Origin: Rebecca billardiae RCC1528
Taxonomy: Eukaryota > Protista > Haptophyta
DNA length: 64,000 bases
Reading direction: 5' to 3'
Assembly (NCBI GenBank): GCA_965240325.2
Contig: OZ251242.1
Span: forward strand, 1,302,001-1,366,000
Shown: positions 1 to 64,000 of the stretch, piece after piece
Layout of the letters: every line of letters starts with the position of its first letter
How positions within the stretch are numbered: the stretch's first letter is position 1
Made by a program: the position numbers and the translations under genes
The notes under the pieces: generated by a model
The model's database searches: none
Told to the model about the DNA's origin: nothing
Seen by the model: the letters and a program-made list of their open reading frames with translations, nothing else

Positions 1-1570
1 GGTCAAGCGTCTGCAGGGAGCGGCTGTGGCGCACGGCGTCCGCGATGGCAGTGGCGCCAGCGGCGCCGATCTCGTTGGCACTGCGGGAGGCGCGGCGGGA
101 GGGGCGGGCGCGCGGCTGGGGTGTGAGTGGGTGTCGAGCGCGCGCGCGCGATGCGTGCCCGCCCGAGCATGCGCGAGCGCGCCGCACGCGCCGCTGCCAC
201 AGCGCTCCACGGCCGCGCCGCCCGCCCGCCGCCGCGTGCGCGCCCGAGCCCGCCGACGGGCCGCGCGCGCGGCGCACGCTCGGACATCACCGCGCGAGGG
301 CGCGCGGCGCGCGCGCGCGCGGCGCGCCGCGCTCGACGTGCGTCCGCAGCGCATGCCCCGGCTGGCGCCCACCCACCCACCCCCGCCCCTCCGCGCCACC
401 CCCGCCCCCGCACCCGCGCGCGTGCACACGTACTGGAGGTTGAGCTCCTGCAGGGAGCGGCTGTGGCGCACGGCGTCCGCGATGGCAGTGGCGCCAGCGG
501 CGCCGATCTCGTTGCCACTGCGGGAGGCGCGGCGGGAGGGGCGGGCGCGCGGCGCGGGCGTGAGTGGGTGCCGAGCGCGCGCGCGCGCAGCGTGCCCGCC
601 CGAGCACGCGCGAGCGCGCCGCACGCGCCACTGCCACAGCGCCCCGCGGCCGCGCCGCCCGCCCGCCGCCGCGCGCGCGCCCGAGCCCGCCGACGGGCCG
701 CGCGCGCGGCGCACGCTCGGACATCACCGCGCGAGGGCGCGCGGCGCGCGCGCGCGCGGCGCGCCGCGCTCGACGTGCGTCCGCAGGGCATGCCCCAGCT
801 GGCACCCGCTCACCCACCCCCGCCCCTCCGCGCCACCCGCGCGCCCGCCCCCGCGCGCGTGCACACGTACCCGAGGTTGAGCTTCTGCAGGGAGCGGCTG
901 TGGCGCACTGCTTCCGCGATGGCGGTGGCGCCAGCGTCGCCGATCTTGTTCCAACTGTGGAAGGCGCGGCGGGAGGGGCGGGCGCGCGGCGGGGGCGTGA
1001 GTGGGTGTCGAGCGCGCGCGCGCGATGCGTGCCCGCCCGTGCACGCGCGAGCGCGCCGCACGCGCCGCTGCCACAGCGCCCCGCGGCCGCGCCGCCCGCC
1101 CGCCGCCGCGCGCGCGCCCGAGCCCGCCGACGCGGCCGCGCGCGCGGCGCACGCTCGGACATCACCGCGCGAGGGCGCGCGGCGCGCGCGCGCGCGGCGC
1201 GCCGCGCTCGACGTGCGTCCGCAGCGCATGCCCCGGCTGGCGCCCACCCACCCACCCCCGCCCCTCCGCGCCACCCCCGCCCCCGCACCCGCGCGCGTGC
1301 ACACGTACTGGAGGTTGAGCTCCTGCAGGGAGCGGCTGTGGCGCACGGCGTCCGCGATGGCAGTGGCGCCAGCGTCGCCGATCTCGTTGCCACTGCGGGA
1401 GGCGCGGCGGGAGGGGCGGGCGCGCGGCGCGGGCGTGAGTGGGTGCCGAGCGCGCGCGCGCGCAGCGTGCCCGCCCGAGCACGCGCGAGCGCGCCGCACG
1501 CGCCGCTGCCACAGCGCCCCGCGGCCGCGCCGCCCGCCCGCCGCAGCGCGCGCGCCCGAGCCCGCCGCAG
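1..1570. repeat. Tandem exon+intron repeat, unit ~437-438 bp, at least 3.5 copies
   Basis: Exon starts at 1392, 954, 517 and 80 (spacings 438, 437, 437); intron sequences near-identical between copies. Confidence 0.95.
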
Positions 1571-3085
1571 CAGCCGCAGCGGCGTCGCCACGCGCGCGCG
1601 CGCACACCCGAGGTCGAAGACCACCGGGTCTGGGTTGGCCTTGAGCTGCAGCAGGCGCACGACGACGGCCTTGTGCGCTACCCACGCGCAGCCCCACGCC
1701 CACGCGAGTGCCGCCAGCGCAGGCGCGCTCTGCGCCTCGCGCCACGCGGACGGCCAGCGCAGCGCGGCCACCGCCAGCGCGGCCTCCGCGCAGCCGAGCA
1801 GGATGTGGGTGGGCGCCGTGCGCGCGAGCCACCCCGCCGAGCTCAGGTCGACCATGCCGACGGCGGCGTACACGATGCCCGCCTCCCACGCCGCGCTCCG
1901 CCAGGCCGCCAGCTGCCCTCCGCGCTCGAGTGCACCCATGACCTTGAGGTGGCCGCTGTAGCGCACGGAGGCGACCAGCGCGAGCGCCGCCGCAGCGAGC
2001 GCCGCCACCAGCCAGCTGCGGAACGCGCAGGCGAAGAGGCCGTGCGTCAGCGCGCGGCACAGCACGGACGCCACTGTACCCACGCGGCACGCCAGGTCGT
2101 CCAAACCCACCGTCCAGCCGACCACGGGCACGGTCACGCTCCACCAGTGCCCAACACTTGCCACGCTGCTGATGGTGTACACGTACGTGTGGTGGCCAAT
2201 CATCGAGGCAGAGAAGAGCAGCGAGGCGAGCGCCAGCGGCGTGGCGTGCGCGGCGCCGATGCGCAGCATCGCGTACCCCTGCAGGTACGTCTGCGGCGCG
2301 CTCTCCACCGTCGCCTCGAGCGCCTTTGCGTTGCGCAGCTTCCCTTCCGCCTCTCTGCGCATCCCCTCGGAAGCATCGGGGTGCAGCACGGCCACCTCTG
2401 CCGCGGCGCGCGCGACTTGGAGCGTGGGCAGCGCGCCCGCGGCGGTGAAGACGAAGGCGAGGCCCGCCCACAGCCGGTGCGCGCACCGCCACCACTGCGA
2501 CGCGAGCAGCGCGTCTGTGAACAGGTCGAACGCGGACATGGCCGCCGAGAAGAGGCTCTTCGCCGTGGACGCGGCCGCATCCCGGCTCTGCCACGCGCGC
2601 AGCAGCAGCAGCGCGGCGACTGCGAGGATGCCGGACGCGCCCGCCACGAAGGTCCAGCGCCCGGCGCGCTCGCCCGCCGAGCCCGGCGCCATGAGCCACT
2701 GCCAGTCCTGCCGCCCCACGCGCGCGAGGCAGCGCGCATCCTCGGGCACGTCCGCCGTCCCTCGCTGCTCCAGCAGGCTGAGCGAGCCCTTGATGTGGTG
2801 CCGCCAGTGGTACGCTGCGCTGGTGAGGAGGACAGTGCCGCACGCGGCGCCGACGACGAGCAGCCACCGCCCCGCGCCCCAACCCGCGAGCCGCTCGCGC
2901 ACCCCCCGCCGCGCGCCGTCGTCGCCGCCCGCGGCCGCGTCGCTCGGCTCGGCGCCATCTTGGACGAGCGTGGCGCGGACATCGGGCGGTGCCTCGGGCG
3001 CGCCGTCGTCGCCACGCTCCTCCTCGTCACTGGAGCGCACGCCGGCTTGCGTGCCGCAGGGGTTCTTGCCGCAGAAGAGCCACAT
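1..3085 (-). CDS. XK-related (scramblase-family) multi-pass membrane domain fused to C-terminal RNI-like LRR array; exons 3085-1608, 1392-1309, 954-871, 517-434, 80-<1 (continues beyond left edge)
   Basis: First ATG at 3085 (MWLFCGKN...). XK motifs: SAFDLFTDALLASQWW...WAGLAFVF, KALEATVESAPQTYLQGY, LALASLLFSAS. GT donor at 1607, then 84-nt exons bounded by CAG|...|GT encoding 28-aa LRRs (xNEIGDAGATAIADAVRHSRSLQELNLx), all phase 2. Confidence 0.85.
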
Positions 3086-3499
3086 GCTCGGGCGTAAGGG
3101 GGAGCGCGCGTGATAGATGGCGGCGGCGTCTGGCAAATGATGAGCCTGCGATCGGCCACGAGCTCGTTCGAGGCTCGAGCGCGTTCATTGATATGACTTT
3201 GTGAGAAGCCTTGGGCGTCTGGGACGCAACAATGACATCATATTATCATGGCGCCCAAATCGGATGCCAGTTTTCATAAGCAGGTGCGATTCCCCAGTGA
3301 GTATTATTCCGCGGGGGGGGCACGCCCGGATTTAACCGTGCCGCCCCCGCGGCTTTGTGCAACATCAAGGAGAGTCCGGACGCTTCCAGTCCGCCTCCAA
3401 GTGCGGGGACCCCTCGCGACGGCCGCGCCGCCGCACCCGAGCGTGCCGACCCGCGCCTCGTGATAACACGCGCATTTGGCGGGGCGCGGGCGGAGCGCG

Positions 3500-4095
3500 C
3501 CGCGCGCGGGCGCGTCGGCCCGTACGCTCGGAGCCCCGGGGGAGTCCACTCCGAGCGCGCCGCGCCGCGCCCGTCGCGCCGCGCCACGGCGTGCGCCGTG
3601 CACGCGTTCAGTGCGGCTCGGGTGCCGCGCGCCGCCACGGAGCGGAAAGAGAGCCGGGAGCGGGTGCGCTGGCGCGGGCGGGGTGTGGAGGCACGCTACG
3701 GGAGTCTACCTCTCGTGCCGCGCGCGCGCGCCCGCTCGGCGCCGTCGCTTGGCGCGGCCGTAGGCGTCCAAGCGTCGATGGTTGGCCTCGCTGTCGAGGA
3801 CCGCGCTAAGGGGGCCGCCTGGGGGCCGTAACGCTTGACGAGACCGAGCACGCTGCTGACGAGACCGAATACGCACCGGCACCGGCCCATGGAAGCCCGC
3901 CGCGCGCTGTGGCCGCGCGCCGCGCGCACATCAGGCGGGGCGCGCGCGGAGTCCGCCGCGCGTGGGGGCCTCAGCCAGTACGCTCAGGCCCCCGGGGGAA
4001 GCACATGCGACCTCGCCGCGCCGCGCCCGTCGCGCCGCGCCACGGCGTGAGCAGTGCGTCCCGGTTCGACCAGGGTCGCGGCGCGCGCCGCTGCG
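3500..4095. repeat. Diverged direct repeat (~140 bp x2; ~3500-3640 and ~3955-4095)
   Basis: Shared core cgccgcgccgcgcccgtcgcgccgcgccacggcgtg preceded by gtacgctc...gccccgggggga-like sequence in both copies. Confidence 0.55.
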
Positions 4096-5721
4096 CGCTA
4101 CCACTGGGGCGGATGGTGCGCGCCGCGCGCGCGGGGGCGGCTTGTGGAGGCGGGCGGTGACGGCCCGGCTCGTCTGCCGCGCGCGCGCCGCCCTGCGTTG
4201 CGTCCCGAACTCTCCGTGCTCGCAGGGTGCGGATGCTGCACGAGAGCCAGTGCTGTGACTCTCCGTGACGGGCTGGGCTGGGCTGCTAGGCGGCTGCGGG
4301 CCTCCCGTGTGGGTTGGATGGATGCCCGCTGCGACGCTGGCCGCACGATTGCGTCCTTCCGCTTTGCCTTGCCCTTGGCAGCTGCGCCACCGTTGTGCGG
4401 CATGTGCTGCCAGGTGAGCGAGGCTCGCTCCTCGGGCGGCTGGATGACCACAATCGCGGATGGCTTGGTGCGGACGGGGTGGTCTTGGTCCCCTGTCTCA
4501 TCGCCAGCACGTTGCGGCTGCAGCAGCCGCAGGCGTGTCTGCTTGATGGGCTCCGGCCGGCAGCCCAGACTCCATTTTACCTCTCACATCAGTGGGCCTT
4601 GGGGCAGTGAGCTGGTGTCAGGTGTGACGCCGGGCATCAAGCCTGAAATCGGCAGGGAGGCGGAGGGAGCGCACCACGTTAATTCACGTGCGACTCGTGC
4701 GACAGGTGCCTGGTGACGTCTCGCCGTATGGCCACTTGTGGGCCAACCGGCCAGTGCACGGCGCGGTTGGCTCGCTCGCACTGCGTCTGCGGCGCCTGGC
4801 CGGCACCAGGGTGCGTTCGTAAGATTCCTATAGTTTACCGCGGATCGTGTCAGACGTCACAGCCCATTGATGCGCGTCAGTCCGAGGTTAGCCAGCACGA
4901 GCACAGCCAGGGGGAAGCTATGCCGGAACCAAGTCGTGCTGCACAGGTGGCGCCACACCGCACGCGAGGACTCGCCGGCTGCGGGCTGGTCACTCCGTCA
5001 CTCGCATGGGCCACACCTCCGACCTCGACTGTCTCCTATACCTATGCTGGAACCAGAGATCGTCGTCTAGAAGGTGAGGCGGAACCTTGCGGGATGGTCA
5101 CGGCGCTGGATGGACAGAGGGAGCGCTGCTGAGTGCTGGCGAGGACATCGTTTGCGCAGCACGGCCGGACGGCCGCGGACCATTTCTTCTTTACGGTTAT
5201 GAGTACCAGGCGATCGAAATATGCAGCTTGACTGTTCGCGTTGACAGGTACAGGTGGATACGGGTGATCTGGACAGTGGCCGACCCAACTCACGCGGAGG
5301 CCTCCCTGGGAGCATTGGGGTCGAAGGGGCGCCAGGGACGGACTTCAGGGGGTCCCTGGAGTTCCGCCGCAGCGCGCTTTCTGCGCTGCGGGCCCGTCTC
5401 CGCGCGTGGCGGCCGCAATGGCACTGTCCAATTAGCCCCTGGCACTGGCTGAGGCATGGGAATCGAGCTCAGAGACGCGCGCGCGGAGGAAAAGCGTGTG
5501 CAGCGGCTCGGACGGTTGCTCTGGGACCTACCCACGCCAGCGCAACCGCGCCTTGCCTCGGAGTCCGCCCTTTCTGAGTCCGCGCACGCGCCTTGCGGCT
5601 AGTGAAACGCTGGCGTTCGCCCTTGTGCGTGGGACTCACGAAACAAGGCGAAGGCGGCGAGAAGCGCGACGACCTGGCGCGTGCGCAGACGACGTCTCAC
5701 GACCAGGTGAGTTCAGCGAAC

Positions 5722-6405
5722 ATCGTGCGCCGTCGTGGCGACCCGCCAGTGGGCGCTCGTGCTCGTTCGCCCACGAGCCCTCGCCACGAGGCCCGCCGCC
5801 CGCTGAGTGTCCAGATAGCCCCTGTGTCCAGTTAGCCCGTATCCACCTGTAATATTAATGGCATCCGGCAGTTTTTAACGGTCTGACGATCCGCTCTATG
5901 AGAGGCAGTACAATGTTGAGGGCGACCGCCCGTACTCGGCGTCCGGTGTGCGCCCTCGGCGAACACGCGCGCGGGCGCGGGCGGCGCGCACGCGCCACCG
6001 CCGCCGCCGCCGCCACCCGCCGCGGAGGCGGCGAGGCGCGGCGCAGCGATCGGCTCGGCAGGCAGCCGCGTCGCGCCGGGCGCGCAGCCCCAGCAGCAGC
6101 CCGGCCGTGTCGCGCCACGCGCGCATCGCCGCGGTGAGCCCTCGTCTGCAAGCGGGCTGCGCGCGTGTGGCGCGCGCGGGCGCACGGGACGGGGCGGGCG
6201 GGACGAGGCGGGCGGCGTGTCGGGCGGTTGTGGCCAATACATACCCCCATATTGCGGTGCGATGTACGCTAGTTTGTGCGCGCAGTGAGCAGCAGCCGCA
6301 GGGCGTTACCGTCTCGCGGGCGGCGGCGACCCTCGTGGCGAGGCGGCTCGTAGGCCGACGAGCATGAGCGCCCGATGGTGGGTCGCCACGGCTGTGGCGC
6401 ACGAC
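5722..6405. repeat. Imperfect inverted repeat, ~85-bp arms (5722-5803 / 6316-6405)
   Basis: cgtggcgacccgccagtgggcgctcgtgctcgttcgcccacgagccctcgccacgagg aligns to the reverse complement of 6316-6405. Confidence 0.65.
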
Positions 6406-6471
6406 GCTATGGTATGTACTGCAATACTAACTCCGAGGCGCCTCGCCCGGCCGCGGGACGTCGTCCGCACG

Positions 6472-6730
6472 TGCTGGCCAGGTCGCGCGCGCTTCTCGTG
6501 CAGCGTCTTCGACCGCGCGTTGTTTTGAACATCGGGAGTGCTGACGATGCCGCGCACAATATCGTAGTAGTCGCATCGTCAACAAGGTCGCCGCTGCGAA
6601 CACTGCGCGCCAGCGACGATACCCAGCCGTTGCTGGCCAGGTCGCGCGCGCTTCTCGTGCAGCGTCTTCGACCGCGCGTTCGCCGCGATTCCCGTTCGCC
6701 GCTGCAAACACTGCGCGCCAGCGACGATAT
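6472..6730. repeat. A-B-A-B mosaic duplication (~50 bp and ~33 bp modules) with short filler
   Basis: tgctggccaggtcgcgcgcgcttctcgtgcagcgtcttcgaccgcgcgtt at ~6472 and ~6631; cgccgctgc(g/a)aacactgcgcgccagcgacgata at ~6589 and ~6698. Confidence 0.8.
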
Positions 6731-7427
6731 AGCGCGCGTCGCGTGTTATTATCGTCAAGCCGCGGCGCAGCAGCAACGACTATACTGCTGCTCATGCCTG
6801 CTCGCTCGAACCGACTCCCAGGTCACCGCGGAGCCCGTGACGATTGGGATTTTATTAATAATGGGCCTTAGCCCCTCTTCTGCAGCTGCGAGCCGCTTGG
6901 CCGGCGCGCGGCGACGCGTACTACGACCTCATCCTCATCCAGGCGCCCACGCGGGCGCACGGGGGCGACAGCCGCGGCTGCCGCTTGCCGGAGCTGCTCG
7001 CCGCTAGGTCGGCGGGCGGCGACATCGACTACGACCTCACCCTCATCCAAGTGCTCCGGAAGGCGCTCGGCCGCGGCGGCATCTGCCGTCGCCGCCGCGT
7101 GCCCCAGGCCGAGGCGGTGCTCCATCCCGGCCCCGCTCCCGTAGGGGGGCAGGGCTGCGGGTGGCGCACTGTCTGACCTGGACGGAAGGCGCGGACGCAT
7201 TCTATGTGTCTGTTGCATTCTGAGCCTGACGCTTGTCCGATGCTGCCACGTCGTTAAATATATATATATATATTGTAAGACGCGATCGACCGTATAGTTA
7301 TTACGACGCGCGTGCGCCGCGCGGGACTTAGTAGCTACGAACTACACTCGGCACGGGTACGACGGGTACCAGGGCAGCCGCGGCCGTGCCGCGCCTGAGA
7401 CACGTGTATTTGCCACCCCCCCTGGGG

Positions 7428-7512
7428 GAGCCAATGACGGGGCAGCCAGGGGCCCGGGCCCCAGCCGGGAGCCAATGAGAGGGCAGCCCCCAGGGGCCGA
7501 GAGCCAATGAGA
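7428..7512 (+). promoter_or_regulatory. Three tandem GAGCCAATGA (CCAAT-box-like) motifs
   Basis: GAGCCAATGA at ~7428, ~7469 and ~7501, bracketed by TTTGCCACCC / GGGTGGCAAA. Confidence 0.4.
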
Positions 7513-7599
7513 GGCGAGGGTGGCAAACGCCCTCTGCGGCCGTCGCGCGCAGCTGGCGCAATTGTCTATAAGTACGCGGCAGCACTAGCCCCCCGCCCA

Positions 7600-10230
7600 T
7601 CCGGCCGCCACCGGACAGTCCGGGGCCCGGCGGCCGCGGCGCCGGCGTTGAGGGGGCGGGGGCGCGGGGCCGAGACGGCCGCGCGAGACGCGAGACGCGA
7701 GACGGCCGCCCGAGTCCGGGGCGCGAGTCCGGTCGGGGGCGCACGATGGCGGCGCGCCGCCATCGTGGCGCCAGCCTGCGCCCGCGGCCACCGCCGTCCA
7801 CCGTCGCACCCGCCCGTCCAGCTGCCGCCGGACAGTCCGGGGCCCGGCAGCCGCGGCGCCGGCGCCGAGGGGCCGGGGGCGGCGGGGCCGAGACGGCCGC
7901 GCGAGACGCGAGACGCGAGACGGCCGCCCGAGTCCGGGGCGCGAGTCCGGGCGGGGGCGCACGATGGCGGCGCGCCGCAATCGTGGCGCCAGCCTGCGCC
8001 CGCCGCCAACGCCACCCGCCACCCGCCGCCGCACCCGCCCGTCCGGCTGCCGCCGGACAGTCCGGGGCCCGACGGCCGCGGCGCCGGCGCCGAGGGGGCG
8101 GGCCGGTGGCGCGGCCGAGTTAGGGGGGCCAAACCGCTCATTTAAAAAAGAAAATCAAAGCCGCGGCGCATTTTCGCTCCTCCCTCGGCCTTTTAGGGTG
8201 GCGCGGAGCCTTTTTCTCGGACCCCGCTCGAAAATCGAGCTCCGACGCGTTCGGGCGCTCAGAGCTCGGTTCCGCTCCAGCACGAGCGGCCGGAGGCAGT
8301 GGACCGCCGCGCGCTCGCGTCCCATGATACGCCGAGATGGTCTCGGGAGCGCGCGCGCGTGACGCTGGTGGGCGCTTCTGACCCTTGTCTTTGCGCCACC
8401 AGCGGCTCACCACCCGGTTCTTGGCCACCTCGCGCCGTGCGCGGCGCGCGTCGGCCGGCTTGAATTGCTGCGCTGCGTACGCCCGTCACGCTACCCCTCC
8501 TTGTGGCTCAAGATCAACTCGCCCCGGCGAGATCGATGCTCGCCCCAGGTGTTCATGTGTATCCGTGGATGCCCAGCTCGCCTAACCTGCCCTGCTGCGC
8601 CGGAATCGCCGTCAGCAGACCGGCGCGAGCTCGCGCGCAACACCTCCGCGGAGCCCGCAACTGTCATGTTCCGCTCGTAGGGCCCGTGTTTGCACCTGCC
8701 GTGGCACTTGCGATGGTCAGCACGTTGGGTATGGGTCACGCGTGCCCCCAGATGGCGTCGGGGCGCCTCCCATTCGCCTCTCAGGACGTCGCGGACGTGC
8801 TCGCAGGCAGCGGATGGCTCATTCGACAGGTCCGACGTGCACTCGACCGTGCCTACAAGCGCGCCCCTGTGACGCGCATGCCTGCAGAAGCAGACGCAGA
8901 TGGGCCTCAATGCACCGTGGTGCGCCCAAGACCGGCGGGAGCGTCAGAGACCGTCTCAATCTTGACACCTTGCACACGCCGGCGCTTGCCATTGGGCTCC
9001 GCGCAGCCAGTCAGGAGCGCCGAACAGCGCCGGATCAGCCTCTGTAGGCCGAATATCCGCCCCAACGCCCAGAAATAGCGCGGAACAGGGTAGGGCGTAC
9101 ATATATGGACCGATCCTATGCAGCCTGGTTTGGTGCAGAGACGCCAGCCACCACCTGGAGCAGGCGTTTGCTGCCGAATCGCATGCTCGGCACTGTGCCG
9201 CACTGCGACGACGACAGATTTGACCTGCCTCGTAGGTCTCGGCCATGGAGCGGTGACGGTTGGCTCGAGTGACGTTAAACCTTGATTATGACCGAGAGTA
9301 CTCCCGGGCTGAGGACATGGGGCCGGTGCTTTGGGTCTACTATGTCTGCAATACGCCGTACGCATGGCCGTATACACTATACACAGTCTGAAAACGTATC
9401 TCGCGGCTCGAGATCAGACGAGACTGTATTCATCAGCATGGCGTCTATATACACGGTGGGTATGTAACGACCAGTGGCTTCCGGGAAACTACGTGTTTGA
9501 CAGCCTGCCAGTACACAGCCTATATCGCATGTTGGGACCTGCTGCTGCTGGGGACCCAGAACGATCTCGCCGAGATGCTCTATCAAAGTGAAGTCGACAT
9601 GGTCTATATGTCACAAATAAGACAGCCGTTACATGCCATTTCCAATAAGTTCAGGCTCATTCTAATAACTAAATATGCTAGCCGTTACGCCCTATATTCA
9701 GGGTATGTGAACCTGATTTTTTTACTTGGCTGGCCCAGACCCCTCCAGAGGGCATATGATCCAGCCCCAATTCAGCGCTAAACACTCGCTAGGACCAGCG
9801 CTCGTAGCCGTCAGTCACGTCACAGTGCCACTTTGGCCCCCCTAGCCGAGTCCGAGACGGCCGCGCGAGACGCGAGACGCGAGACGGCCGCCCGAGTCCG
9901 GGGCGCGAGTCCGGGCGGGGGCGCACGATGGCGGCGCGCCGCCATCGTGGCGCCAGCCTGCGCCCACCGCCACCGCCGCCCGCCGCCGCACCCGCCGGTC
10001 CGACTGCCGCCGGACAGTCCGGGGCCCGGCAGCCGCGGCGCTGGCGCCAGAGGGCGGGCGGGGGCGGCGGGGCCGAGACGGCCGCGCGAGACGCGAGTCA
10101 GCGACGGACGGCCGCCCGAGCCCGGGCGGGGGCGCACGATGGCGGCACGCCGCCATCGTGGCGCCAGCCCGCGCCCACCGCCACCGCCGCCCGCCACCCG
10201 CCGCCGCACTCGCCCGTCCGGCTGCCGGGT
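7600..10230. repeat. ~210-220-bp GC-rich tandem repeat (copies ~7600-8110 and ~9850-10230) split by the 8121-9844 insertion
   Basis: Unit contains ccggacagtccggggccc, gagacgcgagacgcgagacgg and the 26-bp palindrome cacgatggcggcgcgccgccatcgtg (7742, ~7960, ~9924, ~10135). Confidence 0.9.
8121..9844. mobile_element. Non-autonomous DNA transposon, hAT-like TAGGG termini, 13-bp TIR, 7-bp TSD
   Basis: TAGGGGGGCCAAA (8121-8133) / TTTGGCCCCCCTA (9832-9844); GCCGAGT directly on both sides (8114-8120, 9845-9851); interrupts the tandem repeat. Confidence 0.8.
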
Positions 10231-10539
10231 TTGACGGACCGAACCAGTCGCGCTCGCTCGCGTCCTGGCAAGCAGCCGAGTCCGGGCGACCGCGACCGCG
10301 CACGATGGCGCGCGTGGCCCGACGCCTGGCGCCACACAAAGGACTCACAGGTCCGCGCCGGCGGGGCTCGCGACCGCGCGGGCACGCGCCGGCCGCCCGG
10401 CCGCGCGCATGGCTCCGCAGCGGGCCTACGGAGACGGTGAAGCCGGGCGCGATGGCGCACGGGAGGCGACGCGGCGAACGGGGCTGCACGCATGCGGCGC
10501 CGCGACGGCAGGCCGCGGCCGCGGGCCGCGCGCACGGCG

Positions 10540-11560
10540 GCGCGCGGTGGACAAATGGCGGCGGCGGGCGGGTGGGCGGCGGCTGGTCAGGCGACCATCG
10601 CAAGGACTGCACAGCGACCCGTGACGAGCAGCTGCGCTGCGGCCGACTGACCCGTGCCGCCCGCGCGGCGCGGGCGGCACTCATCGATCGGGGGAGCCGC
10701 AGGCGGCGCGCGCGCGGCGCGCGGCGCGCGCGCGGTGGAAGGACAGGCGCGCGCGGTGGACAAATGGCGGCGGCGGGCGGGCGGGCGGTGGCTGGTCAGG
10801 CGACCATCGCAAGGACTGCACAGCGACCCGTGACGAGCAGCTGCGCTGCGGCCGACTGACCCGTGCCGCCCGCGCGGCGCGGGCGGCACTCATCGATCGG
10901 GGGAGCCGCAGGCGGCGCGCGCGCGGCGCGCGGCGCGCGCGCGGTGGAAGGACAGGCGCGCGCGGTGGACAAATGGCGGCGGCGGGCGGGTGGGCGGCGG
11001 CTGGTCAGTCGACCATCGCAAGGACTGCACAGCGACCCGTGACGAGCAGCTGCGCTGCGGCCGACTGACCCGTGCCGCCCGCGCGGCGCGGGCGGCACTC
11101 ATCGATCGGGGGAGCCGCAGGCGGCGCGCGCGCGGCGCGCGCGCGGTGGAAGGACAGGCGCGCGCGGTGGACAAATGGCGGCGGCGGGCGGGTGGGCGGC
11201 GGCTGGTCAGGCGACCATCGCAAGGACTGCACAGCGACCCGTGACGAGCAGCTGCGCTGCGGCCGACTGACCCGTGCCGCCCGCGCGGCGCGGGCGGCAC
11301 TCATCGATCGGGGGAGCCGCAGGCGGCGCGCGCGCGGCGCGCGCGCGGTGGAAGGACAGGCGCGCGCGGTGGACAAATGGCGGCGGCGGGCGGGCGGGCG
11401 GTGGCTGGTCAGGCGACCATCGCAAGGACTGCACAGCGACCCGTGACGAGCAGCTGCGCTGCGGCCGACTGACCCGTGCCGCCCGCGCGGCGCGGGCGGC
11501 ACTCATCGATCGATCGGGGGAGCCGCAGGCGGCGCGCGCGCGGCGCGCGGCGCGCGCCCT
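10540..11560. repeat. Tandem repeat, 5 copies of 202-209 bp
   Basis: acaaatgg at 10551, 10760, 10969, 11171 and 11373; near-identical units, each with a perfect 13-bp-arm hairpin gtgccgcccgcgc-g-gcgcgggcggcac. Confidence 0.95.
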
Positions 11561-11630
11561 GCCTGCCGCCACACCGCCGATGCCGACGGCGGCGACTCGG
11601 GCTCGCGCACAGCCGCCGCCGCCGGCGCAG

Positions 11631-12159
11631 GGGCACGTGGTCTCAAATCTGTCAGCCGCCAGCCCTGCGGCCGCGACGGGTCCGAGCTGGGCGACGATGG
11701 AGGCTGCGCGTCGTCTGGTACCCGACCAACGGGAGGCGGTGGATCGACTGGTGGGTCAGCGGGCCCGAGCTCGCGCGCCAAGGTTCGGCGAGCGGGCCGA
11801 TCCAGGAGTACGCCGCGCAGCTCCGCCGGCGCTTCAATGGGGACGTGCCCAAGGTGTTCAGCCTCGGCCGGGCTGCGCCGCTGCCGCCGCCGAGCGCGAC
11901 GCCGATCGCGGTGCCGAGCGCGGCGGCAGCCGCGGGCGCGGGCGCGGATGGGTCGCGCGCGCCGCCGCACGCCGCAGCGCCGCCCCCAGCGCTCAGCGCG
12001 CACAACACGCCCCGTGGGCGCGACTCCGACGGGCCGCACGAGCCGGAGGCCAAGCGGCGCCCGCGTGCTCCGTCGGGCAGCGCGCGGGGCGAGCGCGAGG
12101 GCGACCTGGACGGGAGTCAGTCGGTTGACGGCGACGGGCGACTAGTTCGAAGCGACTAG
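11631..12159 (+). pseudogene. Orphan terminal-exon-like coding fragment of unknown protein
   Basis: Follows a ccggcgcag acceptor-like site; reads GTWSQICQ...LRVVWYPTNGRRWIDWWVSGPEL...IQEYAAQLRRRFNGDVPKVFSLG... to a stop at 12159 with coding-like codon usage; no upstream exons identified. Confidence 0.35.
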
Positions 12160-12689
12160 TAAACGACAGTCGTATGTATGATATAGTCACGTATCGCAGG
12201 ACGCACCGTCTCACGCCCAGTGCGGAGTCAGGACAGTCTCCGGGTGGCTCAAGACGAGCACGAATCAGAGCCGCGGTACCTACCACTACCAGCGTACCGT
12301 GTACTCAAGTCCCGTAACCGCGTACTTCCCCACGGTGCCGATGGGCGTGTTCGGGTGTGCCAGTCGCGGCCGAACTCGGGCCGGTCGAAATAGGCGGGAG
12401 TCGTCGCGCAGAACCGTCGTCGCGCCTGAGTTCGGACAGAACGGCGGCCCAGACCCCCGACACCTGCCGTGCCGGCTCCGCCCACGCGCCCAGCCCGGGC
12501 AACAGCCGCACTGCCCGGTCACCGTGAAGCGCTGAGAGACACCAGCCAAGTAGCCAACTGACAGGGCGTGTGGCACGCCGCGCAGCGCGGGCCCACTTCG
12601 CGAGCCCAGGGCACAGGGTGCAGAGGCCGCTGCCCGCACGGAGCACCTGCGCGCGGGCCGACGCGCGGCGGACGGGCCGGGGCGTGTCG

Positions 12690-13045
12690 CCGGCCTCTGG
12701 CGTCGGATGACCACAAGGGGCGGAAGTCGCGCAGGCGTGAGCCATGCGCGCGCGGCATCTGGGGTAGGCACCGGGCGGAAGCGCGTCAGCGCGCCCGTGC
12801 GCCGGCCCCGGAAGCATGTTGGCCGCCCGCCTCGTCGCGCAACACCTGACGGCCGACGCGCGGCGGGGGGCGCGGGCGTGTCGCTGGCCTCTGGCGTCGG
12901 ATGACCACAAGGGGCGGAAGTCGCGCAGGCGTGAGCCATGCGCGCGCGGCATCTGGGGTAGGCATTGGGCGGAAGCGCGTCAGCGCGCCCGTGCGCCGGC
13001 CCCGGAGGCATGTTGGCCGCCCGCCTCGTCGCGCAACACTTGACG
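12690..13045. repeat. Tandem duplication, period ~194 bp
   Basis: ctctggcgtcggatgaccacaaggggcggaagtcg...gcgcaacac at ~12695 and ~12889. Confidence 0.9.
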
Positions 13046-13589
13046 CGCGGCATGCGCGGCATGAGCGACCCGGCACCGCCTCCCCGCGGCTGTCTTATGT
13101 CTCCTGTCTCCTGTCTCATGTCTCCTGTCCCGGGCTCGGGCGGCGGCAGAGGCTGCTCCGCCTCCCCGTCCGGCAGGCGGCAGCCGAAGGACACCGGACA
13201 TCGTCCTCCTTTTTTCATTATTCTTTTCTCCTGTTCCTACTCTTTTCTGTCTTTTCTTTTATTATATTGGCGGTAGTAGTTATTCTTCTTTTCTTTTCTT
13301 TTCTCTACTTTTCTTTTCTTTGTAAATAAGACGCAGCCTGCGTGTCTTACCGGACGCTGAGACAGACCAGCCCTTGTCTCACCGGACTCGGAGACAGGCC
13401 AGCCGGACACAACGGGGGCGGCTCGCGCCGACCAATCAGCGGCCCGGAAATCCGTCTGGGACAGGTGGGTGGCAAATGCACGTGGCTTATGCCTTATGGT
13501 GCCGCGGACTCACGGCGGGGCACTACTGCAAGGCCGCCCATCAGAGCAATATTGCATCAGGAGGAGTACGTAGCGGCGGACGCACGTCG

Positions 13590-14251
13590 TCGAGCAGATC
13601 GGCGCGCGGCGGCGGCGCCGGCGCCGCCGCACACCTCCGCCTCGGCGCGGCGCCCCGGGCAGTGCGTGGAGCCGTCGCGGTCGCTCAGCCCGAGCGGGTG
13701 GAACCGTGGAAGGCGGCGACGGCGGCGCCGCTGTAGCTGAGCCCGCGGCGCGCGAGCGTGCGGTCGAACGTGTGCACCTCGCACGGCGTGCGGCTGCGCA
13801 CCGCCGCCTCGAACGTCCAGTCGTCGTCGCTGCCCACGCTGTACACAAGGCAGGGCGCGCGCAGCCTGTCCACGGCGCACACACATTCTTGGGGCCGTCG
13901 CCGTACGCGAGGTACGGCGGGTCGAGCTGCGGGAAGACGGGGCCGCCGGGGCGCTCCTCCGACTCGCACGCCCACTCGGGCTCGAACAAGTCGAACACCG
14001 ACTGCTTCGCCCCCGCGTGCAGCTCGTGCTCGCCGTGCAGCAGCGACACGCGCCTCTGCCCGGCGCGCCTCCGCCACCTCCTCCGCGTCTGCGCCGTCGC
14101 GGTCGCTCAGCCCGAGCGGGTGGAATTCGGCGACGGCGGCGCCGCTGAAGCTGAGCCCGCGGCGCGCGAGCGTGCGGTCGAACGTGTGCACCTCGCACGG
14201 CGTGCGGCTGCGCACCGCCGCCTCGAACGTCCAGTCGTCGTCGCTGCCCAC
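13590..14251 (-). pseudogene. Scrambled, frameshifted Methyltransf_22 (METTL24-like) SAM-methyltransferase pseudogene
   Basis: FDLFEPEWAC...YGDGPKNVC/.../PCLVYSVGSDDDWTFEAAV...CEVHTFD...FHPLGL. The GSDDD...LGLSDRDG segment occurs twice (~14090-14251 and ~13675-13840); frameshifts near 13880 and 13706; no start codon. Confidence 0.75.
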
Positions 14252-14291
14252 GGTACAGTCTGTGGCGGGCCGGAGGGGGGTGAGCTACCTA

Positions 14292-14825
14292 AGGGGTTAA
14301 GCCACTATAACTGTCAGGCAGCCGCCATCGTGCGGCGACGTGCCCACGGCCGACGTGCGCGAATTTGTGCGACGGCGGCAGCGACGAGGTCGCGGTCCCC
14401 GGCCGCTCCGACGCGCTCTTGACTTCCGCGTGGGACGTGCGGAGGTCAAGAACCCATCCTACTCGTCGCCGGTGCCAACCTCGCCGCTAGCGGCGTCGCA
14501 CAAATTTGATGATTGGTACCTTGGGCATGGCCCGCGGCCCGCATGCCAGGTCCGCGCGGCGCTCTGTGGGCAAGCGAGCCAAGGGGCGCAGCGAGTCCGG
14601 TGCGGCTGTCGTACGGGTCGAGCGCGAGCGCCGAGTCGCAGCCGCGCGCGCGCCGCGCCGCTGGCGCCGGGTCGCCCGGGGGAGAAGGCGCAGCTGCAGT
14701 GCTCCTCTGCCATCACGCGATCCGCCGGCAGAAAGACCAGACTTTGCGCCCAGTTTTGACCAAAACGATGGGTTTTTAACTCCGCGCGATCTAGGTAACC
14801 TGACACTTATAGTGGCTCGGCCCCT
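14292..14825. mobile_element. MITE (~534 bp), ~27-bp imperfect TIR, TA flanks
   Basis: AGGGGTTAAGCCACTATAACTGTCAGG vs reverse complement AGGGGCCGAGCCACTATAAGTGTCAGG; TA at 14290-14291 and 14826-14827. Confidence 0.75.
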
Positions 14826-15186
14826 TATGCACTAAGTAGTCGTACGAGCATCAATTATTATAAGCTGTATGTGCAAGCTGTACCCGCGAATCATGGCGCG
14901 AAGCCGTCGCGGCGCGTTCATGAATCATGACCATCCGGTGTTTCGTATATCATAATGGGCGTAAGCTGATGGAACTCAGCAGGTTGAACCGGCCAGCTGC
15001 TGGAGGCCCGAACTGCTCACGTCCACTCGCGAGCGCCCAGGCGAGCGCAGGGTGGTTATCGTAACGAAACGGTTCGCGGCATCGCTGTGGCCATATTCAC
15101 AGGCTCATAGCGAAGTGGGTACTTCTCGCCACATTTTCGTACTGTGTCCTAGCCACCCGTTCCAGAAAGGCGATTAGTTCGGACAC

Positions 15187-15235
15187 GGTCCGGGAGCTCA
15201 AAAGGTGCAAGTTGCACCTTTTGAGCTCCCGGACC
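15187..15235. repeat. Perfect 24-bp-arm palindrome with 1-nt loop
   Basis: ggtccgggagctcaaaaggtgcaa-g-ttgcaccttttgagctcccggacc. Confidence 0.95.
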
Positions 15236-15327
15236 ACAGTGGGAGCACGCGGGGCCGCGGCCGTTGAGAGGGGCGGGGGCGGGCGGGCGACGTCGACGTC
15301 GCGGCGTTCCACGCGCTCTGCTGTCGA

Positions 15328-16333
15328 TGACTTGCTGTTGGCGGCGCGCGCCGCGCTGGCGAGGTGGCTCGGGCCCATGCGTGCCTTCGAGCGCCCGGCG
15401 ACCGCGCGCGCATCGGCTTCCTCCGCCTGTGAGTCGCCCGCGGCCGCGACCGCCGCGCCCTTTGAGTGGGTTGACCGCGCCCGAGCCTGCTCGCCGCCGA
15501 GCGCAGGGATGAGTCGAGCGCGGCGCGAGGCGGCGATCGTGATCGGGCGATCGCATGCGCCCATATGCGCCCCATCTGCCACGGCGCGACCGCTTCAGCG
15601 TGCGTATGTCACCCCACTTGTCAGGGATGTCGAGTAGCAGGCGAGCACCGTCGGCCAGTGTGTCCGCCCGCGCCGCGTGCGCACAGGGCCATACGACGCG
15701 GAAACACGTCACAACCGGCATCAGTGCATGGCCATGGCCGTGTACAGCCCCGCGTGGGCCACCAAGGTCATGCCATCCACTGCTCTGCCAGCTCGCAACG
15801 TGCGTCAATGCTGACGACAACTCTGGTCGAGAAGAAGTTGCTTCTTGAGTTCTGTCACAGTGGTGCACACGGCATCAGTGGACGTCCCCATGACTACGGA
15901 TTCGGACCAACCGTGCCCGCCAGCTTGCGTAGCGAAGACATCACGAGACGCCACGGAGCGACATCCGACGCGTAGAGCCCTTCGCGCACGCGGCGCGGGC
16001 GGACACGCTGGCCGACAGAGCTCGCCCGCTCCCCGACATGCCTGACAAGTGGGGTCACATACGCACGCTGAAGCTGTCGCGCCGTGGCGAATAGGGCGCA
16101 GATGGGCGCATGCGATCGCCCGATCGTGATCGCCGCCTCGCGCCGCGCTCAACTCATCCCTGCGCTCGGCCGCGAGCAGACTCGGGCGCAGTCAACCCCC
16201 TCGAAGCGGGCGGCCGCCGCGGACTCGGGCGACTTGCAGGCGGAGGAAGCCGATGCGCGCGCGGTTGCCGGGCGCTCAAAGGCGCGCATGGGTCCGAGCC
16301 ATCCCGCCCGCGCGGCGCGCGCCGCCCAAGTCA
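15328..16333. repeat. Foldback: ~360-bp inverted arms (15328-15689 / 15977-16333), ~290-bp spacer
   Basis: Arms align colinearly as reverse complements with scattered substitutions, e.g. gcatcggcttcctccgcctg / caggcggaggaagccgatgc. Confidence 0.9.
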
Positions 16334-16455
16334 CGCATATCTCGGTCCGCACGGCCACGCGCCCACCTGTTCGCCATCCTTCCGCCAGTCCGCCACCAGC
16401 CGGGGCGCCTGGCCGGGCGGAACAACACCCCGTGGAACGGGTGGACCGGGAAGAT

Positions 16456-16952
16456 GTCCACACATACAAAGATTGGACGCTTTGCGCCCGAACGCTCTGC
16501 GGCCAGGGCGACGACTTCCTCAACGGCAAGGACGACGACGACTTCCTCAACGGCAAGGGCGACTACTCCCTCAACTCGGCAAGGCCACTAGGCCGCGCAC
16601 ACCGGCCCGGGCGACCACATCCACTACCTGCACTACGGCATCAACTTGAACAGCCTCGGACGACGATAACGACGCGGGCAACTACATGATGACCAAGGCC
16701 GACGACGACTGCAAAACAGCGGCATCCCCGGGCGCCTACTACCTCAGTGACCGTGTGATCAGCATCGGTTATTCGACGACTCCCTCACCCGCGGCCAACG
16801 CGCTCCGACATCCTCCATTGAACTCCATTCAGTACTTCGACAGACGAATCACTAATCAGGAGAGCTGCGCCCTCGTGCTGACGTGCCTGTGTCTTTAAAT
16901 CATAGAATTAGTATAGTCCACACATACAAAGATTGGACGCTTTGCGCCCGAA
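16456..16952. repeat. 37-bp perfect direct repeat flanking a ~420-bp insert
   Basis: gtccacacatacaaagattggacgctttgcgcccgaa at 16456-16492 and 16916-16952; the insert's right end (~16841-16912) recurs at ~51774-51830. Confidence 0.85.
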
Positions 16953-17361
16953 GTAGTTTGTCCTATTTGCAAATACGGTAGAAGACCACGGGAGTGGGCA
17001 TCAGGTTAAGAGGTGTCTTTTGCGTCAGCAGAGTTATCATCAGAGCGCAGCAGCGTATACTAATATAAATAATACTGCTCACGCGCGACTGATGATATAG
17101 ACTGCGCTATGCTGACGCCAATCATCGATCAGACTACAGCAGATGCGAGGCGATGCTATCGAGGTGTGAATGAATATGACGATTCGAATAACGGCGCGGG
17201 CGTGGTTTGGCCCGGGCGTCGGCCCAGAGCCCGGCCGGGCCGGCGGACGAACTCCGGCGAGCGCCCGCGCGACGATGCGTCGTCACTCTGCCATCGGGCC
17301 GGTGTCATCGACATCACGCGTGCCACATTGGCGTCGTGGTCACGTCGTCCGGTCGCGTCTG

Positions 17362-19993
17362 TCAGAGGCGTCTGACTCGTAAGCGGTCCTCGTCGACGGT
17401 GTCCGCGGCCGCCGGCTCCGCAGCGTCGCTGTGTGCGTCCCCAGCCCGCGCGCGCGCAGGGCCGTGCGCGCCGCGCGCACGCTCGTGGCCGTGCGCCGTG
17501 TCCGCGGGCGCGAGCTCAGCCACCGCGGCGGCGGTCTGTGACGCGGCGTGCTGCTCAGAGTCCGGGTCTGATGGCGGCGGGCGTTGCCGTACGCGCGCGC
17601 GCCTGCCTCGCCCGCCCAACCCCCGCCCCACGGCGAAGAGCCTTCGCCAGCCCGTGCGTCGGCGCTTGGCCGGCGCGCCCTCGCCGCCGCCCTCCGCCTC
17701 CCCGCCATCGCTCGACCGGCCGTGCCGCCGCGAGCGGCCGGCGGCGCGCGCCGCGCTGCCGCCCGGCTCATCCGCAGGGAGGGCGTCCGCGCCCGCGCCA
17801 TCCGCCCGCTCAGCGAGCGCTGCGCGCAGGCCCTCCATCCCCGCCGTCGCGTTGTGCGCCTGCTGCCGCCCCATCGCCGCGCGCGCCGCCGCCTCGTCAT
17901 AGCGCAGCCCGACGCTCTCCGCAGCGTTGCGCAGCACGAGAGCGGTCGCGCGCACGGCGCCGGTCGTGTTGAGGTCCACGATGGCCTGCATGGCGAGGGC
18001 GTCGGGGAGGGCGGCCCACCAGCGCGCGGCGTCGCTGCGCGTGCGGAAGACGACGACGCCGGCGAGCGCCTCGCGCAGCGGCACGCACAGCGGCACGTCG
18101 AAGCCGACCAGCGCCTGCGCCACCTGCGCCCGCGGCCGGGGCGGCGCGGGGGCGGCGCGGCCGGGCGGTCGCGCGCGGGCCGAGCGTCGGGCGCGGGCCG
18201 CTCGCGCGCCGCGCGCGCGCCGCCGCGCGTCGCGTGCGCGGGCGCACCTCGTCGGCGGAGACCTCGCCGTCGTCGTTCGCGTCGACCAGCGCGACGAACT
18301 CCTCGTACCGCCGCACCTGCGAGCGCGCGGCGATCGAGGTCCGGTTGAGGCCGACCACCACGGGTGCGAGCGCAATGCCCTGCATTCGGTCCCACATGGA
18401 GCGGGCGCGCGTCGTCGACTTGATCAGCACGACGCGGCTGAGCATGGCGAGGGCGCGCTCGTCCAGCCCGGCCGCCCACTCGCCCACCGTGCTGGTCGCC
18501 GCGGGCGCGGGCCTGCCGCCACCGCCGCCGCCCGCCGCGTCGGCGGCGGCGTCGGCGGGCGGCGGCGCGCCGCGCCGCTGGGCGCCGGATGTCGCGGCGC
18601 CCGTGCCCGCAGCGGCGCCCGCCGCCTGCTCGCCGTCGGCCGGGGCGGCGGCGGCGTCGTCGCGCGGCTGCGCGGCTCTGGCCGGGCGGCGCTCGGCGCC
18701 CGGCAGCGCCGCGCCGCCGTCGCTCATCAGCAGCAGCAGCTCGTCCAGCGTCAGCTCGTCGTTCCCGTCCCGGTCCGCGCGCGCCACCAGCGAGTCGACG
18801 CGCGCCAACACGCCCTTGAGGCGCACGCGCAGCTCCTCGCGTTGCCGGGTCAGGGTCTGGCCCTCGGTGCGGAGGAGGTCGGCGCCGCGCGAGCGCGCGG
18901 AGAAGTCGCGCTCGACCGCGGACGAGAGCGCGTCGCCCACCGTGCTCCGCACCCTCCGCCACCACCGCCTCGGCCGCCGCTCCGCCGGGCCCGCCGCCTC
19001 CTCGTAGCTGTCGCCCGATGCGTCGACCGCGCGCGCGGCGATAAAGCCGTCCGGGCGGCGCGCGGCGCGGGGGCGCCTGGCGGGGGCGTTGGCGCGCGGC
19101 ACGCCGCTCGCGACCTGCCGCTTGGCGAGCAGCGCGCCCACCGACGCCGCGCTGATCGCGAGGTCCTCGCCCGAGCGCGGCGTGCGCAGCAGAGGCGCCG
19201 CCCCCTCGGCCGCCTGCTCGATGCGCGGCCGAGCCGGCCGCGCGCGCGCCCACGGCGGCGGCCACGCCCAGCCGCCGATGCGCGCGCGCGCGCGCGGCGG
19301 CGGCGGGGTTGCGGGCGGGGTCTGCAGCTCGACGCCCTCCGCCTCCGCCTGCAGCTCCGGCACGCTCGCCATCATCTCGAGCTGCTCGATCACGCCGTCC
19401 TCGAACGAAGACGCGAGGTCGAGCGTCGCGTCGGACATCTGCGCGGTCAGCACCTTGCCCGCGCGCAGCACGAGGTTGTTGCGCGAGAAGATCGAGCCGA
19501 ACGGGTCCTCGGTGAGCGTGCGTATCTCCTCGTCCACCATCGACGCGTACCCCTGGCGCAGGATCTTCTGGATCCGCGTGTCCAGGTTCTGCTGCGCCTG
19601 ACGGATCACCGACGTCGCGCCCGGCTTCCAGATCGCCTCGTCCGGCGCGGTGGAGAGGTCGGACTCGATCTGGCGCGTGGCGACCTCCTTCGCGAGGATC
19701 GCGATCAGCCCGACCAGCAGCGGCCGCGGCGACTTCTGCGCGAAGCGCGACGCCACGCGCTCCATCGGGCGCACGACCACCTTGCGGAAGAGCGGCCGGT
19801 TCCACGGCTGGTGGTCGGCCGGGTCGGGCGAGGAGATGAGGCCCGAGCCGCCGGACATGTCGAGCGGGTAGATGCGCGCGGGGGTGGGGTCGGTCAGCTC
19901 GCGCTCCCTGTACCGCGGCGGCCGCGGCTCGCCCACGCCGCCCGCCGCGCGGAGCGGCGCGGCGGCGCTGCGCGCGCGAGGCGCCGGCGCCAT
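17362..19993 (-). CDS. Hypothetical EF-hand-containing protein; exons 19993-18248, 18123-17362
   Basis: EF-hand loops DRDGNDELTLDE and DANDDGEVSADE; GT-AG intron 18247-18124 joins frames; start uncertain (first ATG 19993). Confidence 0.7.
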
Positions 19994-21772
19994 CCCCGAA
20001 GAGGCAATCAACCAGCGCGCGGTGCCGCCTTTCAGCCACTGGGCGCAGGAATTTCGGGTGGGGATTTTCTTTTCCGAATATGTTGGTGATGCCGTCAGAG
20101 CACCACCAACCTCTGCCGCTGGCGGCTGCGCTGACAGCGCGCTGGGCGGCGCTGGAGGGGCGAGATGGGCGCCGACTGCGCGCCCTCCTGCGGTAGTTGC
20201 GTGCCCGCGAAGGCGGTGCGCGTGGTTGAGCGCGGCTGAAGAGCAGCCATTTGCGTCGTTCTACCGCTCGCCGTTCGGAATCACTGCATCCGCCGCGCCT
20301 CAGGCCATCGCGTGCGCCGCACCAACAAGGAAGTTGTGTGCATTCCTCGGCTGACTGCACGCGTGCCGCGAGCAGCGGCGTCGGCGTCCGGCACTTGGTT
20401 GCACCGGGCAATGTCCAGGTAGTTTATGCACGCGGCATCGCTCGTCACAGTACGCTGCCTGGCATACGCATCTGCACGGGTCACACAGCCGTCAAAAGGC
20501 ATGATCGAGCATCACGCAGCGGTTGGCATCGACCTACGGCGAGGGTCATGTGAGCATGCAAAGCACGGACATGCGCCCTTCTGGATAGTGATGTAGTGAG
20601 CATATTCCCGCGTGAAAGGAGCGCGCGCCATTCAGGCACCGGAAGCGGCGTCGGGGCTGGATGCTCACGTCTTAGGCAGGCTGATGCTGCCTTCCGGCTG
20701 CACGGGTGCGTCTATCAAGGCTGACCGTGTGTGCACGATGCGCACCGTCAAGTTCGACACGAACGTCCAGACGTGAGCTACTGCTTGACAAGGTAGTATA
20801 CACACATTCATACACGCGCCGTGTCATCCGAGGAGGCACATACACGCAGGCCATCATGGGCCTCGTTCAGGTATATTCTGCATCAGCACGCATGCATGCA
20901 CGTACTAGCTCGGGCCAAGATTGACGTCGGAGCACGAGTCAGGGAGTTCAATGCCGGGGCAGAGCTGGACAGCGGTCACGTGTGTGGCCACTCCGCGCGA
21001 GCGCACATGCTCCGCGTCACCGCATATCAGCATGGCGTGCGCTGCAACGTCATCGTCGGGCCAGAGCGCTTGTTCGACCAATCGGCTCGTATGAATGATG
21101 CAATCAGCACACCTGAACGCAGCTGTTCGGACCCGCGCTCATGCGCGGCGGCGCAAGGTAGCGCAGTGCGTACAGCGTAGGCCTCGCCGCGCGGAAGCGC
21201 ATGCTCCGTGTGTGTCTCGCCTCGCATGGCGCACGCGGGCGAGGCTGGCCGTGTGGCGGTGTGCACAGACAAGTGCTGGCCCGAGGCAAGTACAGCCGAA
21301 TGCGATGCGCGGCGCGAAGCGGCGAATGGCACTTCAGCACGACTGCCCAGCCTAGCTCGCCGGCTCTGCGCTCGCGGGATCGTCCACACGCACGGGAGCG
21401 CGGCGCCGTCGCCCGCTCGCCCGAGACGCGCGCGTCCGCCGCGCAGCGCGCGGCTGAATAAATGCAAGGCGGAAATAAAAAGCGCGCCGATTTTCTGATT
21501 TCTCCGACCCTGGGTGCCGTGTCCCCAGTGGGACGGCCCGAACTGCGAACACGGAAAACTTCAAAACCGAGCTCTCATCAGATCGTCAGCGCAGCTCGCT
21601 GCCCGAACAGGGGGCCTCGTCCGGGACTCTCCACTTGTGAAACATGAGTACAGGAGGCTTCGGCAGCTACCCGCGGAATTGAGAATGAATATAGGCAGAA
21701 TCCGCGCCGAATCTTGACCTTCGCGCCGAGCATGGGCGCATGGCGGCGGCCGAGCCTCGACGCTTGCACCCG

Positions 21773-23575
21773 TCAGTCCACCTTGAGCGCGTCCTGCGCG
21801 GCATCCGACGCCTCTGTCGACGCCTCTGACGGGCCCTCCGACGGCCGGCGCAGCACACCCATGCGCTGCGCGCCGCGCAGCCGGGCCCAGGACCTCTTGC
21901 TCGCGGACAGCTCGATGTACGACTCGGGGTGGCGCACGGGCGACAGGGACGAGAGGAAGTCCGTCGACACGCCGCGCACCTGCGGCGCGGTCGTCGCGAA
22001 AAGCGGCGGCGCGCGCGTCGGCGGCGCGCAGTGCGGCGCGCGCGCGGGGGTGCGGTGGGGATGCGCCCCGCCGAGCAGCGCACGACCGCACGGGCTCTCG
22101 CGCGCGACCAGCACGGCTGCACGCACCATCTTCTGCTCCGCCTTCGTCGTGGGCGCCTTCATCGCGATGAACTTTACAAACTGCGAGCGGTGGCGCCGCG
22201 CGCGCGCGCGCGGGGGCAGCTGTCAGCCGCGCGCGCGCGGGGCCGCGAGCCGCCGCGTGGCGCTGACGCCGCGCAACGCGCCTTGGACGAGCAGTCGAGG
22301 ATGAAGAGAATGTTGAGCAGGCTCATGAAGCCGATGCCGACCGCGCCGCCCACCAGCATGCGCGTGTCGCCCTGCGCGCGGAAGTGGTGCAGCAGCTTGG
22401 CGCCCACGAAGACGTAGCTGCGCGCGCGTCCACGGGAGGGCACGGGGGGCTCGGGCGGCGCGGGCGGGCGCGACGCACGACGGCCCGCCTGGCGCGCCGC
22501 AGCGGCCAGGTGGGCCGTCGTGCGCCCGATGTGCGGTGCGCGCACCGCACACCGGGCGCACGCTACACGCTCGGCGTGCAGAAGGCTGCGGCGCGCGCAC
22601 CGCAGCCCGCGGCTGTAGCCCATGGTCAGCATGACGAGCGTCACTGTCGCTTTCATCTGCGCAAGGCCGCCGCGCGTGCCGATGTCGAGCGTGTAGCCGT
22701 AGTTCTGCGCCATCAGCGCGACGCACGCGGCGAACTGCAGCAGGAAGATGCCCTCGTGGTACCAGTACAAAGACGGGTACGCCATATTCATCGGGATCAC
22801 CTGCGGCGCACACGGCACGCGCGCGCGCCCCAGGCCGGGCGCGGGCCAGGCGGGGCTGAGGGGCGCCGCGCGCGCGCGCGCCGCGCGCGTGCACATGCGG
22901 GCGCGCGGCGGCGGCGGCGGCGAGGAGCGCGCGCGCGCATGGCACGGCGTGGCGCGGCGCGCGCCATGGACAGGCCCATCGTGTGGTGGATGCCGAGGAT
23001 CACCAGCAGCGCGGTCGGGTTGTTCCGCGCGCCTTCCTTGGTGCAGCACACTTGGAACAGCCGGCTCAGGATGTCCTGCAGCTCCCAGCCCGCCTCGCAC
23101 AGCGCGCCGTGGCAGGCGAGGGCCGTGGCGACGTGCGCCGGCACGCCGAGCGCCGGCACGAGCGCGGGCACGCAGAGCAACCCGCCCACGCCGTGCTGCA
23201 CCATGATCGCGAGGAAGAGGCATGCGAATTCGTACGCCGTCTCCGTGTCGAAGTCGATGAAGAACGAGCTCTTGACTGCGAGCGCGGGGCGGACGGGCTC
23301 GAGTGATGGCGCGTGCGCGCGCCGATGGGCACGCGGCGCAGATGCGTGGCGCGCCTCTGCGCGCACGAGCAGCGCGCACGCGCGCGCGCACAGGTCTTCC
23401 TCGAGAGGGCGGCAAACTGGTGCCGGTACGGCTTGGAGTCGATGTATCGCTGGGCGACGTGCTGGCCGAACCAGGGCATGAAGAAGAACCAGAAGGCCGC
23501 CTGCATGCTCACGAGGCATAGCTGCACCTCCAGCCGCGGCGACGCCATGAGCAGGTCGGAGAGCGTGATCGCCAT
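21773..23575 (-). CDS. Multi-pass membrane protein, TLC-domain-like; 5-6 exons
   Basis: Spliced hydrophobic segments (AFWFFFMPWF; AYEFACLFLAIMVQHGVGGLL; GWELQD; ILGIHHTMGLSM|VIPMN; YVFVG...LNILFILD). Two introns have GC donors (22964, 22281). TLC assignment is tentative. Confidence 0.7.
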
Positions 23576-24617
23576 ATCGCCCCTACCCGAGTTCTCAAAA
23601 CGAGACCCCGCCGCTGCGCCACCCGTCCGCCCGGGCAGGGGCCAGGTCTGGAGGCTATTACAGGTGCACTTTTGAATACGTATTCAATATGGCGTTCACA
23701 CATTCTGCCCTCGAATTCTGAGAGCGTCTCGCGTACTTCGTATTATTAATAGTCGCCGACGAGTGCGCCCTCGCGGCCTCCTTCTACGTTCACTGGCCTG
23801 GCTGGCCTGCCAGCCCGCCATCACGTCGAGGCGCACCGTGTCGCAATACAGTAAACAGCGGGGGCCTAGCGGCCTTTTCCCGGTGGGGCTGGTCGAACAC
23901 AGCGCGTCTAGGACGCGACCCGGAGAAGCTTGCCAGGGCCGGCAGACCCGACGACGATGAGACGAGTTGGCCGTTCAGCGCTGACTAACGGTATCATCCG
24001 AGCTGCCGCGTCTTCGCGCGTCGCGTGTGCGATTTAGCCATTAGCCAGGTGCGGCAGCGTGGCTCTCCCAGTTCTGCAAGGCCCACCGAGGCGCCAGCGA
24101 GGCGCGCGTCGATGCAGTCGATGCAGTCGTCGCTGCGCACGGCCGCTCGGGCACGGCTGCACGGCAACGGCACGCACCGATCACGCCGTGCGTGCGCGCG
24201 TCGGCCATCGACGCGTGGTAGTCGTGCAGCAACTGCAGTCCGCACGTCGTGCGCGCTGCTGCCGCCGGACGCCCAGATGGCGCGCGACCGCGTCGGTCGC
24301 GGCGGCCTCGCGCGCCGCGCGCGGTTCGGCTCGACGCGCGGCGTGACCCTCGCGGCGCTCCGCGTTGCGCGCCTCGTCCACGCCGTTCAGCGTGCTCGCC
24401 AGCCGCGCTGCGCGAGGCACGCGTCGAGCGCTGCCGGCGTCTCGCAGTTTGGGTGCGAGGCCGCGGGCGCGCGCGCGCCGGGGCGCGTGGCCTCGTGCGG
24501 TGCACGGCGAGGCGCGCCAGGTCCGTACCGTTACCGTATTGTATAGGCGGTATGAACTGGGTAAGGTGGTACCGCTAAGATCGCCGCCAGATTTGTGGGA
24601 ATCGCAACGACATCTCT

Positions 24618-24762
24618 ATGCGGCGCGCGCAAAAACTATGCGGCGCGCGCAAAAATTAACCACATGCGCTTCGATTCCCGAGGCGTGCCCTAATTGGCGC
24701 AAAAATTAACCAAGTGCGTTCTCGATTCCCGAGGCGTGCCTACAAAAATTAACCAAGTGCGT
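24618..24762. repeat. Short nested tandem repeats (CAAAAATTAACCA x3; tcgattcccgaggcgtgcc x2; atgcggcgcgcgcaaaaa x2)
   Basis: Directly visible; AT-rich relative to flanks. Confidence 0.8.
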
Positions 24763-25051
24763 GTAATCAAAAAACGTTTGAGGCCCCATTCTTCGTATTC
24801 CTCCTCCGGTATTACTTGGGACAGCAGTACTATCTCGCCTGCCTGAGCTGTGTGCGTCTCTTATTCTTAGTAAACTGTAGGTGACACCCAATTAAAGGGG
24901 GTCGGAGCTGGGTCTCCCAGGGCTTTCTCACGAATTAAAATTGTTTAAAGCTGTGTTCACCAGAATAGGCAATAAGCTGGGGCGGCGCGGCGCGGCGGCT
25001 CGGCGCCGGCATCAGTGGCTGCGCCGGGCGAGAAGGCCAAAGCGGCACAGC

Positions 25052-26317
25052 TCACTGCGTCGGGCGCACGCCGAGCAGGCCCTTGCTCTCGAGGCCGCCG
25101 ACCTCCGCGTCACGCAGCGCGTTGGTCTGCGCCGCGGCGGCGGCCGCGGCGGCCGCGACCCGCGCCTGCTGCGCCGCGCGCACGTCCGTCGTGAGCCTGC
25201 CGACGAAGGCGACGAAGTGCTCGAGGTCGAGCGCGCCCGAGACGGGGTCCGCTGGCGCGCCTGCGGCGTCCCAGCGCGCGTTGAGCTCGTCCGCGCGCAG
25301 CTCGAGCCCGTACGCCCGCAGCCCCACGAGCAGCTCGTACAGCTCGATCGTCTGCGAGCGGTCCTTGTCGAGGAAGTGGAAGAGATACTCAGCGTCGCGC
25401 ACGAAGCGGTCGCCGAGGGCGGCGGCCCACTGCTGCACGGCGGTGGGCGTGTGCTTCTCGTCGGCGCGCACCTCCGCCTTCGCGTACGCGTACTGCGCGG
25501 ACACCGCGAGGTGCGTCGACCAGAGCACGAACGCGTCGTACAGGCAGTGCGCCACTATCGGGATGCCGAGGTTGCCGCCCGGCACGGCGGACAGCGCGCC
25601 AAACCAGAGGCCGCACGAGAGCTGCAGGCCGAGGGCGACGAGGTCGGAGCCGTCGATGCCGCGCTTCGCGAGCTTGAGCGGGTTGAGGTGCAGCGCCGCG
25701 AACAGCGCCGACGTCGCGCACAGCGCCGCCGCCGTGGGCGCGAGCCCGCCGCCGAGCTGGTCGGCGAGCGCCGGCAGCATCAGCCCTCGGAACGCCGTCT
25801 CCTCCACCAGGCCGACGACGGCGCCGAGGCCGAGGCAGACGGCGGCGGCGACGGCGGGCTCCTGTCGGAGCCCGAACATCTTGAGCGCGAGCACCTCCGT
25901 CGCCCACGTGATCGGGATCGTCCGCTCGTCCCGCGACGCGTCGACGGCGTTCGAGATTGCAATCAGAGGGAGCGCGCCGAGCACGCCGAGCGCGTACGTG
26001 GTGAGCTGGTTGAAGTCGCCGTGCTCGCCGAGCGCGGCCATGCCGCCGAGCAGCAGGGTTGGCACGGCGATGAGCGCCTGGTTCGCGAGCAGCAGCCCGA
26101 GCAGCCCGAGGTTGACCGCGGGCGCGCGCGGCTGCGGCCGCTCCATCGGCGAGGACACGGACGACAGCGCGCGCCCGCGCGGCGAGGCCGGCACAGCCGC
26201 CCGGGGCGCGACCGGCGGGGCGATGGCGGGCGTGCGCACGGCTCCGTGCGCGCCACCCACGGGCGGGCGGGCGACGAAGCTCGCGCCCAGCGCGACGAGG
26301 ACGGCGGCGGCGTGCAT
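25052..26317 (-). CDS. CPBP (CAAX protease type II/Abi) intramembrane metalloprotease with C-terminal EF-hands, probably plastid-targeted
   Basis: Motifs VEETAFRG, LFAALH, IVAHCLYD; EF-hand DKDRSQTIELYE; N-terminal signal peptide with GASF followed by an R/P/S-rich transit-like stretch; intronless. Confidence 0.85.
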   Translation of the reverse strand: MHAAAVLVALGASFVARPPVGGAHGAVRTPAIAPPVAPRAAVPASPRGRALSSVSSPMERPQPRAPAVNLGLLGLLLANQALIAVPTLLLGGMAALGEHGDFNQLTTYALGVLGALPLIAISNAVDASRDERTIPITWATEVLALKMFGLRQEPAVAAAVCLGLGAVVGLVEETAFRGLMLPALADQLGGGLAPTAAALCATSALFAALHLNPLKLAKRGIDGSDLVALGLQLSCGLWFGALSAVPGGNLGIPIVAHCLYDAFVLWSTHLAVSAQYAYAKAEVRADEKHTPTAVQQWAAALGDRFVRDAEYLFHFLDKDRSQTIELYELLVGLRAYGLELRADELNARWDAAGAPADPVSGALDLEHFVAFVGRLTTDVRAAQQARVAAAAAAAAAQTNALRDAEVGGLESKGLLGVRPTQ

Positions 26318-26513
26318 GGCGCGAGAGTGGGGGGGTGTGGACGGCTTGGCTGGGTGAGTCGGCCGATGAGGGCGCGAGTGGCTCCGCTCGCCGTGATTGG
26401 TCGAGCTGCACGGCTAACCACCCACGCCTTGAGTCCTGGCCTGACCTGCTGACCAATGAGCGGCCTCCGTTGGTCATCATCGTCACTACTGCTGCTAATA
26501 TCAACTGGCCCGG

Positions 26514-28820
26514 TCACCTCGGCGGTGAACTCGCCACACCGGCCGGCCTCAGCGGGCTCCCCCTGAGCGGCGCGGCGCCGGGCGTCGCTGTGAGCGATTC
26601 GCGTCCGCGCACCGAGCCGTGCCGGCTGCCGTGCCGGCTGCCATGTCGGCTGCCTTGCCGGCTGGCCGCGCGCGAGGACGCGCTCGAGGCGGGGCGGCTC
26701 CCCGCCGCGGCGGCCGCCGCGAGCGCGCTTGCGAGCTCAGTCGCGGGCGGGCGGTGCGCCGAGGGCGCGCGCTGCAGGATGCAGCTCGCCAGGTCGGACA
26801 TGCTGCCGCCGCCGCCGCTCGCAGACAGCCGCGCGGCGCTCCGCGTCGGCGAGAGCGGCGGCGGCGCTTCGGTCGGCGGCGGCGGGCCGGGCTCGCCGGC
26901 GCCGGCGCCCGGACCCCCACCAGCCTCTCCCGCGCGCACACCCCCGCCGCCCTGCGCCGCGCCGCCCTCGTCCGCCGCCGTCGGCTCGGCGCACACCGCC
27001 CGCACCACCGCCTCGACCCTCGGCAGCAGCTGCGCCGCGAGCGCCGACGGCTCGAGCACGAGCTGGCGGGTGCGCGGGTCGACGAGCGAGCCCGCCTCGC
27101 CCCTCGGGTCGGCCAGCCGCACCAGCGCCTCTGGAAACTCCTCGAGGGTGAGCTCGACGTCGGCGGCGTGCGCGCGCGCAGCGTTGGGCACGCCGAGCTC
27201 GGCGCCGAGCTCGGCCTCTGATTGGCTCAGCGCGAACGCCGCCTGCACCGTCGCCGCGCCCACCGGCGGGCGCAGCAGCCCGTGCGCATCGAGCAGCGCC
27301 ACCCACTGCTTGAAGCCGAGCACGCGAGGCGCGCGGCCGCTCAGCGTGGGCGCGTGCGCGGCCGAGCGCGCCGGCACGGAGAATTGGTTCCACGCGCGGC
27401 GCAGCCCGCGTGCGTGCAGGTCAAAGAGTGAGCGCACGGCCTTCTCGCGCGAGACCGCGCGCAGCAGCTTCGGGTCGTCGCGCTTGGCGGAGGGCAGCAC
27501 GTGCGCGTTCAGGGTGCGCTCGAGCGCGGCCGAGGGCGAGAGGCGGAGGGCGGCGCAGCGGCGCACTGCGATGGCGAGGAGGAGGGAGGCAAACTCGGCG
27601 AGGTTGAGCCCGGCCTCCGCGCCGGCCGAGTGCGCCGGCTGCCCCTGCCCCGAGCGCCACGACGCGGGCTGCCCGCCGCCGCCGTCGTGCGGCGCCGGCG
27701 GCTGCTGCGGCTGCTGCGGCTGCTGCTGCGTCTGCTGCGTCTGCTGCGTCTGCTGCTGCGGCTGCGTCTGCTGCGTCTGCTGCGTCTGCTGCGTCTGCTG
27801 CGTCTGCTGCGGCTGCTGCTGCGCGAGCGCCGCGCCATACAGTCGGCCCAGCTCGTCCGGCGTGAAGGCGCGGTTGTGCAGCCGGCAGTCGGCGGCGAGG
27901 CGGCGCAGCTCGGGCAGCTCGAGCAGGAAGAGGTCGTCCCCCGAGCCCGCCAGCCCCTCCGCGCCCTCGCCCCACGCCTCGGCGCCACCGCCCGAGCGCG
28001 CGTAGAACGCGTGGATCAAACGCAGCGCGCCAAAGCGCGGCGCCAACACGTCTCGGATCAGCCGCGCCTCTGCGCGCGCGTCGGGGGCGGCGCGCACGGC
28101 CTCGTGGTTGCCGAGGCCACGGCAGAACGCGTCGAGCGACGCGTCCTCCTCCGCCGCGCCGCCGCCCCGCTGCGCCGCGTCGCGCTCGATCGTCCACGCG
28201 CGCCGCGGGCCGATGCGCGTCTGCGCCATCGCCGAGCGGAGCCCGCGCTCGAGGCGGCGGCTGCCCGGGTCGTGCACGAGGCCGCCGATGAAGGCCTCGC
28301 CCGCGGCGGTGTACAGGCGCGAGTCGAGGGCGAGCTCGCCGCGCCGCACCGCCTCGCGCGTCACGCCCGCGCGCGGCTGCAGCCGCGCGACGGGCGGCGC
28401 GGTGCGCGGGCGCGCGCGCGGCTGCGCCATCCCCACCACCTTGGTGCGCCCCTCGCGCATCGCGAGGCCCGAGGCGGTGCAGCCGACGGGCGTCCACGCG
28501 GCGATCAGCTCGGCGGAGACGCGCTCGCGTACGCCGTCAGACGGCTGCAGCACGTCCAGCGACGCGCGCAGCGCGGCGTGGTACTGCGCGCCGCTCGGCG
28601 CGCAGCCGCCCGCCGCCGCCGCCGCCAGCCGCTCGCGCGCCGCCGCCGCGGCGCGCGCGCGCGGGTGGTCGGCGGGCAGCGACGCGACGGGCGGCGCGGT
28701 GGCGGGCGGCAACGGCCGCGGCGCCGCCGCCACCGGCGCGAGCATCCGGACGCGGTGCTCGCCGCCCGGCCCCGACGCCGGCCGCTCGGCGCAACAGCTC
28801 GACGGCCTGCTCGCCGCCAT
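26514..28820 (-). CDS. Hypothetical protein with polyQ/QQT tract and EF-hand-like helices
   Basis: Long ORF with coding-like codon usage; LELPELRRLAADCRL, LNLAEFASLL, LTLEEFPEALVRLA; (CAGCAGACG)n at ~27700-27820; SRHG repeats near the C-terminus. Confidence 0.6.
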   Translation of the reverse strand: MAASRPSSCCAERPASGPGGEHRVRMLAPVAAAPRPLPPATAPPVASLPADHPRARAAAAARERLAAAAAGGCAPSGAQYHAALRASLDVLQPSDGVRERVSAELIAAWTPVGCTASGLAMREGRTKVVGMAQPRARPRTAPPVARLQPRAGVTREAVRRGELALDSRLYTAAGEAFIGGLVHDPGSRRLERGLRSAMAQTRIGPRRAWTIERDAAQRGGGAAEEDASLDAFCRGLGNHEAVRAAPDARAEARLIRDVLAPRFGALRLIHAFYARSGGGAEAWGEGAEGLAGSGDDLFLLELPELRRLAADCRLHNRAFTPDELGRLYGAALAQQQPQQTQQTQQTQQTQQTQPQQQTQQTQQTQQQPQQPQQPPAPHDGGGGQPASWRSGQGQPAHSAGAEAGLNLAEFASLLLAIAVRRCAALRLSPSAALERTLNAHVLPSAKRDDPKLLRAVSREKAVRSLFDLHARGLRRAWNQFSVPARSAAHAPTLSGRAPRVLGFKQWVALLDAHGLLRPPVGAATVQAAFALSQSEAELGAELGVPNAARAHAADVELTLEEFPEALVRLADPRGEAGSLVDPRTRQLVLEPSALAAQLLPRVEAVVRAVCAEPTAADEGGAAQGGGGVRAGEAGGGPGAGAGEPGPPPPTEAPPPLSPTRSAARLSASGGGGSMSDLASCILQRAPSAHRPPATELASALAAAAAAGSRPASSASSRAASRQGSRHGSRHGSRHGSVRGRESLTATPGAAPLRGSPLRPAGVASSPPR

Positions 28821-29167
28821 GAGCGCGCGATGAGAATGTCGTTTCAAAAAGACGGGCGTCCGGCGCGCTCGGCCCGCGGCTGTACAGTTTACTATGATTT
28901 AGCGCAGTCGAACTGAAATGAGCACACTCCGCCTACAGTTTACTATGTTTTAACGTGCACGCTACAGTAACTCAATAAGCCGGGCCCTTGCCTCACTGAG
29001 CAGCTCAACAATAATGTCAATGAGCAGCCGCCGTAGCTACAGAGGCCACTACTCGAGCGACTTCGTGTCAGGCGAGGCAGCTAACTGCTAAGCCAGTAAA
29101 GCCGCGTCACACACTCGCCCAGCCCGTTGCCCGGCTCCACGGGGCAGCTAGGCTTGTTATGACACTT

Positions 29168-30658
29168 TCATTTGCACGGGCCGATGCCCGATGCACCCTC
29201 CACGACGATAGGGTGGATATCGCGAGAGGCGCACGACACTCGGTGGTGAAATGGAAAGTGCCCTGCTCCGCCGGCTCCGGACTCCCAGTGCGCCGACTTG
29301 AGCGCGTAGAGCTCCTTGCACCGACCCGGGCGGTCGAACTCGATGCTGAGCACGGACCGTGCGCGCGTGCCGTTCAGATTCGGCCCGTGGATCGCGTTCG
29401 TGTCGAAGAGGTACAGCGAGCCGAGCCGGCCGTGCATCGAGACGACCTGGTGCTGCGTGCGCACCCACCTCTCGTCGAAGCGCGAGTCGAACTGCACGCC
29501 GTCGTCGACCGAGTAGTACACCGCGCGGTGCGTGCCGTTGGTGACGAGCGTTGGGCGGCCGTGCGTCTCGTCCACGTCGTGCAGCAGGAGGAAGAGCTTG
29601 AGCCGCCGCCCCACGCGGTCGTGGTGCCACAGGTCGTTTTCGTAAGGCCACACCTGTTCGCGGAATCGGCGGATCGTCGCGCCGTATGTGCACACCGCCG
29701 GCGGCGGGGCTGGGCCGGGCGCGCCCGAGCTCGTGTGGCGACGCGCTGCGGCCGCACGTGCCGGGTGCATGTACGCCCCCACCGCGCGCGCGAGAGCCTC
29801 GTCCCGCACGAGAGGGCGCAGGAGGGCGGCCAGCTCCTCGTCCCACGCGCCGATCACGTGGCCGCTTCGATACGCGTTTTTGTTGTGGCTCTGCAGCCAG
29901 CTCTCTCGCACGTCGAGCGCGTCCATCGCCACACGCGCGATCCGCTCCGCGTCGAGGCCGGGCCAGGACTCGAAGCGCACGAAGCCGTCGCGCGAGAGCC
30001 GCGCGTACATCTCCGCGGCGCGCCGCCCGACACCATCGGCGTCGCTGCCGAGCGCGTCCGCCAGCAGCGCCGCCGGCGCGTGCCGCTGCGGCACGTCCAG
30101 CTCCCAGAAGGCGCGCGCGAGGCGCAGGTTGCGCTCCTCCGCACGGGCGAGATGCAAGCTGCGTTCGGACGGATGCGTGGCCCGTGGCAGCCCGGCCATC
30201 GACGGCATCGCGCCGGTGTGCAGCTGCACCACCTTCACGAATGCCTGCTGCAGCGCCTGCTGCAGCGCGGAGCTGGACGTCCTCGGGTCTGCATCTCGCG
30301 TGAGCGCGGGCGTCAGCATGGCGGTCGGATCGTAGCTGACGGCGCCCAGCGAGAGTCCCGCGACGATCGCCACGCGCAGCTGCTGCGCAGACGTTGCTGA
30401 TCCCCGCAGCCGCTCGCAGAAGCCCTTCCGACGATGCTTGTACACGTCGTGCATGATCACGGCGGACGGCTGCCGCTTGAGGACCCTGGGCTTGGTGGAC
30501 TTGAGACGGGCGGTGCCGTTGGCGACTTCTATGACCGGCAACGCGTGGATCGTCTCGAAAGCGCGCGCGTTGGCTGGCGTAAACGGCATGGGAACGCCTC
30601 GCAGGCTCGTTTGAGCAGGAGCGCACGCGTCGACCGCGTTAGTGACGGGTGGGGCCAT
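29168..30658 (-). CDS. Phytanoyl-CoA dioxygenase (PhyH)-like 2OG-Fe(II) oxygenase
   Basis: WHHD (HxD)...LKLFLLLHDVD...GSLYLFDTNAIHG...RSVLSIEF gives the HxD...H...R motif. Confidence 0.8.
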   Translation of the reverse strand: MAPPVTNAVDACAPAQTSLRGVPMPFTPANARAFETIHALPVIEVANGTARLKSTKPRVLKRQPSAVIMHDVYKHRRKGFCERLRGSATSAQQLRVAIVAGLSLGAVSYDPTAMLTPALTRDADPRTSSSALQQALQQAFVKVVQLHTGAMPSMAGLPRATHPSERSLHLARAEERNLRLARAFWELDVPQRHAPAALLADALGSDADGVGRRAAEMYARLSRDGFVRFESWPGLDAERIARVAMDALDVRESWLQSHNKNAYRSGHVIGAWDEELAALLRPLVRDEALARAVGAYMHPARAAAARRHTSSGAPGPAPPPAVCTYGATIRRFREQVWPYENDLWHHDRVGRRLKLFLLLHDVDETHGRPTLVTNGTHRAVYYSVDDGVQFDSRFDERWVRTQHQVVSMHGRLGSLYLFDTNAIHGPNLNGTRARSVLSIEFDRPGRCKELYALKSAHWESGAGGAGHFPFHHRVSCASRDIHPIVVEGASGIGPCK

Positions 30659-30931
30659 GCTGGCCGGCAAGAGGGGATCGATCGATCACCTCGCAGAGCG
30701 CTTTCTCAAATAAGGGACCACCCCGACCGGACTCCCTCGGTTGGCTGCACCATTTGGCTGCACTGGCGTCTGGCGAGCGGCGCCGGCGGCCGTATCGATG
30801 GCGCTCACGCCCTTCGCGCGCATCAGACGAAGAGTTCAAGCCGCGAGTCTTTTGTGGGCTAGCTCCATGCCGTTGAGGAGCACGAGCACCATCAAGTTTG
30901 TCTCACTTGGGGGCTGGGGGGGCCGGGGAAT

Positions 30932-31224
30932 GGCACTTTGAGACAAACCGCGTGCGCACGCCCGAAGAGCTCACCTGACTGGGGAGAGCAGGCCAGGCAT
31001 GGGCAGCGGAGCGGCCGGCACACGCGCGCAGGTGCCATGTATGCCCCTTGGGCACCCATGTGACGCGCCTAGACAGACTTGCGTCCACCTCACCGGGCGC
31101 TGTAGCGCGTGCGGGGCGGGCGCCGTGCGCCACGCCCAGAGTGCCGGGCCGCCATCGCCGTGCGGGCCGACTGGCCAGGGCCGGCGGCGCCGCGCTGCCT
31201 TTGCGCCCTTTGTCTCAAAGTGCC
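30932..31224. mobile_element. MITE (~293 bp), 16-bp perfect TIR, possible degenerate 8-bp TSD (Merlin-like GG termini)
   Basis: GGCACTTTGAGACAAA (30932-30947) / TTTGTCTCAAAGTGCC (31209-31224); flanks cggggaat / cgggtagt (6 of 8 match). Confidence 0.6.
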
Positions 31225-31739
31225 CGGGTAGTCTCTCTCATTCTGCCCTGCTCATCGATGACCGCCTGATGTTATTCCGGGTGGGACTTGGAGCAGCAGT
31301 ATTGATGACGATGCCCGGATGAGTCCGGGTAGCGTCGTCGTCGTCATCAGCATCAGCCGCCATCAGAGGCCCATCACTCAGCCATCAGTGACAATGGTAT
31401 CGGCACGCGTAGACTCTAGAGTCTAGCCCGCCCGTCCGGTCCGATCACCTTATAATATATATATATATATATAATATTTCTTCAGTTATAATAAGCTGCT
31501 ATATAATGTATATATGGCAGATAAAGCGCGCGTCAGTATTGAGTAGGCCGGACCGACTCGGGCGACTAGTAGCGCGTACGGAGAATACCGACGAATAATA
31601 ATATATAAGTACGGCCTGCTCAGTGGCGCGCGGGCCTTGCCCGAGCAGTCTCGGGGTCGTGCTGCTCGGGCCTACAGTAGGTGTGTGGCCGCTGCCTGCT
31701 GCCACTCACTCTGCCAGCGTGTCGTCACGACTCACGTAG

Positions 31740-34152
31740 TCATGCGGATGCCGCCGCCGGCGGCAGCGATGCGCCCAAGCCCGAGCCCGAGGGCGACGGC
31801 TGCTGCGGCGGCGGCTGCTGCGCCGCGCCGCTCGCGCCGCCGCCGCCGCCGCCGCCGCCGTGCGGCGCGCCCTTGCCCCCGCCGCGCCAGCGGTCGCCGC
31901 CCGGGTGGTCCTGCTGCTTGCACGGCGGCACCTTGCGCGTCTTCCGGTGCTTCCAGTGCAGCGCCTCGACAAACTCCTTGAAGAGGCCGTCCATGGCGTC
32001 GCGGTGGTGGGTGGCGCTGTTCTCCCACTGCGACTTGAGCTCCGACTTGGCGTGCTGCATGTGCGTCACGAACGCGCGCGGCAGCACGTTGAAGCGGAAG
32101 CCGAGGTACCGCAGGTGCATCACGAACTGGATCTTGTTCTTGCCGTACCCGTTGAAGCGCTCGTCATACCGCGGCGTCGAGTTGGCGCTGGGCACGATCA
32201 CGTAAGGTTCGTACCGCGTGGAGCGGAGGCAGCCGAGCGCGTACGTGCGGTTCGGCTCGGCCCAGCCCCACCACTTGGGGTAGTTGGTGGACGAGTGCGT
32301 CTCGGGGGAGGAGCGCGCGTAGAACGTGGTGCAGTTGTTGCTGCAGCGCGGGAGCGCACCGCGCGGGGTGGGCACGCGGCGGCGGCGGCGGCGGCGGCGC
32401 GAGCACACGAGCGAGCGCGCGGTGCGTGAGCGCGGGCGTGGGGCGCGGGAAGGCGCGCGGCGCGCGCGCGGCGTGCACGCGGCGCGCGCACCGCTGCACG
32501 CAGCGCGCGAGCTCGCCCATCGTGCGCGGCACCAGCCCCTTGTGCGCGTCGAACGCGCCGTCCGCCTTGTGCGCGTGGTGCGTCGCGTAGTAGGCAAAGG
32601 CGGGCACGACCAGCGCCATCCGCGGCGCGCCGAGCACCTGCGCACTCACCCGCGTGAAGGCGCGCGCGAGCGTGGAGGAGGGCCACAGGTCGACGTCGAG
32701 GTTGAGCACGTGCGTCGTGCGCACCGCCGCCAGCGCCACGTTGCGCAGCGCGTTGATCGGGTACGGCTCCTTGCGCGCCGCCTGCCGCCACACGAGCACT
32801 CGCGCGTGCGGCCGCAAGCCGCGCGCCGCCTCGGACTCGTCGGCCTCCCACTGCTCGATGGGCGGCGCGCCCTCGGCCGCGGCGGCGCGCGCGGCCGCGA
32901 GCTCCTGCGCGCGCGAGCCGGGCGCGACGTGCGCCGGCAGCGCCACCGGCCGCCCCCTCAACCGCTCGAGCGCCGCGCCCACGTCGTCGCCCGCGTGCGC
33001 GTACAGAGAGGCCACGAGCGCGTGCGGCGCCCACCGGTCTGCTAGCTCCATCAGGAAGTGGATCCTGTCGGGGGTGCACTGCGTGATCAGCGTGAGCGAG
33101 AAGGCGCCGAACGTGACCGGCGCGCCGGACGCGTCGTCCGCCGCCTCCGCCGCGAGGACGGCGGGCGGCAGGAGCGGCGCCGAGACGGCGCCCACCTCTG
33201 CGCCCGCGCCGGCGCCTCTCACATCGCCGCCGCCGCCGCCACCGCCGCCGCCATCGGCGCCGCCAGGCTCGGCATCGGCCGCGCCGCCGCCGTCGTCTGC
33301 GCTGCCGGGCGCGTCGCCCGCCAGCGCCGCTGCCGCCTCGTCCTCCTCCGCCGCGCCCACGTCCGCCGCCGCCGCCAGGCCCTCCGCCTCCGCGTCTGCC
33401 TCGAGGGGCGCCGCCTCGCCGCCCTCGCCCGCCTCGCCGCCCTCGCCCTCCTCGCCGTGCTCGACCCCCGCGCCGCCCGCTTCCTCCGACGCCGGCTCGG
33501 CCGACGCCGCGGCTGCCGTCGGCACCGCGTGCGCCCTCTCCTCCGTCGCCAGCCCCTCCGCTGCCGCCGCCGCGTTTGGCGCCACAGCCGCAGCGGGGCC
33601 CGGCTGCGGCTGCTCCGCGTCGGCGGCACCGATGGCGGTGGCCGCCGCCTGCGCGTGCACCGCCGCGCCCACCGCGCCGCCCGCCCGCTCCGTCGCCGGC
33701 TCGTGCGCGGCCTGCGCGGGCTCGCGCGACTCGATGCGCTGCGCACCGCTCGCCTCGGCGCCATCGCCCACCGCGTCCGCCGAGCCCGCCCCCGCGTGCG
33801 CGCGCGCGGCCATGCGCGCCGCGCTCTCCGCGGCCGCGGCCGCGGCGAGGGCAGCGTCCAGCTGAAGAGCGCCGGCCTCGGCGGCGGCGGTCTCGGCCTC
33901 GCTCTCGCGCTCGGCTCTGCCCCGCTCAGCCTCACGCTCGTCCTCCTCCTCGCTCCCGCGCCTCCTCGCCGTAGCGCGCGGCGGCGGCGCGGCGGCGCCC
34001 TCGTGGTCGAGTCGGCCGCCGTGCGGCCGCGGTGGCAAGCGGATGTTGGCGACGAGCATCGATGAGATGAGCATGGTGGCGACGAGCGCGCAGCACGGGA
34101 AGACGACGAGGAGCGTCGTCAGCCGCAGCCGTCGCCGAGCCCGCGGCGCCAT
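31740..34152 (-). CDS. GT49 (LARGE/B4GAT1-like) glycosyltransferase, type II membrane; intron 32491-32341
   Basis: N-terminal TM and long stem; TLITQCTPDR, YPINALRNVAL, LDVD, ALVVPAF, YEPYVIV, PRYDERFNGYGKNK, FVTHMQH. Confidence 0.9.
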
Positions 34153-34545
34153 CGCCCGCGCTCAAGCCGGAAGCTTGCCGCGCGCCTATCGCCGTTCGGT
34201 CGCCATGCTGGGCAGCTGCTCACCAGCCTGCACCACTCACCAGTCACCACCAGGGCGGAATAAATCGCGCGCGATTTTTTGCATGCTGCTGACGTGCTGA
34301 TGCTGGCTGCTGCGCGATAAACGAACGATGAACTCATGAATGCCGCGCGATCGATCCCGGCGCGCCTCCGCCAGTGACGCGCGCGGGGACTGCTCATACG
34401 ATTACGGCAGCCGGACCGGACCACGACTCGCTGGGATGCTCGTATCATCACTGCGCATCATCATCCGCATCACCAGCAGTACGCAGTGTAGTCAGACGCG
34501 TGATGGCGGCTGCTGCTACTGCCGTAGCCGACACGTGTCACGGGC

Positions 34546-38524
<3,979 letters not shown>

Positions 38525-40370
38525 TCAGGCGCTGAGCCGTGAGCGGCTTGACTGCGCGAGCGGCGCGAGCGCATGCGTGCCACGCGCGCGCCACTTCCAT
38601 CTATCGCGCTTCCGCCGGCTTCCGTCGGCTGAGTGATCACTACGATGTGTCCGCGAGGTCATCGCCTGGCGGCGCCAGCCTGCGGGCAGGCGTGGCGAGC
38701 TGCCCTGCGGTCGCGAGCCCTCGGGCATGCCGACTGAGGACGTGTTGGCGGCACCGTGACAGACCGTAGGCCTGCCCCCCTTGACGGCGCGAGGGTTCCC
38801 AGCCGATGCTGTCGCCGAGTGCTCCGGTGCTTCCTCTATTCTCTTGCTCAGTTGCCCGGTGCGCGCGCAGCTGGGCGGCGTGGTAATCTGACTCTCAACT
38901 AGCCGTGGCCTGCTGGCGGACAGACCGGCAGACCCGTGCGAAGTGACTCCGGCTGTCTGCGGCCTGAGCGTTCCCAGCCGCCCGACGGCGTCTGAGCTTG
39001 TGGGACGCTTGGCCGCCGGATGGAGGCAGCCCAGGGGACTGACAAGTCCATCCTGCATTCCGCTCGGGTCTCTCACTCAGCCAATTGTCAGGCCGGAGGC
39101 CGCGCCACCACGCGTGTGAGTTGTGGACAGTGCGGACCACACGCCCCAAAGCCCTCGTCCCTTAGGAGTCGATGCCTTCCGGGAGCTCGGTTGAATACAG
39201 TTGCGCGTGCGTGAGCGCCTCCCGGACAGCCGCCGCACACGTAGGCCGCCCGCCTCTGTCGTCCGCAGTGGCGCGTGCGCGTCGAGGCGCATGGCGGCTT
39301 TTGTTGCGCCGGTCGGGCCCGTGCTCGCGGCGCATGCACGCCCCACGACCAAGACGCTCGTCTTGGGTGCCTTCCATTCGCTCGCACCGCGACTATGTCG
39401 TCGACAGCCTTGTGATCACGCACATCGCCATTTCAAGCTGCCCGCGAGGATGCCGTGGCGGCAAGTGCAGCTGACGGCAAGGTGGCGATGTTGAGTACTC
39501 TCACGCCCATCGCAGAGAAGCAAAAACCCGACATTGAATGCCCCAGGGGCGCACGCGCGCCCATCACGCTCGTCGGACAGGCCTGCTCGAGAACTGCGCG
39601 TGCCATTCAGCAGCGCTCTGGCGCAGAGAGGGTGGCCGCCACGGTTGCTCGGGTGAGTAATTCGACAGCAGAATCATCCAGTCATCGATCTTGATGAATC
39701 GCAGCCGATCTTGCCACCGGATGGATGGATGATACCGAAGCATGCGGTATGATGATTATTATGATTGGGACATTGGGTATGAAAATAGCCGCCTGAGAAT
39801 CCGAAGTGATCGGTGCCATTGACGAAATTAGGACGCTCATCCTGTGAGCCAGTGCGCGTTAAAACGCATATTGAACAAACGGTATTTCAGGGCGGTGTTC
39901 GTCAACATTTGTATCTTGCGAAGCTGCGCAGGCGCACCACTCGGGTATTCGAGAAGGGAATCGGTGTTTGGCACACTTGTCGACCGAACCCGAAATATAC
40001 AGCCTTCGTCAAATGCCGAAGTCTCTTCGAAGATCGTTTCGTGCCGTTGCGTCGCAAACGACGAACGTCGAACCACACTTCCATATCAGGGCCCAAACGC
40101 CAATATGAACAAACTGCTCACTAATCTTGCCTTTGCGCGCCTACCCATCGGCGCCAACAGCTAGTGCACGAACCCACCCCTCCCGAGCGAGATCGCCCGA
40201 GTGACCGCTGCGTGCCCCACAGAGCGCGCAGATTGGTCCTCGGACCACCCCAGCCGCGCCACCCAGCGCTGGCCACTTGTGCGGCCGCCCCTGGCTCCCG
40301 GCGCGCGCCGCCCGCTTCAAACGCTCGCACGGGCGCGGGGCGGGGCGGTGCCGCGCGGCGGACGGGCGCG

Positions 40371-43358
40371 ATGCCCGGCCGCGCAGATCGAAGACGCATA
40401 GGCGCCGACGGCGGCAGCCCAGGCCCGGCGCACGCCGCGCCTGCGGACAGCGCCGGCTCGAGCCCCGAGGGGCCGCCTCGGCGCCCCGGCAGCCGCGTGA
40501 GCTTCGGCGCGGGCTCGGCCGAGTGCGCCTCGACCGAGTCGGTGCGCCGGCTCACGCCCAACTCGTCCCAGGCGTCGAGCAGGCACACCACGCCCTCCGT
40601 CCCCGCGCGCCAGGGCCGCGCGTCCGGCAGCAAGCGCATGTCGCTGGCACACCTCTCGCCCTCGGCCGGCTCGCGCTTCGACCGCGGCGGCGGCGGCGTC
40701 GCGCCGGAGGAGCGGCGGTCGGAGATCATGGCGCAGCTCGAGCACGCGCGCGCCGACGGGCGCACGATGCAGCTCCGCGTGCAGCTCCCCGCCGTCGTCC
40801 TCGGCACGTCGGTCGCGTTGCTGCCGATCGCGCTGATTGCGCTCGGCGGCCGCGCGGCCGCGCCCGCGTTCGCGCTGGGCGGCGCGATGCCCTTCTCGCT
40901 CGGGCTGGCGCTGCTGCTGGTGGCGGTGATGCCGACCGACCGGCGCGTCACGCAGGCCCTCGGCGGCCTGCTCGCCGCCGTCCTCGCCGCCGGCGCCGCG
41001 CTCGCCGCGCACCGAGCGCACCTGCTGCGCGTGGCGCTGCTGCGCGCGCTGGACAATGCTGTCGTCGGGCCGAGCGGCGGCGGCGCGGGCGGCGCGGCGC
41101 GCGCGGAGGCGGGCGGCGCGGAGTGGGCGCGGTGCGAGATGGCGCTGCTCGGCGTGCCCGCGCCGTGCGCCTTCGGCTGCGCCGCGCTCGGCCAGACCGC
41201 CGCGCTCGCCGCGTCCGCGGCGTTGCTCGTGCTGCTCATCGTACTGCGGCTGGCGCGCGGCGAGCAGGAGCGTCCGTTCCTCGTGGCGCTGTGGCGGGAC
41301 GTGGGGCGCTGGCTGGCGTGCGCGGGCGTGCTGCACCTCGGCGTGCTCGCCGTCGCGCTCGGCGCGCACTACGCGCGCGCCTCGCCGCCCGACGACGCGG
41401 CGGCCGCGGCGGCGTCGCTCGGCGCGCTCGGCGCTTCGGGCCTGTGGCTGCTGCTTCTCGGCGGCACGGTCTCGCGGCCTGGGGTGCGGGAGCGGCTGCA
41501 CTCGTGGCTCTCGGCGCACGGCCCCGAGGTGTCCGCCGCGGCGGGCGTCGCCGCGCTCATCGGCTCGCGCGACGAGAAGCTGATCCTCGCGCAGTCCGTT
41601 CAGCGCTTCCGCGCGATCTCTCTCGAGCACCTCGAGTTTCGGCACCTCGAGTCGAACGCGCCCGACCCGTCGCTGCACGCGCTCTCGACGCCGGCGGAGC
41701 TCGGCGCGGTGGACGTGCGCGCGCGCGCGACGCGGCGCGCGCAGCCGCCGCCCCGCGCGCGCGCGCGCCACGCCGCCGCCGCCGCCGCCGCCGTGCTCAC
41801 CAGTCAGTCCTCTGGCTGCTGCCCCGCCCGCGCTCTGCACTGTGCCCTGCGCCCCTTGCGCAGGCGTTCATCTCGCACTCGTGGTCGGACGACGTGAACG
41901 ACAAGTGGGCGGTGCTGCAGCGCTGGCGCGAGCGCTTCAGGGACAAGCACGGCAGAGAGGCGCGCGTGTGGGTGCGTACTCGCGCCAGAGCGCAGCGCAG
42001 CGGCCAAGAGGCCGAGAGCGCAGCGGCGGCCGGTGGCGGCCGCGTGCGCTGACGTGCCCCCCCCCCTCCCCCTTCCGCCCCGCCCCGCCCCGCCCCGCCC
42101 CGCTCCTGCGGTGCCACTGCGCGCAGCTCGACCGCGCGTGCATCGACCAGTCAGCCATCGAGGACAACCTGCTCTGCCTCCCCGTCTTCCTCGCCGGCTG
42201 CTCGCGCGTGCTCGCGATCGCCGGCGAGTCCTACTCATCGCGGCTGTGGTGCGTGATCGAGCTGTTCTGCTTCATCGCGATGGGCGGCAGCGCCGAGGCG
42301 ATCGAGCTGCTGCAGCTGCGCGGGTTTGGCGCGGTCGAGGGCTTCGACGTGCGCGGCGCGCGCTGCCACAAGCCCGAGGACGCGGAGCGGCTGCTGCTGA
42401 TCGTCGAGAGCACTCACGGCGGTCTGGACGGCTTCAACGCTCAGGTGAGCAGCGCACCCGCACCAACAAGCGCACCAACCAGTGCGCCCTTGGTGGCCGC
42501 GCGCGCACTGGCTGTGCTGTGCGGTGCGCTGTGCGCTGTGCCGGCCGGGCGCTGTGCGCGCGCTGCGGCTGTGCTGGGCAGGCGGCACGGCTGTGGCTGT
42601 GGCTGTGGCCGTGGCCGTGTCTGTGCCGGGGACGGCCTCGCATCGCCTCGCATCGCCGCGCGCCGCCGCGCCGCCGCGCCCTGCGATCGCTCGCGCGCGC
42701 GCGCAATTGCTCGCTCACGCGCGCCGCCCTCGCGCGCGCGCGGCGCGGCGCGCGCCCACCCCGCAGGTGCGCGCGGTGCTCGACCAGGCGGCGCACGCGT
42801 CGATGCTGCGCGAGCTGCAGGAGGAGCGGCTGCGCACGCCGCCCATGTCGCCGATGCGCGCGCTCCGCACCTCGTGGGCGGGCCGGAGCTCGGCCGGGCG
42901 CTCGTCAGTCGGCGGCGGCGGCGGCTTCCGCAGTTCCCAGCGCTGGTCGAGTGACGAGCATGGCGGCCTGGGGGGGCGCGCGGCGCAGCACCGGCTGGGG
43001 TCGGACTCGAGCCCGGCGAGCGTCGGGCGGCACAGCAGCCCGGGCACCACCGCGCTGCACTCGGGCGCGGCGGCGGCCGCGGCGGCGCGCACCGGCGCTC
43101 GCTCCGAGTCGGACGCGGCGGCGAGCGCGCAGTGGCGCACGTCGACTCTGTCGAGCGCCGCGTCCGACCTGGCCGATGAGGAGGCGGACGACGACGAGCC
43201 GCTGTTCGGCGCGCTGGGGATCGAGATGGGCGGGCTCGAGCCGCTGCCCCCCTTCGACGTCTCAGAGGTCGCAGAGGAGCCCGGCGCCGCCGGCGGCGCG
43301 CGCGGCGGCGGCGCCGGCGGCGGGAGCGCAGACGCGCGGCCGCTGGCCGATGAGCCGA

Positions 43359-43389
<31 letters not shown>

Positions 43390-43571
43390 GCGGCAGCCGC
43401 CGCCGGCCGCGTCATCCGGCGCGGGCACCAAGTCGCCCACGCCGCTCGCGCTGCTCGAGATGCCGAGCAGCGAGTCGCTCGGCGACAGCGCCGAGCCCGA
43501 CCTCGAGGCCGCCCAGCCAGCGCCCTCGCTCCGCACCGCCGCCGCGCACAGCGCCGCCGCCTCGTTCGCGC

Positions 43572-43602
<31 letters not shown>

Positions 43603-44755
43603 GCGGCCGGCGCGCGCGGCCGAGGGCGCGGGCGGCGGCGCGGCCCCGTTCGGAGGCCGGGCGGGGGCGCGCGGCGCGGCGGTCGCGGCGACGTGGCGGG
43701 CGGGCGCGCGCGCGATCACGCGCGCGCTAGAGGTGACCGTTGCGCTGCGCGCCCACGCCGCGACACGTGCGAGCGCGGCCAGCGACGACGACGGCGGCGG
43801 CGACGACGACGGCGGCGAGGCCGGCGGCGGCGGGGCGTGCGCGGCCGGCGAGATGTCGCCCTGGCGGCGTGCGAGCATCACGCCGGGCGCGCGCGCCGAG
43901 TTCGCGCCGCCGCAGCCGCCGCCGCCGCCGCCGCCGGCGGAGCAGCACCGCACGCGCCGCGTGGGCGCGGAATCGCCGCCGCCCGCCAGCTCGCCTGTGT
44001 GCTCGCCCGAGACACAGACGCGCCAGCCGCTGCTGCGCGCGCGCGCGGCGACGTCCGCGCTCAGCCGCGCGCCCGGCGCCGCGCGCGCGGCCGGCGCGGG
44101 CGCGGGCGCGGGCGCGTCGCCGCCCGGCGCGGGCCGCGCGCCCGCCGCCGCCGCCGCCGCCGCCGCTGGCGGTGGCGCTGAGTCTGCCGGCAGCGCCATC
44201 CCGCGCATCGGCCGCTCCCGTTCGACCACGCAGAGCTTTGCGAGGCCCGGACTGGTGCGGCGCTCGCCCACGGCCGGCGTGGTGGGCTGCGACGGCGGCG
44301 GCGGCTGCGGGAGCCCGAAGCCCGCCGCCGCGCCCGCGCCCTCGCCCGCGCCGCTCTCCGCCGAGCTCGCGCGGCTCGCCGAGCACGCGCAGATCTACGC
44401 GCGGCCGGAGCGGCAGCGGCACAGCAGCGGACGGCAGAGCGGCGCGCGTGTCAGCCAGACGCTCAGCAGCACGCTCTCGCTCGCGCGCACCGAGGGCTCG
44501 CCGCCGCCCACGCTGGCGCGCTCGCGCTCGAGCGGCGACGAAGGGCGCCGGAGCTCGGGCGGCAAGGCCGAGCGCGAGGCCGGCCAGTCCGGGCACGGCG
44601 GCGGCGGGGCGAGCGTCACGCCGCTGCACACGCCGGCCGCCGCGTCGCCGTTGCGCACGCCGAGCGCCGCGCCCGAGGCGCTCGGCGCCGCTCTGCCAGC
44701 GGCGCACCGGCCGGCGCCGGTGCAGCAGGTGGCGGCTACTGCCCACGTGGCCTGA
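40371..44755 (+). CDS. Multi-pass membrane protein (~6 TM) + TIR-like domain + long disordered C-terminus; exons 40371-41714, 41864-41971, 42127-42444, 42767-44755
   Basis: Spliced TIR motifs DAFISHSWSD, VWLDRACIDQ, LPVFLAGCSRVLAIAGESYSSRLWCVIELF; three phase-0 GT-AG introns keep the frame. Confidence 0.85.
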
Positions 44756-46310
44756 CCGGCGCCAGCGCCCTGCCCGGCCGGCCGGCACCTCAGACCGCAG
44801 ACGCTCAGGACTCAGCCGAGGAGTAGACGACGCGGCCGACTGATCAGGCAGAATCAGTGTAATGATAGATGCGGCTTATTGATGGCGGTCGTCGGCCACG
44901 GATTCGACATTCGGCCGCCACGCGGATTCGACATTATTCATCACATCATCGTCAGCATCGCGCAGCGCAGCATGAGCATCGTAGTCGTGATCGATCGGCG
45001 GCGCGCATTATTAATATTATATATATCAGACGATGATAAGTGATGATGACTACTATCTACGATATCGCGAATATATATAGTAACGGCGGCATAATAAGAC
45101 GGTCGTCGCGTCCATGCGAGCCGCGCAGCGCAGGAGGTGGATCGCGCTCCAGCAGCTCAAGGCCGTCGCGCACAAGCTATTCGATCGCGCGGTGCAGCAG
45201 GCTATCCGCTATGCTCTGCCACCAATTTATCGCCGCCGATGACTTGGCGTGGCGGGGACTGGGCACTGCCGCCGACGAATCAGGACGAGACCCGCGTCGT
45301 CCCGCGTACACTACTAACACTACTTGTGTCGTTTAAGCATACTGATACGGTCATCATTACGGAAAGAGCTAGTATAACTCATAATACGTACGATATCACG
45401 ACTATAGTTTCGCGGAAGCGGCCGATCGACGACGACGACAGCATAATAATATATGCGCGCAGTACTAACTACCTGATGGTCCGGACCTTATTTTGTCGCG
45501 CGTGCCGATGCCGATGATCGTCGGCCTTACTTCACTGCATGGATCTGTCCGAAGCCATGCACCGAATACTCATATATACTGATGCAGGGCATGGCGCGGC
45601 GCGCGGGCCGACGGACGGCCTCTCTGAGGCGCGCCAGTTCAACGTCCGGGACCGGGGGGCGTTGCGTGGGCCGGTCGGCGTCGCCGTACGACGAGCGCGT
45701 GAGACTGAGTAGCGGCTTCTGTTCCAACGTTTCGACCACTCTCACGTCCCGATGAGTCCGCCACGACCGACGACGTTCTCACTCATGCGGCGCGCCGGTG
45801 ACGGGTGAGGCTGCGCATGGGAAGGATGGGCAAGTAGGGGCCAGGATCCCCCTTCTAACGGCCATGCTGAACTTTTTGGCATATGCATTGCGACCGTGCA
45901 TGCCTCGGGCAATGGTCCATCTGACCCTTCAAGCCGTGGGTCTGACGAGCAAGGTTGGCTGCGCTGTAGTCGTGCAACCGCCGTCCACGGCCACGAGTTT
46001 GGCGTGACAGTGTGCGGCGCGCCTGTCAACAGCGGGCGCGATCCTCGACCGACATGGCTCGCGAGATGATCAGGGATGGCAGCAACCTTCTCTCGGACCA
46101 CGTCAAGCGATTTGGCGACCTCAGGACTGGATGTACTCAAAGTGGCACCACCATCTGCCCGTCCATCTGGCGTGCCGCATGTACTGCAGTCGTACGACGT
46201 CCGGCCGGGGCGGAGGGATTCCGCTCCGATCCCGTGACGAGTGACGACCCCTGTGTGGAAAAGATTCTGGGCTGCTTTTGCTCATCATACTACGCCGATC
46301 GTGATTATTA

Positions 46311-48631
46311 GGGCCATTCTGGACCCGGCGGAAAAATTTCCGCCGAGGGTATTCGGGGTAAAAGCCCGTTTTTTCTTGCCGACGGTTCGCGTACGAAACG
46401 ATTTACAGGTCGCGAGATCGAACGCGAGCTCATAGGACGCGGACCGATGTCGCAACGGGGCTCGTCGCAGAACGCCATCAGCCATCGCCCGTGCTGCAAG
46501 CGCCGCCCACGCACCGCCCGGAGACACCTGTCGCGATGGGCAGCGGCGAGGCGCACGGCGCGAGCCATGCGCGTGTGAGCGGGTCAAGGGCGTGCTTGCG
46601 CGCTGGGCGCTAGCGCTGGGCGAAGTGCTCGAGCACGGCGAGGACGGCAGCCAACTTGCAGATGTGGCACCAGGCACGGCTTTGCAGCAGCGTGCAGCGC
46701 TCCCACACCTGATCTCTGGCAAGGGCGGTAAGGGCTGTCAACTCCCAGTGGCGCCGAGTGACGGAGGTTCTGGGCCCCTCAACTCGTGCGGCCTCGCGGC
46801 CCAGCGGCTAAGTCTCCTGGGGCGCCGCCCTGGAGGGCGCGTGGGGAAGCGCACGCCGCGTGCTCCTGCGGCCGCGGCAGCGGCCGCGGACACGGCGCGC
46901 GTGGTTGGTCGCCTGCTAGACAGCACGTAGTACCCTCTCACGCCGCGCGCCGCGCTTGCCGGCGCCCTCGCCGCGCCTCAGGCCAGCCGTGCACGCGCGC
47001 CGCACCAAGAGCCAGCCGTGGCCACGCGCCAGCCGCCGGCGCGCGCGCGGTGCGCGGCGCGGTCGGCGCGGGTCGGGCGCGCGCCCGGGGCGAGGCTCAC
47101 GTATGATGGGCCCGCGTCATGCCGCCTCGCGCCAGATGATACGACCAACCACGCGCGCCGTGTCCGCGGCCGCTGCCGCGGCCGCAGGAGCACGCGGCGT
47201 GCGCACCCCACGCGCCCTCCAGGGCTGCGCCCCAGGAGACTTAGCCGCTGCGCCGCGAGGCCGCACGAGTTGAGGGGCGCCCAACCTCCGCCACTCGGCG
47301 CCACTCGGAGTTGACAGCCCTTACCCCCCTTGTCTCTGGCCAGGCCTTGTACGTACTCACTTCGCTCTTGCGCGCGCGAGTGACAAGAGCGCCTAGCTCA
47401 ATGCACACTGGTGTCGGCATGAAAAGCGCGAGCACGTCCTCAGTGAGCTACTAGAGCACTTAGACCGTGGGTCGGCACGAGCAGCGCATCTTGAATGGCG
47501 CTGGCGCGGTTGTGGGGGCGAATGTACGTTTGCTCACGTCCGGGCAAAGTCGCCAGCGCTGAGCCGCAGTCGCGGCCAAACGCCGTTTGGCGCATGAGAC
47601 GTTGAGTAGATGAGCTGGCATGAGTGCACAGCATGACATTTTACAGCCTGAGGCTGAGAGTTGTCACGCGTGATCAGGGTTGGTGTAGATGTAAGCGCTG
47701 GCAACTTAGGCTCTGGACTGCTCTCCACCGCAAGACTCCTAATGAGCACCAATCGCGCTAGCCGCACGTCGAGTGCTCAACGTACATGCCATCACAGGTA
47801 ACAAACAAGGCGTGTCGCGCATTCGCCCCATCTGAGTCGCACGTCTGGCCTTGGGAGTGGCACGAAGGCCAGCACGCTGATGCCCGTGCAGGGGGAGCAC
47901 CAAGCGGCGTAGGCTTCTGAGTAGCGCGTGGATAACAAAAAGCCGGGGCACGTGGGCGCGCGCACTGGCACCGCGAACGGCATCTGGCGACGCCGCAAGA
48001 AAAGGGTGAACATCATGCTCTCGTGCCGATTCACTCCTCGATGCCTCCGGATGCGCATGCACGTCACGATGACGGTAACGCGCGCGGGGGCAAAGCGCGG
48101 CGTATGCGCAATCAGAGCATTATGCCGTATCAGTGCGTACTTCAAGCCCTGATGCAGCGTCAGCGTACGCTGTCGCGTGCGGTCGCACATCTGCGCATTT
48201 GGCGCGGAGGCGCAAGAGCAGGAGCGTGCGCGCGCTTGGTGACCACGGAGGAAAGCGAATCGCAGCACATCGCTTGGTGTGGGGGAAGGTGGACCCGCGA
48301 TCGCACCGTTCCCACCCGCGCGCTCCAGCTCACGGGGCAGCGGGGCGGGTGCGGCGGCGGGACACCATGATCGGCGCCGGCGGGGGCAGGCCAGTACCGC
48401 GGGGCGGGTTCCGACGACCCCCCAACTTCGGCTTCACAAAGGACAGGTCGCCAGATAGAGCTTACAATTTCCATAGTAGTACATACGGCAAAAATCTCAT
48501 CTGGGGGTCGAGTTGAGATTTTTTCCAAACGCTCGTTACTTTTTTCCGGCATAGCTATGCCGGCAAGAAAAAACGGGCTTTTACCCCGAATACCCTCGGC
48601 GGAAATTTTTCCGCCGGGTCCAGAATGGCCC
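46311..48631. mobile_element. Non-autonomous PIF/Harbinger element, 71-bp perfect TIR, TTA TSD
   Basis: GGGCCATTCTGGACCCGGCGG...TTCTTGCCG (46311-46381) and its reverse complement (48561-48631); TTA at 46308-46310 and 48632-48634. Confidence 0.92.
46720..47332. mobile_element. P-element-like MITE nested in the Harbinger element; ~190-bp TIRs, 7-bp TSD
   Basis: CAAGGG...CCCTTG termini; arms 46720-46911 / 47142-47332; TCTCTGG at 46713-46719 and 47333-47339. Confidence 0.85.
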
Positions 48632-48834
48632 TTACGCTGTTTTTTATATCAGCTCTTGCTCCGCTCGGCAGATTGCTCAGCTCCCCATAGAGCCCGGACT
48701 TATAAAGTCCGGTATCCATGGAGAAAGAGATGTGCCCGCAGCGGAGGAAGAGCCGACCCAAGGCCTGCCAGTGGTGGGCTGGCCTGGGAGTTTGCTAACA
48801 CGGCGGCACAGGCAATCGTCATCGTCGGATCTGT

Positions 48835-49180
48835 TCTGAGCAGCAGGTTGGCAAGCACAGCAGAAAAGGTTGGCAAGCACAGCAGAGACTGCCCCAAACA
48901 CACAGGTGAGCACCTCTCTCACACGAGCCACAGCGTCGCACGTGCTCGGCAGCGGTCGAGCGGCACACGAAGACAGAAGAGGCAGCACGAGCAATGGCAA
49001 CACGAGCGTTCTGACCAGCAGGTTCGCAAGCACAGCAGAAACTGCCCCAAACACACGGCCGAGCACCTCTCTCACACGGGCAACAGCCTCGCACGTGCAT
49101 GGCAGGGGTCGAGCGGTGGCACGAAGACAGAAGAGGCAGAGACAGAAGAGGCAGCACCAGCAGTGGCAACACGAGCGGCG
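48835..49180. repeat. Tandem duplication, period ~153 bp
   Basis: actgccccaaacacac...gagcacctctctcacacg...acgaagacagaagaggcag at ~48888 and ~49041. Confidence 0.85.
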
Positions 49181-49974
49181 ACGGTGCGGTGGGACGTGGC
49201 AACAATGCCAGCGCGGTGCATGGCACACAGGTCCGTCGCATGGGCACGCACAGCAAGCATCATCCGGGCCGAGCAGCACGCACGCATGCGTGGGCGCAGT
49301 GCCGCGCCTCGTTCACCAAATTATTGGTGGCACGCGGTGGATCCGTGGCAGTGGTGAGCACGCGGTGGATCCGTGATTGCGGGTTGGGTTTCGGGGTGAA
49401 TGTGCGCGAAGCTCGTTGCGTACTTGCGTTACGACGAAACTAGTCAGCTGGCGACGATGGCGGCGCCGCGATCGCCACGGAGGTGTACGCGAGTCTCGAT
49501 ATGCACGAGCAGCACGATGTCGCGCCTAGCGCGGCAGGCAGCTGCTCGCACGCTGACGCGACCTCTTCCGTGACTGCCGACACAGCAGCTGCCGAGCCAG
49601 CGGGCAGCTCGAGCCACCCCGGCAGCGTGCCGCACGCCATCGCAGGCGTCTCATCCACGGGCATGATGTGCCTGGGCGACCGCCACAGCCAGCGCACCTT
49701 CGCACCGGAGGAGGTCGACTGCCTGCGCACCAAACTGTACGCGCCGTGGGCGGCCGAGGCACAGACGGGAGCGATCCTTGCGCTTGAGACCGGCATGCAG
49801 TACGACTGAGACGACAGGGTCAACCTGATCGGATGCTGGGCGCTGATGACGTCTGATCACTGATGCGAGTGCGCCACGTCTGAATATGTGTACGCACACC
49901 TCAATATGCTGATGTCAGCGCTGACGATATACTCTCGCATTAAGATTTCATACTCCACAGTAGCAGTGCCTGGC

Positions 49975-51203
49975 GGCTCCGGATTCGGTTGACCCCTGCC
50001 AGTGGCGGGCATTCTGAGAACCGAGTCGAAGTCACTCGAGCGGACCATATAGCCGGGTCCCTCCCGACCCCCGATTGATGACTTCCAAGCGACATTGAGC
50101 ATACACCCACCTCCCAATAGGATTCAGACTCATTTTTATAAGTGACACATACAAAAATGCGACCGAAATCCGAAACATGGGTAACTGTATATTAACATGG
50201 GTATCTCTGACGGAACTTGTATTCAGACAGTGATGTCACAGCTCACCGCCCCGCACTCGCGAGCGCGCTCTGGTTGGTCAGCTGCGCGCGGAGAGCATTG
50301 TGCCGCTCCTCGCTCAGCTGGTACACCGCTGGGCGCGGCCGCTCCGCCGCCGCTGCCGCGTGCCTCCGCCTCGTGCCGCGTGCTGGGGCGCCGCTGAAAG
50401 CCGGCGTGATCGGTTGCACGGGCGTGAGCTCGACAACGCCGCGGATGTTGCTGGAGTTGACGATGAAGCGCGTGTCGCCGTCGTTCCCAGCGGCAACTGC
50501 GTCCCATTCGGCAAACGAGAGCCCGCTCGCGTCGTCCGGGATGCGGTCCCACCACTTGATGGCCACCGCGGCCTCGTTGGCTGCAAACGACACGTTGTCA
50601 AGGGAGCCGGCCACCTGGAACTTCTTGACAATGCACGAGCCGTCGCCTGCGTCCACGGTGCGCGCGATCCAGTAGCCCTGGCGGAGCCACTGGTCCTCGA
50701 CGTCGCCCGCGCGCCGCCTCCCGAACCGACGCTGCGGCTTCACCTCGATGGCGATCCACAACTCCGGCACGAGCGAGTCGAGCAGATTGGCTGCAGCTGT
50801 GGCGGCGCCGCTGCGCAGGCGGCGGTCGGTGGTGGTGTCCACCGTGTGCACGATCGCGAGGTCACGCGCGACCGCCAGGAGGTGCTCGGCATCGCGTTCG
50901 CCAAGAGTAGCTCGCAGCTGTTCGTCCGAGACGTCGGCGTCGAACACGCTGCGCACGTCGCGCCCGCACCACCATGGCAGTGGGCAAAAGTACCCGGACT
51001 CCCAGTAGAAATGGTGAAATTCGGGCTCTGACGCCGTGTAAAAACAAGCGATCGCGGCAAACGGTGCGGATTCGCGCTCAGCACGCCAGCCCGAGTCCAG
51101 CAAGCCTTCGACCGCCTCCGTGCGACCTCGCGAAGGTCGTTTTCATTTTCGGTACGCCCGGTTTCTATGACCGGACTGGCAGGGGTCAACCGAAGCCGGA
51201 GCC
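49975..51203. mobile_element. DNA transposon remnant, 29-bp TIR, 4-bp TSD (TGGC), inserted in a ~170-bp tandem repeat
   Basis: GGCTCCGGATTCGGTTGACCCCTGCCAGT (49975-50003) vs reverse complement of 51175-51203 (28/29). TGGC on both flanks. Removing it restores tagcagtgcctggcgtcagac, matching the uninterrupted copy tagcagtgacctcgtcagac at ~51397. Confidence 0.8.
50243..51103 (-). pseudogene. ATG-less ORF inside the 49975-51203 element, possibly a transposase C-terminal remnant
   Basis: 286 codons with coding-like composition (FHHFYW, WIAIEV, GYWIARTV, AVAIKWWD); no DDE core visible. Confidence 0.45.
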
Positions 51204-52089
51204 TGGCGTCAGACCCGTCAGTGCAGCGGTTCCCGCGCGATAAAACCGCGTACGCGGACGGCGGGACGCCGCCACGGCGCGTCTGAATATGTGAATAATG
51301 TGTACACACTGTCACATAACACACACCTCCGGATGTCAGCGCTGATGACGACATACTCTCGCATTCAGAGATTTCTGCACTATTAGTATTACACAATAGC
51401 AGTGACCTCGTCAGACACGGACCTGTGTGGACAGCACTTCCAACTGATGCCTATAAGACGGCGTGCGCGCACGCATGACGAGTCGTCAACAAGCGCCAAT
51501 AAACATTTTTATATATCATTATTCATCATTTTTCGTCGTCGCCACCCACCTTTATGCTGCTCGCTGCGCTCGCAGCTGATCTGATCTGAGCTCCCAGCTA
51601 CCCTCCATCACACCTTACAAAACCAGTTTCCAGGTCTCTCTTCGGAGAGCGTGCGATGAAGGATGGCGCGGCAACCTGCCACCGTGAGCCTTACGCACGT
51701 TAAAACAAATAAACTGTACGCAGATTCCGAGGCGGACACTGCTGCAACTTGCAAGCTTCGACCAGTACCACTACAGACGAATCAAGAGAGCTGCGCCCTC
51801 GTGCCTGTGTCTTTAAATCATAGAATTAGTCCTTCGGGTCGACCAAAAGGACCATCATCAAAAGAGCGCGGGCGATCGTGCATTATTCGTGCGTCCGTGC
51901 GTGCGGAATCAAAGAAATCGCGCGAGTCTTTTGATTGGTCGGCATCACGCCTCGACCGTGGCTCTCATGAGACTGCTGAGTAAGCAGACATCCCGCATCC
52001 GGTCGCTCCGCTCATCAGAAGCGCGCGAGGCACCACGCGCACCACTACGTACACTACGTGCAAGGTTAGGGTCGACACGGCTCAAGCGA

Positions 52090-52926
52090 TCATGCTCCCG
52101 CCCTGGCACCCGCCATCGCGGAGAGCCCGAGCGAGGTGAAGCTCTTGCGCATCGACGCCGCGCCCGTGTCGGTCGCCGTCGAGTGCCTGGGCGTGCCAAA
52201 GCCGCCGGCCACGAGCGTCTGTTCGGAGAGCAGCACGCCGCTGCTGCCGGGTTGCGCCATGTGCCCCGACGCCGCCGCCTGCACGCGCCCCCGCATCCAC
52301 GCGCTCACCTCCGCCATCTCCTCGGGCACCATGCCCGAGCGGCCGCGCACAAACACGGTCGCGCTGCCGGCGAGCCGCTTGCGCAGGTCGTCGCAGTTGT
52401 CGTCCTCGTCGTCGACGAGCATGACGTCCTCGGCGCGCAGGCCGAAGGGCTCGACGAGGAGCTTGCGGATGAGCACGCTCTTCCGACCGTGCAGCATCGA
52501 GTGCTTCTCGATGTCCTCCCGCCCGAACACGCGCTCGCCGAAGAGCGGCGCCCAGCCGAGCTCGCCGAGGCACGTGTTCAGGATGCGCTGCGAGTTGCGG
52601 CTGACGACGGCGAGCGTGGCGCCGTCCGCGCGGAGGCCCTCGAGCCAGGCGGTGAGCTGCGCGACTCGCTCGCTCCCGCCGAAGCAGTGGTCGACCACGC
52701 CTTTGCTCATGTCGGTGAACGCGACGCCGCGGACGGCGAGCGTGCCGTCAAAGTCGAGCGCGACAACGCCCGCCGTCTCGGGCATGGGCAGGAACTTGGC
52801 CGCGCCCTGGCGCCCCGCGGAGCTCCGCACGGACGAGTTGGGCGTATCATCGTCGCCGCCCGCGTCGGACAGGCGGCCGAACGACCAGATCTTGCGCATC
52901 GGCGAGGGCGAGGGCTGCGCGCTCAT
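52090..52926 (-). CDS. HAD-superfamily hydrolase
   Basis: Motif I VVALDFDGTL, II VVSRN, III GRK, IV VMLVDD; intronless. Confidence 0.85.
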   Translation of the reverse strand: MSAQPSPSPMRKIWSFGRLSDAGGDDDTPNSSVRSSAGRQGAAKFLPMPETAGVVALDFDGTLAVRGVAFTDMSKGVVDHCFGGSERVAQLTAWLEGLRADGATLAVVSRNSQRILNTCLGELGWAPLFGERVFGREDIEKHSMLHGRKSVLIRKLLVEPFGLRAEDVMLVDDEDDNCDDLRKRLAGSATVFVRGRSGMVPEEMAEVSAWMRGRVQAAASGHMAQPGSSGVLLSEQTLVAGGFGTPRHSTATDTGAASMRKSFTSLGLSAMAGARAGA

Positions 52927-53366
52927 CGTGGCGCACAGCGACCGACGTGCAAGGCGGGATTCTTTGGTGCCGCATCGCTGGGACGCACGATGCGTCCGGG
53001 ACCCCCAACGGGTACCCGCTCAGTGACGAAAGACTCTGAATCTCGGTCGGGTTGCGTATTCGCTGAACCAATTGTGAGACATGCCTATGTTCAGGCGTCC
53101 CCCGATTGGGCGATGCAGAACCACATCAGGGTGATGAATCGGCCCACGCCAACCGCCACAGGGTCAAACCTTGTACAACCACCTACGCGAGTCCTGGACC
53201 GCTTCTGAGTTGACTATGGTTCAGGAGGTCATCATTCCGCTATTGACGCGACGCGGTGTTGGTATCATCAATATTCGCCTGAGCCTGAATTCGTCCAATA
53301 TTAATCGAAGAGATGCATTAGAATTGAGCTCGCTGACGGAGCCTGCCCGCGGCTGCACCGCCGTCC

Positions 53367-54512
53367 TCACGGCGCACCATCCCAGTCGGCGTCGAAGAGC
53401 GGCTCGGTGCGCTCCCAGAAGGTGCCCGCCACCACCCCGCCGCTCGGCCCGAAGCGCACGCCCTCCGCGCCGAGCAGCTCGCGCTGCGTCCGCCCGCCCG
53501 CGCCCTCGGCCAGGCTGATGCGACCCGACGCGCCGAGCACGCGCTGCCACGGCGCGCGCTCGGCGCGGCAGAGGCCTTCGGCGAGCAGCCGACCCACCAG
53601 CCGCGCGCGGCCCGGGTACCCAGCCAGCGCGGCGACCTGGCCGTATGCCGCCACCTTGCCCACCGGGATGCGCTCGATCACGCGCAGCACGCGCCACGCG
53701 AGGCGCGCGGCCGCGCGCGGCGGCGCGGCCGCGCGCGCCGCGGAGGCCTCGGCCGGCGCGCGCCGCTGCGCCAACCTGTCAGGTTGCCCCGAGCCGGCGC
53801 ACGCCGCAGCCGTCTGCTGCGCCCGCCGCTCAGGCAGCCGCTCAGGCTGGCTGAGCGGCTGGAGTGTGCGGCTGTGCGCGAGGGCGAGGTCGAACCAGTG
53901 GCGCAGCCGCTCGTTGCCGCGGAAGTGGGCGAGCTCGACGAGCAGCAGCGCGCCCGGGAGCCTCTGCCCGCCCCACGCCTCGCAGCGCGACACGCCGCCG
54001 CGGTGCGCGCCCGCTCGCAGCTGCGCCGCCGCCGCCGCCTCGCCCACGCAGGCGAGCAGCCGCGCGGGCGCGCGCAGACTCACGCCGAGGAGGAGGTGGT
54101 CGCGGAGCGTCCAGACGCGCATGCCGAGCGTGGTGCGCTCGTGCACCGCCCATCCGTCGGGCGCGTGCTCGTCCACAAAGGCGCGCACGCCGCTGAGCAC
54201 GCCGGCCACACCGGCCGACGCCGGCAGCGGCTCTGCCCTCGACCGCCCGTCGTCGCCCGCCGCGTCGATCATCGCGCCGTCGTGCGCCGGCTGCTCCGCA
54301 CGCAGCCGCTTGGAGGCGCGCGCGGCCGGCGGCGGCGCCGCCGCGCGCTCGCGGCGCGGCGCGCGGCGCGCGGCGGCGCGCGGTGGCGGCGGTTGGGGAG
54401 ACTCGAGGCCGAGGGAGCGCAGGTACTCGCGATTCCGCTCGATCGCCATATCGCGCGCGCGCTCGTACTCCGTCTGCGCTCGCGACCAGTCGCCGTCGCG
54501 CGCCGGCAGCAT
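53367..54512 (-). CDS. Alkyltransferase-like (ATL; MGMT DNA-binding fold) protein with N-terminal extension
   Basis: IPVGKVAAYGQVAALAG...ARLVG...PWQRV...GRIS...QRELLGAEGV (Trp replaces the catalytic Cys of PCHR); N-terminal TEYERAR...IERNREYLRSLGL. Confidence 0.85.
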   Translation of the reverse strand: MLPARDGDWSRAQTEYERARDMAIERNREYLRSLGLESPQPPPPRAAARRAPRRERAAAPPPAARASKRLRAEQPAHDGAMIDAAGDDGRSRAEPLPASAGVAGVLSGVRAFVDEHAPDGWAVHERTTLGMRVWTLRDHLLLGVSLRAPARLLACVGEAAAAAQLRAGAHRGGVSRCEAWGGQRLPGALLLVELAHFRGNERLRHWFDLALAHSRTLQPLSQPERLPERRAQQTAAACAGSGQPDRLAQRRAPAEASAARAAAPPRAAARLAWRVLRVIERIPVGKVAAYGQVAALAGYPGRARLVGRLLAEGLCRAERAPWQRVLGASGRISLAEGAGGRTQRELLGAEGVRFGPSGGVVAGTFWERTEPLFDADWDGAP

Positions 54513-54667
54513 CGCGTCGAGAAGGCGCGGCCCCACGCCCGCGCGGCGGCGCTCGCGAGCAGCCAACGGGCTGCCGCGCCGGACTCTCCCTTCCCAGTTC
54601 CCGCCGGCCCGGACTTCGACTGGGCCGGCGCGAGGCGTCTGCTGCGCCGCCGACGCAGCCAGCCATC

Positions 54668-57600
54668 ATGCCGTCGCTCGAACGCCACGCCACGCTCGAC
54701 GCGTCGTCGCTGGAGAAGGAGGAGCTCGAGGTGTCCACGATCACGCTGTACCAGCGCGACGCGGCCCTCTTCCGCGGCACCATCATCGCCGTCAACTCCG
54801 AATACATCTGCTACGCCATCAAGGGTGCGCGGCAGCGGCCTCGGCGGCGCGCGCGGCGGCGTGGCGCGGGCGCGCGCGCGCGCGCGCGCGCAGGTGGGGA
54901 AGCGTGCGCGGCGCTGGCGGCGTGCGCGCCCACCCGCCCCCGCGCTCGCGCGCAACCCCTCGCCCACCGCTGTGCCGCGCAGGCGGCATGATCCGCGTGA
55001 TCAACCGCGTGGACGCGCAGCGCGCGCTGCTGCGCGGCTTCAGCAAGCATGTTTCAGACATGGCGTTTGCGCCGACGGAGGAGGCGGCGGAGGAGGATGA
55101 GGAGGAGGCGGAGGAGAGCGTGCTCGCGGCTGTGGGCAACGACGGCAACCTCTACGTCTGGAGCCTCTCCTCCACCGACGGCACGCTCGAGTGCGCGCGC
55201 GCGCGCGCGCCGCGCGCCGCGCCGCGCGCCGCGCAGCCGCGCCGCGCGCGCGCGCGCGCGCCGCCCGCCGGCGGCGCGCTGGGCGCGCGGCTGCGCGGCG
55301 TTGCGCGGAGCACCCGCCGACTGCCGTCCGCCGCGCCGCCCTCCGCTCTCCGCGCGCCCCCGCGCCCCCGCCGCGCAGGCCGTGCACGCTGCTGCACGCG
55401 GAGGCGGGCGCGCCCACGCCGCCCGGCTGCGCGGCGACCGACCGCGTGGCGTGGCAGCCGCACGGCGGCGGCGGCGAGGAGCGGCGCGTGCTGGCGAGCG
55501 TGCTCTCGGCGGGCGCGAGCGTGTGCCTCTGGGCCATCCACCCGTCGCAGCCCGCGCAGCCGCCCGCAACCCTCCAGCTCTCGCTCGGCGCCGCGCTGCC
55601 CGCCGCTCCGGCCGAGCGCGCCGTGCGCCACCTGGCCTTCACGCCAGACGGCGCGGCGCTGGCGCTCGCGCTGGGGTCGGAGGTGCGGATCGTCGACCTG
55701 CGCGGGCTGAGCGCGGGCGGGATCGCCTCGGGCGCCGCGCACGCCGCGCTCGGCCCCGCCGTGCGCGTGCTCGCCGCCATCGACGGCCCGGTCGACACCG
55801 TCGCGCCGGTCGCCCCGGGCGTTCTGCTGACGGGCGCGCGCGGCAACACGAGGCTGGGGCTGTGGCAGCAGGCGGGGGACGGGGGCGGGTACTCGCTCGC
55901 GTCGGAGCTGCGCGTCGCGCCGTCGGCGGGCGGCGGGGCGGAGCAGCCCGACGGCCTCGCCTACCACATGCTGTGCACGCCCGCGCCGCCGCCGTCCGAC
56001 GACGATGGCGCGGACGGTGGCGGCGGCGGCGCCGCCGCCGAGCCCGTGATCGTTTTGGCGGCGCGTGAGGCGGGGGAGGTGCTGGCGGTGCGGCTGCGCA
56101 CGGCGGCGCCGGGCGGCGCGGCGTTCTGCGCGGCCGCGGCGTACCACACCGCGCTGCCCGTCCTCGCGATGGTCGCGCGCGTCGAGGGCGGCGACGCCGA
56201 GCTGGGCGCGGACGGCGCGGACGGCGGCGGCGCGGACGGCGGCGGCGAGGAGGAGGAGGGCGCGCCCGCTGTAGCGCTGTATGCGGTGCAGACGACGGCG
56301 GTGCAGCGGCTCGCGCTGACGGCGGAGCTGCTGCCGCCCGAGGGCAGCGCGCCGGCGCCGGGCGCCGGCGGCGCGGAGGCCGCGCTCGCCGCGCAGCAGG
56401 CGCGCACGGGCATGCCCGCCGGGGTGCCGCCGCGGCTCGCCGCATCGCTCAAGCAGGGCGGCGGCGGCGGCGGCGGCGGCGGCGGCCTTCCGGATGACGC
56501 GCGCTCGACGGCGGCGACCGCGGGCGACAACGGCTCGGAGGGCGGCGAGATGAGCGACTTCCCCGCGGAGACGGAGGGCGACGAGGCCGACGACGAGGCG
56601 GAGGGCGCCGACGCCTCCGCAGCCGCCGCCGCCGCCGGTGCCGGCGGCGGCGGCAGGCCCTCTGGAGTGCTCGGGCCCGAAGGCTCAGCGTCCTGCGCGC
56701 CCGCCAAGCCGCCTTCCTCCGCGCCCTCGCCCTTCCTGCAGGCCGCGCTCGAGCGGCTGGCCGGGGGCGGCGCCGCGCCCACCGTGCCGCCCGGCGCGGG
56801 CCCAACCAGCGCCGCGGAGGGCGGCGCCGCCGGGCCGGGCCAGCTGCGCGTGCTCAAGAGGCCGGACTCCGCAGACGGCGGCGGCGGCTCGTCCGCGCCC
56901 TCCGCCACATCGGCCACGCCGCCGCCCGGCCCGCAGCCGCCGCAGCAGCCGCAGCAGCCGCAGCCGGCCGCGGCGGCGGCGGCGGCGGCGGAGCAGCACC
57001 GCGTGCAGATGGCCGCGCTGCAGCAGCTGCTCAACGCCTCCAAGCGCGCCGAGACCGCGCAGCTCGCAGCCATCGAGCGCGTGCGCGCGGACGCGAGCGC
57101 CGACCTCGCCGCGTGTGAGCGTAGGCTTGAGGCGGTGCTGGCCGCGCGCGTCGAGCAGTCGGGCGCGGCGCTGGGCGCGGCGCTGGGCGAGCAGCTGCGC
57201 GAGCTCGCGCCCGCGACGGCGGGCGCGGTGCGCGCCGCGCTCGCCGCCGAGCTGCCGCAGCTGCTCGCCCCCACCGTGCAGCGCGCGGCGCGCGACGCTG
57301 CGGTTGGCGCCGCGCCCGCCGTCGCCGCCGCCGTGCGCGACGCGCTGGCGCCTCAGCTCGCCGAGTCGGCGCGCGCCAACGCGGCGGCCGCGGCGGCGGC
57401 CGCGCCGCCCGCGCCGCCCGCCGCGACGGCCGCCGAGATCGCCTCGCCCCTCGTCGCGGCGTGCCGCGAGCAGTTCGCGCGCGTGCTCGTGCCGGCGGTG
57501 GAGGCGGCGGTGGGCGTGGCGGCCGAGCAGCTGCGCGGCGCGGTGGACGCCCACGCGGCGTCGCTGCACGCGCGCACCTCCGCCGACGTGCGCGAGGCGT

Positions 57601-58201
57601 GCGCCGCGCAGGTGAGCGCGGCGGTCGCGCCGCTGTCCGAGCTGCTCAGCGGCGGCGTGGCAGGCGCGGTGCAGGCCGCGCTCCGGCCCGAGCTCGACGC
57701 TGCGCTCGCGAGCGCGCTGCCCCCGATCGCGGCCCACATCTCGACGCTGCGCGCGGCGGTGGACGCGCTGCCCGCCACGCTTGCCACCGCGGTCGGCGGC
57801 GCCGGCCGCGGCGCGGGCGGCGGCGCCGGTGCGGACGCGGCCGCCGCCGCCGCCGCCGCCGCGGGCGCGGGCGCCGCCGCCCCGAGCGGCGGCAGCGCGC
57901 AGCACGAGGTGGACGCTCTCGTCGGGTCGGGCTACCTCGAGAAGGCGTTCGCAACAGCGCTCTCTGCGTCGGACAGCGCGCTGCTCGGCCGGCTGTGCGC
58001 GGCCGTGCCGCCCAATGCGCTGATCGAGTCGACGGACTTTGGCGCGAGTGCGCGCCGCGCGGATGTCGCGCGCCGCGCTGGGCTGGGCTGGGCTGTGTCG
58101 CCCGGCGGCGCGCGTGCGCGGTCGACGCGCGCGCGCGCCCTCGCGGCCGCGCCGCGCGCCCTCGCCCCCTTGCTCACGCCGCTTGCCGCTGTCCTGCGCG
58201 C

Positions 58202-58253
<52 letters not shown>

Positions 58254-58767
58254 AGGCACGACGCAGTCGAAGCAGATTGTGCTCATCTCGCTGCTGCAGC
58301 AGCTCGGCGAGCAGCTCGCCGCGGGCGCGCGCGGGCCGAGCGGCGCGCGCGTGGGCGGCGCGCGCTGGCCCTCACTGCAGCTGGACTGGCTGTCAGAGGC
58401 GCTGCTCGCGCTCACGCCGGCTGAGCCGGTGATCGCGGGCTCGGTGGCGCAGGTGCTGGGCGTGGTCACTCACGGTGCGCGCGCGGTGCGCCGAGCGCCA
58501 CGCCGCGCCACGCGCGGTCGGAGGCCTGGGGGCGGGGCGGCAGCCTCCCCGCGCCGCACCCGCGCGCGCCCGCGCGCCGCCCCGCTCCTGCGCTGCGCAC
58601 ACTCTCAACCGCGCGACCCGCCGCCGCCGCCGCCGCCGCCGCCGCGTGTGCGCGTGGCAGGGCTCGAGGCCGCGAAGGGCGTGGGCGGCCTGCCGGACGA
58701 GGGCGCGGTGCGGCGGCAGATGCAGATCGCGCTGCACCTCGTGCGCAGCTGCAACGCCACGGCCTGA
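54668..58767 (+). CDS. EDC4: Enhancer of mRNA-decapping protein 4 (Ge-1/VARICOSE); exons 54668-54824, 54983-55190, 55379-~58045, 58256-58474, 58661-58767
   Basis: EVSTITLY...GTIIAVNSEYICYAIKGGMIRVINR...RALLRG...VSDMAF WD40 start; C-terminal QIVLISLLQQL...LDWLSEALLAL. Confidence 0.88.
58201..58252. repeat. (GTGC)n microsatellite at the 3' end of an EDC4 intron
   Basis: Directly visible next to the CAG acceptor. Confidence 0.9.
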
Positions 58768-59634
58768 GCGCGCGGCGGGTGAGGAGGGCAGGGGCCCCGC
58801 GCGCCGGCTCGGCTGCTGCCGCTGGCCCGTGGCGCGGGCAGCGCGCAGCGCGCAGCGCGCAGCGCAGCCGAGTGCACGGCGCAGGCGAGAGCGGCGGGGC
58901 GGCCGCGCGGCCATGCGGGGCGGCTGCTGCCTCCCAGCGGACGCCCAGAGGCTCTGTGAGAAGAGGCGGCGGGGCGTGGCATGCAGGCTCAGGCTGCTGC
59001 GCGGCGATGGCTGGCTGGCGGGCTGCTCGGCTCTGCGGATCTGCTCGGCCGTGCCGCCGCCTGGCGCCGCCTGCGGGCCTCGGCCCTCCGGGCCGTGGGC
59101 GTACTCGGTACTGGCCGGCCCGCGCCGCCCTGTGGCAAAACGCGCCTGCTGCTGTACTGCTACTAGTACTAGCGCTACTGCTGATGATCGTCATCGATGC
59201 TGATGGCTGTGCTGATGCGCGATATTCTCTGCCACTAGAGACTAGAGAGTATCAAGCATTAGCAGCGCCCGCCGGCGGTACCGCCACTCGCCAGTAGTGA
59301 TGAGCGAGTGGGCTGCTCCGACTGTGACACACCACTCACCTCACAGTCAGGACTCACAGGAGTCACACGTCTGTCACACCGCCCGTCACACGAGCCTCCG
59401 CCTCGTCGCTCCACTCGGGCCGTGCACGCGCATCGGCTGCGTGCGCGGCACGTACACCGCCGCGCGCATTTCAGCACATACGGCGATGAATGAAGTCAGG
59501 CCGCAAGGCCCCGTGGCTGGCTCCTGGCAGCCCATCGCAGCCCATGCGGCGCGAGGAACGCGGCTGCGAGCACTCGCACGCCGCGCACTCCCAATCCAAG
59601 CCTGCGCAGCCAGCATCCGCCAAGGGCCGGTCGC

Positions 59635-61062
59635 TCAGCGCAGCCCACAGCGCAGGGGCGGCAGCTGCGCCACGTGCTGCGCTGTTGATTGCACTCGGGT
59701 TCTGCTGTCGTCGACGCCCAGGCCGAGCGCGCCACATGTTATGCCGCACGCGTGCACGCCACCGTCCGCTGTGACGTACAGGGCGTGAGATGGGCCAAAA
59801 GAGCAGCCGAGCACGCGCGCATGCGCGAGGCCCTCCACCCGCTCGGGCAGCAAGCGACAGATTTGGTCCCCCACCCGACGGCGAAGCCCCAGCTGGCCGT
59901 TGTGGTTGTTCCCAAACGCGTGCACGCTGCCGTCCGCGCACACCACCGCGCTGGCGCAAGTACCCGCGCTGGCGCGCACGGCACGCACGCCGCCCAGTGC
60001 TTCGATGCGCGTGGGCACCGAGCGATCCGCCTCGTCACCGTGGCCGAGGGCGCCACCATAATGACCTCCGAAGGAGTGCACGCCGCCCGCTGCGTCCACC
60101 ACCAGGCTGTGGAGGTGGCCCGCGCTCACGTGCACGGCATGCACGCCCGCGAGCGCTGCGATGCGCCGCGGCGTGCGCTGGTGCTGCTCGTCACCGTGGC
60201 CAAGGCGGCCATAATTGTCACGCCCACACGAGTACAAGGCGCCACACACCGAGAGCAGCAGCGTGTGCCAGTAACCCGCAGACATGCCGCCCACGCGCAC
60301 GCCGTCCAGCGCCTCGATGCGCACAGGCTCCAGCCGGTCCACAGTGTCGCAGTGGCCGAGCTGGCCGTGCTCGTTGAATCCCCAGCTGTACACCCCGCCC
60401 GCAGCAGTGAGCGCGAGGGTGTGATGGCACCCGGCGCCCACGCCGACGACCAGCTCAGCGCCCAGCGCCGCCACCTGCACGAACGCCCGTCGCTCAGCCT
60501 TGTCGCCCACGCCCAGCTGACCGCAGTGGTTGCTGCCGCACGTGTACACGGCGCCCGCCTCGCTCAGCGCGAGCAGGTGGTAGCTACCGGCAGCCACTGC
60601 ACGCACGTGCACCGCCTCCAGCGAGCCCACGCGCGTCGGCACGAGCACGCGCGTCCCCCTGCTGAGCTCGGGATGGCCCAGCGGCACGCCGCACGTGTGC
60701 ACGCCGCCGTCCACGTCGACAAACGCGCTGAACGCGCCGTCATAGACTCCACCGGAGGCTGCAGCGTGCGTGTGTTCGTGCGCGAGCTCGAGAATACCCT
60801 CGCGCGCGAGCAGCTCCTCCGCCCACGTGGACGCACCATCAGGCAGGGTTGTTGGCAGCGCGGCCTCGTGCGCGCGTGCTCGCGCGCGCTCGCGCAGCGC
60901 GTGCTCGAGCGGCGCACCGCGGAAGAGGCGCGCGGCGGCGTTGGCGGCGGTGAGATCACGCATGCCATCAAGGTGGGTGAGGATGCGCGCGACGAGCTCG
61001 GGTGGCAGGTCGGTGAGCCGCGCCTCGGCAGGCGCCTCGGCAGGCGCGCACGCCGCGTCCAT
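59635..61062 (-). CDS. F-box + RCC1-repeat protein
   Basis: LTDLPPELVARILTHLD (F-box); repeated VAAGSYHLLALS..GAVYTCGSN..GQLG RCC1 blades; intronless. Confidence 0.88.
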   Translation of the reverse strand: MDAACAPAEAPAEARLTDLPPELVARILTHLDGMRDLTAANAAARLFRGAPLEHALRERARARAHEAALPTTLPDGASTWAEELLAREGILELAHEHTHAAASGGVYDGAFSAFVDVDGGVHTCGVPLGHPELSRGTRVLVPTRVGSLEAVHVRAVAAGSYHLLALSEAGAVYTCGSNHCGQLGVGDKAERRAFVQVAALGAELVVGVGAGCHHTLALTAAGGVYSWGFNEHGQLGHCDTVDRLEPVRIEALDGVRVGGMSAGYWHTLLLSVCGALYSCGRDNYGRLGHGDEQHQRTPRRIAALAGVHAVHVSAGHLHSLVVDAAGGVHSFGGHYGGALGHGDEADRSVPTRIEALGGVRAVRASAGTCASAVVCADGSVHAFGNNHNGQLGLRRRVGDQICRLLPERVEGLAHARVLGCSFGPSHALYVTADGGVHACGITCGALGLGVDDSRTRVQSTAQHVAQLPPLRCGLR

Positions 61063-61378
61063 GGAGGTGGCTCGGTTGCGGGAGTCCCTTCCTTCAAACG
61101 GGGGGTTCGTCGAGGCGACCAGGGCTCCCAAGCTTGGAGCTTGCTTGATGATGAAAAGTGAAGGGAGCCACTGTCTTTCTGTCAATCAAATCGTTCGGTC
61201 TTGAAGTTCGAAGTGAAGAGTCAAGAGCCCCTGAAGCCGCGTCGTTCGGCAGCAGTGAGCGCTCGTGCGAGCGGCGGGACACTCGCGCGGAGCGGCCGCG
61301 CTGCTCGGCGCGTCGGCCTCAGCGGCGGCGCGAGCAGTGGCGCGCGGCGCCGCACGCGCGGCGCCCGCCCGGCACCCC

Positions 61379-64000
61379 ATGCGCCCGGACTCGGCCGCCG
61401 CCGGCGAGCGCGAGCGCGTGCGCGCGCTCGCGGCGGCCATCTCGCGCGACGCGAACGGCTTTGTGGGCCGGCGCGTGGCGTGCAGCTTCTGGGTGCGCGA
61501 GGGCGGGTCCGAGATGTTCCCGGGCACCGTGATCGAGTCGCAGCCGCTGATCGACAAGGAGCCCTCGCGCAAGCACAAGCGCGAGGGCGCGCTGCTCGGC
61601 CCGCTGGCAATCCAGTGGCGGCTGCTCGTGCGCTTCGACGACGGCGAGGTGGCCTGGCGCGATCTGAGCGACATCACGCTGCTCGCCGAGGCCGACGCGC
61701 GCGGTGCCGCCGACGACGAGCCGAGCACCGCCGACGAGGTGACCCTCGCAGATGAGACGCTGCTGCTGCACCCGCCCGGCGGCAGCGCGGGGGCGGCGGC
61801 GGCGGCGGGCCGGAAGCGGCGGGACGCGGCGCTGTGCGCAGACCACCGCATCAGCCGGCTGCGCCGCCGCGCGAAGAAGCGCGCGCGCAGGCACGCGCTG
61901 CCACCGGGCGGCAGCAGCAGCAGCGGCGAGGAGGCGGAGGCGGAGGCGGAGGAGGAGGAGGGGGAGGGCGACGAGGCGGACGGGGCCGCGGACGCCGCCG
62001 AGCCCGCCGGTGCCAAAGCCGGCGCCACGGCCGCGCGCGCCTGCGAGAGCTCCGACGAGGCGATCGTGACGAAGCGCAGGCGGCCGCGCAAGCAGGGCGG
62101 GGGCGAGCGGCGCGGCGACCTGTTGCAGCACGGCGCGCTCGCTGGCTCGCAGCCGGGCGTGCGGCCGGCGGCGGCGGCAGCCAGCGTGCCCCCGCGCCCG
62201 CTCGCAGCAGCGCCGAGCACGCCGGCCGCGGCGGGCTCGGCCGCGGGTGCGCGTGCCGAGCGCACACCCCGGGAGGGCGCGGCCGTGCGCGCGCCCGACG
62301 GCGCGCGCCCGCGCTTGCCCACGCCCAACGCCGTCACCATCGACCTGACTGCGCCCGGCGAGGCGGAGGTGGAGGCGGGGGCGGAGGGCGGGCTTTTCGG
62401 CGGGGGGTCGGATGACGACGACGGGGAGACGGAGGCGACGGCAGAGGCGGCAGCGGCGGCGGCGGCGGCAGCGGCGGGGCAGCAGCCGGAAGCGGCGAGG
62501 CTGGCGGCCACACACGCGCTCGCCGGCGCGGTGCGCGGCGCGCACGGCGCGCGCAGCAGCAGCCACAGCAGCGCCAGCGGGCACAGCAGCCTCAAGTCGG
62601 GCGCGGCTGGGCCGACACTCGACCCGCCGGGCGCTAACCCTAACCCTAACCCCAACCCTAACCCGCATGGCGCGGACGACCGCGCGGACGAGGCGGAGGC
62701 CGGCGCCGCGCCGCAGCCGGCTGCGTGCCTGGCGCTAGGCCGCAGCGCCCGCGGCCAGGACGCGGCCGCGCGCGCCGAGCGGCACGCGGGCGCTGCAGAC
62801 GGGCCCAGCTCGACGCCGCCCGCCTCGCCCGCGCGCGCGGCCGTCTCGCCGCCGTCGCCGCTGTCGCCAGCGCCGCTGCATGATGAGGGCGACGACGGCG
62901 ACGACGGCGGCGAGGGCGGGCCCGGCGGCGCGCGCGCGGCGCCGTCGGCCGCGGCCGCGGCCGCGCCGCCGCGCGCGCCGCTGCCCGCGCCCCGTCCCGC
63001 GCGCGCGCGCCGCTCGGCGCTCCACCGCGCGCGCCGGCTGGCGAGGCTTGTGGAAGCGTCGGTGGGCGCGCGCGCTCGGGTGTTGCTGCGCGCCGCCGGC
63101 ACGGCTCAGCAGCCGGCGCCGCCTGACGCGGACGCGGACGCGGGCGCGGACGCGGACGCTGGCGGCGTCGGCGCGCGAGGCACGATTGTGGGCGCGCGTG
63201 TGCGCGTGTGCGCTGACGCTCTGGTGCGCACGGACGACGGCCGGCTGCTGTGGGCGCGGCTCGGGGGGCGGCAGGGCGCGGCGCGCTGGGGGCGCGCTCG
63301 CGCGGAGGGCGCGCCGCCGCCCTCGCCGCCGCCGCCGCCTCGGCCATGCGGGCTCGCCAACGCCACAGGCGCCGCGTGCTTCGCCAACGCGCTGGTGCAG
63401 GCGTTGGCCGCGTGCCCGCCCGTGCGCGCGTGGGCGGCGGGCGGCGGCGGCGCGGCGGCGGCGGCGGCGGCGGCGGGCGCGGAGGGCGCGCGCGTGGAGG
63501 ATGCTGTGCGCGCGCAGCTCGCAATGCTGTGCGCCGCGCAGGAGGCGGCGGCCGCGCCGCCGCCCGCGCCCGCACACGCCGCCGCGCTCGCGGCCGCGCC
63601 CGCGGCCGCGCCCGGCGGCACGGGCGGCGGCGGCGCGCGCGCCACGCCCCTCCTCACGCCCACGCTCGCGCTCGAGGCGGCGCGCCGCGCCGGGCTCGAC
63701 CCGAGCGTCCAGCAGGATGCCGCCGAGCTGCTGCACCGCTGGCTCGCCTCGGAGCGCTCGCTCGGCGGCGCGTGCGCGTTTGCCCTGCGCCGCGTCGTCG
63801 CCAAGGGCCGGTGCGGTCGGTGCGGCGGCGCGCACCTGAGCAGCAGCAGCCTCGAGCTGCGCACGTGCGGCCCGGACCCGCTGCAGGTGGCGGACGCGCG
63901 GCAGCGCTGCGTGGGCAGCGCGCTGCGCGCGATGCTCGGCTGCGCGTCGCAAGCGCAGCTCAGCCCGACGCCCGCCGCAGCCGCGCCGCCCGCGCCGAGC
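61379..64000 (+). CDS. Ubiquitin-specific protease (peptidase C19) with N-terminal Tudor-like domain(s); truncated at right edge, not in the ORF track
   Basis: Open frame from ATG 61379 to the window end. FVGRRVACSFW...FPGTVI...LVRFDDGEVAW (Tudor-like); Cys box CGLANATGAACFANALVQAL at ~63350 and QQDAAELL at ~63710, in the same frame. Confidence 0.8.
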   Translation, partial: MRPDSAAAGERERVRALAAAISRDANGFVGRRVACSFWVREGGSEMFPGTVIESQPLIDKEPSRKHKREGALLGPLAIQWRLLVRFDDGEVAWRDLSDITLLAEADARGAADDEPSTADEVTLADETLLLHPPGGSAGAAAAAGRKRRDAALCADHRISRLRRRAKKRARRHALPPGGSSSSGEEAEAEAEEEEGEGDEADGAADAAEPAGAKAGATAARACESSDEAIVTKRRRPRKQGGGERRGDLLQHGALAGSQPGVRPAAAAASVPPRPLAAAPSTPAAAGSAAGARAERTPREGAAVRAPDGARPRLPTPNAVTIDLTAPGEAEVEAGAEGGLFGGGSDDDDGETEATAEAAAAAAAAAAGQQPEAARLAATHALAGAVRGAHGARSSSHSSASGHSSLKSGAAGPTLDPPGANPNPNPNPNPHGADDRADEAEAGAAPQPAACLALGRSARGQDAAARAERHAGAADGPSSTPPASPARAAVSPPSPLSPAPLHDEGDDGDDGGEGGPGGARAAPSAAAAAAPPRAPLPAPRPARARRSALHRARRLARLVEASVGARARVLLRAAGTAQQPAPPDADADAGADADAGGVGARGTIVGARVRVCADALVRTDDGRLLWARLGGRQGAARWGRARAEGAPPPSPPPPPRPCGLANATGAACFANALVQALAACPPVRAWAAGGGGAAAAAAAAGAEGARVEDAVRAQLAMLCAAQEAAAAPPPAPAHAAALAAAPAAAPGGTGGGGARATPLLTPTLALEAARRAGLDPSVQQDAAELLHRWLASERSLGGACAFALRRVVAKGRCGRCGGAHLSSSSLELRTCGPDPLQVADARQRCVGSALRAMLGCASQAQLSPTPAAAAPPAPS
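62634..62664 (+). repeat. Interstitial telomere-like (CCCTAA)n, in frame as NPNPNPNPNP
   Basis: ctaaccctaaccctaaccccaaccctaaccc. Confidence 0.85.

Follow-up and report, generated by a model that had tools for sequence, protein, structure and literature searches.

A gene at the beginning of the window, the whole 64,000-nucleotide stretch of DNA analysed here, probably encodes a protein in which an XK-like membrane core is followed directly by a solenoid of ribonuclease inhibitor (RI)-type leucine-rich repeats (LRRs), each carried by one 84-nt exon. We favour this arrangement with good confidence as the best explanation of the sequence, and our confidence that the XK-LRR fusion gene is real is slightly higher still. 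To our knowledge, nearly all known XK-family scramblases come from animals, and we found no description in the literature of an XK-family membrane domain combined with LRRs, in agreement with the earlier note, whose author did not recognize the fusion from any characterized system. The gene extends past window position 1 and its 3′ end lies beyond the window edge; the locus in hand is likely to be at most the 5′ two-thirds of a genuine protein-coding gene from a very GC-rich, alga-like eukaryote.

Exon 1 (positions 1608..3085, minus strand; 1,478 nt) starts with an ATG at 3085 and comprises 492 codons plus 2 nt. Its product is a 492-residue multi-pass membrane protein with an acidic N-terminus, two extra hydrophobic helices and an XK-like core (1637..2572, minus strand; residues ~172–483), for which eight membrane helices are predicted from the PF09815 matches and the helices of an AF2 model. 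The extra hydrophobic helix TM0 (2795..2869, minus strand; residues 73–97), assigned by hydropathy, is preceded by five Arg residues.

Judged by its sequence, the membrane domain belongs to the XK/Xkr family as a divergent member, which bears out the multi-helix XK assignment made in the earlier note. Comparison of the whole exon 1 product with the Pfam XK-related profile (PF09815), as that note had proposed, gave a match that is above the cut-off but marginal, with 0.5 bit to spare (25.3 versus 24.8 bits; E 9.1e-6). Scanned apart, the two halves of the exon matched PF09815 only, co-linearly and with 16.8 and 16.4 bits; residues 177–219 correspond to profile positions 3–45, and residues 256–374 to positions 129–239. 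The exon 1 product is also clearly homologous to two stand-alone proteins, P0001 (E 5.6e-22, with an alignment unbroken across exon 1 residues 115–482) and P0002 (E 4.8e-17), and because these are themselves strong PF09815 members (51.8 and 48.5 bits, respectively), the membrane domain is taken to be homologous to the XK family. Every look-alike returned by a protein language model was an XK-related cluster (score 0.89, with 195 shared features).

Xkr8 residues D26, D30, K/R134, E137 and E141 are needed for scrambling, which is lost when they are mutated, and W45 is its gate residue (PMC8500837). The motif D187-x3-D191-x14-W206 (2468..2527, minus strand), which is invariant in the family alignment, has the spacing of Xkr8 D26/D30 and the gate W45. 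Likewise, K254-x2-E257-x3-E261-SAPQ (2291..2326, minus strand) has the spacing of K/R134, E137 and E141 and belongs to the E..PQ..LQ.Y family motif. In exon 1, these motifs, which the earlier note had cited, read F-D187-LFT-D191 and K254-ALE257-ATVE261-SAPQ-TYLQGY; their assignment to Xkr8 residues relies on motif and spacing rather than on a residue-level alignment. Predicted TM4 (residues 283–311), where an equivalent of Xkr8 R183 was sought, contains no Arg or Lys, in a region that has no reliable alignment to Xkr8.

In the XK fold, a unit of four membrane helices that includes a half-inserted helix occurs twice; we do not claim this fold for the present protein because the models were poor and the shape matches were at background. 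By sequence, exon 1 alone had no match in the PDB, and the only match of a three-sequence family profile was to XKR9 (7P14), with E 0.024 and located in the E..PQ..LQ.Y motif. AlphaFold, working from shallow alignments, produced two poor models (pLDDT 56 and 47). For the first of these, Foldseek listed XKR8, XKR9 and XKR4 at E 0.15–0.94 (XKR9 probability 0.75, TM 0.32–0.36) and VIA gave Z values of 6.8 for XKR8 (171 residues aligned), 6.8 for XKR9 and 6.4 for XKR4. None of these matches rises above those to unrelated helical proteins. An Atlas shape search with the first model was uninformative or at background level.

The XK-like relatives of this protein are very thinly sampled, with only four found among 1.84 billion representatives. 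Word-indexed protein searches with exon 1, the alignment or P0001 as queries returned nothing beyond P0001, and no relative turned up among the metagenome and viral contigs scanned. P0001 and P0002 (sources Logan ERR14847148/50 and JGI 3300016936) are 30–36% identical to the exon 1 product over the whole core and share with it one extra pre-core helix and a clade-specific CL..G..DW.WL.AP motif, but their chains stop directly after the last helix, with no LRRs and no TM0. The sole outside hint of an XK-LRR fusion is a transcript-like contig (L001) that needs frameshifts and in which the LRR_6 match is weak (E 0.23). Sequences L002–L004, matched by tblastn over residues 62–137, represent a decayed relative that is interrupted by stop codons and has lost 548 nt internally, and TM0 is present in L002.

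This decay within the family is compatible with a locus that is itself an unexpressed pseudogene of the XK-LRR family, dead only recently and hence still intact in appearance. The window copy is also short in the TM2–TM3 region (IH1 of XKR9), where it falls ~47 profile positions below the Pfam model, a loss that might disable the fold. Nevertheless, the frame is open in exon 1 and in all four LRR exons, the splice sites are intact, GC3 is 0.92 and the differences among LRR exons are patterned rather than random, and we give a dead copy very little credence.

The fusion depends on a predicted splice that joins exon 1 to the LRR exons in frame at the junction 1608|1392, with GT at 1607 as the donor and AG at 1393 as the acceptor. 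Intron 1 (1393..1607, minus strand; 215 nt, GT..AG, 88% GC) lies, except for its first 40 nt, within a 437-bp tandem array (array part 1567..1393). Downstream on the minus strand are 84-nt, phase 2-2 LRR exons at 1309..1392 (GNEIGDAGATAIADAVRHSRSLQELNL; LRR_6 19.3 bits), 871..954 (WNKIGDAGATAIAEAVRHSRSLQKLNL; 21.2 bits) and 434..517 (GNEIGAAGATAIADAVRHSRSLQELNL; 15.6 bits), followed by one at 1..80 that is cut by the window edge. These exons have GTACGT donors and C-rich ..CAG acceptors, they keep phase 2 throughout, and the predicted spliced product contains no stop. The first LRR begins inside exon 1 (PVVFDLGGNEIG...), which ends in PVVFDLG, and the next exon continues with GNEIG; intron 1 therefore interrupts this repeat at the position where the other repeats are interrupted. 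Counting the exon 1 repeat, the window holds four full 28-residue LRRs and the start of a fifth. The earlier note had the membrane domain spliced in frame to at least four RNI-type LRRs, and the four full repeats and the canonical, in-frame sites agree with that description, whereas the splicing itself is something that we infer. The tandem array (11..1567, no strand assigned; 3.6 copies, 94% matches, no indels) has a unit that equals one 84-nt exon plus a 353–354-nt intron, and this unit is recently homogenized.

Long stop-free frames at 80–88% GC are no evidence of coding. Reading through exon 1, for example, gives a stop-free ORF of 949 residues, which was rejected as a gene model; its second half is Arg/Ala-rich and carries no codon-position GC signal. 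By contrast with this, exon 1 has a GC content of.73/.58/.92 at codon positions 1/2/3 and the LRR exons have ~.7/.5/.9, whereas the introns are flat at.80–.92. GC2/GC3 periodicity is confined to the exons, which by codon-position GC are coding as modelled.

These data bear on whether the XK-like protein is joined to the LRR exons at all, as the array could belong to another transcript or constitute an untranscribed or decaying exon–intron satellite beside an XK-only gene. P0001 and P0002, the nearest clear relatives, consist of the XK part alone, and stop-free frames are cheap at such GC content, both of which fit a wrong gene model. However, the coding periodicity is present in every 84-nt exon, and no stop codon lies close to the end of exon 1, so that an unspliced product would gain ~440 residues of Arg/Ala-rich junk. 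Moreover, the first LRR strand lies at the end of exon 1, the donor phase there is that of the cassette exons, and the gap to the first LRR exon is only 215 nt. We consider it unlikely that the two parts are separate.

RI-like LRRs are repeats of 28–29 residues with the pattern LxxLxLxxNxIGxxGaxxLaxaL, and the four aligned 28-residue repeats share the RI-like register LxxLxLxxNxIGxxG. One 27-residue LRR exon (1309..1392) matched the NOD2 LRR (E 3e-7) and ribonuclease inhibitor (E 2e-5) in the PDB, and the same exon also matched RanGAP1, NLRP and NLRX1; all of these are cytosolic proteins. The Pfam LRR_6 profile, likewise proposed earlier as a check, matches each full LRR exon at 15.6–21.2 bits, with every match under the whole-protein cut-off of 23.4. 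In these searches the membrane domain and the LRR exons were submitted as separate pieces. Variation among the repeats is concentrated on the predicted binding face, as six of the seven variable residues occupy x positions of LxxLxLxxNxIGxxG (p 5e-4).

With RI-type repeats and a predicted C-in topology, the LRRs are expected to be cytosolic, as are both termini of the protein. The earlier note had compared the LRRs with the ligand sensors of NLR/TLR-type receptors; here the repeats are of the RI/NLR type and predicted to be cytosolic, and the protein has no signal peptide, which makes a TLR-like surface ectodomain unlikely.

In Xkr8 and Xkr9, a short C-terminal tail holds the scramblase off until a caspase or kinase acts. 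With both termini predicted in the cytosol, the LRRs would therefore hold the place of this autoinhibitory tail; the XKR9 C-terminus is indeed intracellular and inhibitory (PMC8298096; PMC10938166). The candidate protein resembles Xkr8, Xkr9, Xkr4 and CED-8 in its homologous membrane domain (by profile and transitively), in the spacing of path residues and gate Trp, and in having a cytosolic C-terminal element at the regulatory position. It differs from them in that an LRR solenoid replaces the short caspase-cleavable or phosphorylated tail, in its two extra N-terminal helices, in a shorter TM2–TM3 region and in a host that is not an animal. No caspase-site C-terminal tail such as that of Xkr4/8/9 and CED-8 is present in the window, where only ~10 residues separate the last helix from the first LRR.

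An analogue in layout is LRRC8, a transmembrane pore that is modulated by its cytoplasmic LRR domains through their conformation (PMC8440666). Like LRRC8/VRAC, the candidate protein has a membrane conduit followed by a C-terminal cytosolic LRR domain that would control it, but the likeness is one of layout only, as LRRC8 is a hexameric or heptameric anion channel with an unrelated pannexin-like pore fold and another LRR class. A pannexin-like four-helix pore domain is absent from exon 1, whose membrane domain matches PF09815 only. The exon arrangement resembles that of the Ectocarpus LRR-ROCO genes, which carry one LRR per 72-nt exon and display exon shuffling, binding-face variation and recent copies (PMC3341825). 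Both have exons of fixed length and symmetric phase with one LRR each, although the brown algal genes place 24-residue LRRs on a ROC-COR GTPase and the present gene places 84-nt RI-type LRRs on an XK-like domain and has no ROC-COR domain in its in-window part. The LRRs of NLR proteins (NOD2, NLRP, NLRX1) and of ribonuclease inhibitor belong to the same RI-like repeat class, with NOD2 as the best PDB match for one exon, but no NACHT/NB-ARC NTPase accompanies them in the in-window part of the gene. Specifically, NACHT/NB-ARC is absent from exon 1, the 3′ end of the gene being outside the window, and no NTPase, death or TIR domain occurs in the part within it.

Because the scrambling-path residue spacing is kept and the LRRs occupy the position of the Xkr8/9 regulatory tail, an LRR-regulated scramblase is a reasonable, if tentative, proposal for the fusion gene if it is real. 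The XK-like core would scramble phospholipids along the conserved D187/D191/K254/E257/E261 path, gated by W206, and a cytosolic ligand or partner bound to the variable concave LRR face would control this activity, much as the cytosolic LRR domains of LRRC8 control its pore. If the protein is made and active, such a mechanism would represent a second, ligand-based control of XK-family scramblases, with a candidate ligand-binding LRR domain, variable at predicted binding-face residues, at the position of the Xkr tail. The gene would also add a new, XK-like head domain to the LRR cassette genes with one repeat per exon, a layout described in brown algae.

A real fusion might instead serve a different purpose, with the XK-like domain acting as a membrane anchor or adaptor, not as a regulated death or immune scramblase, and the LRRs as a housekeeping dock for a cytosolic partner of the cytoskeleton, flagellum or membrane-contact site. 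Human XK partners with the lipid-transfer protein VPS13A, and the LRR exon has among its top PDB matches not only NLRs but also axonemal LRR proteins (radial spoke protein 15, DRC5 and LRRC34). XKR9 itself shows no scrambling in liposomes (PMC8298096), and the in-window part has neither an immune-type signalling domain nor defence-like neighbours. The retained spacing of the Xkr8 scrambling-path residues argues against a mere adaptor, however, and the variation on the LRR binding face and the decayed paralogue are more in keeping with a diversifying family than with a housekeeping adaptor. We regard the adaptor role as possible, with fairly low confidence.

Even if the fusion is real, its involvement in pathogen sensing or cell death is doubtful. 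The protein, if made and active, is a candidate for the coupling of recognition to a membrane or death signal in a unicellular alga. In its most specific form, a diversifying family of intracellular sensor-effectors would recognize a viral or pathogen molecule through the variable cytosolic LRR face and directly open an XK-type scramblase, a reading that we hold to be a long shot. Were it true, a single protein would both recognize the molecule and bring about cell death or the loss of membrane asymmetry, with neither an NLR-type NTPase nor a caspase. The case for a part in immunity or cell death consists of hints, among them the binding-face variation and the decayed paralogue.

No second XK or LRR copy occurs within the window, Rfam returned nothing, and no defence-like neighbours were found in the window ORFs examined. 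The ten longest ORFs located between positions 9.8 and 30.7 kb yielded only two Pfam matches, both sub-threshold, to TFIIA and PhyH.

A minus-strand gene at the edge of the window would encode an XK-like membrane domain joined to a series of LRRs. Its first exon (3085..1608) opens with an ATG at 3085 and carries an unbroken frame of 492 codons plus two bases. This exon scores 25.3 bits against the Pfam XK-related family (PF09815), for which the curated cut-off is 24.8. When parts of the exon were scanned apart, residues 177–219 aligned with profile positions 3–45 and residues 256–374 with positions 129–239, and these separate scans matched no other Pfam family. Among 1.84 billion representatives searched in full with HMMER, only four relatives (P0001–P0004) came up. 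Two of them, P0001 (442 residues, E = 5.6e-22) and P0002 (424 residues, E = 4.8e-17), align over the whole core and are clear family members, with PF09815 scores of 51.8 and 48.5 bits. A profile of the window protein and these two gave one match in the PDB, XKR9 (7P14, E = 0.024), located at the E..PQ..LQ.Y motif, and the language-model look-alikes of the window protein all belong to XK-related clusters, with a score of 0.89 and 195 shared features. By homology, the head of the window protein belongs to the XK family as a divergent member; the XK-family membrane domain claimed in an earlier note is supported at the sequence level by the Pfam score and by the kinship with P0001 and P0002.

Scrambling by Xkr8 is markedly reduced by mutation of D26, D30, K134, E137, E141 or R183, and W45 serves as its gate (PMC8500837). 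The window protein carries D187-x3-D191-x14-W206 and K254-x2-E257-x3-E261, with spacings as in Xkr8; an equivalent of R183 was not found in it. Roughly 47 PF09815 profile positions between the two matched stretches lack a counterpart. In XKR9, each of the two repeats comprises four membrane helices and a further helix half-inserted in the inner leaflet (PMC8298096). Judged by that description, the shortened part would lie between TM2 and TM3, the site of IH1.

Beyond exon 1, a 437-bp tandem repeat extends from 1567 to the window edge (3.6 copies, 94% matches, no indels). Each unit consists of an 84-nt segment, with a C-rich acceptor ending in CAG and a GTACGT donor, and then a 353–354-nt segment of 85–88% G+C. 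The joins 1608 to 1392, 1309 to 954, 871 to 517 and 434 to 80 yield an open frame, with a predicted spliced product of ...VVFDLG|GNEIGDAGATAIADAVRHSRSLQELNLH|WNKIGDAG... across the junctions. Every intron is in phase 2, with two spare bases at the 3′ end of exon 1 and of every cassette exon (1392..1309, 954..871, 517..434 and 80..<1). Exon 1 ends by encoding PVVFDLG, which forms the beta-strand portion (LxxLxL) of the first repeat. Intron 1 therefore interrupts the first LRR just where the later introns interrupt theirs, and this match is taken as the best evidence within the sequence for a single gene made up of exon 1 and the cassettes.

In the 3.1 kb at the start of the window, where G+C is 70–84%, composition was also compared by codon position. 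Values are.73/.58/.92 in exon 1 and.63–.74/.48–.52/.89–.93 in the 84-nt exons, and are flat at.80–.92 in the introns and the read-through frame. A 949-residue stop-free ORF was rejected as read-through coding because of this flat signal past exon 1. The proposal that the XK exon is spliced in frame to LRR exons is favoured by the open frame, the GC signal and the shared phase, with the splicing itself standing as a prediction.

Each repeat spans 28 residues with the pattern LxxLxLxxNxIGxxGaxxIaxAv. One 27-residue cassette exon alone matches the LRRs of NOD2 (5IRL, E = 3e-7) and ribonuclease inhibitor (1DFJ, 2e-5), with further matches to RanGAP1, NLRP, NLRX1 and axonemal LRR proteins, all of them RI-like LRR proteins of the cytosol. 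Each cassette exon alone scores 15.6–21.2 bits against Pfam LRR_6, below the whole-protein cut-off. The tail of the window protein is, by homology, an RI-like LRR domain; the repeat pattern and the NOD2 match agree with the RNI-type LRRs first proposed.

Seven residues vary among the in-window repeats, and six of these lie at an x of the strand-and-loop motif (p = 5e-4 by a hypergeometric test, for a position set picked with the data in view). Across three complete units, 10/84 exon sites and 23/354 intron sites vary (p = 0.11), the cassette exons thus differing more than their introns. Of the ten differences in the exons, eight are non-synonymous (codons read by eye), nearly all at predicted binding-face positions. 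This pattern hints at homogenised introns with diversified binding-face codons, in a set of very few repeats that is too small for a selection test. Ectocarpus ROCO genes share the layout of one LRR per symmetric exon, in their case as recent copies that have diversified (PMC3341825).

Hydropathy and model helices place two predicted helices before the core (residues 73–97 and 141–166), followed by eight core helices; P0001 and P0002 share the second of the extra helices and lack the first. Assuming the canonical XK orientation, with both core ends cytosolic, the N-terminus would be cytosolic, with five Arg just ahead of the first helix, as would the C-terminus, and the outside loop would bear a clade-specific CL..G..DW.WL.AP motif. 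In this orientation the LRRs would start about ten residues past the last helix, at the site of the regulatory tail in XKR9 and XKR8. The XKR9 C-terminus is an inhibitor bound in an intracellular pocket (PMC8298096), and the XKR8 tail acts as a plug (PMC10938166). The loop motif, in full C-L-x3-G-x2-D-W-x-W-L-x-A-P-x3-G-E (2665–2731, minus strand; residues 119–140), sits ahead of the pre-core helix. The Pfam model does not include this motif. It is unchanged among the window protein, P0001 and P0002 and may mark this protist clade of XK-like proteins.

AlphaFold models made from alignments of only three to six sequences had pLDDT values of 56 and 47. Structural matches included XKR8, XKR9 and XKR4, with the highest sequence identities listed, at scores (Foldseek E 0.15–0.94, VIA Z 6.4–6.8) that are background for helical models. 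An Atlas shape search with the predicted model gave matches without meaning.

Most likely, the LRR solenoid would serve as a binding module in the cytosol, either controlling an XK-type scramblase or recruiting partners to it. The main rival is a housekeeping docking role of the LRR tail; an immune or cell-death role is possible, from indirect hints. LRRC8 channels likewise combine a membrane conduit with a cytosolic C-terminal LRR regulator, but their pore fold is unrelated (PMC8440666). A full-text literature search brought up no account of a protein in which LRRs are attached to an XK domain, an absence that is no proof.

P0001, on Logan contigs L005 and L006 beside a glutaredoxin-like gene, terminates without LRRs, and P0002 is on a 1.9 kb JGI contig. 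P0003, on the 1.2-kb transcript-like contig L001 (JGI 3300016802), offers a hint of an XK–LRR fusion outside the window. In three reading-frame pieces, L001:1–1171 encodes an ESAPQ..IQLY motif, the C-terminal half of an XK-like domain and two LRR-like stretches, VTSINLFGKGITPVGVEALAGAL then LSRLDLSRNGLSD, with a weak LRR match (E = 0.23). A fusion there needs frameshifts, and the frame breaks could be assembly errors or reflect a pseudogene transcript or chimera. P0004 (64% identical over 72 residues) is on L002–L004 (Logan ERR14847148/49/52), which bear a relative of exon 1 (L002:2869–3672) that is 73–79% identical. With stop codons in frame and 548 nt deleted internally (window 2590..2042 absent), this copy looks like a decayed paralogue or orthologue in the organism sequenced in those runs; no LRR exon follows it on L002. 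Separately, a 28-nt exact match links window 7236–7263 to L005:4670–4697, at the end of that contig; a short repeat common to both is one possible explanation, close kinship of the source organisms another.

Nothing in the gene's surroundings adds to the XK–LRR finding. The 64-kb window has no other XK or LRR copy and no Rfam match. Long ORFs in the part of the window up to 30 kb have sub-threshold Pfam matches only; PhyH (29168–30670, minus strand, 17.7 bits) and TFIIA (26514–28847, minus strand, 21.9 bits), each in a long ORF, are the sole domain hints in the 27 kb adjoining the gene. The six longest ORFs of 40164–44755 are without a Pfam match at E ≤ 0.01, and a multi-pass membrane protein with a TIR domain proposed there was not confirmed at the ORF level. 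Just upstream of the gene, two neighbouring stretches of 3355–4050 encode similar peptides in plus-strand ORF translations, ...RAERAARGRVGPYARSPGG...APRPSRRATA and ...RAESAARGGLSQYAQAPGG...APRPSRRATA, which suggests that the 5′ flank holds a direct repeat a few hundred bases long.
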